In this document: one piece after another, positions 1 to 64,000 of the stretch
Position numbering within the stretch: the stretch's first letter is position 1
Layout: the number at the start of each line of letters is the position of its first letter
Assembly: GCA_963697165.1 (NCBI GenBank)
Contig: CAVOMX010000024.1
Location: 84,767 to 148,766, forward strand
Origin: Candidatus Bathyarchaeota archaeon
GTDB lineage: Archaea; Thermoproteota; Bathyarchaeia; Bathyarchaeales; Bathyarchaeaceae
Length of the DNA: 64,000 nt
Reading direction: 5' to 3'
Notes under the pieces: generated by a model
What the model was told of the DNA's origin: nothing
Seen by the model: the letters and a program-made list of their open reading frames with translations, nothing else
Databases searched by the model: none
Made by a program: the position numbers and the translations under genes

Positions 1-170
1 GCATCCCCAAGATTATGGTATGACACACCCGCAACCTGAACTGACCCAACTTCTATGAGTTTTTCGGCGCCGTAAATGTTTCCGAGAGCAACCAGTATCT
101 CCATAGACTTTTTTACTGCATAGCCCTCTTCGCCATCTAGCATTTTCTCTTCATTTTTTGTCAGATACAT
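1..170 (-). CDS. Aconitase X / phosphomevalonate dehydratase large subunit (5' part; runs off the window)
   Basis: Manual translation from ATG at 170: [57 protein letters not shown], a typical AcnX/DUF521 N-terminus; adjacent to UbiD and mevalonate kinase genes. Confidence 0.85.
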
Positions 171-174
171 GAGA

Positions 175-1482
175 TCACAAGAACTTGCTTAAGTCAACTT
201 TTCGGTAAGTTTCCTTTTTAAATCCTTTTCCCGTCCCTCTGAGAGGAATTGTCGCGTCCAAGCCCATCTTGCACGTTCTTGCTTTTTTGCCCTCACTCAA
301 ATCTCCAGACGGATCAAGCGAAGACCCAGGCTGGTTTGGAATGATGACCGCGGCTTTGTCTGCTTGGAATCTGGTTGCAAGTGCCCACTCAACATCGTTG
401 CTGTCGTAGATGTTTATGTCATCATCTACAACAACACAATGCTTCAACGACTTGTGACCCTCAAAAGCTGCATTAATTGCCTTCTTTCCATCGTCAGGAT
501 TTTGTTTAGTTATCTGCACTACCGCGTGGAGCCAACTGCAGCCGCCAGTGGTGATGTAAACGTCATTGCATTTGCAGACCTTGTTGACTTCGTTAAAGAT
601 GGTGGGCTCCTTAGGCATCCCCATCAATATTTTGTGTTCGTTTCTTCCTGCAAGAATTGTTTGGTAAATCGGGGTCTTTCTGTGGGTAATACATTTTATT
701 TCTATAACTGGCTGCTGTCTAACCCTGTCAACAATCCCTGTAAGATCAAGGAACGGTCCTTCTGAAACAATCTCTTTTGTTATCCGTCCCTCCAGCACGA
801 TTTCGCAGTCTCTTGGAACCTCAACATCGATTGTCTTGCATTTCACCAATTCCGTCTTTTCTAGCACATTCGCCATTCCCAGCTCGTCAACGCCCTTTGG
901 CAATGATGTGGACGCAGCGAGAAGAACAGCTGTGGAGTTGCCGATACAAATTGCTATGTCAAGTTCGCCCCCCGATTTTTTGAGGGCAGTGTCGGTTCCC
1001 CTGTCCTCTACGATTCGAGCCACAAACTTGTTTTTGCCAATCAGCATCAACCTGTGAAAACACGTGTTTCTGCCAAGCTCAGGATCTTTTACTATGGAGA
1101 TTGCGGATGGAACATATTTTCCGCCGTCCTTGTCGGTGTACCTCATTATGGGTAACTTGGTTAAGTCAACGTTTTTTTCAACGATTTCTTGGCATTCTCC
1201 CTTCTCTACAACAGTTGAAGCAACAGGGTTTTCTATGGCGCTCGACAGCTTTGGCAAAATCTGCTGTATGTTCATGTTCAAGGCTTTGGCAACTAATTCT
1301 TTGGAGGAGACCAAACCCGCAACTACGGGCATGCTGGACTCTTTTACTTTCTCAAAAAAGCAAGGTTTTTCGCCGAGAGCATCAATGATTCCCGCCAGCT
1401 CAAGCTCGGTTGAAACCTCTTTTTGTATTCTGGTTACTTTTCCTTCACGTTCAAGCTGTTCCAAAAAATTTCTAAAACCCAT
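175..1482 (-). CDS. UbiD-family decarboxylase, likely anhydromevalonate phosphate decarboxylase
   Basis: [27 protein letters not shown] and SLDPS motifs; mevalonate-pathway context; start set at MGFRNF. Confidence 0.85.
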
Positions 1483-1492
1483 TTCTTCTTCC

Positions 1493-2443
1493 TCACCTTT
1501 TCTTAACGCCAATTTTTGTTCTTAACACTTCAAAGCCTTCATTTTCTATGGCTGACGCGACCTTTTCCTGCAGCTCTTTTCCGGGAGTTAAGGCTATCAT
1601 GCAGCCTCCGCCTCCGCCGCCAGTCATTTTTGCTCCAAACGCGCCCTGCTTCTCTAGCCAAGTCAACCAAGTAATCTAGTTCTTTGCAGGAGACCTCGAT
1701 TTCCTGTAGTAAACGATGGTTTTTGTTCATTAATTCGCCAACTTTCCTCAGGTCAAAATCTTCCAGAGCCTTCTCTTCCTTTATGCGCCAGATCTTCTGC
1801 TTGCTTGAAGATTGCATCATATTTTTCGGGGTTTTGTCTTCTTTCGTTCACCAACCCCCACAACCATCGCCTTAGTGTTGGCAACTATTCCCGTGTTGCC
1901 GATCACAATTTCAACGGGTTCGACGTATGCTTAATTGTTCTATCGTGTTTGAGTCTACGCTCAAACTTTTCTTGAACCAAATCAAGCCGCCAAACGTTGC
2001 TGCGGTGTTGTCGATGCCTGAAGGGTTTCCCGCATACGCCTTCTCCGCTTCATATGCAATGTCATTAATTTTTTCGTCGGACAAATCTAAGTCAAACTCT
2101 TCTGCTATAGCTCTGGCAATCGCGACGCTGCTTGCTGCAGAAGCTCCAAGTCCACTAAATCCGGGTAGGTTTCCGCCTAACCAAATGTCTATGGCGACCG
2201 TTTTGGGGTCCATGTTCATTGCTTTTAGCATTCTTTCGATTGATTCTAGTTGTTGCAGTTTTTTCTTTTCAGCGTAGCCTTTTGCGCCTGTTCTTTCGTC
2301 CTGTTACCGTTAATGCCTTTTGCTGCTTTTTTTACTTCTGCGTCAGCTGTTGAATCAACTGCTGAAACAATTCCGGGTACACCATGAACAACGAAGTGTT
2401 CACCGAACAAAATTGTTTTTCCGAAGCCAGAACCTCTTCCCAT
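1493..2443 (-). CDS. mvk: Mevalonate kinase (split by several indels)
   Basis: GKTILFGEHFVVHG, GLGASAA, NPSGIDN and LMNKNHRLL GHMP-kinase motifs distributed across ORF fragments 2246-2464, 1911-2231 and 1539-1820. Confidence 0.88.
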
Positions 2444-2708
2444 TGGAACCAACCCAGAAGACAATGGAATAGATTAAATAAAATACTTTTAGGTCAACTG
2501 TATTTTCCTGAAATTGGTTTTGACACAACATAATAATTGGACAGTTCAGACTCGGAATTTACAAGACCCAAAAACTGGACTCTTCACGTAATACCTTTAA
2601 ATTAAAAAATTTATTCTTCCGAAATCAACTTAATTTCGAATTGAGACTATTTTGACGACATATCACTGACCTGAACAACCTTTTTATTCTCAGTGAACAA
2701 ATGATTAC

Positions 2709-3717
2709 TTGGATTTTATGTCAAACATGATCGAGGTCAAAGACCTGGTGCTGGTATATTCTAACGGCACTAAAGCGGTAGACAATATTTCATTCAACGT
2801 AAAAAAGGGTGAATTTTTCGGATTTTTGGGACCAAACGGAGCAGGAAAAAGCACAACAATAAAAGTTCTGACAACCTTACTGAAAAAAACCTCAGGTTCG
2901 GTATATGTGGCAGGTTACAACCTCGATAAAGATTCTAAAGAGATACGAAAATTGATTGGTGTTCAAAGCCAAGAAACGGTTGTTGACGGCGACCTAACTG
3001 GCAGAGAAAACCTAATGCTTCAAGGACACTTCCAACAACTTTCCGGCAAAACCCTAAAAGATCGAGTTGATGAGCTGCTTAAACTAGTAGACCTAGAAAG
3101 TTTCGCTGACAAACGCGCAAGAAACTACTCTGGTGGAATGAAGAAAAGATTAGACCTAGCAACCACTCTAGTTCACAGACCACAACTACTTTTTTTGGAT
3201 GAACCAACTACTGGACTTGATCCACAATCCCGTTCAGCTATATGGGAATTACCTTGAAAAATTGAACAAAGAAGAAAAAACCACAATATTCTTGACCACT
3301 CAATACATGGAAGAAGCCGACAGACTCTGCAGACAACTCGCAATTATCGACACCGGAAAAATAGTGGCCAGCGGTTCCCCAGCAGAATTAAAGCAACAGT
3401 TAGGAGTGGACTCAATCAAAATTATACTAAAAGACTGCACCAAAGACAAAACAAAAGCCATCGATCTTCTCAAGAGCTTGACTGGAGTAACAAATATTTC
3501 TGAATCAGGTGACTGTTTAACAGCTTTTGCAAAAAACGCCAGTCAACTAATCGCAGATATCGTTAGAGCCCTCGATAGCCTTGAGATAAGACTGTCTGGG
3601 ATAAGCTTTTCATCACCCACTCTTGACGACGTATATCTTCAAAAGACTGGAAAAAGAATAAGAACAGAAGAACTAGTAAAAACGCCAAGCACAACCTTTG
3701 GCGCAAGGAGAAGATGA
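2709..3717 (+). CDS. ABC transporter ATP-binding protein, DrrA-like (one frameshift near 3250)
   Basis: GPNGAGKST, YSGGMKKRL, LFLDEPTTGLDP; continues as FLTTQYMEEAD in the next frame. Confidence 0.9.
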
Positions 3718-4490
3718 GAAAAATGACATTATTATCTGATACAAGATATCTCTTTGTGAGATATCTAAAAAAACTTATTCGAAATCCTATACTCCTCTTC
3801 TTCTCACTAGTCCAGCCAATAATCTTCTTAGTTCTCTTCACTCAACTTTTTGAAAGATTCGCAAACGTACCAGGGTTTCCTGCAGAAAGCTACCTTATCT
3901 TTGCCACTCCAGGAATCCTACTACAAAACGCCTTCGGCAGCGCTCTACAATCCGGAAACTCAATCGTTTCCGATATGGACACTGGATACTTACAGAAAAT
4001 GTTAGTTACACCAGTTAGCCGATACGCCATACTCCTTGGAAGATTAACAAGCGACGCTTTCCGAGTGTTGATTCAATCAACTATCATACTAATTTTAGCT
4101 TTCATAATCGGTGCTACTCCAGTCACCGGAATAGCCGGTGTGCTACTCATGCTTTTAACAATCGCATTTTTCGGGCTAGCATGGTCAGGAATCTCTCTTG
4201 CCATAGGTCTAAAAACTAGAAGCTCTGAAACAGTATTTGCATTCGGCTCATTTCTCACTTTTCCACTATTATTCATGAGTACATCCTTAACGCCTCTAGA
4301 TTTTATGCCTGACTGGATTAAAACAGTTTCAATGTTCAACCCAATAAGCTACACAGTAGACGCAGTCAGAGTCCTAATGATAGACGGATTCGTATGGAAT
4401 ACCATTCTTTCAGCCTATTTTGTTATCGGACTTATTGCACTCATAACTTTAGGATCCACTTTGTACCTGTTTAGAAAAGTAGTAAGCTGA
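3714..4490 (+). CDS. ABC-2 type transporter permease
   Basis: About six hydrophobic segments; LVTPVSR and NPISYTVDAVR motifs; overlaps the ATPase stop codon. Confidence 0.9.
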   Translation: MRKMTLLSDTRYLFVRYLKKLIRNPILLFFSLVQPIIFLVLFTQLFERFANVPGFPAESYLIFATPGILLQNAFGSALQSGNSIVSDMDTGYLQKMLVTPVSRYAILLGRLTSDAFRVLIQSTIILILAFIIGATPVTGIAGVLLMLLTIAFFGLAWSGISLAIGLKTRSSETVFAFGSFLTFPLLFMSTSLTPLDFMPDWIKTVSMFNPISYTVDAVRVLMIDGFVWNTILSAYFVIGLIALITLGSTLYLFRKVVS

Positions 4491-4521
4491 TTCAAAAATT
4501 GTGAACCAAAATTCATTTAGG

Positions 4522-5377
4522 TTAACATTTTTTCGTAAATGCGATTGCTGCGTAGCCGACTACTGCGGAACGGTCACCTAGAATGTCGCCGCTTGTTTGG
4601 TAGCTTAATAACTGTGCCTTTTTGGCTCCACAGCTCTTTTGATGCTGTGATGGCAGCGATGGTGGGACCGTAACCGCAAGTGGATATCCCATAAGCTTCT
4701 ACAGTATTGTAGTATCTTTCTTCATCCATTTTAAGGGTAGCATCTATCGCCATTTTGTCCTTCTTTTCAGCTCTTTCCTGTGGCTCATAATGGGTCAAAT
4801 CAGAGGATGCGATAACCAACGCGTTCTTGCCCTTCAAGGCTGAGGAAACAGCTTTTCCCACTTCACGGCTGGACTCTAAATCTTGCATCATAAAACAGAC
4901 AGGAACAAACTTGAAGTCTGAACCATACAAATACTGAAGGAAAGGCAACTGCAACTCAATAGAATGCTCGTAAGCATGTGCGCTCTCGTCCACATCGATG
5001 ATGCTAGATGCCTGCAGAATCTTGTTGGCGGTTTCGGTGTCGATCTCCACGTCGCCTAGGGGAGTACGCCATGCACCCTCATTCATAACTGAAAGGGCGC
5101 TTCCGTGTCCAGTATGATTGGGACCAAAAATCACTATAACGTCGGGTTTTCCATCCTTCGCAAGATGATAATAGGCGTGAGCGGCTACAGGACCAGAAGC
5201 TACGTATCCTGCATGGGGAACAACAAGCCCAACAAGGCTCCGTGGGCCCTCCCTTACGACTTGGGGAAGGTTTCCGGGTCCTAGCCTGTGAATAAAAAGT
5301 TCTTCTATCTGCTTTCGTAAACTGTTGGGGGTACCAGCGTACCATGAACCTGCTACTGCTGGGTACCTGATTTTCAA
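4522..5377 (-). CDS. AmmeMemoRadiSam system protein B (MEMO1 family); frameshift near C-terminus
   Basis: RYPAVAGSWY, PHAGY, GPNHTG, EHSIELQLPFLQ, SSDLTHY, CGYGP; C-terminus YQTSGD...VVGYAAI lies in another frame. Confidence 0.92.
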
Positions 5378-6051
5378 TCCTCTTCTATTTCCCCTCTTTC
5401 CCTTGTCAGCTTTATTTCGAAGTCTTCGATAGACTGACTTAGGTCTCCGTCTGCGGGAATTTCGCCTCTCTCGCGTAGTATCTGTCTAGCTAGAAGCCAA
5501 TAGATTACTGCCAATGCGCGTCTTCCCTTGTTGTTGGTGGGTATAACCAAGTCTACAAAGGAAAAGTCATTGTCTGTGCTGCAGAGTCCTATAACTGGAA
5601 TTCCGATGTTTGCTGATTCTTTTACAGCTTGCACATCAGCTTTGGGATCAGACACTATTATCACGCTAGGTTCGAAGCGGTTTGGGTAAAGCGGGTTTGA
5701 AAGCATTCCAGGGATGAACCGTCCAACTATCGAGGTTGCTCCAATTACTTCACAGAATTTCTCTGCAGGAGACTGACCATATAGTCGTCCAGCTACAACC
5801 GCTATCTTTGAAGGTTCAAATCGGGCTAGAAACTTGGCGGCAACTCGTATGCGTTCGTCTGTTTTCTTAACATCCAAAACGAACAGACCGTCAGCTCTAA
5901 CTCTGTATATGAACTGTTCCATGTCTTTTGTTCTCATTCTTGTTCCTATATGAACCCCCGCGGACAACAGTGTATCCTGAGGTAACAGCAGCTCTTCTTC
6001 GCTGTATGTTTCCATGTTTTCTTCACTTTCGGACAAAATTTTTTCCTCCAA
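5374..6051 (-). CDS. rps2: 30S ribosomal protein uS2
   Basis: LSAGVHIGT, GRFIPG, IPTNNKGRRALA. Confidence 0.97.
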   Translation of the reverse strand: MEEKILSESEENMETYSEEELLLPQDTLLSAGVHIGTRMRTKDMEQFIYRVRADGLFVLDVKKTDERIRVAAKFLARFEPSKIAVVAGRLYGQSPAEKFCEVIGATSIVGRFIPGMLSNPLYPNRFEPSVIIVSDPKADVQAVKESANIGIPVIGLCSTDNDFSFVDLVIPTNNKGRRALAVIYWLLARQILRERGEIPADGDLSQSIEDFEIKLTRERGEIEED

Positions 6052-7296
6052 CTATAATCTTGACATTTGTGCTCTATTTCCAAGATTTTCCTCTATTCTA
6101 ATCAGCTCGTTTATTTTAGCCACTCGCTCTCCATTTAACACGCCCGTCTTGATGATCGGACAAGAGAAACCAACGGCTAAGTGAGCTATATGTGTATCAG
6201 TTGTTTCGCCAGAACGATGGGACATAACTGGAACGTATCCAGCTCTTTTCGCCAACCGCGTAGTCTCCCACGCATCTGTGAGTGTGCCAACCTGATTAAT
6301 TTTTATGATAAGAGAATTTCCAGCGCACATTTCAATTCCCTTATTTAGCCTCTCGCGGTTTGTAACAAACAAGTCGTCACCGCAGATTAGACACTTCTTA
6401 GCTTTCTTTGTAAGTTCGGCAAAGCTTTCGTAGTCGTTCTCATCGAAGGGGTCTTCAACATAAGCCAGATTATACTCTTCAATGAGATGCAACATAAACT
6501 CTAGTTGCTCGCCAGAACCTCGCTTTTTTCCTTCCATCGAATAAACATAAACATTATCTTTTTGGTTCCAGAAACTGGAAGCAGCAACATCAAGGCATGC
6601 CCTGCATTCGATGTCCAGATCTTCTGAAACTTCTTCACAGGCTTTAGCGACTATTTTCAAAGCTTCTTCATTTTCTATGTTGGGGGCCCAAGCTCCCTCG
6701 TCGCCTCTTCCACCTGTAAAGTTTTTATCAGCCTTTCTGAGCAAAGCGCCAATCTTTTGATGTACCATAATGTTGGCTTTCGCCGCCTCTGCAAAGCTGG
6801 GTGCCTTAAACGGGATAACCAGATATTCTTGGATGTCTGTTGTCTTTCCAAGAGCATGTTTTCCTCCGCCCAACACGTTTCCAAGAGGATACGGAAGCTC
6901 GTTTCCGAGGTATCCAGACAAATACTGAAACAGAGGCAAATCATAGGATGTTGCGGCTGCCTCTGCATTAGCAACGGATATTGCGAAGACAGTGTTTCCT
7001 CCAACCTTGCTGAAGTTTTCTGTTTCATCGATTTCGTGAAGAAGAGCATCAATCTCGTTTTGTTCTTCAGCCTCCATGCCTATAAGCTCAGGGACAACAA
7101 GCTCTTCCAAAGTCTTTATAGCCGCGTCAACTCCGCCTTTGGGATAGGAAACCACCTCTGCTTTGCCTTTACTAGCTCCGGCGGGAGCAGCGGCTCTTCC
7201 AAATCCATCAGTGGTTATGATGTCAACTTCAATTGTTTCCTGTCCTCTGCTATTGAAAAGTTTTCGCGCCATAACATCTTCTATGACAGATGACAT
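6052..7296 (-). CDS. eno: Enolase
   Basis: NSRGQETIEV, GDEG, GDDLFVTN, IKINQVGTLT, SHRSGET. Confidence 0.97.
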   Translation of the reverse strand: MSSVIEDVMARKLFNSRGQETIEVDIITTDGFGRAAAPAGASKGKAEVVSYPKGGVDAAIKTLEELVVPELIGMEAEEQNEIDALLHEIDETENFSKVGGNTVFAISVANAEAAATSYDLPLFQYLSGYLGNELPYPLGNVLGGGKHALGKTTDIQEYLVIPFKAPSFAEAAKANIMVHQKIGALLRKADKNFTGGRGDEGAWAPNIENEEALKIVAKACEEVSEDLDIECRACLDVAASSFWNQKDNVYVYSMEGKKRGSGEQLEFMLHLIEEYNLAYVEDPFDENDYESFAELTKKAKKCLICGDDLFVTNRERLNKGIEMCAGNSLIIKINQVGTLTDAWETTRLAKRAGYVPVMSHRSGETTDTHIAHLAVGFSCPIIKTGVLNGERVAKINELIRIEENLGNRAQMSRL

Positions 7297-7308
7297 GCTT
7301 GTTCACCG

Positions 7309-7536
7309 CTAAAATGGTTGAGGGCGGTTTGTTTTCCCTTTTTCTCCGTAAAACCTTAGGATGCTGTCAGTAATTTCTATGTGACCCAGAATCATTCGGC
7401 GGCAGCAATATCTGGTTACACCTAAACTGTCCAGAACCTTTTTTGCGTCTTCTCCAGCTTTTACCCTGCTGGTGAACTCTTCCCATTTGTCACTTACCAC
7501 TTTGCCACATGTAAAACAACGAACTGGGATGATAAT
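7309..7536 (-). CDS. rpoN: DNA-directed RNA polymerase subunit N (Rpo10)
   Basis: (M)[11 protein letters not shown]...RYCCRRM; apparent ATT start at 7536 after GGAGG. Confidence 0.93.
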
Positions 7537-7676
7537 TTCAATTCGACCTCCTATACATAACTATGACCTTCAGGTTGTTTCGAGCATTCAATTCCTACTT
7601 ATACATTTCGGCGTCAATTCATTTAGGCTAGTTGACGCCTTTGGCTACTAATATGCCCCTTATTGTTTGGGCATGC

Positions 7677-8090
7677 TTACCTGTAGCTTTTTTGATCCCT
7701 AGCCCTAGCTCCGGGTCCTCCGAACTTTTTAGGTTCGCTTCTTCTAGGATCACCGGCAATCATTGTTCGATCGTAATCTTTAAGTGTGGTACGAAGTCGG
7801 GTGCTTTTTGTCCACTTCAGTAGACCTTTAGCTATTGCCATACGCGAAGCTTCAGCCTGTCCCATGAAACCCCCTCCAGCCACAGTGACGTTGATGTCAA
7901 GTTGGTTCCAAACTTTGTCTTCTGTCAATAATAGGGGTTCTAGAATTTTGTCTCGAGCGATTTTGGGTTCAAAAATCTCTAAAGGTACGTTGTTTATTCT
8001 GACTCTTCCCTTTCCAAGTCTGACTGTAGCTCTTGCTATTGCGGTTTTCCGCTTTCCACTTATTACCATGACTTTCTTTGTTTTAGACAT
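7677..8090 (-). CDS. rps9: 30S ribosomal protein uS9
   Basis: [38 protein letters not shown]. Confidence 0.97.
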
Positions 8091-8091
8091 G

Positions 8092-8535
8092 CTATTCAAC
8101 CTCTGGGGTCCATCCGCCGACTTCTTTAGCCAATTCACCCACGGTTATATAAGGTGATTTTAATTTATCTGCGCTGGCTTCAATGATTGTCTGGACTTTT
8201 TTGTCCACAAATTCCACTGGAATACCTAGATGCACTCTAAGTCTCTTGTAAGCCAACTTACCTTTCGGTTTCTGCCGAGGAAGCATACCCCGAACCGTTC
8301 TACTAACAATTCTGTCAGGTCTTCTAGGATGATAAGGTCCCTTTCTTGGATGACCAACCTCGAGGAACGTTTTAGCTTCATCAACTATTTGCTTCCTCTT
8401 GCCTGAAATGGCTGCTTTTTCAGCATTTAAAATGATTACTGTCTCGCCTAGGAGAAGACGTTTGGCTACATTACTCGCCAATCGTCCAAGAATTAACCCC
8501 TTGGCGTCTATAATTGTGGTGTTATTAGAAGACAT
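8092..8535 (-). CDS. rpl13: 50S ribosomal protein uL13
   Basis: [29 protein letters not shown]. Confidence 0.97.
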
Positions 8536-8541
8536 CCCAGT

Positions 8542-8905
8542 TTACCCCATAAGTTTCACGTTTTTGCCTGTTGGGTTCTTTTTCATCAAGTCTCTGATAG
8601 ATAAACAGTTTCCCTTACCCTTCAGAATCTTTGATTTCGCCATATCAGAAAAGGCGAATGCTGCTACTGTCAAGGGATGATCTGCTTTTCCGGCGCCTAG
8701 AACTTTGCCCGGAACAACTACTGTTTCTCCCTCTTTCGTGTGTCGGTTCAAACGGCTTACGTTTACGGCTACACGGCTTCTTTTTGAACTTGCCAAACGT
8801 TCTGCTAAATTGCGCCATAATTCAGTTTGGCTTTCTTGTGATTTTTTCTTCAAATCTCGAATGAGCGACAATAAGCTCCGGATTAGTTGCCTTTATTTTC
8901 TTCAC
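8542..8905 (-). CDS. rpl18e: 50S ribosomal protein eL18 (frameshift near N-terminus)
   Basis: VNVSRLNR, VVPGKVLG; N-terminus MKKIKATNPEL from GTG at 8905 is in another frame. Confidence 0.93.
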
Positions 8906-8907
8906 TT

Positions 8908-9723
8908 CTACTTACCCTTTTTCAGTTGATCGGAAAAATCCTTGACTTTTTTGTCAAAGATTTTGATAGCTTCAAAAACAATTCGTTCTACTGGAAGTGC
9001 TCCAGTAGACTCGATTTTAAAGATAAACGCTTTCTTGTCCCAAGATATTTCGACTGCTGGCTGATCTTGGGGGCAAGCGTCTGTACAGTCCATACAGAGT
9101 GTGCACTCAATTTCTTTCTGAGTTTTTATCCCTTCATCCGTGTCGATGAGACACTCTTCGGGACAGACTTTAACGCATTTGCCGCATGCATCACAGAGTT
9201 TAGAGTCTACCTTGATTTCTGGGAGATACATGTAAGTGCACATGGAGACTGGCTGCCATTTCGCGTGTTTCTTTCCTTTTCCCAGTCGAGCATATGCTTC
9301 CAATTTTATTCGCTGATCAGGAGCCAGTTTTGCTATCGGAATCTTGTCGCTGACTGGGACTATGTCGGGGTTCTCTGGTTTCATATCTCCTGAATAAACT
9401 GTCATCGTTTTGTCTTCGGCTTCTGCTTCCAGTGTCAGATTTGATCGACAAATACTGCATCCGAACTCGCTTTCGCATTTACAGTCTTCAGGAAGGCTGT
9501 AAGAATCCAGGTCTGTTTTGAGTGGAATTAATCCCATCCGGTGTGCGAGAATCTCGTCGTGAAGAATTGAAGAGTTTTCGAGGATAACAATTTCGTCTAT
9601 AGCCATTGTGGGTACTTCGGTGAGCATAATTCGTCGTAACGCATTTACAAAAGGCGTATCGACTCCGCTAACAATGAATCGCATAAATTCATCGCTTTTT
9701 TCAAGTATCTGAATATCTACCAC
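8908..9723 (-). CDS. rpoD: DNA-directed RNA polymerase subunit D (Rpo3) with ferredoxin-like Fe-S domain
   Basis: NALRRIML, DEILAHRMGLIPL, HAKWQP, CxxCxxC motifs. Confidence 0.97.
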   Translation of the reverse strand: MVDIQILEKSDEFMRFIVSGVDTPFVNALRRIMLTEVPTMAIDEIVILENSSILHDEILAHRMGLIPLKTDLDSYSLPEDCKCESEFGCSICRSNLTLEAEAEDKTMTVYSGDMKPENPDIVPVSDKIPIAKLAPDQRIKLEAYARLGKGKKHAKWQPVSMCTYMYLPEIKVDSKLCDACGKCVKVCPEECLIDTDEGIKTQKEIECTLCMDCTDACPQDQPAVEISWDKKAFIFKIESTGALPVERIVFEAIKIFDKKVKDFSDQLKKGK

Positions 9724-9878
9724 ATTTAAGCCTCTTTGTAATAGTGCGTTTAAATCTCGTGCTTTTCAAAGAGAGCGAAAGGGCTTATTTCAATATTTTG
9801 GTTGTTAGGGAAAGCCGATTGATTATTTTCTTCGGCTTTTTTCCTCTGTTTCACACAATTAGTAATAAAAAAAGAAAA

Positions 9879-10274
9879 TTAGACTCTGCGTCCTCTGCGT
9901 CCGCCCTTTCTTCGGGTTCCATCGTGAGGTATAGGCGTTACCTCTTCGATTCGACCTACACGGAATCCAGCCCTTGCCAAGGCACGTATAGCCGCTTGGG
10001 CTCCTGCTCCGGGCGTTCTTGCGCCTGAGCCTCCTGGAGCTCGAACTTTTATGTGTATTGCTGTAATTCCTTTGTCTTTAGCGACTGTGGCTGTGTGTGC
10101 AGCAGCTCGCATGGTAGCGTACGCGGATGATTCTAGACGATCTGATTTAACGTGCATTCCACCTGAGGATCTTGCAATGGTTTCTGCACCTGAGATGTCT
10201 GTAAAATGTATTATTGTATTGTTGTATGAGCTGTAAACGTGAACAACTGCCCATTTGTCGGTTTTTTTACTCAC
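9879..10274 (-). CDS. rps11: 30S ribosomal protein uS11
   Basis: [28 protein letters not shown]. Confidence 0.97.
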
Positions 10275-10834
10275 GTCTATTTTCCTCCTTGCGCTGTGAT
10301 AGTGGCTCTGCTGGAATGTTTACGGCTTTTGCTAAGGGATGATCAGGATCTGTTAGAGGGCTTTTGGCAGCTATAGGCTATCTTTTCCTCTTCGTCTTTG
10401 AGTACCAAATAGCTTGGAGATGAGACTCTTCGTCCATCAACGGCGATGTGCCCATGGGTAATAAGTTGGCGAGATTGCTGTATAGATTGGGACAAGCCCC
10501 TATGGAAAACAAGTGTTTGAAGCCTGCGTTCCAGTATGTCTTCTAATGTCAGATCCAAAACGGCGTCCAGTGCAGATTCGTCAGGTAGGATTCCTAGCCT
10601 GTTAAGCCTGTTTAGAAGCTGCTTTTCCTGTTCGCTTCGTTCTTCAACAGAGCTAGCCAAAAGTGAACGTCCGATGCCACGGTACTTTGAAACCAAAGTT
10701 TTGGAGCGCCATATTTCTCGTTTATTTCGTAAACCGTAATGACCAAGAGTTTTAAGTTCGGCTTCCAGTGTGTCTATTTGCCAAGGGAACCGTGGTGTAT
10801 CAAACTTTTTTCTTTGCCTTTTTGGATCGCCCAT
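10267..10834 (-). CDS. rps4: 30S ribosomal protein uS4 (frameshift near C-terminus)
   Basis: [37 protein letters not shown]. Confidence 0.95.
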
Positions 10835-10837
10835 CTA

Positions 10838-11299
10838 TTATTTCCCTCGCTGTACCTGTTTCTTCTTTACGCCTATCGCTTTTCCTTTTCTGCCCGTTGT
10901 TTTAGTTCTTTGCCCTCGGACCTTTAATCCATAGCTGTGACGGAAGCCTTTCCATGATCGCATCTTCTTCATTTGTTCTATGTCATTCTTTGTTTGAACA
11001 ATCAGGTCTGTGCCTAAAACGTGAATGTCTTTTCCTGTTTCCAAATCTTTTCGTCGATTTAGAAGCCATGCGGGTATACCATACGCCGCGGGGTTTGTGA
11101 TGACATCTTCGATTTTTTCTACATCAGCGTTAGAAAGGAAACCCATTCTTGTTTCTGGATCGATTCCAGATTTCTCTACGACTGCGTTTGCTATTTCTAT
11201 TCCTATGCCCTTTACGCTTGTCAGGGCGTAAGTTACCGGCTGAGTTCCTTTAATATCGGCTCCGGCAAACCTTATGATGTGCTGAAATTCTCTAGACAT
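10838..11299 (-). CDS. rps13: 30S ribosomal protein uS13
   Basis: ALTSVKGIG, WLLNRRKD, GLKVRGQRTKTTGR. Confidence 0.97.
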   Translation of the reverse strand: MSREFQHIIRFAGADIKGTQPVTYALTSVKGIGIEIANAVVEKSGIDPETRMGFLSNADVEKIEDVITNPAAYGIPAWLLNRRKDLETGKDIHVLGTDLIVQTKNDIEQMKKMRSWKGFRHSYGLKVRGQRTKTTGRKGKAIGVKKKQVQRGK

Positions 11300-11493
11300 C
11301 TTGAATATTCCCGTCTCTTTTAGGCTATCTACGGAAGTAAGTTGCAGTTTATTTAAAGTTTCCTTTATGTCTATCGTTTCTTTTCAATAGACAATAGATA
11401 ACTCAAATGTATCGGCAGTCCTATTAAGGTTATAACTAGCGTTTTGCGATAAGTTTTTCTGCGCTAACTTTCGCTTTCTAATGGGGCTAAACT

Positions 11494-12723
11494 TTGGCGC
11501 GTCTTAAAGGCTTTGAAAAACTTACAAACGTGGATGACGCTCTGCAGTCGTTTTTGGGGCAACTTAAGCCAGAACGGCTCTGTTCTGAGCGAATCCCAAT
11601 TCACGAGGCGCTAGGACGAGTAACCGCAGAGGACATCCGAGCAAAATATGATTTGCCTCTTTTTGATCGTTCTGCCGTAGACGGTTATGCCCTGAAAGCA
11701 AAGGACACCTTCGGAGTTTCCGCGTTTAAGCCAAAAATCTTCAAGCTAACCAAAAACAAAGTCAAAGAAAAAGAGGCAAAAGAGCTGTGGACAGGAAACC
11801 CCATTCCCGAAGGCGCCGACGCCGTCGTTATGCTCGAGTACACCAAAAAATTTGAGAACAAAATCGAGTTGACAACAGCAGTTACTCCCGGCAGAAACGT
11901 CTCCAAAATGGGAGAAGACGTAACCGAAGGAAACGTTGCCATAAATGCTGGACTCAGGCTGAATCCTTATCACTTGGGGTTACTGGCGGCGTTGAGTGAA
12001 ACATATGTTGCTGTTGTCAGGAAGCCTAAGGTCGCCATCTTAGCCACTGGAAACGAGCTTGTGGAGTTGGGAAACAAACTTGAGCCTGGCAAGATTGTGG
12101 AGACTAATCGGCTGGTTTTCTCTAGCATGTGCCTGGAGCTGGGCGCGGAGCCACTAAACTTGGGTGTAGCCAAGGATGACCTGGAGGAGATAATGTCTAG
12201 GATTCGGTTTGGTCTAGAGCAAGCAGATGCGGTTATCACAACTGGGGGTACCAGTGTCGGTTATCCTGATTTGGTTCCTTTGGCAGTTAACAAGATAGGA
12301 ACGCCTGGAATAATCGTTCATGGAATTGCCATAAGACCCGGTATGCCAACGGCGCTGGCAATCCTTGAGGGCAAACCGGTTTTTGTGTTATCTGGAAACC
12401 CTGTGGCGGCAACTGTGGGCTTTGAGGTGTTCGCTCGACCCACCCTTCTTAGGATGTTGGGAGTAAACGAGTTTAGACCTGTCATCGAGGCGAAGCTAAC
12501 CAGAAGAGTTGCAGGCGCTTTGGGGCGAAGAGTCTTTTTGCGTGTTCGCGTGTTTGAGAGGAGCGGCGGATTTTTCGCTGAGCCTGTCAGGGCAACTGGG
12601 TCTGGTGTGCTCACAACCATGACAAAGGCGAACGGGTACGTGATTATTCCAGAAAACCGTGAAGGCGTAGAAGAGGGCGAATCCGTTAGAGTAAATCTTT
12701 TCTCTAGCATAATGGGGGAATAG
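11494..12723 (+). CDS. moeA: Molybdopterin molybdenumtransferase MoeA (copy 1)
   Basis: FDRSAVDGYA, TGNPIPEGADAVVM, TGNEL, TTGGTSVG, RPGMP, LSGNP. Confidence 0.95.
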   Translation: MARLKGFEKLTNVDDALQSFLGQLKPERLCSERIPIHEALGRVTAEDIRAKYDLPLFDRSAVDGYALKAKDTFGVSAFKPKIFKLTKNKVKEKEAKELWTGNPIPEGADAVVMLEYTKKFENKIELTTAVTPGRNVSKMGEDVTEGNVAINAGLRLNPYHLGLLAALSETYVAVVRKPKVAILATGNELVELGNKLEPGKIVETNRLVFSSMCLELGAEPLNLGVAKDDLEEIMSRIRFGLEQADAVITTGGTSVGYPDLVPLAVNKIGTPGIIVHGIAIRPGMPTALAILEGKPVFVLSGNPVAATVGFEVFARPTLLRMLGVNEFRPVIEAKLTRRVAGALGRRVFLRVRVFERSGGFFAEPVRATGSGVLTTMTKANGYVIIPENREGVEEGESVRVNLFSSIMGE

Positions 12724-12724
12724 C

Positions 12725-13981
12725 ATGTTCCGAAAACTTCTCTCTTTTGATGAAGCCAAACAGCTTCTCAAACAGACTTTTTCTGCTAAACCTGTTGGAA
12801 TAGAACAGGTTTCCATCTCAGAAGCGCATGAACGAGTGCTAGCCCAAGACGTTGTGGCGACATTTAATATTCCTTCATTCACTCGGTCAACAGTTGATGG
12901 CTACACAGTAAAAGCAGTTGACACTTTCGGCGCAAGCGAAGACAAACCTGTTAGCCTCAAATTCTGTGGCCATGTGGCGATAGGCGAATCTCCAAAAGTG
13001 GTTGTGAAAAACGGTTTTGTTGCCGGAATAGTCACCGGCGCGCCCCTGCCTGAAGGCGCCGACTCCGTGATCATGGTAGAATACACAACGCGTCAAGGAG
13101 ACAACGTTTTTGTGCATCGTCCAGTTTCGATAGGCGAGAATCTGATGGCTGCAGGATCGGACATCCGCAAAAACGAAACAGTTCTAAAAGAGGGTCGTTT
13201 TCTGGGTTCCCGCGAAATTGGGGTTCTGGCTGCCATCGGATTAACAAAAGTTAATGTGTTCAAGCGTCCGAAGGTAGCAGTTCTCTCTACTGGGGGGGAG
13301 GTTGTAGCGCCCGGAGAACCGCTTCCTGACGGAAAAATCTATGATATAAATGCTCATACTCTGAGTGCAGCGGTTCATGAAGCTGGAGGGGAGCCGATTA
13401 ACTTGGGAATCATCCCCGACAAGAAGGACAACCTGACAAAAGCGCTCAAGAATGCGTTGGGTTCAGCGGATGCGGTGATAACTTCAGGCGGGGTTTCAGT
13501 TGGTCCAAAGGATTTCACTCCCCAAGTTGTAGATAGTTTAGGGAAGCCTGGCGTAATAATTTCTGGAGTCGCCGTGAAACCCGGAAAACCAATGACCATT
13601 GCAGTAGTCGACGGGAAACCTGTCTTTTCATTACCCGGTAACCCAACCTCGTCGCTCTTCATGTTTAACGTTTTCGTCCGTCCAGTAATTGTTAAGCTTG
13701 CTGGAAGACCCGAAGAAGAGTTGCCTAAGCTTAAGGCAGTGACTGACCAGAAGATGTTTCCGGCGCGGGGACGCCGCACCTTTGTCATGGTAAACTTAGC
13801 TTACGACAAAAATGGAGGGCTGATTGCGAGTCCTGTTCCTACTGGATTGTCGGGTGCCATAACAACTTTGGCTAAGGCTGACGGTTTTGTTGAAATCTCT
13901 GAGAAACAGCAGTTTATAAACGCGGGAACAGAAATAGACGTTTACTTGTTCGACAAATTTAGAAAAACGGATACAGCTTGA
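12725..13981 (+). CDS. moeA: Molybdopterin molybdenumtransferase MoeA (copy 2)
   Basis: FTRSTVDGY, TGAPLPEGADSV, SGGVSVG, KPGKP, LPGNP. Confidence 0.95.
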   Translation: MFRKLLSFDEAKQLLKQTFSAKPVGIEQVSISEAHERVLAQDVVATFNIPSFTRSTVDGYTVKAVDTFGASEDKPVSLKFCGHVAIGESPKVVVKNGFVAGIVTGAPLPEGADSVIMVEYTTRQGDNVFVHRPVSIGENLMAAGSDIRKNETVLKEGRFLGSREIGVLAAIGLTKVNVFKRPKVAVLSTGGEVVAPGEPLPDGKIYDINAHTLSAAVHEAGGEPINLGIIPDKKDNLTKALKNALGSADAVITSGGVSVGPKDFTPQVVDSLGKPGVIISGVAVKPGKPMTIAVVDGKPVFSLPGNPTSSLFMFNVFVRPVIVKLAGRPEEELPKLKAVTDQKMFPARGRRTFVMVNLAYDKNGGLIASPVPTGLSGAITTLAKADGFVEISEKQQFINAGTEIDVYLFDKFRKTDTA

Positions 13982-13987
13982 GTGTTT

Positions 13988-14359
13988 TTAGTTGAAGTTT
14001 TCTCTTTTTGCCACTATGTAGGCTGACACTATCAGTAGTATGAGCATGTATGCTATCAGGGTGATGTGGAACAGCATTGCGCCTCCAAATGTTTGTAATG
14101 TAATCGAGTCGGAGAGTGTTGTTGCCCCAAACGTTATTCCTGTAACGAATAGTCCAACTACAATCGGCAGAGCCCATTTTTTCATCTTTAAGATGCTGTA
14201 TGCTGTGATTAAGCTTAGAATTCCCAGAACTGGGATGTGTGCGGGTGCAGCAAAGTTTTCGATTGCAAAGTAGCCTACTTCCGCAATTCCGACTGCGATA
14301 TAGAAAATTGAGAATAGTAACATGGTCGGGTTTTCAATCTTGCTTTTTTCAGTGGTCAT
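13988..14359 (-). CDS. Hypothetical membrane protein (about 4 TM segments)
   Basis: 123-aa ORF with four hydrophobic stretches. Confidence 0.7.
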   Translation of the reverse strand: MTTEKSKIENPTMLLFSIFYIAVGIAEVGYFAIENFAAPAHIPVLGILSLITAYSILKMKKWALPIVVGLFVTGITFGATTLSDSITLQTFGGAMLFHITLIAYMLILLIVSAYIVAKRENFN

Positions 14360-14557
14360 CTTGCATTCCTTTCCTACCGCTATAATACGATTGGTAATAA
14401 ATTAGTTTCTCATAATCTGTTTACATTGGAGGCTTTTACTCAAAATTTTTTTGGCAAACTAGATGTTTTGCTTATGATATGGAAGATAGATTCCATGTAA
14501 TAATCCTGTTTTCATAAATGTTATCTCTTGTATCACTTTAATCTGGTTTCGATTAAG

Positions 14558-14785
14558 ATGGATCCGAAAAAGATGCTTTCGAAAGAGATCGCTTACAAAG
14601 TCAGGGGACACATCAGCGAGCAAACCGTTTCTGAGATGGTTGATCAGTTCTTCAAACACGGCAACACATTTTTTCTCTTAGAATTGATGAGTCTACGAAG
14701 AGAAGTAAAAAGCCTAAGAGAAGAACTTCAACAGCAGAAAGAACACAAGCAGCAGGATTCTCTTCGTGAACTAGTTGTTCGCTGA
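14558..14785 (+). CDS. Small hypothetical coiled-coil protein
   Basis: MDPKKMLSKEI...LRREVKSLREELQQQ; fills an intergenic gap. Confidence 0.6.
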   Translation: MDPKKMLSKEIAYKVRGHISEQTVSEMVDQFFKHGNTFFLLELMSLRREVKSLREELQQQKEHKQQDSLRELVVR

Positions 14786-14921
14786 GCCGCTGTAAAGCAA
14801 GCGTTACTCTGATTTGGGGCTGCTCCACGGAAGCCTTGCAGAGCCAATACTCCTAAATTCTTCTTTTCATTAATGTTAAATTTTATGAGTAAGCGTTTGT
14901 TTTCTAGGAGTCGATCGCTAT

Positions 14922-15815
14922 ATGAGTTATCGTGAGCTCTTTGTATCCCCGTCTCCCGTCTTCTCGGGAAGTCAACGAAGCTTTGAAGAGGCAAAATACG
15001 TAGTTTTAGGTGTCCCCTTTGACGTAACCAGTACCTACCGTTCTGGGGCAAAGTTTGCGCCTCTAGCCATCAGAGACGCTTCCCAGAATGTTGAATGCTA
15101 CAGTTTCAGAACTGGCGTGGACGTTGAGGAACTGAAAATCCATGATTTGGGAGACCTGCATGTTGCGGCGGATGTTGAGTTGACTTTGGGACGTTTAGCT
15201 TTGGTTGCGCAGGACCTTTTTGAAGCCGAGAAAGTTCCAGTGTTTATTGGTGGAGAGCACACAATTACTTTAGGTGTTATGAAGAGTCTCAAAGACGTTG
15301 CAGTGGTAAGTTTTGATGCTCATTTAGACCTGCGTGATGACTATCTTGGTCTTTCTGTGTCTCATACAACCTTTATGCGGAGAATCAAAGAAGATGTTAA
15401 TCCTTCCAAGATTTTGGAGATTGGCACCCGCGCAGTATGCAGAGAAGAGCTTGATTACGCGAAAGAGGCTGGAATCGACTATCTGACTGCCCATCAGATA
15501 CGAAAGGACGGGGTCAAAAAAACGGCTGAAAAAATCAAGGAAGTCCTTGGTGGCTGCGAAAAAGTTTACGTTACAATTGACATGGATGTTCTGGATCCTG
15601 CTTTTGTGCCTGCAGTTCCGAACCCTGAACCTGAAGGATTGGATACCTCAACGCTTCTGGATCTTCTGGAGGCGGTGTGTGAGCGTCGGGTGGTTGGATT
15701 CGATGTGGTTGAGGTAGCGCCTCACTATGACCAAGGCGTAACTGCTACTCAGGCTACAAAAGTTATCTTTGAAGTGTCTAGGCTTCCTAGAAAGAGCACA
15801 AAAAAGCTAGTCTAA
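14922..15815 (+). CDS. speB: Agmatinase
   Basis: GGEHTIT, FDAHLDLRD, TIDMDVLDPAF, PEPEGL, DVVEV ureohydrolase motifs. Confidence 0.93.
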   Translation: MSYRELFVSPSPVFSGSQRSFEEAKYVVLGVPFDVTSTYRSGAKFAPLAIRDASQNVECYSFRTGVDVEELKIHDLGDLHVAADVELTLGRLALVAQDLFEAEKVPVFIGGEHTITLGVMKSLKDVAVVSFDAHLDLRDDYLGLSVSHTTFMRRIKEDVNPSKILEIGTRAVCREELDYAKEAGIDYLTAHQIRKDGVKKTAEKIKEVLGGCEKVYVTIDMDVLDPAFVPAVPNPEPEGLDTSTLLDLLEAVCERRVVGFDVVEVAPHYDQGVTATQATKVIFEVSRLPRKSTKKLV

Positions 15816-15830
15816 GCTGTTATTTTTGCT

Positions 15831-17173
15831 TCATATGGTCTCTTTTTTTAGTTTTGCTACGAAGAAGCCGTTGCATTCATGAATGTGAGGATAGAGTCTC
15901 TGGCACTTGGTTAGTCCTCTGAGTCCCGGCAATCCGATTCTGGGCTTTGATTCTACCAGCTTGAATTCTGGGTGCAGTTTCAGAAAGTTTTCGATAACCA
16001 TCTCGTTTTCCTCTAATGTTATGCTACATGTGGAGTAGACCAGAAAGCCGCCATCTTTCACGTATTCTGCGCACTGTTCTATCATCTCCTCCTGAATCTT
16101 CGACATGCCCAGCATCGACCGTTTGGTTAGTGCGCCACTTCGCGTCAGGTGTCTTGCCGAAGGTTCCTGTGCTTGTGCATGGCGGATCCAAAATCACCAA
16201 GTCCGCGGAAACATTCAATGGCAAGCAATTTCTTGCGTCAGCAATTATTGGCGAGACAATTTCTGTGCCCGTGCGTTCTGTTTCTCTTTTCCATACCTTG
16301 TATTCTTCGTTTTGAGTAGTCAACAGAAATTATTGTTCCTCTGTTTTCCATCAGCTGCGCCAAGTAGGTTGTTTTGGAGCCTGGGGCTGCGCATATGTCA
16401 AGTACTGTGGTTCCCTGCTTTGGGTCTGCGATTTCTGCTGCTAGGCAGCTGGCTTTGTCTTGTATGTAGAAGTGTCCTTGACTGAAGCTTTGTGTTCTTG
16501 TTAGTGGTTTGTTTGTTTCTATCAGCTTGTGTGTGTGTTTTAGTTGCGGAACCTTCTCCAGAATTATCTTCTCGTCTGTTATGTTTTTGAGTAAGGTTTC
16601 TGTTGGCGCTTTCAACGTGTTCAATCGCACGTAGACTGGTGGGATATCTTCGGATTTTTCTAGGAATTTTAGGGCTTCTCCTCTTCCAAGAAGCCTGAAG
16701 CAGTATTTTACGAACCATGTGGGATGATATGTTTGGAGTCCAATCTTCTCTGTTTCTTCTAGACCTTTTAGGATATTTTCTGTGTTTATGCTCAGTATTT
16801 CGCCGAGAACCTCTTCGATGTCTTTGAGTTTCCACCATCCCAGTATTGAGCGTCCCATTTGGGCTATTCTTGAGGCTTTCTCTAGGTTTCCGTCAGCCAC
16901 TTTTGTTTCATAACAGTATAGTTGAAGGAAAACTTTTGGACCAAGTTTGAGGTCATTTAGTGACCGCGGCTCTAGAACCGAGTTTAGCAGAAAGTCGATA
17001 TAATTCTTTTTTCTGAGTGTCTCGGATACTAGCCTGTGGGCTAATCCGATTGCTTTTGGGTCTTTAATTCTAAGCTGTTTTGCGGCTTTTGTTAAGGCTA
17101 AACGTTCACCTAGCCGTTTCAGTTCAATCCAGCTCAGTGTTTCGATGGCGAGAATCCAAGCGTCCCTTAACAT
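15831..17173 (-). CDS. RsmB/NOP2-family RNA m5C methyltransferase (split by two indels)
   Basis: YIQDKAS, LDICAAPGSKT, LDPPCTSTG and LVYSTCS across three fragments. Confidence 0.9.
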
Positions 17174-17278
17174 TTCTGTTCGTATTATGAGTCTTTGCTG
17201 GGTGCCTATTAAAAGGCTTGATTATTGTTAAATAACCGCACTCATTCCTTTGAATGTTGACTGTTCAAGTGTTGTGGT

Positions 17279-17572
17279 ATGGACATGAAGTTGCAAGAGA
17301 CTGCTCAGGGCGTCGTTTTGGATGTACATGTTAAGCCCGGCTCGAAGGAGTTTCGGTTACAATTTGAAGAAGATGAGCTTGTGGTGCTTTGCCGTGAAGC
17401 TCCAGTGAAGGGCAAAGTCAACAAGGAATTGCTGAAACAGTTTTCGCGACTTTTTGGACGCAAAGTTGAGCTTGTTTCAGGGTCTACTTCAAGACAAAAG
17501 AGGTTTCTTATCAGCGACATCGAAGCAGAGGAAGTTAACCGAATCTTGGTTTCTGCCTTGGGCACTCGATAG
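17279..17572 (+). CDS. DUF167/YggU family protein
   Basis: VHVKPGS, APVKGKVNKEL, LVSGSTSRQK. Confidence 0.88.
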   Translation: MDMKLQETAQGVVLDVHVKPGSKEFRLQFEEDELVVLCREAPVKGKVNKELLKQFSRLFGRKVELVSGSTSRQKRFLISDIEAEEVNRILVSALGTR

Positions 17573-17661
17573 TTTGATTTGAGGATGCTTTTTTAGTAAT
17601 CTATTTAAAAGCTGAAATGGACGCTTCTTTTAACGGTTTGATGCTCAGTGGAGCATGAACC

Positions 17662-18768
17662 ATGTTGCCATTTCAAGTGTCTCTTGGGGTGAAGAAGATA
17701 GTTAAGCCTAAACCGTCAGTTACCGTAGAGCTTTCAGACGAAGAATTGGAATACTATTCAAGGCAGATTGTATTGGCTGATTTGGGCTACAATGCCCAGC
17801 TGAAACTGAAAAATTCTAAGGCTTGCTTGCTGGGTGTTGGCGGTTTAGGTTCTCCGGCGGCGATGCAGCTGGCGGCTATGGGAGTTGGATATTTGCGTAT
17901 TGTTGATCGTGATGTTGTGGAGTTGACTAATTTGCATCGTCAGCACCTCTATGGCCTTGATGATGTGGGATACCCAAAGGTTGAAGCTGCTGCCAAACGG
18001 TTACAGAACTTGAATCCTTACATCAATATAGAGCCTCTTCCGCTCTCAGTAAATCAGGCCAACGCAGAAGATATCGTTAAGGGCATGGATGTTGTGGTCG
18101 ATGGTTTAGATAGCATGGCTGCCCGTTACGCAATCAACAGAGCCTGCATCAAATTTGGTGTCCCCTACGTTTTTGGGGCTGCCATAGAAACCAATGGTAA
18201 CTTGTCTACGATAGTTCCGGGAGAAACAGCGTGTCTCGAATGCTTCTATGGCAGTCTTGATGACAAAAAGTTGCCCAAATGCGGGGTGGTGGGAGTTCAT
18301 CCATCTCTGGTGAATATAATAGCAAGCCTAGAAGTCAGCGAGGCAATCAGAATACTAACAGGAAAGCAGCCCCGCTTAGTCAACAAGCTTCTTCATTTTG
18401 ACCTAGATGAACTAGAATTCAATGAGATCTGCCTCTCAAAGGTTGATTCCTGCCCCGTCTGTGGGGTAAACCCGTCAGGTTCTGCTATGCCGCTAAGGCA
18501 TGAGTTGATGGAGGAAATCTGTGGACGAAAAGGAAAGAAGGTGTTTGTTATCGTTCCAGAAGAGAGCTTGGATGTTAATCTTGTATGCTTGAAGGGCTAC
18601 TTGGCGAAGAAGGGGTTCAGCATCAAAGTTGAAGCCAAACTCGGACTGACATTTGTTCTCCGAGATGTTAAGGCAAGTGTTCTAAAAAGTGGAGTAGTTA
18701 TTCTTGAAGGAATCAAAAAAAGAGATGAAGCACTCAAGCTTTTCGAGGAATTAACTGGTAACTGCTAG
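17662..18768 (+). CDS. ThiF/MoeB/UbaA-family E1-like adenylyltransferase
   Basis: YSRQI, GVGGLG, DRDVVELTNLHRQ, CLEC and CPVC zinc motifs. Confidence 0.92.
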   Translation: MLPFQVSLGVKKIVKPKPSVTVELSDEELEYYSRQIVLADLGYNAQLKLKNSKACLLGVGGLGSPAAMQLAAMGVGYLRIVDRDVVELTNLHRQHLYGLDDVGYPKVEAAAKRLQNLNPYINIEPLPLSVNQANAEDIVKGMDVVVDGLDSMAARYAINRACIKFGVPYVFGAAIETNGNLSTIVPGETACLECFYGSLDDKKLPKCGVVGVHPSLVNIIASLEVSEAIRILTGKQPRLVNKLLHFDLDELEFNEICLSKVDSCPVCGVNPSGSAMPLRHELMEEICGRKGKKVFVIVPEESLDVNLVCLKGYLAKKGFSIKVEAKLGLTFVLRDVKASVLKSGVVILEGIKKRDEALKLFEELTGNC

Positions 18769-19047
18769 TGCGAATTTCAGAAAAAGAAGCCATCATAATT
18801 GCAACAGATTACACAAAACGGCTTCATGGAAAGCCAAAAGTCACATAGTAAAAAATTTTGCGATACTATCTGAGCCTGTGACCGCAAGATTGTATCCCCC
18901 ACAAGAAATCCTCTGGTGCTGATTCCTTACTGGTAGGTAACTCTTCAACTCGACCAAGTTTACTCCGAAAACGTTCACCTCATCGCCGTTGGACTATGGG
19001 TAGACACAGGAGAAGTCAGTGGTCATCAACTAATAACCAAAGGATAA
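18768..19047 (+). pseudogene. Degraded fragment of a hypothetical protein
   Basis: Protein-like reading RISEKEAIIIATDY...ILSEPVTARLYP...LIPYW*VTLQLDQVY...VGLWVDTGEV interrupted by a stop and frameshifts. Confidence 0.4.
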
Positions 19048-19257
19048 CCATACACAGCTTGGCGGTGTCTTTGCGGAACTTGGGCAAACACTATCCTTTT
19101 AAATGCTGCATAAACATGCCCTGTTTTTTTGACCTGAAACATGTTTACTTCATGTTTACCCCCAAATATGCTCAAACTTTTAATGCAATAACTTTTAGGA
19201 GTATACTTTAATTTTTTAAACTAAATCGATATATAACCTGTTGTCGGTGAGTATTGT

Positions 19258-21480
19258 ATGCCAAAGCGGCGACCAAAATCAGGTATTAAGGTTCTCAAGG
19301 CTGCATCCTCTTCCCTGCGCATGCAACTGCTGATCACCCTAGTCGATAAGGGACCACAATCCTACACCGACCTAATGAAGGTCCTGAAACTCAACCCAAG
19401 CAGAGACGCAGGAAGATTCGCTTACCACCTGAAATATCTACTAAACGCAGACCTCATAGAACCCGACGTCGACAACAAAGAATACAGACTCACTGAACTC
19501 GGAAAAACCATGATCAGCTTCACAGAAGACATCCAAGAACAGTTCTTCCAAAGAAAAAAGATTCTCGTAAGAACCTCCCGTCTAGCAATGGAAGAATTCG
19601 ACAGAAACAAGATTGTCGAAGCCCTAGTAAAAGAGGCAAACGTTCCCGTCTTTCAAGCCCAAAAAATCGCCCGAGAAACCGAAAAGCGTCTCCTAGAATT
19701 CAAAACAAAATACCTGACCGCACCCCTAATACGAGAAATGGTCAACGCAATTCTCGTAGAAAAGGGACTAGAAGAATACCGCCACAAACTCACACGGCTG
19801 GGACTCCCAGTTTTTGACGTTAACCAGCTTATAGAATCAACTGGAACCACGCATCAGGGCGTGGAGGCAATTCACAAGGCGGCTGCCGACGCCGTCATGG
19901 AAGAGTACACTCTTCTTAATGTTCTGCCACGGGATGTTGCTGACGCGCATCTATCTGGCGGTCTACACCTCGAGAACCTTGGAACTTGGGTTCTGAAGCC
20001 CGACCAGTTCATGCATGACCTGCGTTTTTTCCTTAAACATGGACTGAGTCGCGGAGGAATGAACCTCCAGGAGCCCTCCTATCTTCCGCCAAAAAGCCTT
20101 GAAGCCGCGCTGCTCACCGCTTCTAACGTATTAAAAACCGCTGCTACAGAAACCTCTGGAGAGCAGACCCTTGACTTCTTCAACATCTTCTTAGCCCCAT
20201 ACACTCAGGGTAATTCAGAGGAGCGAATCAGAGAAGGGTTACGCCTCTTCATATCTAACCTGAACCAATCCGTATCCAACGGAAGCTCTGTGGGCGCCTC
20301 CTTAGGCATAGAATTTGTTGTCCCAAACTTTTTGAAAAAGAAAGAAGCAATCGGACCTGAAGGAAAACCTGCCGGCTGCTACGGAGACTATGTAGAAGAA
20401 AGCCGCCGCCTCGCTTCCCTCCTACTCGAAGTGACGCTTCAGGATGATGCGCACAAACCCGTTCTCAATCCACGTCTAGTAATAAAGATACGGCCCGAGG
20501 TCCTAAAAGACCCTGAATGCGCTTCTCTTCTTTTTGAGACACACAAACTTGCTGAAAACGGTCTTCCATATTTTGCTAACCTCTGCCCCCCTGAACAGAC
20601 AAGCGCATCTTACACTTCAACAGGCTTCAGGCTAGCAGCTGACTGGAGAGAAGACTGGGAACTAGACACCATGCAGACAGGAAGCGTAGACAGCGTGATA
20701 ATAAACCTGCCCAGAGTCATGTATGAAGCAGGAGGCAAAGAAAACAGCTTCTTCCACCTCCTATATGATCAGCTGGAACTGGCTTTACAGGCTCTGGAAA
20801 TAAAATACCGCACAATCAAACTACGAGAAAAAGAACATATGCTGCCCTTCCTGATGCAGAAAACCGACGGCGACCAATACTTCAGAATCGAAAACACTGT
20901 CCGCCTCGTCAGCTTTGTTGGCTTGAACGAAACCATCCAAGCTTTCTTTGACAAACCCCTAAAACAGGAGGGAGAGACCCTTGATTTCGCCAAAAAAATA
21001 GTATCCTATCTCTCCAGCGACATCGAGAAGTACTCAAAGAAGCCTGAGACCCGCGCGTCTTTGGCTATGGTGCCCGCCGCTGACGCTGCAAAACGGTTGG
21101 CGGAACTTGATGCAGAAAAGTATGGGTGGGCAAAGGTTCGTGCCCAAGGCACACGCGAGAAGCCCTTCTATACTGACTTGGTTGCTTTGCCTTTAGGCGT
21201 TGACATTTCTTGGAAGGAGCGGCTAAGAATTGAGGAGCGGTTTCACCGTTTGACTCCAGGAGGTCACATGGCAGTTATACCTCTTGCTGATGAGCCGCAA
21301 GAGCCTGATGACCTCCTATCCGTTACCAGAGAGGTTGCCGGAAACTACGGGGTTGGCTTCTATGTTTTCAATCGGAACCTTGCCTACTGTGCTAGTTGTC
21401 AGCATGTTTTTTATGGTAAACTGGAGCGATGCCCCTCGTGTGGTTCCGTTAATTTGCTTCAGTCTTTTAGTCGAATATGA
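19258..21480 (+). CDS. ArsR-type winged HTH + ATP-cone + catalytically inactive class III RNR (NrdD-like) fusion
   Basis: N-terminal LRMQLLITL...GRFAYHLKYLLNADLIE...YRLTELG wHTH; ATP-cone EEFDRNKIVEAL...LIREMVN; ADAHLSGGLHL; INLPR; ends CPSCGS...SFSRI* with no glycyl-radical TGY. Confidence 0.88.
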   Translation: MPKRRPKSGIKVLKAASSSLRMQLLITLVDKGPQSYTDLMKVLKLNPSRDAGRFAYHLKYLLNADLIEPDVDNKEYRLTELGKTMISFTEDIQEQFFQRKKILVRTSRLAMEEFDRNKIVEALVKEANVPVFQAQKIARETEKRLLEFKTKYLTAPLIREMVNAILVEKGLEEYRHKLTRLGLPVFDVNQLIESTGTTHQGVEAIHKAAADAVMEEYTLLNVLPRDVADAHLSGGLHLENLGTWVLKPDQFMHDLRFFLKHGLSRGGMNLQEPSYLPPKSLEAALLTASNVLKTAATETSGEQTLDFFNIFLAPYTQGNSEERIREGLRLFISNLNQSVSNGSSVGASLGIEFVVPNFLKKKEAIGPEGKPAGCYGDYVEESRRLASLLLEVTLQDDAHKPVLNPRLVIKIRPEVLKDPECASLLFETHKLAENGLPYFANLCPPEQTSASYTSTGFRLAADWREDWELDTMQTGSVDSVIINLPRVMYEAGGKENSFFHLLYDQLELALQALEIKYRTIKLREKEHMLPFLMQKTDGDQYFRIENTVRLVSFVGLNETIQAFFDKPLKQEGETLDFAKKIVSYLSSDIEKYSKKPETRASLAMVPAADAAKRLAELDAEKYGWAKVRAQGTREKPFYTDLVALPLGVDISWKERLRIEERFHRLTPGGHMAVIPLADEPQEPDDLLSVTREVAGNYGVGFYVFNRNLAYCASCQHVFYGKLERCPSCGSVNLLQSFSRI

Positions 21481-21744
21481 TCAAAACGGCGTCTTTCCCT
21501 TCCTTTTTTGCTTTTGGTCTTTGTATGGTGTAGCTGTTTTGGCTGTTTAACCCCTATATATAATGGAAAACACATCTTGGTCAATACGGCTTCCCTATTT
21601 CATATTCCAATTTAGGCTAGACGGATGTCTATTTGTTAATTTGACGGGACGCTTATACAGAATTTTATACCATTAGGACTAAAAAATTAAATATAGCATA
21701 ATGCACTAAATGCTTTTATCTCGCAAGTAAAAGAGGTATTTTTC

Positions 21745-22050
21745 ATGAGCTTTTCAAAAGATTTCGGCAGCTCTCCTGAGCATCTACATGCCAACGGCTT
21801 AGTGGTTTACACAACCAGCGGATGCACTCGATGTGATATGCTGAAAAAATGGTTAAAGAACAAAGACGCAGATTTTGAAGAAAAAAATCTGGAAGACTCC
21901 GAAGTAATGACAGATCTAGTGATGAGAAACTTTGTTGTGATGTCGGCTCCAGCAATAGAAATTGATGGAATAGTTTACACGGATAACCAGATATTCGAAA
22001 GCAACGGCTTAATCAAACCAAACTTGTCAAAAATATTCGAGGTCATGTAA
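21745..22050 (+). CDS. Glutaredoxin-like NrdH-type redoxin
   Basis: VYTTSGCTRC, MSAPAIEIDG; abuts nrdD. Confidence 0.85.
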   Translation: MSFSKDFGSSPEHLHANGLVVYTTSGCTRCDMLKKWLKNKDADFEEKNLEDSEVMTDLVMRNFVVMSAPAIEIDGIVYTDNQIFESNGLIKPNLSKIFEVM

Positions 22051-24246
22051 ATGACCGAGATAATTCAAAAGATTCGACCAATGGTTAGGGGAACCGACGG
22101 CTTCATTATCCCTTGGAACCGAAACCAAATCGTGGAGCAGCTCCTGACAGAAACAAAATTGGCTGAAGAATTCTATGAAACAAGAGCCATAAACAGGCAA
22201 GAGGCTGAAGAAATAGCTTTTGAGGTGGAAACGAAAGTTTTTGATTTGAACCTCAAGTTCATCAGTGGACCCCTTATACGGGAACTGGTAAACAATGTTC
22301 TGTTATCCAAGTCTGCACAGAAGCCCGAGTTTGCGCTTTACAGAAACATTTTGACTCGAGTAGGTGCGCCCGTCTATGACGCATACCTGATGGATGTGGG
22401 ACAGGGCTTCAAGGCAAAAGAAAACGCAAATCTTCAACCTAACCCAGAAACCGCTCACAAGAGAAAAGCAGACTGGGTTTCAGGAGAAGAATACCTGCTG
22501 CTGATGCCTCCCAAAATTGCTGACGCACACCTGTCAGGCGACCTCCACATCCACGACCTAGAATATTTCGGAACCCGACCCTTCTGCCAAGACTGGGACC
22601 TCCGATACTTCTTCTATTACGGGTTGATGCCTGACGGACTCGGCACCAGAACAAGCATTGCTGGTCCAGCCAAACATCCAGAAGTTGCAATTCTGCACAC
22701 CGCCAAGATACTAGCTTCTGCACAGACAAACTTTTCTGGCGGCGAAGGCTTCTACAACTTCCTAATTTTCCTTGCCCCATACTTTAGAGGCTTGACTTAC
22801 GAGCGAGTCAGGCAGCTTATGCAAATGATGTTCTTTGAGTACACTCAGGCTTACGTGGCTAGGGGCGGTCAGCTGGTCTTCAGTAACATTCAGGTGCAGC
22901 CGGGAGTTCCTGACCTCTGGAAAAATGTTCCTATTGTAATGAATGGACGTGTTGGACCAGACGTTTACGGAAACTACGAGGATGAAGTCCGCCTCATGTT
23001 CCGTGCCCTTTATGATGTGGCTGGCAAAGGCGACGCCTGGGGAAAGCCCTTCAACTTTCCGAAGCTCGAGAACTCTTTGAGTCCCGAGTTTTTCAAGCCC
23101 GAATACGATGATGTGTGGCTTGACGTTCACAATGTTGTAGCCAAGTTTGGGCTTCCCTACTTTGATAACTTGATGCCCGCTTACAGGGGCTACGGCAAAG
23201 GAGTTTCATGTTACCAGTGCTGTGCCTACTGTTTTGTTGAAACTCCTGAAGACAGCCCAGACTTCTACGATAAGCTCAATTTCAATGGCGGAAAGCACTT
23301 TACGATGGGAAGCTGGCAGGTTACCAGCATGAATCTTCCAAGACTTGCTTACAAAGCCAACGGAAACGATGAGATGCTCTTTGAGGAGAGTCGCAGGCTG
23401 ATGGATTCTGCTCTTGACGTGTTCAAAGCCAAGAAGAAGTGGATGAATCTTGCCTTGAAGCACGACAGGATACCTTTCGCCACCCAGAGACCTTTGGATC
23501 CACGAACTAGAGAGAAGGGAACTCAGGCTGTAGACTTTGATGCATTAACCTTTACGATTGGTCTTGTGGGCGGAAACGAGATGGCTCAGTATCACACGGG
23601 CTATCAGCTGCACGAAAATCAGGAATCAGTCAAGATTCTTATCAAACTGATTCTGGAGATGCAGAAATACAAGAAGGTTCTGGAGGAGAAGAGCGGCTAC
23701 AAGATTGCCTTAGCGCGGACTCCTGCTGAGTCTACCGCTCAGAGGTTCGCTATAGCTGACCTGCTCACGGACGGTTATCGGAAACATGCGGAGAAGATGA
23801 TTAAGGGAAATGTGAATCAAGCCAAGGTTCTGCTTGCTGACCGAAAGAAGGATGTTCCAATATACTACAGTAATGGAACACACGTTGATGTAGGCGCTAA
23901 ATTGGGGCTGTTTGACCGTATGAACATCGAGCAGAAGTTCTTCCCACTCTTGAACGGCGGAAACATGCTACATATTTGGTTGGGAGATGCCAATCCGGAC
24001 CCTGAAGCCCTATACAAACTGACCAAAAAAATCACCACACAAAGCAACATCGGCTACTTCGCTTACACCAAGGATTTGACCGTCTGCAGTAACTGCGGAA
24101 AAGTCACTTCGCCAATGCGGGAACAGTGCCCCCACTGCAATTCCAACGATGTAGAATGGTGGTCAAGAGTAACAGGATATTATCAGGCAGTTAGCGGATG
24201 GAACAAGGGCAAAAAACAGGAACTGATGAACCGTTACAGAATCTGA
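22051..24246 (+). CDS. nrdD: Anaerobic (class III) ribonucleoside-triphosphate reductase
   Basis: ATP-cone, HIHDLEY, RPFC, YQCC, TPAEST, CxxC...CxxC, SRVTGYY glycyl-radical loop, WNKGK. Confidence 0.97.
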   Translation: MTEIIQKIRPMVRGTDGFIIPWNRNQIVEQLLTETKLAEEFYETRAINRQEAEEIAFEVETKVFDLNLKFISGPLIRELVNNVLLSKSAQKPEFALYRNILTRVGAPVYDAYLMDVGQGFKAKENANLQPNPETAHKRKADWVSGEEYLLLMPPKIADAHLSGDLHIHDLEYFGTRPFCQDWDLRYFFYYGLMPDGLGTRTSIAGPAKHPEVAILHTAKILASAQTNFSGGEGFYNFLIFLAPYFRGLTYERVRQLMQMMFFEYTQAYVARGGQLVFSNIQVQPGVPDLWKNVPIVMNGRVGPDVYGNYEDEVRLMFRALYDVAGKGDAWGKPFNFPKLENSLSPEFFKPEYDDVWLDVHNVVAKFGLPYFDNLMPAYRGYGKGVSCYQCCAYCFVETPEDSPDFYDKLNFNGGKHFTMGSWQVTSMNLPRLAYKANGNDEMLFEESRRLMDSALDVFKAKKKWMNLALKHDRIPFATQRPLDPRTREKGTQAVDFDALTFTIGLVGGNEMAQYHTGYQLHENQESVKILIKLILEMQKYKKVLEEKSGYKIALARTPAESTAQRFAIADLLTDGYRKHAEKMIKGNVNQAKVLLADRKKDVPIYYSNGTHVDVGAKLGLFDRMNIEQKFFPLLNGGNMLHIWLGDANPDPEALYKLTKKITTQSNIGYFAYTKDLTVCSNCGKVTSPMREQCPHCNSNDVEWWSRVTGYYQAVSGWNKGKKQELMNRYRI

Positions 24247-24397
24247 ATGCAGAAAATCTTAGTAAACGTAACGTGGCAGCAGTAAACTCGCCAGAAATTT
24301 CTTTTTCAACTCTTGTATCAGTAAGTTTAAAATAGTGGCTAAATAAATTACTGCCAAGTAATTCTCTTAATCCTGCGTGGAGTGTCAAAATAGAAAA

Positions 24398-25466
24398 ATG
24401 GCAAAGGCCAGAAGTAACGGAACCTGTAAGAATATATCCCCTTTGTTGTCGGATTTGCGACCAAACGACTGGAGTGACAATCGTGAACGCCAACTTAAAC
24501 TAAAACGTCAGTCTTGGCAGGTTATGGTTGGTAACACAATATTTCTTGAAGCAAGAAACTTGGCTCCTATTCTGGGATGTGAACGTGTTTATCTGAAGTT
24601 TGAGGGCAGCAATCCTACTGGAACCCAGAAAGACCGCATCGCTATGGTACTTGCTGATCAGGCGGTTACTTCAGGACTAGAAGGGATTACCTCCGCAACC
24701 TGTGGTAACTTTGGTGTAGCAATCGCCTACGCTGCGCGGCATTATGATTTGGCTGCCAATATCTATATTCCCAAAAAATATGATGTGCCAAAGGATCGGC
24801 TGAAACGTATGGAAAATTTTGGGGCAAAGGTGCATTTTGTTGATGGTTACTATGAGGATGCAGTGGCTTACTCTTCTCAGCAGGCAATAGAATGTAACTG
24901 GTTTGATGCCAATCCTGGAGTAAACGAGGTTCCGGAATTGTCTTTAGCTGCATATGGAGAAATTTCGTTTGAGATTTATCGCGATTTGAGGCGGGTTCCA
25001 AACTATATTTTCTGTCCTGTTGGAAACGGCACATCTACTTGCGGGCATCTATGCGGGATTCAAAAAATTATACTTATCGGGTAAGACTATGACTGTTCCG
25101 AAGATGGTGGCTACCAGTACACGGCGAGGCAACCCTGTCATAAAGTCATTCAAAGCAAATAAGCGAACAATATTTGATCTAAAACCTGAGGAAATCAAAG
25201 AGAGCAAAATCAATGAGCCTCTAACCAACTGGCATGCATTCGATGGACAACTTGCCCTAGATGCAATTTATGAATCTGGAGGCTTCGCAGAATACGCTTC
25301 AGACACAAAAATGATGGAGTTCTCAAAGCTGGTTCGCTCAGAAGAAGGACTAAGTGTTCTACCCGCAGCCGCTAGTACCCTTGCTGTTATGCAAACTCTC
25401 GGCAGAGAGGGTTTCATTGTTAAAGGAACATTCGTGGCTATCCTGACTGGCAGAGACTTTGACTAA
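24398..25466 (+). CDS. Threonine synthase-like fold-type II PLP enzyme (frameshift near 25040)
   Basis: VGNT, LKFEGSNPTGTQKDR, ATCGNFG, PVGNGT, EEGLSVLPAAA, ILTG. Confidence 0.88.
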
Positions 25467-25493
25467 GATCTGCCCAAATAGTCCAAAATGGAA

Positions 25494-26081
25494 CTACAGC
25501 ACAAGTTTCATGATGACGTCTCCTTTTTCAGAAATGGAGACTGTCTCAAATCCATGTTTTGCGTAGAACTGCTGTAGAAGAATTCCTTTCTCGTCCATTA
25601 ATTCGGTGTCCAAAACTATTGCCTGAAACTGTTTTGTTTTTGCCCAGCGAATCATAAACTCGATAACAATGTTTCCGATGCCTTCGCCTCTGCGTTTGAC
25701 AGCGAAAGTGTCAAAATAGTATGATTTTGAATGTTCTTCTTGAATCGAGTAGCCAAGAAGAAGAATTTGGGGCTCACCATCCACTATGATAAACCAGAAA
25801 ATCAGGTCCGGATTCTCAAGTATCTTCGTTAACTCTTCAAAGGAGTACTGTAGCTCCCGTCTGAAGCCTGTCTCCTCAATGCTGTGAAACCATGAGAAGT
25901 AATGTTTGTTCCATTCTGTTGGAAAAACTATTTCTAGTTCTCCCTCATACCTGTTGGCTAGCTCGTCTAGAAGCTGCCGCCAAAGTGGATTATCTTTTTC
26001 TGGTTGGAGTATCGATTTTGTTTTATTCACAGCTTTCTTTTCTCTCCCAAAGGCTGCTCGTTGACTACCTAACTTTGGCAC
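25494..26081 (-). CDS. GNAT-family N-acetyltransferase
   Basis: DTFAVKRRGEGIG acetyl-CoA motif A; FYAKHGF. Confidence 0.8.
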   Translation of the reverse strand: MPKLGSQRAAFGREKKAVNKTKSILQPEKDNPLWRQLLDELANRYEGELEIVFPTEWNKHYFSWFHSIEETGFRRELQYSFEELTKILENPDLIFWFIIVDGEPQILLLGYSIQEEHSKSYYFDTFAVKRRGEGIGNIVIEFMIRWAKTKQFQAIVLDTELMDEKGILLQQFYAKHGFETVSISEKGDVIMKLVL

Positions 26082-26083
26082 TT

Positions 26084-27078
26084 CTATAGTTTTAGACCAT
26101 AGCGGCTACATGCAGATTCGAGAAGTCTGCGGATAAGCTCATCGTAGCTGTAGCCAGATTTCATTGCCATGTACGGATAGAATGACAGATCGTTTTCGTC
26201 TAGTATCGAAGTCCATTCCGGGTAGAGGATTGATTTCTAAGAAAAACAGTTTCCCTGCACTGTTCATACGAAAGTCGATTCTCGCAAAATCTTTAACATC
26301 CAATGCATACCAGATATCACGTGAAAGCTGCTCAAGCGTGTTCTTCAGTTTTTCTGGAATTTGTGCGGGACAAATGTAGTGGTCCAGCGAGTCTAGAACC
26401 GTTTTGGCTCGTTGCCCAAATACGCCACCTACTTCAGGGAACTTGGAGAAATCGATTTCCAGAATAGCAAGAACCTCTGGCACTTCGCCTGCTCGTCCTA
26501 GTAATCCGGTGCTGAATTCTCTACCCTCAATAAACTGTTCAATGAGGATCGGCTGCTGATACTCTCTAGCATCTGTTTTAGTCTTGTGTGCAGTTGTGTT
26601 TTGTCGTGTACCAAGTTTTCTTCTGTGATTCCGATCGAGGAGCCTTCTTCGTTGGGCTTTAGGATATATGGGAAGCCTTCAGTGATTTTCTTTGCTTCTT
26701 GAAGGTTTTTGCATACGTAAAATTTTGGTGTAAATATGTCTGTGATAAAGGAGAGCCTTTTTTGTCCATGCTTTGTTTAGGCAAATCGCGGTAGTCAGCA
26801 CGTTAGCGCCAACATATGGTATTTCAAGCATTTCAAGTATTGCTGGCACATGCGATTCACGGCTATCTCCTTTTAGACCCTTCTGCTCTGTTAAAGACAA
26901 GGTCTGGTTTTGCTGCTTTGATGTTTTCAGCAAAGTTTTCGTCAGCTTCAACAAAGACGTACTCATGTCCAGTGGCTACGATGCCATGTTTTATGAGTTC
27001 AATAGTGTGAGGAGGATCGTACTCGACCTCAAATTCGGTTTCTGCGTGGCGAGTATTCAAAACTAGTGCTATCCGCAT
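26084..27078 (-). CDS. D-Ala-D-Ala ligase-like ATP-grasp protein (several indels)
   Basis: DLVFNRAEG, RESHVPAILEMLEIPYVG, KPNEEGSSIGI, IEQFIEGREF, ARIDFR, FLEINPLPG. Confidence 0.88.
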
Positions 27079-27175
27079 ATATTTTCATCCCACCTAAGGA
27101 TAGGAATCTGGCATAATTAAAATTAGCCCTTCTATCTGTTTATTCTGTTAAATCTGGAATGTTGCCAGTTCCTCT

Positions 27176-28547
27176 TCAAAGATCGAATGTCACGTTGTTC
27201 CTCAATTCTTTAGGAACAGATATCGAAGTATGTAAGGTGCAAAACGTTTTCCACAGTTCCTCTTCCCTGTCTTTTGCTTCTTGATATAGTGGGCTTGCCT
27301 TAAACTCCTCAACGAGTCCTCCCTTCAGCTCCCTTCTTGGCTGCAAGATAGAACGCAAAAAGCTGTTCATCTCTGCCCACCTTAGTGTGAGCATACGTCA
27401 TTGTAATCGATTTTCCTCCAAACAACGTAAAAAATCGTTTATACTCACGCTCTAGCATGTTCTCTCGTAGTCCAATCTTTGTTGGGTCGATTCCGCTTCC
27501 AACACACATCAAATACATTTTAGCGCAGATTGAGCAGTTGTGGCACCAGTGATAGTTTCGTCCTGCCTCTGTTTCGGTGAAGCAACTCATCTGATATTTT
27601 GCAATCTCTGGATACCGATGCGCCAGAATATACTGGATCATCATGTCCATAAGCGGCTCTATCAAGCTTCCAGTGTTGACTGAGCGTCCCGAGAAGGTCT
27701 GTGTAATCTGGTCAATATGCACAGTCCAACGGTGAGACTGATCATAGCAGGGATGAACTGTCCATCTGTCCTCGGAGTCCATGTAAGTTGAGGCAGCAGT
27801 TTGCTCGTTACCAAACAGCAGATACTTCGCTTTGAGAGCATACGCGAACGGTATCAGCTCCAGCGCATACTCTGTTGTCTGAAGCCCCCACCCCATTTCT
27901 GTGAATGGCACTCCCAGATGTGGATAGTCGCGAAACTTTCCTGTTTCGTGCCTCAGAATGTTTAGTTGTTTGCCGAATTCGTTTTTGAATCGTCTCGCTA
28001 GTTCTGTTTTGTGTTTCTGTTCGTAGGTCATACTCTGCTCTACAACGTAGACCATTTCAGGTTCAAGACCGATTTCGTCTGCTACTGCGTATGTCAGGAG
28101 GCTGTCTTTTCCGAAGCTTGTTCCAACAAGGGCGCCGGATGGCGTATCTACAGGCTGCTTGGAGGGATAGGTTATTTCTGGGTCTAGAAACTGGTAATCT
28201 GTGTTAAAGAATTTTCGAACAATCTCGTCAGTGCTGGTTCCATCAACCTCTGTGCATGACGGGATGTCTTTCAAGAAGTTTTGGACAAAGTAGGGTTCCA
28301 GTAGAGGACACCCTGAATGGTAAATGATGCTGGGTGCGTCTAGTACGAGCGGCAGGTGCATGGTGGTGGCGAGTGCAAGGTTGTCTTTTAGTGCTGTTTG
28401 TGTTTCTTTTGGTGTTGCTTTCCAGACATACGTTGGATATACTATTGGGTAGGATGTTTCGCAAAAACGAATGCCCACCCCGTTATCGGTGACCCTTGAA
28501 TGGATATGTATCTGCTTCATGACAAAAGAATTTGGCGAAAGTCCCAT
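27176..28547 (-). CDS. PP-loop ATP pyrophosphatase-fold protein, MurL (peptide epimerase)-like; frameshift near C-terminus
   Basis: SFGKDSLL PP-loop, GNEQTA, SCF...WCHNCSICAK Cys cluster; the family assignment is by motif recall. Confidence 0.55.
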
Positions 28548-28572
28548 TAATAACTGTGTATGCAGGCGATTT

Positions 28573-28695
28573 CTAGTCTTCTTCCGCTAGCTGCATAGGT
28601 TGTCCGCAGCAGACAAGTATTCCGTTACCTGATGCGATAACTTCTACTACGTTACCGCAGATTTTGCAGGCATACATTTCTCCTTCTGTGGTCAT
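28573..28695 (-). CDS. Desulforedoxin-like small iron protein (40 aa; not in ORF track)
   Basis: MTTEGEMYACKICGNVVEVIASGNGILVCCGQPMQLAEED, with GGAGGTGA RBS upstream. Confidence 0.92.
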   Translation of the reverse strand: MTTEGEMYACKICGNVVEVIASGNGILVCCGQPMQLAEED

Positions 28696-28718
28696 CGGTT
28701 CACCTCCTTGGGCGGGAT

Positions 28719-29898
28719 TTAGAGTTCTGTTGAGGGAAACTCTATTCGCCGCAAATACTTCTTGGCATACTCTGGCTCATGGGCAAGCTCTTGACTTCTT
28801 AGAAGTTGTCTCTCAAGCCGACTCAATGCTGTCGCGAAACGTTGCTTCAACTCCGTAGCCTTCGCTGGAACTAAAGAAGGATCCTTTTCTTGTCCTAAAT
28901 TGGAGCCGACAGTGAATCAACTGCTCTCCCTTGTAGTTCGTTCCATGAGTTTTCATGTACACGAAAAGTGTGCCAGCTTCCAGTGTCTTTTGGTATTTGA
29001 GTGAGAATACTTCAAAGTCGCCCATTATGAATCCGCGTTGAATACCGTCTATTTCTACCCCCTTAACTGAAAACTGGACTGTTATCCGCTGTTTTGGCAT
29101 ATCCATTTCAGCTAGCGGCTCAAGAAGGTCTCTTTTTGTCACAATGCCTGCAGGTCTTCCTTTACTGATAACCACCAGCGAGGAAATGGTAAATTTCTGC
29201 ATCTTCTCCACAGCGTCTTTCAGCGTGTTTTCGGGTAAAACTGTGATGACCGGCTTCGTCATTATTCCCTTCGCTGAAATACTTAGAACTTGAACTTTTT
29301 CTCCTGCTATATCGCCTACTTTTTGGCGTTGTTTTGGTTGAAAGATGCCTGTGATGATGTCCTTGATGCTTACGATGCCCACGAGGGTACCGTCTCTAAC
29401 TATGGGCGCATGAGAGATGCCATGCTCCTTAAAGAGGCTCAGAACGGCTCCCACGGACTCGTTTTCTTCAACAAGGAACGGCTTCTTGGTCATTATATCC
29501 TCAACTTTTGTGTTCCCCCACTTCCCGACCACTGCTCCCTGAATAATTGCATCATCCGTAACGATTCCTTCCATTTTCTCGCCGCTGAAAACCGGAAGTT
29601 GACTAATTCCACTGGTTACCATGAGTCTCGCTACCTCGCTGAGACTATCATCTGGTGTTACTTTAGGTGCTGAACGCATCAAACTCTCCACTTTGGTTGT
29701 GGAAGGATCATACCTTGACCTAACTATCCATCTGTAGGAAATTACGCCCGCGTATTTTCCTTTACTGTTTAAAACAACCAAAACTGGTGTCGATTCTTCT
29801 TTAAGGATAGAAAGACATACAGAAAGCGTGTCGTCTTTGCTGACGCTCTTAAACTTGGTTGAAAACACATCTTTTACTATACTTGAAACCATACCCAT
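28719..29898 (-). CDS. Four-CBS-domain protein with C-terminal HPF/RaiA-like domain (putative ribosome hibernation factor); frameshift near 28835
   Basis: Four CBS repeats, then ITVQFS...HCRLQFRTRKGSFFSSSEGYG and TALSRLERQL (shifted frame). Confidence 0.8.
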
Positions 29899-30004
29899 TT
29901 CTCCAAATAACACATTTCTACAAAAAGCGATTTAAACGTATATTACTATCTCTTGTACAGTCTTTAACGTTTTGCCTGCCCTACACTTGCATAAACTGTT
30001 CTGG

Positions 30005-30926
<922 letters not shown>

Positions 30927-31126
30927 GCATTACACCAGACACATTTTAGCAACTCGTAAATAAATGCTTAATCTATCAAAAATTATCTAGTTCTATTTTA
31001 TGAGCTTCGTTGGGAGGGTTAAGTTTGTTATGCAAAAAGTTTTGCTCCAAAAAAGCACGTAATTTAACGTGCGAATGAATGCTGAATCCCAAGCCTGTTT
31101 AGGGGATTAGTAGGCGCAGGATTCTG

Positions 31127-32234
31127 TTATATCAACTTCATAGAATCAACTATGTTGTGTAGACTGTCTTCGTTTTTGCTGCCCAAATCTCCGATTACAG
31201 ATTCGACGGTCATGTTGAGTACAATTTCTGCTATGTCCATAGAATATTCTGCTATTCTTCTGACACTCTCAATCACCAACCGAATGTTAGATGCCTCTTC
31301 TATATCCGTCTCTTTTGAGGAAAGCAGAGCCTTCTTCTCCAGAGAAACTATCTTGTTAGCTCTTGCGATAACGCTTTCTGCTAAGTCAAAATCACGCCTA
31401 AACAACGATTCTATCGAAGTTTCAAAAGAGGAAATCGCCACTTCATTCATTTCCTGAATTGATTGAAGAAACTCTTCGTCTAATTGTTTTTTGAGTAGCA
31501 ATACATTTTTTGCTATGTTTGTTGCGTGGTCGGCTGTTCTTTCAACCATTTTAGTTATGAGCCTGTAGCCGAGGCAATCTATTGGTGTTTTTAATCCTAT
31601 CTCTGTTATTATTCTCGGGTTCTGAATCGCCATCTTTAGCTGCCGTATTATGTATAGATGAAATCTGTTAACGTCATAAGTCGGTGGCTCTGACATCCTT
31701 TGCTAATTGGTAATCAAGGTTCTTGAGAGCAGTTATCGCATCCTTATGCATAGACGCTGTTATGATTGACATTCGCCGCAAAGCGCTCGGAACAGATAAT
31801 TCAGGATAATTTAATAAAACCTGTAAAGTCAAGTCTGTGGAAGTGTCAGTCACTATTTCTGTTCCAACAAGCATGTTTCGAGCAAAAGTTTTGATGGCAT
31901 TTCTTTGTGTTGACAAAATTTCTTTTTGGTCTTTTGCTCTTATGTGAATTATGTTATAGCCCAGCAAATACGTGGCTACAGTTTTTCTTATCAACGCCTC
32001 AGAGTTGTCTTCCGGAGAGACTTTGATTAATGCCTCTTCTGTTTTTTCCGTTTTTCCAATGTCTGGAGGTAAAATTGTTAAAAGCCCATTTTCTTCCTGT
32101 CTGACAAGCAATGAACTGCCTTTTTCAAGCCCGTTTTGGGTAACCCACCTTTTTGGCAACGAAAGCACGTAGGTTGATCCTCCCGTGACTTGAAGCTTTC
32201 TTGTTTCCTCATCTTTCAACGAATTATCCCTCAT
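31127..32234 (-). CDS. phoU: Phosphate uptake regulator, AbrB-type N-domain + PhoU domains (frameshift near 31685)
   Basis: RKLQVTGGSTYVLSLPKRWV, LRRMSII, VERTADHA, ESVRRIAEY. Confidence 0.88.
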
Positions 32235-32618
32235 TATTTTTTCACCGAATTATATAGACTATATTGGAATCTGTATAATGAATTGACAAACTATTTAATT
32301 GTTTTATCCCTTTATCTCCCTGACTATGATGCAGAACAATGAAAAAACTGACACAACACCGGTAACACCAGATATTATTAATAGAACTACCCGGCACTGC
32401 TACAATGATAGAATCAAACTTGTCAAAACACTGGCGAACAACATGAAAATCCACCAAAAATGTCTGAATTACATTTGCACACGCATGCAAGACTCGACCT
32501 TACAGACGCCGCTACACAGCCTCTTATCTTTGGACACACGAACCTTTATTCAGACCGTCTTTTTTGAAAGCGAAGTTTTTATACCGATATTTTGAATACT
32601 ATTGCGAGGCTGATCAGG

Positions 32619-33779
32619 ATGGATCGTAGAAACAAACGTCGCCTGAGGTTGTTTCCAAAACAAGGCTACATCATGCTTCTTATCGGAATCCTGCTCGGCT
32701 TCATGCTCTTCTTGGCAGTCTCCTCACTCACATACCAAGGAGGAAGTGGAGGCGCAGGACAGGAAGGATTACCCTCAAACATCAGTTTCACGTTCCTTTA
32801 CACCAGCGAAAAACAAGGCTGGTTAGAAGAAGTTACCCCAGCATTTGAACAGTGGTTTTTTGAACGCTTCAACATTAACGTTAATGTAGACCTTGTAGTG
32901 ACCGGAAGCCACGACAGCGTAAACCTCATCCTTCAGGAAAGTGCACAACCAACCGCTTGGAGTCCAGCATCAAGCATCTGGATACCTTACCTGAACCAGA
33001 AATGGACCGATTTAGGAAAGGGACAAGCAATAGCTCAGGACTCAACTCCTCTTGTTTTGTCTCCCGTCGTAATAGCGGGATGGTCTTCATTCTTTGAAAA
33101 ATAATAATGTGACTAGCTTCAAAGACCTGTATCAGTTGGCAAAGGACGGAGTCTCTTACAAGTACGGCCATCCAGACCCACTACTGAGTAATGGTGGTGT
33201 CATGGCTGAAGTTCTAGAATTCGCTGAAGCATTAAACAAGAAACCTGAAGATTTCGTTTTGGACGATTTCTTGAACAAAGATGCTCTTGATTTCGTTAGA
33301 ACTATTGAATCAAAAACAGTAAACTATGGAAAAAGCACAGGCTTCTTTGGAAGCTGGGCAGCAGAGAACGGTCCAACTGCGATTGACTGTTTTGCAGTTT
33401 ACGAAAGCGTAGTAATTAGTAACGCAGACAAAGCCACTAAGACATGGGGTGATTCACTTAGTGGCAATCTATCCCGAAGCTGGAACCCTTCTTTCTGATC
33501 ATCCTTTTGTCATTTTAAACGCGCCTTGGGTTAGCGAGTACCAAAAATTTGCTGCATCCCAATATCTTTTCTATCTGCTTCAGGAAAATAATCAAGACAA
33601 AGCTCAAGAATACGGATTTAGGCCAGCCAACCCCAACGTTCCCCTTAACTGCCGACATCTTCAACATACAAAATGGCGTTGAATTTGAAATCAATGTTCC
33701 AACTTATCGGCCTTTGTCAGGAGAAGCGATGGAAAATCTTTTCACGGTTTGGCCTTCTGTGAAAAATCCTGGAGTGTGA
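32619..33779 (+). CDS. Membrane-anchored extracellular solute-binding protein (three frameshifts)
   Basis: N-terminal TM segment; TSEKQGWL, PTAWSPASS, LSPVVIA, GHPDPLLSNGG, KSTGFF, YPEAGTLLSDHP, YGFRP. Confidence 0.75.
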
Positions 33780-35481
33780 CACCTTTTAGCCAGCCAAAAG
33801 GGAAAAAAACGCTGCTCTCCCGAATTGGAGTGTCCGCAACCGTAGCAAGTCTCATTGTTTTTGTTTTTTTACCAAGCTTTTTTTTGATATCATTTACGTT
33901 TACCCAATGGCCTGAAGTTTACACTGAAGTTTTCGCTAATCCGCTGATCGGCGATACAAACTGGATAGAAATCCAAAAGTATCTTTCTTTGTCTTTGCGT
34001 GTCGCCATTTCCGCAGTTATAATCGACTTGGTCTTTGGGATTCCTCTTGCATACATATTGGCTCGAAAGAAGTTTTGGGGAAAAGGGTTTCTTGAGGACC
34101 TCATTACTTTCACTTTGGTTATTCCAACGTCAGGTTTTGGTTTTGCAACTCTGATTTCGTGGACAACAATTTCTGGAATAGGCGCTCTTTTTGGAGAGGG
34201 AATTGTGGAAACAAATCAACTGATTCCTTTCATTAATGTTCCTTTCATCATGTTGATAGTTCACGTTGCCTTGACCTTTCCGTACATCGTGAAAACTCTT
34301 AAGGCAAAACTTGAAGACATGTCAACGCTGTTTGAGCAAGCTTCCGGAAGTCTTGGGGCTTCTCCTCTTACAACTTTCCGAAAGATTCTGATTCCGTTGA
34401 CGCTACCCGCAATTTTTTCGGGCGCAGTTCTCGCTTTTGCGCGGTCTCTTGGAGAAACTGGAGCCACAATAGTAGTTTCAAGCGTTTACACTACGGCGCC
34501 TATTGCTGTTATTAGTTGGGTGTCACAGTTCAAGTTTGGACCTGCCGCTTTTCTGGGTAGCCTGTTAATAATTGTGGCGTCAGCGATAATTCTTGCCTGT
34601 AGAGTTTGTTTTGCATAAAAAGGGAATCTCAACGTTTTCGTTTTTCTCAACTCTAAATCTTGAACGAAAAGCTTCTAAAAATTGAGGATTTTGCTTCTCG
34701 AAAACTGTCCCGCGTCAGAGATGTAGTTGTCATGTTCTTTGTCATTATAGTGGTTATAGTTCCAATAATTGTTGTCCTAAATTCTGTTATAATATCTTGG
34801 AGTAGCGACCCAATCACAGGTAAAGTGACAGAAAGCGTAGTTTACCAACTCTTTGGACCATCAAACTACTTCTCAGCTTTGATGGATGCTACTTTGGTTT
34901 CGTTTGCTTCCGCAGGAATCGCAACCTACATTGCAACTTGTATAGCGATTCCAACAGTGTTTTTGATAATGCGTTACAGATTTGGTCGTTTACTCAGAGC
35001 CCTGCTCAGAATCCCGCTTATTGTTCCAACGTCGGCTCTTGGTTTATCAATACTGCTTTTGTGGGGTCCTGGAGGAATGAAGCTTGCAAATCCCGGAATA
35101 TGGCTTATAATCTTAACTCATATTGTATTCTCTGTTCCTGTGGTAGTTGAGCCTATGCTTGCTACGTTTGAAGGTTCTGACATTCCCCTGTACGAGGAAG
35201 CATCTGTTACCCTAGGCGCCAATTCATACAATACTGTCGAGTCTGTTTCTCTTCCGCTGTTGAAGAGAGGAATCTTAACAGGGGTTATTCTGTCCTTTAC
35301 TCGCTCCTTGGGAGAAACAGGTGCAACTTTGCTAGTAATGGGTAGCGCCACAACAATTCCTCCACTAGTAGTCAACATGGTTGAATCTCTTGCAATTCCT
35401 GCAGCCCTATTCGCGTCAACCTACCTGATTGCTCTCGCTTTTATTCTTCTAATGATTTTCAGAAAGGTGACCACTAGATGA
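33749..35481 (+). CDS. ABC transporter permease, two fused ModB/CysT-like domains (apparent frameshift; could be two genes)
   Basis: Two EAA-like loops (FEQASGSLGAS, YEEASVTLGAN); FARSLGETGAT and FTRSLGETGAT. Confidence 0.85.
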
Positions 35482-35526
35482 GACAAAATAATACAGTTAA
35501 CAGAATCATAGATGAGGTGAACTGAA

Positions 35527-36636
35527 ATGCCCGAAGTCATGTTAAGAAACGTAGTTAAAACATTTGACAAAGGAAGAATAATCGCTGTTGACCATGTAAA
35601 CTTGACTGTCCGTGACAGAGAATACCTAACATTGCTTGGACCAAGCGGATGTGGAAAAACAACCACTTTACGAATGATAGCTGGCTTGGAGTTACCAAAT
35701 GAAGGCGAAATCTACATTGGTGAGGATCTTGTTTCGAACCTTCCGCCTGAATACAGGGACATCGGATATGTCTTTCAGGAGTATGCATTGTTTCCCCATA
35801 TGGACGTATGGAACAACGTTACATATGGACCACGCGTGAAAGGGTGGGAAGAAAAAAAGAGCAACAAGATTGGTCGAGAAATGTTAGAGCTAGTCAGACT
35901 ATTTGAGCGAACTGACGCTGTTCCAGCTGAGTTGAGTGGAGGAATGAGACAGCGAGTTGCCTTAGCTAGGGCGTTAGCTTCTGGCTCTAAGCTTCTGCTG
36001 TTGGATGAGCCTTTAGGTGCCCTAGACGCGAGAATTAGAACCGACTTGAGGTATGAAATTCGAAAACTGGTTAAAGACCTCGGATTAACGGCTATTCATG
36101 TAACTCATGACCAGGCAGAAGCCATGGCAATCTCTGATCGAATTGCTGTGATGAGGAAAGGAAAGATTCTGCAGGTTGGAACACCTCAGGAACTATACCT
36201 GAATCCTCAGCACATATTTGTGGCGAATTTTGTTGGGGAATCAAATTTCTTGGAAGGTTACGTTGCAGAGCGTGTGGGACATGAACTTACGGTGGAGCTT
36301 CGTGGAGGGCTTTCAGTTAAGTCCATGAACAAAGACCACAAGAAAGGGGAAAAAGTGGTTGTAGGTGTAAGACCAGAAGTTTTGTCCTTAGCAAAAGGAG
36401 ATCATAGTGAGGTAAACTCGATAGGCGGCAACATTGAAGGTTTCAGGTTTGAAGGAACCAATGTCCGATATGAGATTAGGCTTCAAAATGATGATATGGT
36501 GGTTGTTATACGTCCTGCTTTAATGGGTGAATGGCTTACTGTGGGAGAGACAGTTACTGTTGCTTTTCCGGTTGAAAAGAGCTTTGTTTTTTCCTATCCT
36601 GAGAAGGGTTTGAGAACGGAGTTGGCTTTAGAATGA
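35527..36636 (+). CDS. ABC transporter ATP-binding protein (PotA/MalK-like with TOBE domain)
   Basis: GPSGCGKTT, LSGGMRQRVALARAL, LLDEPL, VTHDQAEA. Confidence 0.95.
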   Translation: MPEVMLRNVVKTFDKGRIIAVDHVNLTVRDREYLTLLGPSGCGKTTTLRMIAGLELPNEGEIYIGEDLVSNLPPEYRDIGYVFQEYALFPHMDVWNNVTYGPRVKGWEEKKSNKIGREMLELVRLFERTDAVPAELSGGMRQRVALARALASGSKLLLLDEPLGALDARIRTDLRYEIRKLVKDLGLTAIHVTHDQAEAMAISDRIAVMRKGKILQVGTPQELYLNPQHIFVANFVGESNFLEGYVAERVGHELTVELRGGLSVKSMNKDHKKGEKVVVGVRPEVLSLAKGDHSEVNSIGGNIEGFRFEGTNVRYEIRLQNDDMVVVIRPALMGEWLTVGETVTVAFPVEKSFVFSYPEKGLRTELALE

Positions 36637-36723
36637 ACGTATGGAAAAGATTTAAGCGTTATATTCGCACTATATTTAGATACAACTATAACAATATGTC
36701 TTATTGTTTAAAGGTGAACATTT

Positions 36724-37386
36724 ATGGAAAGATGGTTTGCTGAAAGAAGGAAATCCAAGTTATTCGAAATGGCCGATAGGCAGATGACGTTGGCTATCGA
36801 CACGGTAATAGAGCTTGAGAAGTCTATTATCGCCGCATTAAACGGTAACAAGGAAAAAGCCAAAGCATCCTTCAACAAACTCTCAACTATAGAACATGAA
36901 ATCGATGAGCTTAGAAGAATGATTTTTGAGGAGCTCACACGCGGAAGCCTTCGATCGAAAGACCGTGAAGATATCATGCACCTAGTAAAGAGATTAGACC
37001 AGATGGCTGATCACGTAAAGGATGCGTCAAGAGCAGTTATTTTGCTTTTAGAGGCGTACGTTCCAAAGGAAATGTGGAAACAGTTTGTCCTAACCGCCAA
37101 AGACCTTGTTGAATGTGCAACAACTTTACGTAAAGCCATCGAAAATTTGGGAACGGATCCCGTGAAGGCTATGGAGCTTGCGAAACAAATCGACGTGATC
37201 GAAGGTAAAGTTGATGAGAAGTACTTGACGTCGAAGGCGATGCTTCTCCAGTATTCTAAGGAGACTGATGCTGCGACGATATTGTTGCTTAAGGATCTCA
37301 TAGAGGAGATGGAGCATGTGGCTGATGCTTGCGATGATACGGCAGATTATGTTAGAATATTGACGGTTTCTAGGGAAGCTCCCTAG
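36724..37386 (+). CDS. DUF47 / PhoU-like phosphate transport regulator
   Basis: IEHEIDELRR, DREDIMHLVKRLDQMAD, MEHVADACDDTAD. Confidence 0.85.
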   Translation: MERWFAERRKSKLFEMADRQMTLAIDTVIELEKSIIAALNGNKEKAKASFNKLSTIEHEIDELRRMIFEELTRGSLRSKDREDIMHLVKRLDQMADHVKDASRAVILLLEAYVPKEMWKQFVLTAKDLVECATTLRKAIENLGTDPVKAMELAKQIDVIEGKVDEKYLTSKAMLLQYSKETDAATILLLKDLIEEMEHVADACDDTADYVRILTVSREAP

Positions 37387-37590
37387 TCTCCCTTTTTTTG
37401 TTGTGTTACTGCTCTTTTTTGAATTGGCTGTGAAAAGTTAGTGTGTTAGTTTCAAATACGCTTCAGCTCTCCTTAGTGTAGCTTTTTTTGTCTGCTCTTC
37501 TATTGTTTATGGAAAAGCCTAAACAGCAGCTATAAATAAACTCTTTATGGATTAAGCTATAGTGTACATTATCCTGTGGGGCGGATTAAC

Positions 37591-38055
37591 TTGTCTGAAA
37601 CGACTTTGCGTGTATCAAAAATCAAAGACGGCACAGTGATAGATCACATCACTGCCGGACATGCCTTGGAAGTGCTAAAAATTTTAGGCATCACTGATTA
37701 CGTTAAGGGAATCGTGACAGTTGGCATGAATGTTCCCAGTAGAACTTTGGGCTTAAAGGATATGGTTAAGATTGAAGGGCGAGAACTGAAGTCTGAAGAG
37801 GTGGACAAGATTGCCCTGTTGGCTCCCCATGCAAGCATTAACATCATCAGAGACTATAATGTTGTGGACAAGCAGCTTGTTAGACTACCTAAAGTGATAC
37901 GGGAAACAGTCAAGTGCATGAATCCTTCTTGCGTTTCGAACAGCAAGGAACCCGTGAAATCCACGTTTTATGTGGACAACGAAGAGCCTCTTCGCTTAAG
38001 GTGCCATTACTGCGGCTACATCATGGAAAAACAGGACATCCCAAAACAGTTCTAA
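37591..38055 (+). CDS. pyrI: Aspartate carbamoyltransferase regulatory subunit
   Basis: LRVSKIKDGTVIDHI, KDMVKIE, CMNPSCVS, CHYC. Confidence 0.96.
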   Translation: MSETTLRVSKIKDGTVIDHITAGHALEVLKILGITDYVKGIVTVGMNVPSRTLGLKDMVKIEGRELKSEEVDKIALLAPHASINIIRDYNVVDKQLVRLPKVIRETVKCMNPSCVSNSKEPVKSTFYVDNEEPLRLRCHYCGYIMEKQDIPKQF

Positions 38056-38158
38056 CTCCTGTTTAATCTGGCGAAAGCCCAAGCCCCTTTCTCTTTTGTT
38101 GAATTTCTGATTCATAACCGTTATCAAACCGAAACTATCAAGTTTCTTTTGTGGTTAG

Positions 38159-38628
38159 ATGTCGATCTCAACTAAAGAGGAGCTGCAGTTTCTGCTTCAT
38201 AGGGGCTTGGAGATCGAGAAGAAATTTGAATCCATTTCTGTTTGGGAAGGCTTTGTTACTGTAGACTCAGATAACCGAAAAACGGTTCTGACTTTAGCTT
38301 GAGACTCGCATATGCACAGGCTTGACTTAGAGAAACTGCTGGAAACGCTTAATCTTGAAGCGGCAACAAACGAGATTCCTGACGCAACATTCGATTTTGG
38401 GGGTATGCTTGACTCGGAGATACTCCAAAAAATTATTGCACAGGACGAGATAGCTGCGGATTTGTACACTGAATTAGCAGAGAAGACTGACCTGAAGCTT
38501 GTTGCGGCTTTATCTGGTCTGAAAAACGTTGAATTTTTCTATAAAACACTTGAGCATATTGTTGAGGATGAAAAAAGCATATGCACATGGTGAAGGCTCT
38601 TACGGGTACCATAACTCGGATTCTATGA
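38159..38628 (+). pseudogene. Ferritin-like-fold protein with in-frame TGA (38300-38302) and C-terminal frameshift
   Basis: GLEIE...LA*DSHMH...QDEIAADLY...VEDEK(K)H di-iron-type helix pattern. Confidence 0.6.
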
Positions 38629-38682
38629 TTTTTGGTGTTTGTGTTACCTTTTTTGGGTCTGTTTGTTTTGCGACATGATTGT

Positions 38683-38740
38683 TTATTACTAAAGAGTAAT
38701 GTTTATATTAGAAACTATTATTATTACTTCTAGGTAATAA
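38683..38740 (+). promoter_or_regulatory. Two TTATTAC-N6-GTAAT inverted repeats flanking a TATA box
   Basis: ttattac-taaaga-gtaat (38683-38700), tttatat (38702-38708), ttattac-ttctag-gtaataa (38721-38740). Confidence 0.7.
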
Positions 38741-38753
38741 TGGATGAGGTCAC

Positions 38754-39173
38754 ATGACACTCAAACTGCAACTAATACGTGACGGAAAAATAATCCTAGA
38801 AATGCCCCTATCTCCCATGGACTGGCCAAAAGATCAACTTGAACAAGAATTCGAAGCGTTCGAGGAAGACTTTGAAAGATTCTCTAACATATTCGGCGCC
38901 CTATCCAACCAAACACGCCTAAAAATGATGAGAAGACTAGTAGTAGAAGAAGACAGCACAATGAACTTCGCAGACTTCATGAAAGACTTAGATTTAAATC
39001 CAAAAACCGTCTGGGAGAACTCGCGAAAACTCAGCGATGGCGGATTTCTAACAAAAACTGGAAGAGGAACATATCACTGCTCAGAATTTGGGCAATCAGC
39101 CTTCCTGACGTTGAGCCTCGTCCTACGCCGTTTACTAGAATCTCTAGATGAAATAGAAAATTATAGGAGGTGA
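38754..39173 (+). CDS. ArsR-type winged-helix transcriptional regulator (probable heat-shock regulator)
   Basis: FGALSNQTRLKMM, LNPKTVWENSRKLSDGGFL; directly upstream of hsp20. Confidence 0.8.
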   Translation: MTLKLQLIRDGKIILEMPLSPMDWPKDQLEQEFEAFEEDFERFSNIFGALSNQTRLKMMRRLVVEEDSTMNFADFMKDLDLNPKTVWENSRKLSDGGFLTKTGRGTYHCSEFGQSAFLTLSLVLRRLLESLDEIENYRR

Positions 39174-39179
39174 AAGACA

Positions 39180-39776
39180 CTGTCAGAAGAAGACCGATGG
39201 TCAAAATGGTTTAACAAAAAGTCACCCTTCTCTGGAGAAGACTTTTCTGGAATAAACGAAGCCATAAAAGAAATGGAAGAAGCAATAGCAAAAGAGTTTG
39301 AAGAATTGTCCAAGCGAGCACCTGAAGACCTCCAGCGAGAACGAACATTACCCGACGGAACTAAAGTCAAAAGCTGGGGACCCTTTGTATATGGATACAG
39401 CGTCACAGTGGGTCCAGATGGAAAACCAAATGTGAAAGAGTTCGGAAATTTCAAGGCTGAAACACAACTTGGAAAACCACACATGGAAGTTAAAGAGAAA
39501 CGGGAAGCCTTAGCAGACGTTATGGATGCTGGTGACGAAGTCCGAGTGATAGTAGAATTGCCCGGTGTCGAGAAAGACGACATCAAACTCTCCGGAACAG
39601 ATGATACGCTAACGATTTCGGTTGAAACTCCTCGGCACAAATACTTTAAAGAAGTTGAATTACCCGCCAAGGTGGACTCGAAAAAGGCGACATCAAAATA
39701 TAAGAACGGCGTCTTAGACATCACTATTCCCAAGAAGAAACAACAAACCAAAAGCGAGATCATAAAAATAGAGTAA
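39180..39776 (+). CDS. hsp20: Archaeal small heat shock protein Hsp20
   Basis: GPFVYGYSVTVGPDGKP.V.EFGN, VELPGVEK, YKNGVLDI, IKIE; probable CTG start at 39180 after GGAGGTGA. Confidence 0.95.
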   Translation: MSEEDRWSKWFNKKSPFSGEDFSGINEAIKEMEEAIAKEFEELSKRAPEDLQRERTLPDGTKVKSWGPFVYGYSVTVGPDGKPNVKEFGNFKAETQLGKPHMEVKEKREALADVMDAGDEVRVIVELPGVEKDDIKLSGTDDTLTISVETPRHKYFKEVELPAKVDSKKATSKYKNGVLDITIPKKKQQTKSEIIKIE

Positions 39777-40137
39777 ATAAACAACTCCAGACGCCAACTC
39801 TTCTATCTTTTCTTCTTTTTTTGTATAACCCTAATGAATATTCCTAACATTTTATTCAATTCTAGAAGAGACAGACAGCATCAGACTTAAGAAACTAACA
39901 TAACCTAATGGAAACAATGGAATAGACCGTAGATGCCTTTAACTCCTCAAATACTGGCGATGTCTCCAGCACCATCCCCTTTTTCAACTTAACATGTGTT
40001 AGTAAAATTGCATCCTGATTCTACTCACGCTTATCCATTCGTAATTTTTAATAAGTAAAATACTACATACAACTGAGATAGAATGCTTTAGTATGCGCGT
40101 GTATAATCAACAAAAATGCTTGAAGGAGAAAACGTGT

Positions 40138-42073
40138 ATGGGGAAGAGTATAACTCAAAAGATATTGGAAGAGCACATAATAGAGGGAAAATTTGAACCT
40201 GGTAAAGAAATCGCAATTAAAATAGATCAGACTTTGACACAGGACGCAACTGGAACCATGGCCTATCTTCAATTTGAGGCGATTGGAATGTCAAAAGTCA
40301 AAGCCGAGCTTTCTGTGAGCTATATAGATCATAATACAATCCAAGTGGGTTTTGAGAATGCAGATGACCATCGGTATCTTCAGTCAATCGCAGCTAAATA
40401 TGGCATCTTACTGTCAAGAGCTGGAAACGGGATTTGCCATCAAGTTCACCTTGAACGATTTGGAAAACCCGGAAAGACATTGTTAGGATCTGATAGCCAT
40501 ACGCCAACTGCAGGCGGATTAGGAATGATTGCTATTGGAGCGGGAGGATTGGATATTGCTGTTGCCATGGGCGGTGAACCGTTCTATCTCGTGTGCCCAA
40601 AGGTAACCAAAATAAATTTGAAGGGAAAACTAAGACCATGGGTTTCTGCAAAAGATGTAGTTCTAAAGGTATTAGAGATTTTCACAACAAAAGGTAATGT
40701 TGGTTATGTGTTTGAATATGGAGGCAAGGGAGCAGAAACGCTTTCTGTTCCTGAGAGAGCCACCATAACAAATATGGGCGCGGAATGTGGAGTCACCACT
40801 TCCGTTTTTCCATCTGACGAAATTACAAAACAGTTTCTAAAAGCTCAGGGTAGAGAAAACGATTGGGTTGAAGTTAAAGCTGATGAAGATGCAGAATATG
40901 ATCGAGTAGTTGACATTGACCTGAGCGAGACTAGTTCCACTAGCAGCTTTTCCACATAGCCCAGGGAACATCAAAACAGTGAAAGAGCTTAGCGGAATGA
41001 CAGTAAATCAAGTATGTATTGGGAGCTGCACGAACTCTTCTTATAAAGATCTGATGACGGTTGCAAAAATATTGAAAGGAAAAAAGGCGCATCCGTCTGT
41101 CAGCTTCGTTATTTCTCCGGGTTCAAAACAAGTAATTGAGAACCTTGCTAGGGAAGGAGCATTAGCAGATCTGTTTTCTACAGGAGCGAGAATTACGGAA
41201 CCCGTCTGTGGATTCTGTATTGGAAACAGTCAGTCGCCTGAAACAGATTCGGTATCAATTCGTACATCCAACAGGAATTTCTTTGGTCGTTCTGGAACAA
41301 AATCTGCAAATCTATATTTGACAAGCCCTGAAACAGCTGCTGCAGCAGTAATTACTGGGAAAATGACAGACCCAAGAGATCTTGGAATGGATTATCCTCA
41401 AGTGGAGATGCCTGAGAAATTCTATACTGATGACAGCATGATTATTTTTCCTTCAGACAAACCGGAGCAAGTTGAGATACATAGGGGTCCAAACATCGCT
41501 GAACTGCCATCTAATCCTCCAATGCCAGATAACATCTCTGGAATCGTCACAATCAAGGTGGGGGACAAAATCACCACAGACCACATTATTCCGGCTGGGA
41601 GTAGAATGAAATACAGGTCCAACGTGCCCAAGTACTCCGAGTTCGTGTTTGAAATAGTGGATGACACATTCTACAAAAGAGCCACAGAAATCAGAGATGC
41701 AGGAAAACACAACGTCATCGTAGGAGGATTAAGCTATGGTCAAGGCTCTTCAAGGGAGCACGCAGCCTTATGCCCAATGTTTTTAGGAGTAAAAGCGGTC
41801 ATCGCGAAATCTTTTGAGAGAATACACTCAGCAAATCTAATCAATTTCGGAATCATTCCTTTAACGTTCAAAACAGAGTCTGATTATGATGGAATAGATT
41901 CTGGAGATGAAATCCAGATTTCCAACATTAGGAAAGTGATATCAAAAAATGAGCCGCTGATCGTAAAAAATCTTACAAAAGGAAAAGATTTTGAGGTAAA
42001 ATATGACCTATCAGAAAGACAGCGGAACATCATCCTTGCGGGTGGAATGCTTTCCTACATCAAAAACAAATAG
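40138..42073 (+). CDS. acnA: Aconitate hydratase (frameshift near 40935)
   Basis: QDATGT, GNGICHQVH, DSHT, IGSCTNSS, CGFCIG, RTSNRNF, TTDHI, YGQGSSREHAA. Confidence 0.93.
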
Positions 42074-42101
42074 ATGAAATATAACGATTGGAGGCGAAAA
42101 A

Positions 42102-43385
42102 ATGGCTCAAAGAGGTATACGTGAATATCATGGAAAAAAGATGATGGCAAAATTTTGGTCTGATTATTTCAAAGGCCTTGAAAAATATGATGGAAAAATA
42201 GTGTTAATTGATCCAGAAACAACTGTGGATGACCTTGCCAAACAAAATCCTTGGTTAACCAAAGAAAAATTGGTAGTAAAGCCGGATCAATTAATTGGAA
42301 AAAGAGGAAAACACAACCTCATACTTCTTAACGCCACCTTTAATGAGGCAAAGAACTGGATAAACGAGCGAATGAACAAAGAAATTACAATAGGAAAAGT
42401 AACGGACAAACTCACCCATTTTCTAATCGAACCCTTTGTTCCCCATGATAAGAACAAGGAATATTATGTCGCCATAACCTCCAACAGGGAAGGGGATGCC
42501 ATCCATTTCTCGGCTCATGGAGGAGTAGACATCGAAGAAGTTTGGGATACTGTTGTGACAATACAGGTTCCTATCCTCTCAAACATTGACGACATTAAGA
42601 TTAAAGAAAAACTACCCACAGATCTTCCTGACGAAGAAAAGGATATGGTTACCAAGTTCATCAAAGGGTTGTTCAAGTTTTACGCTGACCTTGGTTACGC
42701 CTATCTCGAAATAAACCCCATAGCAGTAACCAAAGGAGGCTTCATACCTTTAGATACAGTTGCACGCCTCGATGACACAGCCCAATTTGTCTGTGGACAG
42801 AATTGGGGAGATATAGAATTCCCAGCACCTTTTGGAAGAGGTCTTACCGAGGAAGAAAAATTAATTAAGGAACTTGATGAAAAAAGCGGTGCTTCTTTGA
42901 AACTAACCGTACTGAATCCAAAAGGCAGAATCTGGACACTAGTAGCCGGCGGTGGGGCCAGCGTTGTTTACACAGACACTGTTTTTGACTTAGGTTTCAA
43001 AGATGAACTAGCCAATTATGGAGAATACAGTGGCAATCCATCCACAGATGAGACTTACCAATATGCCAAGACAATCATTGATCTCATGACAAGAGAAAAA
43101 GATCCGAGAGGAAAAATACTGCTCATTGGAGGCGGTATCGCAAATTTCACCGATGTTGCTAAAACTTTCACAGGCATAATAGAAGCTTTGAAGGAATACA
43201 GGCAAAAACTCATCGACAACAAAATTAAGATCTACATTCGCAGGGGTGGACCAAACTATCAAGAAGGATTAAAAAACATGAAAGAACTTGGCAAGACCAT
43301 TGGCATTCCCATTGAAGTATTTGGACCTGAGGTACATATGACATCAATAGTTTCAATGGGACTTGTGGAAAAAGCAAACGCGTGA
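42102..43385 (+). CDS. aclB: ATP citrate lyase, beta (ATP-grasp) subunit
   Basis: MAQRGIREY, VVKPDQLIGKRGK, LEINP, SLKLTVLNP.GRIW, AGGGASV, NYGEYSG, GGGIANFT, RRGGPNY. Confidence 0.93.
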   Translation: MAQRGIREYHGKKMMAKFWSDYFKGLEKYDGKIVLIDPETTVDDLAKQNPWLTKEKLVVKPDQLIGKRGKHNLILLNATFNEAKNWINERMNKEITIGKVTDKLTHFLIEPFVPHDKNKEYYVAITSNREGDAIHFSAHGGVDIEEVWDTVVTIQVPILSNIDDIKIKEKLPTDLPDEEKDMVTKFIKGLFKFYADLGYAYLEINPIAVTKGGFIPLDTVARLDDTAQFVCGQNWGDIEFPAPFGRGLTEEEKLIKELDEKSGASLKLTVLNPKGRIWTLVAGGGASVVYTDTVFDLGFKDELANYGEYSGNPSTDETYQYAKTIIDLMTREKDPRGKILLIGGGIANFTDVAKTFTGIIEALKEYRQKLIDNKIKIYIRRGGPNYQEGLKNMKELGKTIGIPIEVFGPEVHMTSIVSMGLVEKANA

Positions 43386-43390
43386 TAATA

Positions 43391-45238
43391 ATGGTGGACT
43401 ATAAATTATTTGATAAAAAAACGCAGGCAATTATTTTTGGATTTCAGCAAAGAGCTATTCAAAGGATGCTTGACTTCGACTATGCTTGTGAGAGGGAGAC
43501 TCCTAGCATTGCAGCAATTGTTAACACAACAGGAGATGACGGATATCACAAATGTTTCTGGGGACCTGAAGAAATTATTCTACCCATATATACAACCCTC
43601 CAAAAAGCAACCAAAAACCATCCCCAAGCAGATGTGATGATTAATTTCGCGTCGTTTAGATCGGCTTATCCAAGTACAAAAGAAGCTCTTGAACTAGATA
43701 ACATACGCACAGTTGCTATTATTGCTGAAGGAATTCCTGAAAGATACACAAAAGAGCTTGCTGCAATTGCTAAGCAGAAAGGAAAGTGGATAATTGGTCC
43801 TGCAACAGTTGGTGCAATCAAGGGAGGAGCTTTCAAAATAGGAAATACCGGCGGTATGATTGACAACATTATAGAATCTCGTTTGCACCGGCCAGGGAGT
43901 GTTGCTTTTATTTCAAAATCTGGGGGATTATTAAACGAATTAAATAACATCGTTTCCCAAAAAAGCGATGGTGTCTATGAAGGAATAGCCATTGGTGGAG
44001 ACCTCTATCCTGGTAGTACTTTCAAAGATCATATAATGAGATATGAAAAGGATCCAGATGTAGCTATGATTGTTCTCCTTGGAGAGGTCGGAGGTAACGA
44101 TGAGTATGATGTTGCAGATGCACTAAAAAAGAGAGAAATCACAAAGCCGCTGGTGGCATGGTGCATAGGAACATGCTCCAAAATGTTCCCAACTGGTGTA
44201 CAGTTTGGTCATGCTGGGGCAAAAGCAAGAACGAATTTAGAAACTGCTGATGCAAAAAATAAGGCTTTGAAAGAAGCGGGTGCCATCATCCCAGATTCCT
44301 TTGATGATCTTGGTGAAAAAATAAAACAAACTTTTGACAAACTAGTGAAAGAGGGAACAGTTAAACCAAGACCTGATAGGGAGCCGCGGAAAATACCTAT
44401 GGATTTCAACGAAGCTCTAGCCACTGGAAAAATAAGAGTGCCAACACACTTCATTAGTACTATTACAGATGATAGGGGGGATCAACCCCTTTATGCGGGT
44501 ATACCATTAACTGAGGTTGTCGAAAATGGTTATGGAATTGGTGGAGTTATAGGCCTTCTCTGGTTCAAGAAAGAATTTCCTCTGTGGGGCAGAGGTTTTA
44601 TTGAACTGGTTTTGCAGATAGTGGCTGATCATGGTCCTGCAGTATCAGGTGCTCACAACTCCATTGTAGCTGCAAGAGCGGGAAAGGATCTCATATCCTC
44701 CTTAGTAAGCGGTCTGTTAACCATAGGTCCACGTTTCGGAGGGGCAATTGATGGAGCAGCATATTGGTTCAAAAAGTTTCATGATGAAGGAAAGGAGCCG
44801 CAGGAGATGGTTAGTGAGATGAAGGCAATGAACATACTAATTCCTGGAATTGGCCATCGTGTCAAGTCAGTGATAAATCCAGATAAAAGAGTGGAGATTC
44901 TTAAAAAGTATGCAAAGGAGAATTTCCCAAAAACTGAATACCTAACCTATGCTCTGAAGGTTGAGAAAATAACCACTGCAAAAAGAGACAATTTGATATT
45001 GAATGTTGATGGATGCGTAGGAATTTTGTTCCTTGATCTACTTGACAGCTTAGATTTCTCAAAGAAGGAAATTAGCGGTATCATTGAAACCGGAGCATTA
45101 AACGGGTTATTTGTACTAGGACGCAGTATTGGGTTCATGGGTCATATCTTAGATCAAAAGCGCCTAAAAACAGATATGTATCGACATCCATGGAATGATA
45201 TACTTTATGCTCCTCCTAAAAAAGAAGAAATGAAATGA
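43391..45238 (+). CDS. aclA: ATP citrate lyase, alpha subunit
   Basis: QRMLDFDY, NFASFRSA, IGPATVG, QFGHAGA phospho-His loop, ADHGPAVSGAHN, GIGHRVKS, LNVDG, RHPW. Confidence 0.94.
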   Translation: MVDYKLFDKKTQAIIFGFQQRAIQRMLDFDYACERETPSIAAIVNTTGDDGYHKCFWGPEEIILPIYTTLQKATKNHPQADVMINFASFRSAYPSTKEALELDNIRTVAIIAEGIPERYTKELAAIAKQKGKWIIGPATVGAIKGGAFKIGNTGGMIDNIIESRLHRPGSVAFISKSGGLLNELNNIVSQKSDGVYEGIAIGGDLYPGSTFKDHIMRYEKDPDVAMIVLLGEVGGNDEYDVADALKKREITKPLVAWCIGTCSKMFPTGVQFGHAGAKARTNLETADAKNKALKEAGAIIPDSFDDLGEKIKQTFDKLVKEGTVKPRPDREPRKIPMDFNEALATGKIRVPTHFISTITDDRGDQPLYAGIPLTEVVENGYGIGGVIGLLWFKKEFPLWGRGFIELVLQIVADHGPAVSGAHNSIVAARAGKDLISSLVSGLLTIGPRFGGAIDGAAYWFKKFHDEGKEPQEMVSEMKAMNILIPGIGHRVKSVINPDKRVEILKKYAKENFPKTEYLTYALKVEKITTAKRDNLILNVDGCVGILFLDLLDSLDFSKKEISGIIETGALNGLFVLGRSIGFMGHILDQKRLKTDMYRHPWNDILYAPPKKEEMK

Positions 45239-45249
45239 GAAATTAAAAA

Positions 45250-46455
45250 ATGGGAGATGAAAAAATGAATAAAGAAATTGAAGACGCAAAGGAACATTTT
45301 GGAAACATACTGGAAGAACAGCTTGAAAGAGTCGAACGCATGAAAAAAGCAGATGAATGGATAGACTATACCACGCTAAAACCGATAATAATAGGAATTA
45401 TTGGCGGAGATGGAATTGGTCCATATATTACTAAGGAAGCACAGCGTATTCTAGAGTTTCTGCTGAAAAAAGAGCTTGAAACGGGGAAGGTTGAATTAAA
45501 ATTCATAAAAGGATTGACTATTGAGAACCGCGCAAAGGTCATGAAGGCAATACCCGCTGATATTTTGGAAGAGATCAAAAAATGCCACGTTTTACTCAAG
45601 GGTCCACTGCACACTCCTAAGAAGGGGGATAAATGGCCAAATATTGAGAGCGGGAACGTTGCAATGCGACGAGAGCTTGATTTGTTTGCAAACGTTAGAC
45701 CAGTGAAAGTCCCCAAAGAAGGAATAGACTGGATATTCTTCAGGGAGAATACAGAAGGGGCATACGTTTTGGGGGGAAAGGGAATAAACGTCACTGATGA
45801 TCTCGCCATTGACTTCACAGTAACAACCAAGCAGGGTTCTGAACGAATAATCCAAATGGCATTCGGGTATGCTAAGAAAAACAAAATAAACAAAGTAACA
45901 GTCGTGACAAAGGCAAATGTGGTAAAAACAACTGATGGAAAATTCCTAAGCATAGCCGAACAGGTAGCTAAGGATTACCCTGAAGTTGAATGGGATGACT
46001 GGTTTATTGACATTATGACTGCCAAGCTTGTGGATCCAAAAAGGAGGACACAGTTCAGAGTATTAGTATTGCCAAATCTTTACGGAGACATTCTCACTGA
46101 CGAAGCAGCTGAATTTCAAGGAGGCGTTGGCACTGCAGGAAGCTCAAATATTGGCAAGAGATACGCAATGTTTGAAGCAATACATGGCACCGCTCCAAGA
46201 ATGGTTGAAGAAGGAAGAGCCAAATATGCTGATCCATCTAGCATCCTGAGAGCCACTGCTATGCTCTTGAACCACATTGGTTTTGCTGTTGAAGCCAGGA
46301 AATTCGAGATGGCACTGGACATCTGTCTCCAGTATGAGAAAAAAATGGGTATCACAGGAAGATCAGACGGTGTTACTGGAGCAGAATTTGCCGACTATGT
46401 AATGAAGACAATCCAAGATCCAAAACTCGAAAGTAAGTGGCAAAGTTATCAATAG
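45250..46455 (+). CDS. icd: Isocitrate/isopropylmalate dehydrogenase family protein, probably isocitrate dehydrogenase
   Basis: GDGIGP, FRENTEG, KANVVK, NLYGDILTD, FEAIHGTAP; operon with acn and acl. Confidence 0.82.
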   Translation: MGDEKMNKEIEDAKEHFGNILEEQLERVERMKKADEWIDYTTLKPIIIGIIGGDGIGPYITKEAQRILEFLLKKELETGKVELKFIKGLTIENRAKVMKAIPADILEEIKKCHVLLKGPLHTPKKGDKWPNIESGNVAMRRELDLFANVRPVKVPKEGIDWIFFRENTEGAYVLGGKGINVTDDLAIDFTVTTKQGSERIIQMAFGYAKKNKINKVTVVTKANVVKTTDGKFLSIAEQVAKDYPEVEWDDWFIDIMTAKLVDPKRRTQFRVLVLPNLYGDILTDEAAEFQGGVGTAGSSNIGKRYAMFEAIHGTAPRMVEEGRAKYADPSSILRATAMLLNHIGFAVEARKFEMALDICLQYEKKMGITGRSDGVTGAEFADYVMKTIQDPKLESKWQSYQ

Positions 46456-46661
46456 CTAAAAACTTTTGACCATTTAACCTTCTAAACCGGACCTTGAAGA
46501 AGGAATTCGGTCCGCATGCTTACAAACTATCACTTTTTTTAGTTGATTCTTTTTATGGCAAAAATGTAGAGGTATCTTTCCTTTTATGACTAGCTGGCAT
46601 TCTCATTTTCTTGGAATATAAAAAGAGGCCAGAAAAAGCGCGCCATATTTCCATTAATGTC

Positions 46662-46892
46662 TTATTCTTTAATAGCTGTTAATGTTAGGGTAGACAGGAC
46701 ATTGTCTTGGCTTCTGATTTTCTGGACTATTCCCTTGAGTTCTTTTTGAATTTCGGTCTTAACCTTTACAAGGATATCGTAGGTTCCATAAACCATGTAC
46801 GCCTCTTCTATGCCTTCAATTTCTTTTATTTTTTCTAGAACACTTTCCATTTGACTCGGTTCGGTGTTCACCAAAACATAAACCAAAGGCAT
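46662..46892 (-). CDS. Stand-alone Lrp/AsnC ligand-binding (RAM) domain protein
   Basis: YVLVNTE, VYGTYDILVKV, STLTL. Confidence 0.88.
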   Translation of the reverse strand: MPLVYVLVNTEPSQMESVLEKIKEIEGIEEAYMVYGTYDILVKVKTEIQKELKGIVQKIRSQDNVLSTLTLTAIKE

Positions 46893-47068
46893 AAGACCAA
46901 CTCAAATATGATTTTAGAGGAAGTTATATAAAAACGTGATACATGGTAGGCGCGCGCATCCGCCCGCTAGCCAGAATGTCTTTTCTTATTGATGTGCAGT
47001 AGATACCTTTAAATCATGACGCCAAAACCTATAAACGATACAAAACGGAAGTTTACGAGAGGATTCAT

Positions 47069-47296
47069 ATGAGCGAAATGGCCACCCAAATCTTGGAACA
47101 GAGCCTCGGAAAAATAGTTCTTGTACGATTAAGAGGCGGAAAGAAACTAAGAGGTAAACTCAAAGGCTTCGATCAACACCTCAACCTAGTTTTAGATGAA
47201 ACAGACGACACAACCGATGTAGAAAACGTGAGAAAACTTGGCGCCATCATAGTCCGTGGCGATAATGTGGTAATAATTTCTCCTCCTCCAAGGTGA
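47069..47296 (+). CDS. Sm-like archaeal protein (Lsm/SmAP1)
   Basis: GKLKGFDQHLNLVL, IIVRGDNVV; upstream of rpl37e. Confidence 0.95.
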   Translation: MSEMATQILEQSLGKIVLVRLRGGKKLRGKLKGFDQHLNLVLDETDDTTDVENVRKLGAIIVRGDNVVIISPPPR

Positions 47297-47301
47297 CATA
47301 A

Positions 47302-47499
47302 TTGGGAAAAACAAGCAAAGGCACATCATCATTCGGTAGACGCGCACACAAGGTTCTGCACATCCGGTGTAGACGCTGTGGCAGAAGAGGATACAACGTG
47401 AAATCGCAAAAGTGCTCAGCGTGCGGCTACGGTGTATCGGCAAAAATAAGAAGATATTCGTGGCAGACTAAAACCCTAAACGGGGCAAGACTTGTCTAG
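47302..47499 (+). CDS. rpl37e: 50S ribosomal protein eL37
   Basis: KGTSSFG, HIRCRRCG, CSACGYG, RRYSW. Confidence 0.95.
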   Translation: MGKTSKGTSSFGRRAHKVLHIRCRRCGRRGYNVKSQKCSACGYGVSAKIRRYSWQTKTLNGARLV

Positions 47500-47568
47500 T
47501 CTGCTGTCTATCCTAGATTTTTTCATTTTATTTTTTTAAAAAAGAAAGAAGAAAAAATACGAAGAATT

Positions 47569-49497
47569 TTACTTCTTCGTAATTCTTTGGAATTCTTCGA
47601 ATGCATGTTTTGCCTCTTCTACGGAAGCGTTGTCTTCTAAGGTCGAGATGTCGCCTATTGACTGTCCAGAAACGAGTGCTTTTAGTACTCTTCGCATGAT
47701 TTTGCCGCTTCGTGTCTTCGGAAGTTTTGTAACAAAGTATATGTTTTCAGGAGTTGCGAGTGGACCAACAGCTTTTCTCATGTGATTTTTCAATTCTTTC
47801 GCTAGTTCATCGCTTGGAGTAATCCCTTCCTTTAGGACAGCGAAGACCACTATTGATTCTCCTTTGATTTCGTGAGGCTTGCTGGCTACTGCAGCTTCTG
47901 CTACTGAGGGGTGTGAAATCATTGCGCTTTCAAGCTCCACAGTTCCAAGTCTGTGTCCTGCAACCTTCAATACTTCGTCTGCTCTGCCTAGAAGCCATAG
48001 GTATCCATCTTCGTCTTTCATGCAGTAGTCTCCGGCATAGTATGCTCCTGGGAATCTTGTCCAGTATGTTTCTTTGAAGCGTTCAGGATCTTTATAGACA
48101 GTCAAGGCCATTCCAGGCCATGGTTTCTTGATTATGATGTAGCCTCTTACTCCTGCAGGTACCGGTTTTCCGTTTTCATCCACTACTTCCACATCGATGC
48201 CTGGCAGCGGATATGTCGCTGAGCCTGGTTTGAGTGGAACTAATCCTATGCCTGGTGCGGGTGAAATCATTATTCCTCCAGTTTCTGTCTGCCACCAAGT
48301 GTCTACGATTGGGCATCGTTCTCCGCCTATGTTTTTGAAGTACCACATCCAAGCTTCTGGGTTTATTGGTTCTCCAACGCTTCCTAGAATGGTTAGGCTA
48401 CTTAAGTCATGTTTTTTGACCCATTCTTCACCGAGCCGCATGAACATCCGTATTGCTGTTGGCGATGTGTAGAGGGTTGTTATTTTGTACTCTTCAATTA
48501 TCTGCCACCATCGGTCTGGCTCCGGATAGTCTGGCGCGCCTTCATACATGACTATTGATGCGCCATTTAGCAGAGGTGCATAGACGATGAAGCTGTGTCC
48601 AGTGACCCATCCTATGTCTGCGTTGCACCAGTATACGCTGTCTTCTTGGATGTCGAAAACCGATTTGTAGACGGAGTTAATGTAAACCAAGTAGCCTCCT
48701 GTGCTGTGAACTATGCCTTTCGGTTTTCCTGTGGTTCCTGAAGTGTAAAGAATGAATAATGGATGATTGCTCTCAACAGGTAGTGGAGGTACAGGTTTTT
48801 CTGTGTGTTTGACTGCATCGTGATACCAGATGTCTCTTCCTTCTTTCATGTTGATTTCGTGGCCAGTTCTTTTTACAACTAAAACACTCTTCACTGAGGG
48901 CGTGTTCTCCACTGCTTCATCAACTATAGATTTCAGCTCGATAATTTTTCCTCTCCTGAAACCGCCGTCTGCCGTTATGACAACGTTGGCTTCAGTGTGG
49001 TTTATTCGGTCAGCGAGAGCTTGTGCGCTGAATCCAGAAAAGATGACAGTGTGTATCGCGCCTATTCTGGCACATGCCAACATGGCTATTGGTAATTCAA
49101 CTATCATTGGTAAATAGAATGCTACGCGGTCTCCGTCATTTACGCCCAGTTTCTTTAGGGCAGCCGCCAACTTGTTTACTTCTTTGTGTAGTTGCAGGTA
49201 GCTTAGGGTTTTTTCTTCGCCGTTTTCGCCTACCCAGTATATGGCTACCTTGTTTCGTCTCCAATTCTTCAGGTGCTTGTCAACACACAGGTAGGATGCG
49301 TTTAGCATGCCGCCGGGGAACCATTTTGCGAATGGTAGGTCCCAGTCTAGTACGCGGTCCCATGTGCTGAACCAATCAAGTTTTCTTGCTTCTTGTTCCC
49401 AATATTCTTCAATATTATCTAATGATTTTTTGTATGTGTCCATATATCGTTTTATGGGCCAATATCTCAATTCAACTGGAAGAGAGTCTGTCTTCAC
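47569..49497 (-). CDS. acs: AMP-forming acetyl-CoA synthetase
   Basis: [37 protein letters not shown]. Confidence 0.96.
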
Positions 49498-49641
49498 ATC
49501 ATCACCTATCTCGATAGTTTCTGAGCGAACACAAAATACTGGGGCAATATATTTCTTGTGGAGTCAAAAACAGAAACGACAGCAATCAATTTCAAATTTT
49601 TGTTTCGAAAAACAGTTTTTTTAGTGAAATATTTGTGTAAA

Positions 49642-49745
49642 TGGCGGACCCGCAGGGATTTGAACCCTGGGTCTTCGGCTCCGAAGGCTTGCGCGTCACC
49701 CTTTTTTGGTGACTCGACGCCTTATCCAAACTAGGCTACGGGCCC
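49642..49745 (-). tRNA. tRNA-Arg(TCG) with 26-nt non-canonical intron at position 29/30, CCA encoded
   Basis: GGGCCCG acceptor; anticodon arm TCG[intron 49689-49714]GC-CTTCGGA-GCCGA; GGTTCAAATCC T-loop; ends GCCA. Confidence 0.9.
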
Positions 49746-49979
49746 TACCGAGAATAGATTGCAGAATAGTGTGATTAAAATATAGCGGATGTTCGGGTCT
49801 TTTTTGTTGCCAATTTTTTGTTTTACAGCTGATTGTTTAGCCTGTTTTGGTGTGTTGTTATGTTTTAAGTATCAGTCATAACCTAGTTCGGAGTTTAATG
49901 AGCCAGTTAATGTTAAGAGAATGAAGCGACTAAACTCTCTTAAATTCGACTTTAGCTAGTTTGTATAAATGGGGGTCAC

Positions 49980-50484
49980 ATGTCTGAAACATCGCAGGAA
50001 TTCAGAGTTTTGGTTATCGTTACTTATTTTGTTGGTCACTGTTATCTTTTCAGTTGTGGCTTATGTTCGCTGGTAAAGTTTACTCTTCTTTGTTGGTTCC
50101 TTGTTTTTTGTCCATTGGCTTGGTTTAGCGGCAACCGTCTTCATCGCAGGTCTAGTTCCAATTTATTATTTATTAAAACGTAAAAGACCACAAAACATTA
50201 AGATGCTACTAAAGCTTCATGTTTTCGGAAACCTTTTCTCTTTTCTGTTGGTTTCGATCCATTTTGCTCAAAACACTGGCAGATTGGCGCTGTTCTATCC
50301 AAGATTAGAAGATGGATTCGTCTTGTTTCTAGTTTTGAGTGTAATCGTAGCAACTGGAATGATCGAAAGATTTGGGGCTAAATTAAAACCTGTGAGATTC
50401 ACCAGATCTGTTCATAGATACACTGTGGTGCTTTTCTATTTTGTAACATTCGTTCATGTGCTGCAAGGCTTCAACATAATCTAA
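49980..50484 (+). CDS. Multi-TM membrane protein with several His residues (possibly heme-binding); 5' part disrupted
   Basis: HWLG, LHVFG, IHF, VHRY and VHV in hydrophobic helices; the true start is uncertain (49980 or 50101). Confidence 0.55.
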
Positions 50485-50580
50485 TGTCTCACAGTTAACT
50501 CAAGATTCTTATGGTATGAGTGTAGTCAGCACGGTTAGGTAAATGCTTTAATAAATGGAAAGATTTTATGAATTGACTAT

Positions 50581-50655
50581 GGGCTTGTAGCTCAGTTTGG
50601 CTGGAGCGTTCGGCTGATAACCGAAAGGTCGAGAGTTCAAATCTCTCCAGGCCCA
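50581..50655 (+). tRNA. tRNA-Ile(GAT)
   Basis: GGGCTTG acceptor, TTCGG-CTGATAA-CCGAA anticodon arm, GAGAG-TTCAAAT-CTCTC T-arm, CAGGCCCA. Confidence 0.96.
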
Positions 50656-50680
50656 CTTTTCAATTCACCAGGCCCACTTT
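50647..50680 (+). repeat. 13-nt direct duplication of the tRNA-Ile 3' end (att-like scar)
   Basis: CCAGGCCCACTTT at 50647-50659 and 50668-50680. Confidence 0.8.
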
Positions 50681-50697
50681 AAAAAATTTTTTAGTGG

Positions 50698-50795
50698 TCA
50701 TTTGCGTTTACGAAAGAGCATAATTTCTTCGGGCGTAGTGCAGACGAATTCGAATCCGTTCTCTATTAGTTGGCGTGCTTCTTCGCTGTCTATTC
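50698..50795 (-). pseudogene. C-terminal remnant of a putative tyrosine integrase
   Basis: Minus strand reads EEARQLIENGFEFVCTTPEEIMLFRKRK*, resembling the C-terminal tail of tRNA-associated archaeal integrases (recognised from memory); no upstream body is present. Confidence 0.6.
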
Positions 50796-50871
50796 TGCAG
50801 AAGACCGTTCATCAACTTCTATTAAGCTCCTTTATGTTCACTTTTGCTGTTGAAAAAAGGGGTAAAGTTGC
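50795..50871 (+). repeat. Island repeat copy 0 (partial); shares about 42 nt with 52487-52528
   Basis: AGACCGTTCATCAACTTCTA is identical at 50802-50821 and 52494-52513; both are followed by an A-run/G-run motif. Confidence 0.8.
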
Positions 50872-50921
50872 TTTTTGAGTTGTAAAAACGTAATGTTTGG
50901 TTGGCTCTCTTGTGGACATTT

Positions 50922-50987
50922 ATCCGATATAATAGAGTATCGTATAGCATCATTTTAACCCTAATCCGATATATTTTTATATCGGAT
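50922..50987. promoter_or_regulatory. Tandem inverted repeats upstream of the fic gene (putative operator)
   Basis: Perfect ATCCGATATA-TTTT-TATATCGGAT at 50964-50987; degenerate copy at 50922-50945. Confidence 0.65.
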
Positions 50988-51015
50988 AACATACAATTAT
51001 GTTCAGGGAAAACTA

Positions 51016-51950
51016 GTGACATTGATCAATAAGCGAATTCACAAAAGAGTGCTTGATAAGAAAAAAAGACTGGACAGCCGCAGGCCTCTTTCCGCTTCAC
51101 TTGTAAAGAGACTAAAAGAACAACTGTGCATCAACTACACATACAATTCTAATGCCATCGAAGGAAACACATTGACCTTGCATGAGACAAGGCTAGTTAT
51201 CCAAGAGGGAATTACAATTGGCGGAAGGAGCATAACAGAAATTCTAGAAGCAAAAAATCACCCAAAAGCAATAAACTTCATAGAGGATCTGGTTTCAGAA
51301 AAAGAGCGAAATTAGCGAAGGACAATATACTTAGTCTTCACAAGTTGATAATGTCCAACATTATTGACGATGCTGGATGTTATCGAACTACAGGAGTAAC
51401 AATAGGTGGAGCTGCCTTTAAACCACCACCCAGTTCAGAAGTCAAACCTAGAATGGATGAACTTTTAGATTGGTTAAGAAGAAATCCTGACGAATACACA
51501 CCAATAGAACTTACTGCAGTTTTTCATCACCGGTTCGTTTCGATACACCCATTCATAGAAGGAAATGGAAGAACAGCCAGACTTCTGATGAATGCTACAT
51601 TAATGAAAAACGGATATCCTTTCATTGCTATTGTTTCAAAAAATGATCGCCCAAAATATCTGAAATCGTTGATGGAAGCAGATTTGGGAAACAGTGCCCC
51701 TTTTGTAAACTTCATAGCTAGATGCGTTGAAAAATCTTTGGATGTATATCTCGATGCTTTGGAAGAGCCCAAAATCCTAACGCTTTCCGAAGCCGCCAGA
51801 ATGACGTCATACAGCCAAGAATACCTAAGTTTGCTTGCCAGAAAGGGGTCACTAGGAGCACATAAGCAGGGCAGAAATTGGGTAATATCCAAAAAAGATC
51901 TAGATAGATATCTGACTTCTGTAGGCAAACCGTTATCTAAGACCAAGTAA
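51016..51950 (+). CDS. Fic-domain protein with C-terminal excisionase-like HTH (frameshift near 51310)
   Basis: YNSNAIEGNTLT inhibitory-type motif, HPFIEGNGRTAR Fic motif, LTLSEAA...YLSLLARKG...GRNWVI HTH. Confidence 0.92.
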
Positions 51951-52150
51951 TTCCCGCTTTTCTAGTCTTCTTAGTCGAGAATATTGTTCCAAAAGGATAC
52001 TGGTAGCACCTGAAAACCAAAAAATGGGGGATTTTAGAACCGTCACCAGGTGAGGGGCAAAATTAGGTTTTAGGTAACACAATTTCGAATTAAAAAAATA
52101 CGCTATCTGAAACTTGGGTGCTAGAAGATGATAATGGGTATTTTGGGAAT

Positions 52151-52345
52151 TCATCTGTCATCTTCTAGGTCTTCGTAGTAGTTGTCTTCTAGGTCTATTT
52201 CGGCTTCCCAAAGTTCGAGGCACATTAAACAAAATCCATTGATTGAACATTCTTCACAGAGAGGATCTCCACACATATTACAGTCTATAACCTGATCTTC
52301 AGAAATTTTTTTTCCACAATCTTTGCAGTTTACCATCGCATTCAC
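52151..52345 (-). CDS. Small Cys-rich zinc-binding protein with acidic tail
   Basis: CKDC, CNMC, CEEC and CLMC pairs. Confidence 0.6.
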   Translation of the reverse strand: MNAMVNCKDCGKKISEDQVIDCNMCGDPLCEECSINGFCLMCLELWEAEIDLEDNYYEDLEDDR

Positions 52346-52546
52346 TCAGGAAAACTGATCCACCATAAGAGAATCAGCGTGACTATGAAAAAAGATCCAA
52401 TAAAAAGAAGTAGTTGTGACCAACCTTTTTACTCAGTCATTAATACTACTTCTAACCCAGCCCATTAGGAGTTGTTGACTAGCAGTCTACAGGAGACCGT
52501 TCATCAACTTCTAATAAGTCCCTTCATGCAAGTGCATATAATACTG

Positions 52547-52631
52547 AAAAAAAGGGAATTTGCTGGATTGAATTTGTGTGCCGGGAGATATCTCCACTGA
52601 CCGTGGGGTTCAAATCCCCGCGAACCCACCA
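52547..52631 (+). repeat. Island repeat copy 1 (most complete; 3' end resembles a tRNA T-arm/acceptor)
   Basis: AAAAAAAGGGAATTTGCTGGATTGAA...GGGAGATATCTCCACTGACCGTGGGGTTCAAATCCCCGCGAACCCACCA. Confidence 0.85.
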
Positions 52632-52865
52632 GTAATCCCTTGTTTTATCAATTAAAGCTTAATTCAGACTTATTTAGGCGAATGAAGTGTAAAATAACTG
52701 TATTGATTTGGGATTAAAATTTTTCCATTCTCAAAACTCTACTTTCATGTTCTGATTTCTCTGTTCATTGTTAATATGCAGGTTTATAAGCAGCTATGAG
52801 TTTGTTATTGTTGAATTAGTGATTTTTTAATCTAGTTTTATCGTAGAAGTGGAGGTGCGAAATGA

Positions 52866-53015
52866 ATGTCTTATGGTGGACCAAGAGAAATGCACAATGC
52901 AGTCTGCGCTGAATGTAAAAAGGAATGTCAAGTTCCTTTCAAACCAGACGAAAGTAGACCTGTATACTGCAGAGAATGTTACAGTAGTAAACGTCCTGCG
53001 AGAAGTAGATATTAG
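52866..53015 (+). CDS. CxxC-x17-CxxC domain protein (49 aa; not in ORF track)
   Basis: MSYGGPREMHNAVCAECKKECQVPFKPDESRPVYCRECYSSKRPARSRY; GGAGGTG RBS. Confidence 0.92.
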   Translation: MSYGGPREMHNAVCAECKKECQVPFKPDESRPVYCRECYSSKRPARSRY

Positions 53016-53200
53016 CTTTAGAAGCTAGTCTATGATATGTAAAAAGTGTTTTTTACAACTTTTTTTCTCTTTTTTTACTCTATTTTGTTGGATTAAGGAC
53101 ACGAATGTTACCTTTATGGACTAATGTTTGTTGGGTGTAAAACCAAAAATTTTTTTGGGTCTGGGTTTTAAGGGGAAAAACTAGAAATCATGAGTATCAC

Positions 53201-53286
53201 AAAAAGGGGGGAGTTGCGGGAATAGTTCGGGAGAATAGTGGAGATTTATCCAAAGGTTCCCTTTGCAAATGCCCACGACCCCACCA
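53201..53286 (+). repeat. Island repeat copy 2 (degenerate)
   Basis: AAAAAGGGGGGAGTTGCGGGA...GGAGATTTATCC...CAAATGCCCACGACCCCACCA. Confidence 0.75.
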
Positions 53287-53379
53287 AAATTACCCGAGGT
53301 CCATGTTGTTATTTCACTTGTGCCGTAGTTTGTATGGATTGTCCTAGTGTTTAGTACTAGTTGGGTCGACATGTTGATG

Positions 53380-53703
53380 TTACTTGGTTGGGTTGGAGAG
53401 GAAGCTTTCTTTTTCTTGTTCTATGCGTTGAGTTTCTTCGGTTTTAGTTTTAACGATGTTGTCTATGACTTCTTCAAGAGGCACAGCAACGAAAAATGTT
53501 TGGTTTTCAGTTTTTAAAATCACGAACCCCTTTTCATGCAAGTTTCTAAGGCTGCAACAGAGTTGTTGGTCATCAGCATTTAAGGCATAAGCTAAGTCTT
53601 TTTCTTCGTGTGGACCTTTTTTTGCTAGGTAAATGTACACTTGAGCATCCATCTCTGTGAGTCCTAAGCTCATTAATGCTTTAAGTGCCAATGTTAAACT
53701 CAA
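53380..53703 (-). CDS. Short TrmB-type HTH protein (module 1)
   Basis: LMSLGLTEMDAQVYIYLAKKGP...LRNLHEKGFV. Confidence 0.85.
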   Translation of the reverse strand: MSLTLALKALMSLGLTEMDAQVYIYLAKKGPHEEKDLAYALNADDQQLCCSLRNLHEKGFVILKTENQTFFVAVPLEEVIDNIVKTKTEETQRIEQEKESFLSNPTK

Positions 53704-53789
53704 TTTTATTCATCCAATGAGGCAGTAACGAACTACTGAAAACCCAAAAAAGGAAAGAAGGTATTTGTGATAGCGATACTCCCTTCTTT

Positions 53790-54215
53790 TTATTTGCCTA
53801 CTAAAACCTCTCTGTAGTGTACTCCGTCAGGATAATTCTGTAATGCCCACATGTGAAGACCTATGTATGCATTAGTTCCAGGAGCAGCGCCATAAACGAA
53901 GGCAAGCCAATCTCCATAAATAACTGCAGAGAAGAAAAGCCATTTGTTTTCCATTTCAGAAACTTGAGAAATGTCAGTGACTACAAAAGCGTTGTTTCTT
54001 TTAAAATCTCTTGCGTCCATCCACATGAGATGTTTATCTATTCCATTCACCCATTCTTGGTTCATCCCGCTTGGTAATCCAATAGCAACTCCATAAGAAG
54101 GAAAATCAACATTTGGGTTGTTCACTGCATTTTGAGGTCCAATAGCCAAAACTGGAGTTGTCAGCATAACTACAGCCGCCAATGTTGCGAAAAGGGCAAA
54201 TATTTTTTTATTCAA
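53790..54215 (-). CDS. Predicted secreted protein (module 1)
   Basis: Signal peptide (M)NKKIFALFATLAAVVMLTTPVLA; GGAGGTGA RBS. Confidence 0.8.
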   Translation of the reverse strand: MNKKIFALFATLAAVVMLTTPVLAIGPQNAVNNPNVDFPSYGVAIGLPSGMNQEWVNGIDKHLMWMDARDFKRNNAFVVTDISQVSEMENKWLFFSAVIYGDWLAFVYGAAPGTNAYIGLHMWALQNYPDGVHYREVLVGK

Positions 54216-54375
54216 ATTCTTCACCTCCCTTTGAACGATAAAGTACCACGTTCTCTTTTGGTGTTTGAACTCTATATTCTATAGGTAGTCGGAAAAAATA
54301 CGACCAAGTAGAGAATTCTTCCATAATTAACTTAAGCGCAAAACGTTCATGTCTTATTTGGCGTGGAGGGGTTAG

Positions 54376-56526
54376 TTGAGCCAAGAACAAGTACTCAAGA
54401 CGCTCACAAACCTCGGATTCGATGAGAATGACGCCCAAGTGTACGTTTATTTGGCAAAAAAGGGTATGCAGAAAGCAAGCGAAATATGTAAAGCGACCAA
54501 GTTAACAAAGCAGCAGCTGTATCCGAGCTTAAAACGGCTGCAAAGCAAAGGCATAGTAAGTTCAACAATTGAACATCCCGCGCGCTTTAGCGCATTAGCC
54601 TTCGAAAAAGTATTGGACCATTTTATTAAAGCGAAAATGGAAGAAACACAAAGTCTGCAGGAAAGCAAAGCTGAAATTCTCTCTAACTGGCAGAACCTCA
54701 AACTCGAAGATACCACGTCAGCAAAATTTACAATAATAGAAGGCAGAAGTTACATTTACTCTAAAATCCAACATATGATTCAAGAAACGAGAAACCAAAT
54801 TCTAACCATAACCACGGTTCCCGCTCTGTTGCAAGCGAACCAACGTGACATTTTCGACGTTAACTCCAATCACCTTTTAAAATCCAAGATTCAGTTCCGC
54901 TTCTTAACCGAACTGTCACAACAAAACATACATGCTATCAAAGCATTCTTGAAAGAATTCGCGAACGCTAGGCTCAACTTTGAGGGGAGAAATCCAGATC
55001 TAGGTATGACGCTTTTCCCACAGATGCTCATAAGAGACGGGGAAGAAGCATTGTTTTTCGTCAACACCCGAACAGAAACGTCAATAATTGAAAAGGATGA
55101 TGTGTGCCTCTGGACGGATTGCAAAACCCTCGTTAAAGCATTCACTGCAGTCTTTGAGGAGTCTTGGCACAACTCAACTGACATCCAAGAAAGAATAACT
55201 GAGATCGAAACGGGTAAGCTGACCCCAAAAATGTTGATTATTGTAGATGGCGAAATAGCCAAAAAGAAGTATAATAAAATCGTGAATTCGGCTAAAGAGG
55301 AAATCTTAATCATCACTTCCTCGAAAGGTCTCGTCGATTTATGGAAAAACAATACACAACTCAATGAATTGATTGAAAAGGGCGTAGCCATCAAGATTAT
55401 GGCACCAATCGTGGGCGAAGACTTGGAAGCCGCCAAACAACTTTCCAGATTTTGTTCTGTTAAGCATGTTCCGCCAAACTATCTACCAACCACAATTATT
55501 GATGGAAAACACCTTTTCCAGTTCAAAAAATCCACTACAGAGAAGCAACCGCTTGATGCATTGCCACAATTCGAAAACACTTTTTACACCAACAATCCCG
55601 AATACGTGGAAAAAACGAAAACCATGCTAAATGAAATCTGGAAAAATACTAGTCCCCCGTCTGCTGACAACTTGAAATCGATCTTTGGACCAGGTGTTCG
55701 GAGTCAAAGCGGTGCTTTTTTTCCAGGAGCAATTCACAGTCCCGGTCCGCATGGAACGTTTTATCCTTCACCTCCTGACCCTACAAAGAAAGGCGATTAC
55801 CCAGTCATTGAAATTGTTAATGAAGACCCTTCGGGAAAAATGAAAGAACAAGACGTTTTGAACGAAATTATTACAGCACAAAAAAATCCACCTAAAGATC
55901 AGGTGTGGAAATTTTATTCTAGCCAGGCAGTGGCTATCATTCACCCCTCGGACATCTTTAATTTGCCCCCTATGCTGATTCGCGTCCATCATATTGAAAA
56001 ACATTCCACATTCGGTGAACAAGATGTCATAATGATCAGCTTGTGGCTTGAGACATCCAATGGTCACGCATATGTGCCAGTTGCTGTCTTGGTGGACAGC
56101 CCCCAGGCTCAGCCTTATTGGGAAAAACATTTTGCAGCTTCACCAGCAGGTCAAAACGTTCAGGTGGCAAAGAAAGGCGAGCTACAGATTCGGGTACATG
56201 GTAACACTCTTTTCGCTGGGTGGACAGTCCCAATCCCTCTTTTTCCGGCACAGAACATCCTTCCTCCTGCATGTATGTTGATTGAAGGCTACGGAGAAGT
56301 CAAGACCGCCGCATACACGATAATTCAACCCTGGGGCGGAGAGTTTAAGGCTAAACAAAACGGCTTCGACGCCTTCGTAACTTTTATGCATCCCTCCTCA
56401 AAATATTCTGGACCAGGCACAGATGGATTCTTAGTAAGAGATTTCATCGGTGATGTAACGACTCAATTCGCTGAAGGGGTCCGTCCAACTCTGCACATCA
56501 ATCTGATTGAGAAAAAGAAATCGTGA
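54376..56526 (+). CDS. Long TrmB-family regulator: HTH + two effector-type domains + novel C-terminal domain (module 1)
   Basis: LGFDENDAQVYVYLAKKG...LKRLQSKGIV...HPARF; FTIIEGR; IIDGKHLFQF; C-terminal GFDAFVTFMHPSSKYSGPGTDG. Confidence 0.88.
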   Translation: MSQEQVLKTLTNLGFDENDAQVYVYLAKKGMQKASEICKATKLTKQQLYPSLKRLQSKGIVSSTIEHPARFSALAFEKVLDHFIKAKMEETQSLQESKAEILSNWQNLKLEDTTSAKFTIIEGRSYIYSKIQHMIQETRNQILTITTVPALLQANQRDIFDVNSNHLLKSKIQFRFLTELSQQNIHAIKAFLKEFANARLNFEGRNPDLGMTLFPQMLIRDGEEALFFVNTRTETSIIEKDDVCLWTDCKTLVKAFTAVFEESWHNSTDIQERITEIETGKLTPKMLIIVDGEIAKKKYNKIVNSAKEEILIITSSKGLVDLWKNNTQLNELIEKGVAIKIMAPIVGEDLEAAKQLSRFCSVKHVPPNYLPTTIIDGKHLFQFKKSTTEKQPLDALPQFENTFYTNNPEYVEKTKTMLNEIWKNTSPPSADNLKSIFGPGVRSQSGAFFPGAIHSPGPHGTFYPSPPDPTKKGDYPVIEIVNEDPSGKMKEQDVLNEIITAQKNPPKDQVWKFYSSQAVAIIHPSDIFNLPPMLIRVHHIEKHSTFGEQDVIMISLWLETSNGHAYVPVAVLVDSPQAQPYWEKHFAASPAGQNVQVAKKGELQIRVHGNTLFAGWTVPIPLFPAQNILPPACMLIEGYGEVKTAAYTIIQPWGGEFKAKQNGFDAFVTFMHPSSKYSGPGTDGFLVRDFIGDVTTQFAEGVRPTLHINLIEKKKS

Positions 56527-56640
56527 TAAGAAATAGCCACATTGTATCGCGGGCTCTGGTAGAGTCTTTTGCTATTATACTGATACGTTTCCATTAAATT
56601 TTAAATTGCAAACGGTTGATATCTTTGTTCAGATTTACTG

Positions 56641-57234
56641 ATGAATGCCCGATCAATTGCGCTAATAGCTACTTTTGCCGCTATTGCCATTGCTTTAAAT
56701 ACTGTCAGGATTCCCACGATTTATTGGCCGGGATTTTCTTATCATTTTAATGAAATTCCAATAGTAGTTGCGTTCCTGCTTTTTGGTCCCAAGATTGGCG
56801 TCTTGGTTGGTAGTTCTTCATCTTGCAGGTCAGGAAGCTTTGTTTCCTGTCGGTCCGGTTGGCATCGTAGTATATCCAATGGGTTTTATGGCTTTACTCG
56901 TCATGCTTTTTGGCATATATTTAGCAATTAGGTTCATTATCTACAAAGTTGCACCGGAGATGCCTATTGATGAGAAAAAGCGAACCATTTATTTGACTGC
57001 CTTTGCAGCCGTGTGTCGGGGAGCAGTTATGCCTCTAATTGCTTATGGCGTTCTGTACCGTTTCCTGTTACCGCTGGTTTTGGGGACTCCTATTCCTGAA
57101 GCATACATAGCAGCATTAGTGCCCAGTTTTGTTCTATATAATGTTACATACCCCTCTACACAATTCCTATCAGCTATGTTATAGCAAGAAGAGTAAGCAA
57201 TTACCTAAAACTGGAAGCGGAGCCTATAATATAG
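56641..57234 (+). CDS. ECF transporter S-component-like membrane protein (module 1; two frameshifts)
   Basis: MNARSIALIATFAAIAIAL, EIPIVVAFLLFGPKIG, several TM helices. Confidence 0.7.
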
Positions 57235-57351
57235 GTCTGAGAATCCAGCAATGCTCTATCTCAATTTTTGCTGCTCTTCTTTCTGAAGGGCAACTTATTA
57301 GTCAAGTATTTAGAGTCTTGATCATGTGTAGCCGATAGAAAGGACGACCCT

Positions 57352-57488
57352 AAAAAAAGGGGAGTTTGCGGGTGATGTCTCCATTGGTCCCCGGTGAAAA
57401 TCCCTACTGGTATAGTGGACTTATCTTAAGAATTAAAAAAATGGGAATTTTGCAGGAGATTTCTCCCCTGTGAGGAGAGTTCAAATCT
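57352..57488 (+). repeat. Island repeat copies 3 and 4 (tandem, shortened)
   Basis: AAAAAAAGGGGAGTTTGCGGGTGATGTCTCCATTG (from 57352) and AAAAAAATGGGAATTTTGCAGGAGATTTCTCCCCTG...GAGAGTTCAAATCT (57435-57488). Confidence 0.75.
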
Positions 57489-57551
57489 AAACTTATAGAT
57501 TTGGACTGGATGGTTTACCATGTTGTCGTCGTTAGCTAACTCTTCCTACCA

Positions 57552-59729
<2,178 letters not shown>

Positions 59730-59813
59730 CTAACTCCTTTCTGTATGTTTTTTGGAAAAAGTTATTCTAAAAAAAAGTAGCTGTTTATGCTTTTTAATAT
59801 TTTGGAGATAGTC

Positions 59814-59885
59814 AAAAAAGGGGGAGTTTGCGGGATTTTTTTGTGGGTCGGGAGATATCTCCACTGACCGTGGGTTCAAAATCTC
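59814..59885 (+). repeat. Island repeat copy 5
   Basis: AAAAAAGGGGGAGTTTGCGGGATTTTTTTGTGGGTCGGGAGATATCTCCACTGACCGTGGGTTCAAAATCTC. Confidence 0.88.
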
Positions 59886-60016
59886 AGAGATAATAAATGG
59901 GACTGGGGTCTATTCTAGACTTCAGTAATTCTAACATACATTCGAAATGGTAATTAACTGTTTGTGGAATTTTTCTTAATTATGGTTTCCAAGTTTGAGA
60001 GAAGAGGTTTTTTTGT

Positions 60017-60367
60017 TCACAATTTTTTGGAATTCTTCTTTGTGATATTTTGCCATCTTGATAAGAGTTCATCTTTCTTTTTTTTAATGAACTCTGCTTC
60101 TTCCAATTTAGTTTCCCTAAAAGAATCTAATGAATCTTCAATAGTTAATGCTGTAAATAATGCAGGACGCTTAAGGGATGCTTCAACTAACCCTAATTTC
60201 TGAAGCTTTTTTACACTACGATAGACCTGCTGCTTATACAAATTTAGTTCCTGCGATAACTCTACACCTTTCTTCGAACCATTAGTGGCAAGATAAAGGT
60301 AAACTTCAGCATCTACTTTTCCAATTCCAAGACTTGTAAGTAATCTCAATAGTTTATTACGACTCAT
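60017..60367 (-). CDS. Short TrmB-type HTH protein (module 2)
   Basis: LTSLGIGKVDAEVYLYLATNG...VYRSVKKLQKLGLVEASLKRPALF. Confidence 0.88.
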   Translation of the reverse strand: MSRNKLLRLLTSLGIGKVDAEVYLYLATNGSKKGVELSQELNLYKQQVYRSVKKLQKLGLVEASLKRPALFTALTIEDSLDSFRETKLEEAEFIKKKKDELLSRWQNITKKNSKKL

Positions 60368-60442
60368 TTAATCCCATCCTTTTTAATATAAAAAAAGAGG
60401 AAATAATTAGGGTATATTTTTGTAAACGACTTGTGGTTAGCT

Positions 60443-61147
60443 TTATGGTACTGGCATTGGTGGTATACAGGTGTCGATAGCATGCATTATAACTTTACAA
60501 TCGGTCATTGGTGCTGCATCATAATTCCATCCTGGACAAGTTAATGTTCCGTCTGCATTAAAGCCCATTCTATCTTGAGTAAGAGTGTAACCTGAAGCCA
60601 TAGGATAGAAGTCTAAGGTCATGGCTCCTTCAAAGTGGAATGAGCCACCAACCTTGTCTAACTCCATTGTAAAAGCAGGTATAACTAGATAATGTGGTGA
60701 AGGTATTATAACTAAGCATGATAGATCTACAGTTAAACTAGCGGTGATGCTGTTTCCATGCCTATCCACTTGCAGTATCTCCTCTGAAACCTCCCAATTG
60801 TTTGGACCCGCTGGTACTCCAGTCCACAGGTTTTTCATAAAATCCATATAATTAGTATTTGTTCCAATGACCGCCAAAGGCATAAAAATGCCAGCATCAG
60901 GAGTAAGTTGCCACCACATTTCTATCTGTAAATAATCTCCAGGTCCATAAGTTGAATCTGCAATGTCAAAAGCATTTATTCTAAGGAGTCCAACAGGAGT
61001 TTCCTTAACACCTGTACCCACACTAGCATATGTTACAATGACACCTTCAGGAACCTTAAATTTTTTAGCGAAAGCTGGAGCGAAAGAACTGAAAACCATA
61101 AGTGCTACAACAATAAAAATAACTGAAATTGATATTTTCTTTTTCAT
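60443..61147 (-). CDS. Predicted secreted protein (module 2), similar to the C-terminal domain of the long TrmB regulators
   Basis: Signal peptide MKKKISISVIFIVVALMVFSSFAPAFA; GGAGGTGA RBS; motifs STYG, MPLAV, PAGPN, LQVDRHGNS, GFNA. Confidence 0.82.
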   Translation of the reverse strand: MKKKISISVIFIVVALMVFSSFAPAFAKKFKVPEGVIVTYASVGTGVKETPVGLLRINAFDIADSTYGPGDYLQIEMWWQLTPDAGIFMPLAVIGTNTNYMDFMKNLWTGVPAGPNNWEVSEEILQVDRHGNSITASLTVDLSCLVIIPSPHYLVIPAFTMELDKVGGSFHFEGAMTLDFYPMASGYTLTQDRMGFNADGTLTCPGWNYDAAPMTDCKVIMHAIDTCIPPMPVP

Positions 61148-61275
61148 TTTTTCACCTCCCCCTGATGGATTTAGTGGAGATTCATATCCTCCAATCAGAA
61201 AAAAGTTATAGCGTTAATGATTATTAAAAAGGGGATGTACGGAAAAGTCACCTCTTTAGCAGGTTGCAGTTAACG

Positions 61276-63323
61276 ATGAGTACAGATACAATAGTGATCG
61301 CTCTCAAGAATTTTGGATTGACCAATAAAGAGGTAGAAGCATACATTCTTCTTGCAAAAAAGGGTCCCATAAAAGGAACAGAACTTGCTAGATTAATGAA
61401 AAGAAACAAGGGTCAAATTTATCGAATACTAAAAAATCTCCAGAAGAAAGGATTTGTAGAATCAACTCTTGAATATCCCAGACGTTTTACATCAGTTCCT
61501 TTTGGAAAGACTTTAGATCAATTAATAAGAATCAAGCAAGAAGAAGCTGCATTTATAGAGAAAACAAAAAAAGATTGGCTCAAGGATTGGAAAAAAATTA
61601 GCAAACCTCGAATCCAACAATCAATGGAAAAGTTTGTAGTTATTGAAGGTAGCAAAAAAATTTACTCAAAAATTGCTGAAATGATTGAGAACACAACAAT
61701 CAAGTTATCAGCAATATCAACTGTCAAAGATTTGGTTCGAGCTGAACAGTTTGGCGTCTTTGACTTTGCCTATAAGCATCCATTAAAAACTGAAGTTAAG
61801 TTCCGTTTTCTCACAGAAATAAATAATCAAAACCTAAAGGCGATTAAGCTACTAAAAACCAAATTAAGGGCAGAACTTGATTTTAAGGGAAGAAATCCTG
61901 ACCTAGGCTTAAGCTTGTTTCCTAGAATGGTGTGTAAGAGATGAAGAGGAAATCCTATTCTTCATATCAACAAGAACAGACCGTCCCACTAAAGAACAGG
62001 AAGTGTGCCTATTCACAAACTGCAAATCATTGGTTCAAGCATTCTCAAAGGTCTTTGAAGATTTATGGCGCAACTCAACAAATATAGAGAAAAAAATAGA
62101 GGAGATAGAAACCGGAATAAAGACTCCCAAAACATTCATTATCAATGATGCTGGGACTGCCAAAAATAGGTATAGTGAGATTGTCAACTCTGCCAATAAA
62201 GAAATTCTTGATGATGACCTCTTCAGAAGGACTAATCGGATTGTATAAAAACCTTGATTCATTAAAGGGTTTGGCGGAAAAAGATGTTTCAATAAAGATT
62301 TTAGCCCCAATAGTGAAAAAGAATCTTAAGGCAACCCAATATCTCTCCAAGTTCTGTGAAATCAGACATACACCACTAAGTTATGTTCAGACAACTCTTG
62401 TTGATGGAGAACACTTGTTTCAATTTAAGACTCCACCTTTTAGTCAAAGCATTTCAGAATCATCAATTTTTGAAAGTACCTTTTACTCAAATGATTCAAA
62501 ATATGTTAAAAGAACAAGAATAATGTTTAATGACCTTTGGAAAAGAGCCCAATCTCCATCCAAAATCACGCTTGATTCAATAACCAGTAGGAAATCTAGA
62601 ACTCAGATTTCTATTCCGGAGGAAACAGATTATTCACTATACTACAAAACATTCGGTTGGACCAAAGATCCAAAGTCCAATGATTTACGGGAAAAAGATA
62701 TTATTGAAAAAATTGTGAATGCCAAAAAATATCCAGGAGAAAACTGGAAAAATGATGTACTCAGGTATTATGGTAGTTCTGCTAAAGCTATTATTCATCC
62801 ACCAAAGAATTTTGGTTTACCAGATTTGATTATTGATGTTTTAAAATTTAATAGTCAGTCTTCTTTTGGTGCTGAGGATATTCTTTCGGTTTATTTGATG
62901 AATTATGGGACAGTTGCAACTATTCAAACTAATCCTGCAGCTGTTGATTATCGGAAAAAAGCTGTTTTTGCAAACACTCCAGCGGAAAATAATATCCAAC
63001 TATTAAAAGATGAAGAGTTTCAGGTTCGAGTTCAAGGTAACACTCTTTTTTGCGCATGGACAATTCCATTACCGCTTATCGAAAACTACATTCTTCCACC
63101 AGCATGCATACTATTTGAAGGACATGGGGAACTCAGAACAGGTATAATTCGATCAAGTATCAACAATCGTAAACAGGTAACAGAGTATAATGCTCTTGAC
63201 GCATTTGTAACATTCTTTCATCCATCATCAAAGTATTCAGGTCCAGGTACTGACGGTTTTTTTGCTAGAGACTTAATTTTCACTTCTATTCCGGAAAAAT
63301 CAGCTGCTTTGCAAAAGCAATAA
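61276..63323 (+). CDS. Long TrmB-family regulator (module 2; two frameshifts), paralog of 54376-56526
   Basis: FGLTNKEVEAYILLAKKG, FVVIEG, GRNPDLGLSLFP, LVDGEHLFQF, DAFVTFFHPSSKYSGPGTDG. Confidence 0.87.
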
Positions 63324-63384
63324 ATATCAAACGAAAACAAAAACTGCTTTGGTAATACTTTCTAGAATTCAAGGGATCATTGAT

Positions 63385-63942
63385 ATGATTAGCAGTAGAG
63401 ATCTTGCATTAATCATAGTCTTTGCTGTTCTGACTTTTGTCTTTATGTTATTAATAGGCCAAGTTCCTGAATTGGTTACTGGGATTCCTGGAATCTCATA
63501 TGTTTTCACTATAGTCTATGCTATTAATCAAACTGTTGCCCGGCTGATGTTTGAAGGAAGGAGGTGGAGAATCTTTGCCCGGGGTTCATTAGTTAGTTTG
63601 CTTGGCTTTTCATTCATTCTAACTTGGAATCGACCTTTAGGAATGGCTACAATATTAAACGCCTTCATTGTTGATGTTGTTTTCAACAGCGTTTACGGAT
63701 TATTTGAACAGAAGAATAAACTTCTTTGGTGGGCGATTCTTTCTGAAGTTTATTATTGGCCAACACACTCATTGTGGATTGTAGTATTTGGTTCATTATT
63801 TTTCTATCCTTTTGAATTGATTATGGAGCAATGGGTTATTCCCATAATGTCTGTGATGCTCCCCATCATGATAATTGAAGGAATAGCAGGCGGATACATA
63901 GGATACAAAATTTATCAGCGCGTGAAGAAAATTCAAAACTAA
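63385..63942 (+). CDS. ECF S-component-like membrane protein (module 2)
   Basis: MISSRDLALIIVFAVL N-terminal helix, about 6 TM segments, C-terminal IAGGYIGYKIYQRVKK. Confidence 0.7.
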   Translation: MISSRDLALIIVFAVLTFVFMLLIGQVPELVTGIPGISYVFTIVYAINQTVARLMFEGRRWRIFARGSLVSLLGFSFILTWNRPLGMATILNAFIVDVVFNSVYGLFEQKNKLLWWAILSEVYYWPTHSLWIVVFGSLFFYPFELIMEQWVIPIMSVMLPIMIIEGIAGGYIGYKIYQRVKKIQN

Positions 63943-63945
63943 TAG

Positions 63946-64000
63946 AAAAAGGGGGGAGTTTGCGGGATTTTTTATTGTGGGTCGGGAGATATCTCCACTG
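63946..64000 (+). repeat. Island repeat copy 6 (truncated by window end)
   Basis: AAAAAGGGGGGAGTTTGCGGGATTTTTTATTGTGGGTCGGGAGATATCTCCACTG, near-identical to copy 5. Confidence 0.88.

Follow-up and report, generated by a model that had tools for sequence, protein, structure and literature searches.

Bathyarchaeia are abundant sediment archaea, and to our knowledge the routes by which they gain genes have been little described. In the window analysed here, a stretch of 64,000 nucleotides from a Candidatus Bathyarchaeota archaeon, a tRNA-Ile gene is followed by blocks of genes that are separated by a short recurrent element. Are these elements recombination sites, through which genes have accumulated behind the tRNA, and which enzyme might act on them? 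A sequence-only reading had proposed serial gene accretion at tRNA loci, and this is supported: relatives carry different cargo behind tRNA-Ile, the sites delimit the units, and a family of tyrosine integrases has been found that is likely to be the cognate one. The reading that we prefer, with a probability of roughly 80%, is that the copies are attR scars of tandem accretion, left by circular units that a Bathyarchaeia tyrosine integrase inserted and most of which lack an integrase of their own.

Each copy is a junction composed of a constant left arm (A-run, G-run and a 12-bp quasi-palindromic box), about 10 nt, and the end of a target gene, which in the window is of tRNA-Pro or tRNA-Ile type. 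The features of the array are listed below.

50581..50656, + strand: tRNA-Ile(GAT), target gene and left end (attL) of the array (ARAGORN, Rfam)
50657..50700, +: trailer common to Ile-type sites elsewhere in the genome and to an integrase-bearing element of G003, probably an element-borne right arm
50701..50790, -: tyrosine integrase remnant, last 30 codons, convergent on the tRNA, remaining gene absent (tblastn)
50794..50871, +: site 1, decayed, with the repeat D9 and an A/G-run, without box or right arm
51016..52345, both strands: cargo unit 1, with a Fic-domain gene in two frames (51016-51315 and 51345-51950, +) and a 64-aa Cys-rich ORF (52151-52345, -)
52486..52546, +: second copy of D9, immediately 5' of site 2
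52547..52631, +: site 2, a hybrid junction with Ile-type left arm, box 52584-52595, T-loop from 52608 and tRNA-Pro-type right arm
52605..53221, +: CxxC-x17-CxxC unit, gene 52863-53015, PF23477 (Pfam, aligned borders)
53201..53286, +: site 3, with degenerate box 53240-53251 and degenerate tRNA-Pro-type right arm
53380..57184, both strands: module 1 (ORFs, Pfam), with a small TrmB-HTH (-), a 144-aa ORF with hydrophobic N-terminus (-), a 716-aa TrmB-family regulator (+) and an ECF S-component in two frames (+)
57352..57414, +: site 4, with short left arm, box 57371-57382 and decayed Pro-type right arm (type assigned by hand)
57435..57488, +: site 5, with decayed arm and 14-nt tRNA-Ile T-arm identity at 57475-57488
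57552..59723, -: katG catalase-peroxidase unit (Pfam)
59814..59890, +: site 6, with Ile-type left arm, box 59851-59862 and shortened Ile-derived right arm
60017..63942: module 2, with a small TrmB-HTH (-), a 234-aa ORF (-), a large TrmB-family regulator in pieces (+) and a 197-aa membrane ORF (+)
63946..64000, +: site 7, with Ile-type left arm and box 63985-63996, truncated where the contig ends

Several of the cargo genes in the window are in pieces. PF00589 has no match in the window, where the 30-codon remnant is the sole trace of an integrase; it aligns with full-length Ile-linked integrases, and its DNA matches that of G003, G005 and G016 at about 90% identity as far as 50789.

Co-oriented intergenic copies do stand at the block borders previously listed (52547, 53201, 57352, 57435, 59814 and 63946, the last truncated by the contig end), but the copy placed at 50853 consists of an A/G-run only and is unmatched by the profile. 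We accept it as a decayed copy on the grounds that a 43-nt repeat, D9, lies upstream both of it and of the copy at 52547. D9 also precedes three further copies; the idea that it is integrase coding sequence was discarded, as homology to intact elements ends at about 50790. The consensus first drawn for the element is a composite, its perfect palindrome being present in three of seven window copies and 20 of 124 sites class-wide. The right arm described as tRNA-like is complete at 52547, but degenerate at 53201 and complete nowhere else in the window. What had been taken for tRNA mimicry is a duplicated target-gene end that includes genomic trailer, and the 14 nt said to match tRNA-Ile are indeed found at 57475-57488. 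The left arm is constant and the right arm varies with the target, at a fixed distance from box to target of 10 nt (52/76 sites) or 11 nt (18/76). Although the array lies behind tRNA-Ile, the right arms at 52547 and 53201 are of tRNA-Pro(GGG) type (19 and 11 nt identical). Displaced tRNA fragments in direct orientation include the 14 nt of site 5 and the Ile-derived site 6 in the window, and reach 32 nt in a tRNA-Pro array on contig C10. An intact target tRNA at one end with a direct-oriented fragment at the other is found in the window, in the C10 array and at four integrase loci (L451, L455, L462 and L474).

A profile search of the same genome gave 64 matches at E<=0.5 and 42 at E<1e-3, against 0 in the reversed genome. 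These 42-64 copies are clustered and co-oriented, on 15 of 25 contigs, with 15 behind tRNA-Pro; for 30 of 42 another copy lies no more than 8 kb away (at random, mean 11 and maximum 23 in 1000), on the same strand in 29 of the 30. The site family is present in 30 of 141 genomes of the class, and its targets comprise many tRNAs as well as 5' ends of protein genes. A tRNA-type right arm is absent in 26 of 58 copies of the genome, and only three such classes have been traced to a target. The copies are genome-wide, yet clustered, co-oriented and tied to variable borders rather than scattered as a generic repeat would be. Nor is block order invariant: the cargo behind tRNA-Ile differs among relatives, none of whose 16 tRNA-Ile loci holds the cargo of the window, while nine of the 16 hold co-oriented sites.

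The enzyme behind the sites is likely a Zn-ribbon tyrosine integrase of Bathyarchaeia, about 390-440 aa long, with an N-terminal Zn ribbon and the residues R-K-HxxR-H-Y; its HTFRH motif reads H-x-x-R or a variant, never Y-x-x-R, in seven of seven full-length integrases aligned. Unsplit, full-length genes (PF00589) lie beside an att site in G003, G012, G019, L451 and L474. Whole elements elsewhere have the order tRNA, integrase, cargo, arm and copy of the same tRNA end. Among 88 integrase loci, in most of which the distal end is out of view, a distal tRNA-end copy was found upstream of the integrase in four (L451 Ser, L455 Pro, L462 Pro and L474 Phe), and the arm is present in all four, weakly in L462. 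L476 has the equivalent arrangement for a tRNA 5' side, in six more loci the integrase is downstream of an arm-plus-target junction, and L062 of G019 reads tRNA-Pro, 435-aa integrase, cargo, arm. Integrase C-ends also lie directly behind right arms, antisense at +74 to +218, in nine of 124 pattern loci (9/17 C-ends; expected 3.3%), and integrase pieces occur in 22 of the 124. Integrase genes in integrated elements are whole, and remnants break at many positions. In the genome of the window, arm-to-target spans at protein-gene 5' ends on contigs C6 and C17 each contain a broken integrase gene, a third target, on C20, adjoins a full-length integrase, and catalytic motifs are intact in two integrases. 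G001 has 13 sites, yet only a partial integrase of the family, and in G003 a 51-nt tRNA-Ile copy begins in the anticodon stem, without the arm.

The arm had no match in five virus records carrying the integrase, four of which stop no more than 63 nt from the integrase match; one virus-like record terminates in an arm site and gave no integrase match. A PDB search returned only distant XerA/IntI4 matches. For a 42-aa ORF, an Atlas look-up gave unnamed and InsA-type Zn-ribbon clusters with low recognition, a weak result. Two other arrangements were considered and rejected: a fixed, integron-like platform integrase upstream of tRNA-Pro, where only some of the 16 Pro loci have an integrase in that position and the genes found there vary, and an arm serving as integrase promoter region, where the box is within 220 nt upstream in none of 30 full-length genes (duplicates kept) and the arm in one of 73.

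Under accretion, a circular DNA unit inserted by the integrase would leave a right-hand junction (attR), each unit running from target-gene end and trailer through cargo to the constant left arm, and repeated insertion at tRNA-Ile would build the array. Most units would have lost, or never had, an integrase and would depend on one supplied from elsewhere. The box may be bound by the Zn ribbon of the integrase or by a host factor, crossover probably takes place in the T-arm, some 10-13 nt beyond the box, and the A-run may serve as a terminator for the opposite strand.

Unit borders at the sites, variable cargo and hybrid junctions are all observed. The CxxC unit recurs with different neighbours in another species (G019), where L084, within a Pro-type array, matches it at 92.7% identity over 646 nt; the identity begins at the T-arm and stops in the next left arm. 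The C10 tRNA-Pro array has a second katG, again with the double site (96.6% over 2366 nt from 57369); this copy could come from a co-binned strain, since two contig starts are near-duplicates. In G001 the unit that comes first after tRNA-Pro is a homologue of module 2. A Pro-type block, opened at site 2 and ended by site 5, sits within the Ile array of the window, and the converse Ile block is found within a Pro array. Units ending in an Ile-type arm number 0/33 among Pro-starting and 10/20 among Ile-starting units, a comparison with eight labels set by hand and with related genomes among its non-independent loci. In the array test, small units change both order and place between arrays. We lean towards the view that units without an integrase are excised and re-inserted in trans, and that junctions formed at a different tRNA type can also receive them. 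Neither an excised circle nor an empty site was seen; in public runs X1-X4 over 48500-64000 the assembled contigs give patchy, low cover and joints with 20-31-nt sides inside repeats, too short-sided to count. A bolder version is doubtful: a target-promiscuous cassette system in which one conserved arm-and-box would let any integrase of the family excise single integrase-less units and insert them at any existing junction, be it seeded by a tRNA or by a protein gene, a stand-alone copy of the Zn ribbon (about 40 aa) encoded beside the arm setting the direction.

The same attR scars might instead form a graveyard only, each unit having come with its own integrase and decayed in place, and hybrids having arisen by homologous recombination between similar sites. 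Site identity is the same as in the attR model and mobility differs, integrase-less units being immobile or moved only with a neighbour. Units that begin with integrase C-terminal remnants of many lengths, unit 1 of the window included, fit this explanation, as do the fragmented cargo genes and the similar definition given to CIMEs in the source cited (PMC7563491). It accounts poorly for a one-gene, 0.6-kb unit that is 93% identical in two species and differing array types with borders at the sites, for reciprocal Pro-in-Ile and Ile-in-Pro blocks, and for the conservation of the arm in the C10 array, in most of its 15 copies; we regard it as a genuine possibility, though not the one we favour.

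Explanations without an integrase fare much worse. That the element is a REP/MITE-like repeat or generic terminator, near tRNA fragments by chance, would suit its copy number over 15 of 25 contigs, an A-run that is a U-tract on the opposite strand and the half or so of copies without a tRNA arm; clustering on one strand, fixed target spacing and integrase linkage speak against it, whole integrase elements contradict it, and neither terminal inverted repeats nor short target duplications were noticed in passing; it is very improbable. No more credible is a nested hairpin acting like attC on a single strand, or a structured small RNA, as had been suggested from the rough complementarity of the left arm to the Pro right arm. 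That pairing is broken because the right arm changes with the target. Single-stranded DNA z-scores range from -1.3 to +0.8 (eight copies, both strands), and an RNAalifold consensus of 30 copies has two pairs at -0.48 kcal/mol, so that attC-like folding is unsupported. Over 48 copies mean z is -0.26/+0.02 as DNA and -1.02/-0.49 as RNA; the + strand as RNA (mean z -1.0) therefore folds slightly better than shuffles, with 9/48 below -2. Against a minus-strand non-coding RNA stand the absence of a consensus structure and of co-variation between box halves, and Rfam matches limited to tRNA ends; an RYYYAAC or GTTRRRY box is near none of six window copies. Casposon ends, that is Cas1-driven insertion at tRNA ends, are comparably improbable. 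Casposons with tRNA-Pro targeting and palindromic TIRs are described in the source cited (PMC6614799), and solo cas1 genes occur in nine of 25 genomes of the genus, one within a Pro island. Cas1 pieces, however, occur in 0/124 pattern loci against 22/124 for integrase pieces; arms flank cas1 in none of 20 stretches around cas1-bearing regions, with one weak arm about 1 kb from a cas1; and the genome of the window has Cas1 fragments only (tblastn; missed by the Pfam search), none beside a site. Of the casposon hallmarks, cas1 with polB between terminal inverted repeats and a 14-15 bp target duplication, the sites depart in cas1, in arms that are direct and not inverted, and in a longer duplicated part. 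Least probable of all is tRNA-primed reverse transcription as the source of the tRNA ends: the minus strand is complementary to tRNA 3' ends, but copies include genomic trailer, Ile copies end as the gene does, no CCA being encoded in that gene, and protein-gene 5' ends fill the same slot.

The accretion reading places the array near several known systems. As far as the sources cited describe them (PMC8371274, PMC6563490, PMC4383910), class II (lambda/pNOB8-type geometry) archaeal elements are alike in several respects: an intact tyrosine integrase lies beside a regenerated tRNA and a displaced piece of the tRNA marks the opposite end, a subsite falls in the T-arm, integration is at 3' ends and more rarely at 5' ends, protein genes also serve as targets, and a single site can be used repeatedly in tandem. 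Here, in contrast, one arm-and-box is found across elements with many different targets, arrays reach 15 sites, most units have no integrase, the Zn ribbon is N-terminal, and HxxR replaces the R...YxxR...Y given for the pNOB8 type (PMC8371274). The suicidal SSV type has its att site inside a gene split at a fixed point and KxxR, whereas integrated genes here are whole, with remnants broken at many positions, and HxxR. Streptococcal CIMEs and Dehalococcoides ssrA islands, in the accounts cited (PMC7563491, PMC3146451), likewise keep att sites in tandem units without recombination genes and carry adaptive cargo of 1-13 kb in variable order. The window fits that pattern, with att sites kept in tandem at the target and no recombination genes beyond the 30-codon remnant, but it is archaeal, with one arm for many targets and units that turn up singly among sites of a different target type; the cargo families gave no sign of a conjugation module. 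The Dehalococcoides enzyme is given as a serine recombinase with one target (PMC3146451).

The integron-like logic once proposed holds for the outcome, arrays of shuffled units, but not for mechanism or family membership. Integron cassette arrays and CALINs, including archaeal ones, share small gene units, a conserved separator, reshuffling and usually no integrase nearby, according to the source cited (bioRxiv 10.1101/2022.02.06.479319); here there are no attC boxes or fold, the site holds target-gene DNA, and cargo genes point either way and have promoter regions of their own. The integrases scored 60 and 79 bits against a cut-off of 265 for the IntI model TIGR02249, and 41 and 45 against 435 for NF011946. 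Prochlorococcus tycheposons and tRNA-seeded islands share successive tRNA integration, scattered partial tRNAs with integrase fragments and niche-gene cargo, but belong to another domain with another integrase family, and no cross-target arm is described in the part of the account available (bioRxiv 10.1101/2020.12.28.424599). The Caldiarchaeum tRNA-Thr insertion element, likened here by its description, is archaeal and bounded by a tRNA fragment, with several related copies per genome and tRNA 5'-side insertion; it differs in being a 1.8-kb element with its own putative recombinase, and the accessible part of the report mentions no cargo arrays (PMC3293823). In the literature searched, largely main texts outside subscription, the arm-and-box site is undescribed.

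For Bathyarchaeia, the site offers a searchable signature that delimits accessory gene units class-wide, among them katG, regulators and transporters, and it names a candidate enzyme family. One shared signal appears to serve many target genes, and the same packages can be found in more than one array, which recalls the integron cassettes of bacteria. That one constant arm reaches many tRNAs and protein-gene starts bears on the evolution of integrase specificity, and it can be tested whether a single arm is common to integrases that differ in target, and whether these exchange cassettes from locus to locus. If the promiscuous cassette system were true, it would be an integron equivalent made of double-stranded, lambda-type att sites. 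The integrase family is also a possible genetic tool for Bathyarchaeia, a group without one.

The repeat copies reported at 52547, 53201, 57352, 57435, 59814 and 63946 are present in the sequence, all intergenic and on the + strand, the last being interrupted by the contig end that closes the window. The proposed copy at 50853 has an A/G-run with the 43-nt repeat D9 in front of it, but consists of a bare run that the profile misses; it is counted as decayed because the same D9 precedes four better copies. The consensus of the sequence-only reading is a composite, since the perfect palindrome occurs in three window copies and the full right arm in one. An iterated profile gave 64 matches at E<=0.5 in the 1.99-Mb genome (including two opposite-strand repeats of one place), 42 of them at E<1e-3, spread over 15 of the 25 contigs; the reversed genome gave no match. 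The copies are clustered. Of the 42, 30 lie no more than 8 kb from another copy, where 1000 random draws gave 11 on average and at most 23; 29 of those 30 are co-oriented with that neighbour, and 15 co-oriented copies lie behind tRNA-Pro on contig C10.

Each copy is a junction. The left arm is constant and consists of an A-run, a G-run, often a TTGCGGGA motif, 0-20 variable nt and the box GGWGAYRTCWCCA. The right arm that follows is variable and corresponds to the 3' end of a tRNA gene plus its genomic trailer, with identity over up to 32 nt to tRNA-Pro(GGG) on C10 and 22 nt to tRNA-Ile on C22. Whichever the tRNA, the gap from box to T-loop is 10 nt in 52 and 11 nt in 18 of 76 sites (own genome and fetched loci with a T-loop found, some picked by model). 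In other copies this slot is filled, in antisense, by a tRNA D-arm or by the opening codons of a protein gene; 26 of 58 classified own-genome copies lack a tRNA-type arm, and three such classes were traced to their target. Each protein-gene target (on C6, C17 and C20) adjoins an integrase gene, and one resembles a formyltransferase gene. In 5'-side cases, the integrase gene is directed into the 5' end of tRNA-Pro, and remote arms precede an antisense tRNA D-arm.

Features at and around the sites (G000 is the genome under study; C, its contigs; L, fetched loci)
Window 50701-50790, convergent on tRNA-Ile: integrase C-terminus, 30 codons
Window 50794-50836 and 52486-52545; G000 C22, C11 and C2: repeat D9, immediately 5' of the arm at five loci
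G000 C6:57318-63076, C17:82207-88238, and C18:120903 with C20:8275-8308: protein-gene-type sites, arm followed by antisense first codons
G000 C10:25806-26240; also L020, L175, L476 and L480: 5'-side integration
G000 C24:2148-2273 (L024:349-474), - strand, outside the window: stand-alone Zn-ribbon ORF
L385, L387, L390, L391, L399, L403, L412, L186, L170 and L427: more Zn-ribbon ORFs

The minus strand of D9 carries TGATGA, followed 15 nt later by CTGA in three copies, which we take to be box C/D-like. Separately, a second near-palindromic motif (GGTTAAA-TTT core; 224 matches genome-wide) is enriched at own-genome sites: 9 of 58 have it in the 45 nt on their 5' side, against 0.0025 expected per such stretch.

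The nested hairpin attributed to the repeat did not survive analysis. Eight copies folded as single-stranded DNA gave z-scores of -1.3 to +0.8 over both strands, RNAalifold on 30 copies returned two pairs only (-0.48 kcal/mol), and the box halves show no co-variation across 124 class-wide sites, of which 20 have a perfect palindromic box. Over 48 copies, mean z was -0.26 and +0.02 as DNA and -1.02 and -0.49 as RNA; the + strand as RNA is slightly stabler than shuffles (9 of 48 copies below -2), an effect to be expected from the tRNA T-arm that each copy contains. No attC R-box was found near six window copies, and Rfam matches were of tRNA-end type only. Casposon ends, a rival identity for the repeat, are not supported: none of the 124 pattern loci contains a Cas1 piece, none of 20 stretches around cas1-bearing regions has flanking arms (one weak arm lies ~1 kb from cas1), and the four Cas1 fragments of the own genome are all away from sites. 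As a separate observation, solo genes resembling cas1, about 345 aa long, are numerous in Bathyarchaeia (L364-L382), with no obvious CRISPR-associated or polB neighbour in the unannotated ORF lists.

The repeat is linked instead to a tyrosine integrase family with an N-terminal Zn ribbon, PF00589 and an R-K-HxxR-H-Y motif, scoring far below the IntI and XerA cut-offs. At the tRNA-Ile locus of relatives the integrase is full-length in G003 and G012 and a remnant in G005, G016 and G024, and the own genome retains two with intact motifs. Integrase pieces occur in 22 of the 124 pattern loci, which were picked without regard to proteins; 9 of 17 integrase C-ends are antisense and 74-218 nt past the box start, where 3.3% are expected (binomial p about 8e-10, the loci being not fully independent). 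In an integrase-first survey of 80 metagenome and 8 virus loci, most showed no distal end; a distal tRNA-end copy is visible upstream of the integrase in four (Ser, Pro, Pro, Phe), and all four bear the arm, weakly in L462. L476 mirrors this arrangement at the 5' side of its tRNA. A further six loci have the integrase immediately behind a junction of arm and target. In L455 and L476 the N-terminal part of the integrase ORF is missing. In G019 the order is tRNA-Pro, a 435-aa integrase, primase-, methylase- and terminase-like cargo, then the arm. There are counter-cases: G003 has a 51-nt tRNA-Ile copy that starts in the anticodon stem and lacks the arm, G001 has 13 sites yet only a partial integrase of the family, and no arm match was obtained in five virus records that carry the integrase.

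The Zn ribbon also occurs as a stand-alone ORF of 35-47 aa, homologous to the integrase N-terminus (DUF7838-like), with a ribosome-binding site and a stop immediately past the ribbon. Its start lies some tens of nt from the arm, and the ORF points away from the arm. In one set, 7 of 11 short ORFs but none of 14 full-length genes have an arm beside them; in a second set the counts are 1 of 4 and 1 of 59. The protein is a candidate directionality factor.

The units behind tRNA-Ile differ among relatives. Window cargo was found at none of 16 mapped tRNA-Ile loci, some of whose stretches stop at contig ends; 9 of the 16 relatives have co-oriented sites there, the locus is nearly empty in G019, and its far flank is conserved and common to several. 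Single units recur elsewhere. Window 52582-53221 has a 92.7% match in a Pro-type array of G019, the high identity running from the T-arm into the next left arm; katG (57369-59733) has a 96.6% match on C10 that begins at the box, and in G006 katG is flanked by a site on each side; in G001 the first unit after tRNA-Pro is homologous to module 2. The C10 katG copy, which runs off its contig, may come from a co-binned strain. Near-duplicate stretches in G000 (C22 and C24 starts; C12 and C14) suggest two co-binned strains.

Left arms are of two types, Ile-associated and general. The Ile-type arm closes 0 of 33 Pro-start versus 10 of 20 Ile-start units (17 arrays; 8 labels assigned manually; the genomes are related and hence not independent), which assigns each arm to the unit at its left. 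Site 2 of the window joins an Ile-type arm to a Pro end and site 5 a general arm to an Ile end; sites 2-5 are thus a Pro-type block inside an Ile junction. Reverse hybrids, Ile in Pro, occur on C10 at 15156 and 13221.

Among the cargo, a four-gene module recurs (window 53380-57184 and 60017-63942; C19, C14; L087 of G001), encoding a small TrmB-HTH protein, a secreted-type ORF, a large TrmB-family regulator whose long C-terminal region has no family assignment, and an ECF-like membrane protein. An inverted repeat upstream of fic (50920-50989; 26-nt arms, 81%) is probably an operator. An intron-containing tRNA gene at 49642-49745 (-), by eye tRNA-Arg(TCG), is missed by default ARAGORN and labelled Trp by its intron run; its syntenic genes are called Arg in some relatives.

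Site anatomy, box-to-target spacing, linkage to integrases, unit borders and hybrid junctions are observed; how they would arise is modelled on lambda-type recombination. A circle carrying arm, core and target end would recombine at the T-arm, restoring the tRNA and leaving an attR, and repeated insertion would build an array. Identity to the target begins about 9-13 nt past the box in all classes, which brackets the crossover without fixing its exact position. A Pro-type circle entering tRNA-Ile would spoil the tRNA; the hybrids therefore suggest that insertion took place at junctions already present, either by integrase or by homologous recombination. No circle was seen in four public runs examined as contigs, whose only joints had short sides and lay inside repeats.

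The site is widespread. It was matched in 23 of 25 genomes of the genus at E<=0.001 (sequence-only model; the weakest matches may be tRNAs) and in 30 of 141 genomes of the class at E<=1e-7, in 20 of 76 genera. The exact box-spacer-T-loop pattern occurs in at least 123 stretches of the species collection, with right arms matching the ends of many different tRNAs; among the matches listed, 80 titles comprise 68 Bathyarchaeota/Bathyarchaeia, 7 other or unnamed archaea and 5 bacteria, and some of the bacterial matches may be misbinned. Together with gene content, this distribution points to Bathyarchaeia as the host. A 24-kb virus-like IMG/VR record (L308) ends ~105 nt after an arm-plus-tRNA site, like a provirus right end, with no integrase match within the record.

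No description of the site was found in the open-access main texts searched, which included PMC10848311, PMC11529989, PMC6614799 and PMC3293823. Tyrosine-recombinase elements of archaea re-use sites in tandem and integrate at the 5' or 3' side of tRNA genes (PMC6563490, PMC8371274), and Islander describes T-arm subsites and tandems, with 4 tandems of three or more among 3919 islands and an own integrase required of each member (PMC4383910). Tandem units without integrase are known as CIMEs (PMC7563491) and also at Dehalococcoides ssrA (PMC3146451), and Prochlorococcus islands grow the same way as the Bathyarchaeia arrays (10.1101/2020.12.28.424599). Archaeal integrons require attC folds and IntI (10.1101/2022.02.06.479319), whereas neither was found here. 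The outcome resembles an integron array; the build is that of lambda-type att sites with accretion. What sets the Bathyarchaeia arrays apart is one arm common to many targets, long integrase-less arrays and cross-target hybrids, together with a stand-alone Zn-ribbon gene beside the arm in copies outside the window.

Follow-up and report, generated by a model that had tools for sequence, protein, structure and literature searches.

A three-gene module of Bathyarchaeia in which the recognition helix of a TrmB-type regulator co-varies with an operator-like repeat and the secreted gene is swapped

Transcription factors of the TrmB family, such as TrmB, TrmBL1 and TrmBL2 (PF01978 and PF11495), combine a winged helix-turn-helix domain (wHTH), which has a DNA-contact Tyr, with a coiled-coil helix and a PLD-like effector fold. 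In the LuxR/LuxI systems with TraM or TrlR, and in Rgg/SHP, the regulator gene is divergent from a secreted or signal gene and is accompanied by a small inhibitor-like gene. One report describes TrmB as a repressor that is released by its effector (PMC4158304), and another describes activation by TrmBL1 from an upstream site and repression from a downstream site, divergent promoters included (PMC4706686). Here, we analysed a 64,000-nt window, the whole stretch of DNA under study, from Candidatus Bathyarchaeota archaeon (GCA_963697165.1, contig CAVOMX010000024.1), which contains two copies of a gene module; all coordinates are window positions (Table 1). The long regulators of these modules share the domains of the TrmB family and a palindromic site that lies upstream or downstream of the TATA element, an arrangement found in the reports on TrmB and TrmBL1 (PMC4706686, PMC4158304). 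They differ in having double the length, a pair of PLD-like domains and an additional ADC-like domain, and their gene is accompanied by a secreted gene and by that of an HTH-only paralogue. Moreover, each module has one private operator in place of a global regulon; a genome search gave no further close match to the operator.

A sequence-only reading of this window had described eight genes in two copies of a four-gene unit, and the positions, order and orientation of all eight were confirmed, as were both motifs quoted for the two regulators. Neighbourhoods and tree comparisons also bear out its view that the modules form a conserved family whose secreted gene can be swapped and whose parts diversify. 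The order in which the short HTH and secreted genes run divergent from the regulator gene is found in 54 of the 68 non-redundant Bathyarchaeia copies that have flanking DNA (66 of 112 before removal of duplicates); the short HTH gene is missing from 8 of the 68 and the genes are co-oriented in 6. By this comparison of gene neighbourhoods the module is real, and its core consists of three genes, which encode a short HTH protein, a secreted protein and a long TrmB-type regulator. The family comprises 1343 protein clusters, and the sensor domain occurs in 11 of 301 genomes of the class. No description of the three-gene module was found in an open-access literature search.

Table 1 Features of the two modules and their surroundings, in window positions.
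Feature	Positions	Strand	Remarks
tRNA-Ile(GAT)	50581..50656	+	anchor of cassette array; downstream genes differ in 10/10 congeneric genomes examined
Border repeat	52544..52637	+	arm rich in A/G, core palindromic, 3' end resembling tRNA T-arm/acceptor
Border repeat, module 1 left edge	53197..53291	+	
Short TrmB-type wHTH with coiled coil, 107 aa	53380..53703	-	PF01978 E 8.7e-13; Cys replaces recognition-helix Tyr
Secreted protein 1, 144 aa	53790..54224	-	family without a name, no relation to sensor domain; signal peptide seen by inspection
TATA-like element of secreted gene (inferred)	54272..54279	-	adjoins operator; same spacing in related modules
Operator-like inverted repeat, module 1	54284..54306	.	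pattern in 12/12 modules with that recognition helix
Regulator 1, 716 aa	54376..56526	+	wHTH-coiled coil, two PLD-like domains, ADC-like C-terminal domain (~aa 505-696)
ECF S-component-like membrane gene 1	56641..57234	+	two frameshifts, probably assembly errors
Border repeat, module 1 right edge	57348..57407	+	partial second copy 57436-57487
Catalase-peroxidase gene	57552..59723	-	own cassette between modules; PF00141; higher GC
Border repeat, module 2 left edge	59811..59888	+	
Short TrmB-type wHTH with coiled coil, 116 aa	60017..60367	-	PF01978 E 7.3e-14
Secreted protein 2, 234 aa	60443..61147	-	signal peptide and stand-alone homologue of regulator C-terminal domain, ADC-like beta-cone
Back-to-back BRE/TATA-like (+) and TATA-like (-) elements (inferred)	61196..61228	.	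layout conserved in 71 intergenic regions
Tentative operator, module 2	61230..61255	.	unlike that of module 1; matrix score low at 6.1
Regulator 2, ~680 aa	61264..63323	+	46% identity to regulator 1; frameshifted twice, near 61932 and near 62208, probably by assembly errors
Membrane gene 2	63349..63942	+	second small family, candidate S component; no profile match
Border repeat, module 2 right edge	63945..63999	+	contig end

The two regulators are paralogues, as had been claimed, and their low identity makes them old ones. Both have the TrmB wHTH (PF01978, E 5e-12 and 3e-15), which is followed by a match to PF11495 (E 1.8e-7). The AlphaFold model of the regulator resembles TrmBL2/TrmB and PLD folds; it has a coiled-coil helix at residues 76-106, and its PLD-like fold aligned to 2f5t with a Z of 14.7 and an rmsd of 2.5 over 131 residues. 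We rejected a nuclease role for the PLD-like domains, as the alignment consensus has no HKD motif by inspection. The NCBIfam equivalogs for the TrmB/TrmBL1 sugar sensors, which are ~340 aa long, did not match the 716-aa protein (31.3 bits against a cut-off of 650). Regulator 2 is split over three frames, 61264-61944, 62003-62248 and 62145-63323. The frameshifts in this gene and in membrane gene 1 are probably assembly errors, because related public contigs differ by one base at the breaks: one base is absent at ~61932-61934 in contigs X1, X3 and X4 and at 62208 in X3, and an extra base follows 57148 in X2 and X3. Strain-specific decay may also be their source.

The C-terminal domain of the regulators is predicted to have the beta-cone fold of acetoacetate decarboxylase (ADC). 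The model of secreted protein 2, which represents this sensor-like domain, has a pLDDT of 95.7; its best structural match was the ADC-like entry 4zbo (Z 12.3, rmsd 4.3, 168 residues aligned), and five ADC-like entries at Z 11.2-12.3 stood above the next row at 9.0. Foldseek also matched the ADC-like fold (E 5.6e-6). The likeness to the ADC-like superfamily (ADC, MppR, Sbi00515, Swit_4259) thus covers a beta-cone at Z 11-12 with ~170 aligned residues and, by eye, a strand-DN-helix-GxP arrangement; it is structural only, with 4-9% identity and no detectable sequence similarity. A Pfam scan of the domain gave no match, PF06314 included, alignment by hhalign to three ADC sequences gave probabilities of 0.1% or less, a PDB sequence search returned nothing below E 0.03, and an Atlas search with secreted protein 2 gave no match. 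In ADC, the Lys of the G-x-P-K motif is the Schiff-base residue. The corresponding column, matched by eye because hhalign to the three ADC sequences found nothing, holds Ala in 218 of 254 regulators, and Lys is not among its six commonest residues; the catalytic Lys is apparently missing. Positions along the strands alternate between fixed and hypervariable (entropy correlation 0.49 at lag 2, 0.23 at lag 1), and the domain is likely a small-molecule pocket, as predicted from the model. Unlike in that superfamily, it occurs either as part of a transcription factor or, with a signal peptide, as an exported protein. Secreted protein 2 is, by sequence homology, a free copy of the C-terminal domain of the regulator: BLASTP gave E 3e-8, hhalign 97.9% (E 5.6e-13), and the alignment score of 110 exceeded the maximum of 63 in 1000 shuffles. 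The sequence-only reading was right that the two secreted proteins share no similarity (best E 0.16), but it missed this homology.

The new result of this work is that operator-like repeat and predicted recognition helix co-vary. Between the divergent promoters lies an inverted repeat of ~20 bp, with a best palindrome score over 71 regions of 8.19, against 7.40 +/- 0.09 (maximum 7.68) after shuffling. Operator similarity follows the recognition helix of the regulator with a partial r of 0.475 (0 of 500 permutations; n = 38), and its whole HTH with 0.51 (n = 38). No such relation is seen for the secreted family (0.045), the C-terminal domain (-0.017) or the helix of the short HTH protein (0.066, p 0.15). 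Seven helix classes pair with as many operator patterns: 56 of 61 modules fit, and 4 matches fall outside. The patterns were drawn post hoc from the same data, related modules do not count as independent, and at least the operator picks L037 and L047 are misplaced. Helix classes reappear on distant branches of the tree of the regulator body. The tight coupling in the module is that of recognition helix to operator; secreted gene, variable sensor positions and transporter are, by comparison of modules, swapped almost independently.

A transporter gene follows the regulator in 38 of 66 modules, 19 of them MFS and 19 S-like, and is absent from 28. Transporter types assort at random on the regulator tree (25 changes, against 29.5 after shuffling, minimum 23). 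A four-gene unit with coupled specificity, as first proposed, does not fit these counts, and independent variation of the membrane gene is an outcome that the sequence-only reading had itself named as refuting, here for the fourth gene. Both membrane genes had further been read as ECF S-component-like. This stands for protein 1, whose N-terminal piece matched PF07155 at 31.5 bits (cut-off 26.7) and whose intact relatives matched PF12822/PF09515 below cut-off, but protein 2 is without profile support; one relative matched PF09605 at E 0.007, below cut-off, and hhalign to the family of protein 1 (2.7%) gave no demonstrable relation. A place for the transporter in the regulon was rejected: no operator copies were found upstream of transporter genes, and the MFS subfamily and the S-like family occur in 50 and 43 of 301 class genomes, respectively, against 11 for the sensor domain.

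Each module copy lies between att-like repeats behind tRNA-Ile. A fragment of the tRNA 3' end is repeated at the far end, and the content varies among relatives. Tandem duplication was rejected as the origin of the two copies, which are separate cassettes, 46% identical in their regulators and different in helix, operator, secreted gene and membrane gene. The array resembles tandem integrated elements at archaeal tRNA genes, as described in one report (PMC8371274), and integron-like arrays, in that units are stacked behind a tRNA 3' end with tRNA-fragment repeats as bounds. It differs in that its units are of 0.3-6 kb and have no integrase, and in the conserved palindromic arm of the repeat. 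Tyrosine recombinases gave 10 matches in the genome and none on the module contig. A casposon origin of the border repeat was not supported: the repeat is not beside Cas1 in 8 regions of relatives (12 narrower loci were also blank); two Cas1 elements in the regions of relatives have other ends, and Cas1 had no match in the genome itself, which is 81% complete. The cassettes may be mobile.

In most modules, a strong BRE and TATA element point toward the regulator and the operator lies downstream of them. On the other side, the operator lies immediately upstream of the secreted gene's TATA-like element, at ~5-8 nt, and this promoter shows no strong BRE. The best explanation, to which we give a probability of about one half, is a ligand-gated switch of three genes; its predicted parts are the binding of DNA and of a ligand, the direction of control, and heterodimers. 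The regulator likely binds the inverted repeat; a small molecule in the predicted ADC-like cone would gate it, so that it switches on the secreted gene and damps its own promoter. The short HTH protein would likely tune the response through mixed dimers with the regulator, distinct helix/operator pairs would insulate co-resident modules, and the transporter, if present, would move the inducer. One cell could likely run several separate sensing circuits in this way. Autorepression may fail in module 1 and its close kin, because there the TATA-like element of the regulator is downstream of the operator, and an operator abutting the BRE position could block, and not recruit, TFB. Classical TrmB logic, in which the regulator represses both promoters by covering BRE or start, is a somewhat unlikely alternative. 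An imported nutrient or cofactor would release it, the secreted protein would scavenge or process the compound, the S-component or MFS protein would import it, and the short HTH protein would be an anti-repressor in a positive feedback. The effector-released repression described for TrmB and the short distance from operator to secreted-gene TATA-like element fit this logic. So do the transporters that follow many regulators, the hydrolase-like, PQQ-propeller and DUF3224 proteins among the secreted families, and the single-copy S-like relatives, which lie near C1/methanopterin genes and beside fwdA-fwdC-mch in 6 of 9 loci. However, transporter type is uncorrelated with the variable sensor positions (partial r -0.001), many modules have no transporter, and a secreted promoter without strong BRE fits an activator-dependent promoter better, as with TFB-RF1 (PMC5937170).

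A quorum-like system along the lines of the polymorphic signalling first proposed is quite improbable. In it, the secreted protein would be, make or carry the signal, the cognate regulator would sense it once imported, and the short HTH protein would check the positive feedback. The divergent layout resembles that of LuxR-LuxI-TraM and Rgg-SHP, and a small association exists: secreted family and sensor pocket positions correlate with a partial r of 0.105 (p 0.001), 24 of 81 pairs with similar pockets have a common secreted family (13% overall), and secreted labels change 39 times on the regulator tree against 52.8 after shuffling. Yet at least 11 families occupy the secreted slot, the pocket type of regulator 1 is found with seven unrelated ones, and only 9 of 31 regulator pairs that are 70-80% identical have a common one. 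Among secreted proteins that resemble the sensor domain, the own regulator ranks 48.5 of 83 on average; their cognate co-evolution was rejected, with only 2 of 16 in the top two of 85, as was a pheromone derived from the signal peptide (signal peptides against pocket, r 0.04, p 0.12). The modules thus differ from the Lux and Rgg systems in the cognate co-variation of signal and receptor, which was not found, and in their unrelated protein families. Profile searches gave no fold or family for secreted protein 1, and its Atlas matches were weak and mixed. A common barrel fold of the small secreted families is only a lead, because profile links between them reach a probability of 59% or less and DUF3224 matched only 2 of 41 scanned proteins. 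In a very improbable variant that keeps the rest of the switch, the short HTH protein would not be a heterodimer partner but would act by itself as a second-tier transcription factor on other targets. Its wHTH is as conserved as that of the regulator, wing excepted, and 35 of 56 short HTH proteins, with a normal-looking recognition helix, could themselves bind DNA. The own regulator ranks first for 0 of 56 (permutation p ~0.05). In 44 of 52 modules a terminator-like pyrimidine/T tract precedes the gene, against 15 for the opposite strand and 2.5 expected from shuffling, because of which simple co-transcription with the secreted gene is uncertain. Two points speak against this role: members of the module 1 clade have a degenerate helix in this protein, and it stays with the module across operator classes. 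Its coiled coil is kept, with Trp105 in at least 90%, but the DNA-contact Tyr is present in only 35 of 56 (Tyr/Phe in 56 of 56 regulators). The heterodimer with the long regulator that had been suggested was modelled with a score of 0.60, against 0.00 for the best of 3 controls, which is weak by calibration: of 157 solved complexes, 116 reached the mark, as did 2 of 215 mismatches, and only 18 of the 157 and both passing mismatches lie at 0.60 or under. Runs agreed in at least 86% of contacts with a partner pLDDT of at least 86, and the score may stem from a resemblance to solved TrmB dimers.

The Bathyarchaeia are an abundant group, for the most part uncultured, whose ways of sensing their environment are poorly known. 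For an archaeal regulator, the modules would provide a code, found in nature and readable from sequence, that links recognition helix to operator, and such orthogonal archaeal switches would be useful tools. In the ADC-like domain, the ADC fold may have been put to a new use, the sensing of ligands, and a sensor domain serves again as an exported protein. The secreted slot holds many extracellular proteins without a name, which would be under inducible control. A broader idea, which we regard as unlikely, is that of a combinatorial, mobile family for extracellular sensing, in which orthogonal helix/operator codes, a catalytically dead ADC-fold pocket that has diversified towards a range of small molecules, and secreted outputs that can be exchanged, would serve chemical communication between sediment archaea. 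If true, the secreted free sensor domain would capture the same class of molecules outside the cell.

All eight genes of the two modules, each composed of a short HTH gene, a secreted-protein gene, a regulator gene and a membrane gene, are present as the sequence-only reading had described, and the two regulators, at 46% identity, are indeed paralogues. Homologues place the organism in Ca. Bathyarchaeia. Frameshifts interrupt regulator 2 and membrane gene 1. They are most likely assembly errors, since related contigs from other runs have one base fewer or one more at three of the four breaks, and many further genes of the same assembly appear split likewise. The genome has two more regulator copies, both damaged, on contigs C19 and C14. 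Literature listings from an open-access library gave no description of the module. To compare gene order, 43 genome and 78 metagenome loci were fetched which, with three stretches of the window's own genome, gave 112 regulator starts; 85 were kept as intact reading frames of less than 95% identity, and the other 27, being split, cut or duplicates, were set aside. The proposed order, in which the short HTH and secreted genes diverge from the regulator, is conserved in 54 of the 85. The remaining regulators lack the HTH gene (8), are co-oriented (6) or are cut by contig ends (17). An extension of the unit to four genes, as claimed, is not supported: a co-oriented S-component-like membrane gene is placed as in the window in only 16 of 66 modules. 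A transporter is found downstream in 38 of the 66, and it belongs to MFS in 19, to the family of membrane protein 1 in 17 and to that of membrane protein 2 in 2.

The AlphaFold model of regulator 1 has a mean pLDDT of 76, and its first three domains resemble structures of TrmBL2, TrmB and Nuc/PLD. The C-terminal domain of the regulator has a free-standing homologue in secreted protein 2, which carries a signal peptide and is homologous to the domain over its whole mature length. A model of secreted protein 2, folded from 42 jointly aligned sequences, reached a pLDDT of 95.7, and its top structural matches are five acetoacetate decarboxylase (ADC)-like enzymes (Z 11.2-12.3, rmsd 4.3-4.6, 168-174 aligned; Foldseek E 5.6e-6), a link that is invisible to sequence methods. 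A D-N-helix-G-x-P-A stretch of the domain was matched by eye to D-N-helix-G-x-P-K of three Bathyarchaeia ADC proteins, the lysine of which we take to be catalytic. Fixed and hypervariable positions alternate along the strands, a pattern that would suit a constant framework around a variable pocket if the hypervariable face points inward. With E no higher than 0.001, 500 representatives of the domain family were found. Of 301 genomes of the class, 11 have the domain, with up to 10 matches per genome, and 10 of these 11 belong to two families of the order to which the window belongs; among 301 genomes of the phylum, 3 have it.

Secreted protein 1 belongs to another small family; the dissimilarity noted between the two secreted proteins holds. 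Over 77 modules, the secreted slot is filled by 13 clusters, of which 11 have at least two members and one is a singleton that is not secreted. Its occupants are domain-like proteins such as secreted protein 2 (16), two large unnamed families (14 each), the family of secreted protein 1 (7), and hydrolase-like, collagen-repeat, propeller-bearing and DUF3224-like types.

Each module fills the space between two border repeats, as does the catalase between the modules. The border repeat, with 59 copies in the genome, is 60-90 nt long and consists of an A/G-rich arm, a palindromic core and an end like a tRNA T-arm/acceptor. Five full copies lie behind tRNA-Ile in the window and 15 behind tRNA-Pro on contig C10, all on the strand of the tRNA. 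The genes behind tRNA-Ile differ in all 10 congeneric genomes; the module is absent there from all 10, and the repeat is found in 6. Of 62 foreign modules, 7 are no more than 300 bp from a tRNA, versus about 0.6% expected by a rough estimate from tRNA density, and the repeat occurs at 10 of 121 loci, in most of them directly after the module. Given these repeat-bounded units, the differing neighbourhoods and the proximity to tRNAs, the two window copies fit independent site-specific insertions, which are known from tandem elements at archaeal tRNAs (PMC8371274). No integrase was found inside the modules, and the border repeat was not found beside Cas1 in 8 regions of relatives.

Coordinates of features in the window, in its genome (G000; C, contigs) and in fetched loci (L).
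Feature	Location	Basis or remark
Winged helix and long helix	regulator 1 aa 1-106	AlphaFold model
Two PLD-like domains	regulator 1 aa 116-280 and 285-428	AlphaFold model
Beta-rich C-terminal domain	regulator 1 about aa 505-696	AlphaFold model
tRNA-Trp	window 49642-49745 (-)	intron-like insert; seen only with intron search on
Inverted repeat	window 50920-50989	may be operator of Fic-domain gene
Fic-domain protein, C-terminal HTH_17	window 51016-51950	one frameshift; first unit behind tRNA-Ile
Small Cys-rich ORF region	window 52861-53015	CxxC-x17-CxxC-like, apparently frameshifted; own unit between two repeats
Short T/G-rich stretch	window 53140-53175	resembles terminal tips of L179/L182 Cas1 elements; just left of module 1 border repeat
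Small Cas1-encoding elements of relatives	L179 4354-9546; L182 7474-13702	13-14-bp direct repeats, terminal inverted repeats; L179 element just upstream of tRNA-Leu
Catalase-peroxidase genes	window 57552-59723; G000:C10:67-2181	each adjoins a border repeat; GC of window gene above genome's
15 same-strand border repeats	G000:C10:2300-25900 (L130, L131)	behind tRNA-Pro(GGG); bound 0.2-6 kb gene units
Tyrosine-integrase C-terminal fragment	C10	runs straight into 5' end of tRNA-Pro(GGG)
Integrase fragment	C1	5' of tRNA-Glu
Regulator copy	G000:C19:14436-17671 (L132)	HTH and first PLD-like domain, without ADC-like domain; followed by unrelated 499-aa ORF and membrane-2 family gene
Secreted family 2 members distant from any regulator copy	G000 C9:64852, C17:29554, C12:187799	C12 member directly behind tRNA-Ala

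The short HTH protein retains the coiled coil and Trp105. The DNA-contact tyrosine, which is Y50 in TrmB (PMC4158304), is missing from 21 of 56 short HTHs, including that of module 1. Because a terminator-like tract precedes the gene in 44 of 52 modules, the protein would be made at a low level, whether by read-through or from a start of its own. The heterodimer that had been proposed between the short and long proteins was recovered by complex prediction with a weak rating: the short HTH and residues 1-112 of regulator 1 scored 0.60, whereas the highest score among three controls was 0.00; at least 86% of contacts agree between runs, and the pLDDT of the partner is at least 86. Of the 157 solved complexes in the benchmark of this score, 116 reached the mark, as did 2 of the 215 mismatches; 18 of the 157 and both of these mismatches were at 0.60 or under. 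The predicted complex may reflect likeness to solved TrmB dimers.

In most modules, the divergent intergenic region is composed of a BRE and TATA directed to the regulator, an opposite TATA-like element and, after this, the putative operator, an inverted repeat that is variable and spans about 20 bp; the palindrome score is above that of shuffles (8.19 versus 7.40 +/- 0.09; 71 regions). In the 38 modules that have a short HTH and in which an operator was scored, the similarity of operators tracks the recognition helix of the regulator when the rest of the protein is controlled for (partial r 0.475, 0 of 500 permutations), and is not tied to the short HTH helix, the C-terminal domain or the secreted family. 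Seven helix classes comprise 61 of 70 modules, 56 of which have the operator pattern of their class, with 4 matches in modules outside; since the patterns were drawn up with the data in view, the counts are descriptive and not a test. Modules 1 and 2 differ in both helix and operator, and no close copy of either operator was found elsewhere in the genome. A given helix/operator pair reappears on distant branches of the tree built on the regulator body (PLD and C-terminal domain), with up to seven secreted families, which points to exchange of the HTH and operator as a block.

On this tree, transporter type changes 25 times versus 29.5 when shuffled (minimum 23; 64 rows), secreted family 39 versus 52.8 (77 rows) and helix class 17 versus 38.6 (85 rows); since kin share labels, the last two counts do not show co-evolution. 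The secreted family is common to 6 of 7 regulator pairs at 80-95% identity, to 9 of 31 at 70-80% and to about 11% below 60%. A domain-like secreted protein resembles its own regulator no more than it does other regulators, whether the comparison is made overall or over the pocket-like positions alone (for these, the mean rank is 48.5 of 83). The pocket is weakly linked to secreted family (r 0.105), not significantly to signal peptide and not at all to transporter. With coupling this weak or absent, the secreted protein looks like an interchangeable output and not a private signal; of the polymorphic signalling or uptake cassette envisaged earlier, the swappable secreted gene is supported.

The module would work like a TrmB-type one-component switch, although its regulator is not an equivalog of TrmB or TrmBL1. 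A regulator dimer would likely occupy its private operator. TrmBL1 activates from a site upstream and represses from one downstream (PMC4706686); by this rule, the regulator would be an activator at the secreted promoter, which is BRE-poor, and a repressor at its own. A small molecule inside the predicted ADC-like cone would gate this, and active dimers would be titrated away by the short HTH. We give this mechanism as a whole about even odds (0.5), and its main rival is regulation of reversed sign. In L192-L197, the S-like relative of membrane protein 1 that occurs as a single copy is oriented convergently with fwdA-fwdC-mch, has an MptN-like ligase nearby and is a candidate methanopterin/methanofuran-related S component; as a clue to the ligand, its location near methanopterin-pathway genes is only a hint. 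For the family, the variable pocket, together with the MFS and S-component neighbours, suggests that the predicted ligands are diverse small organics or cofactors.
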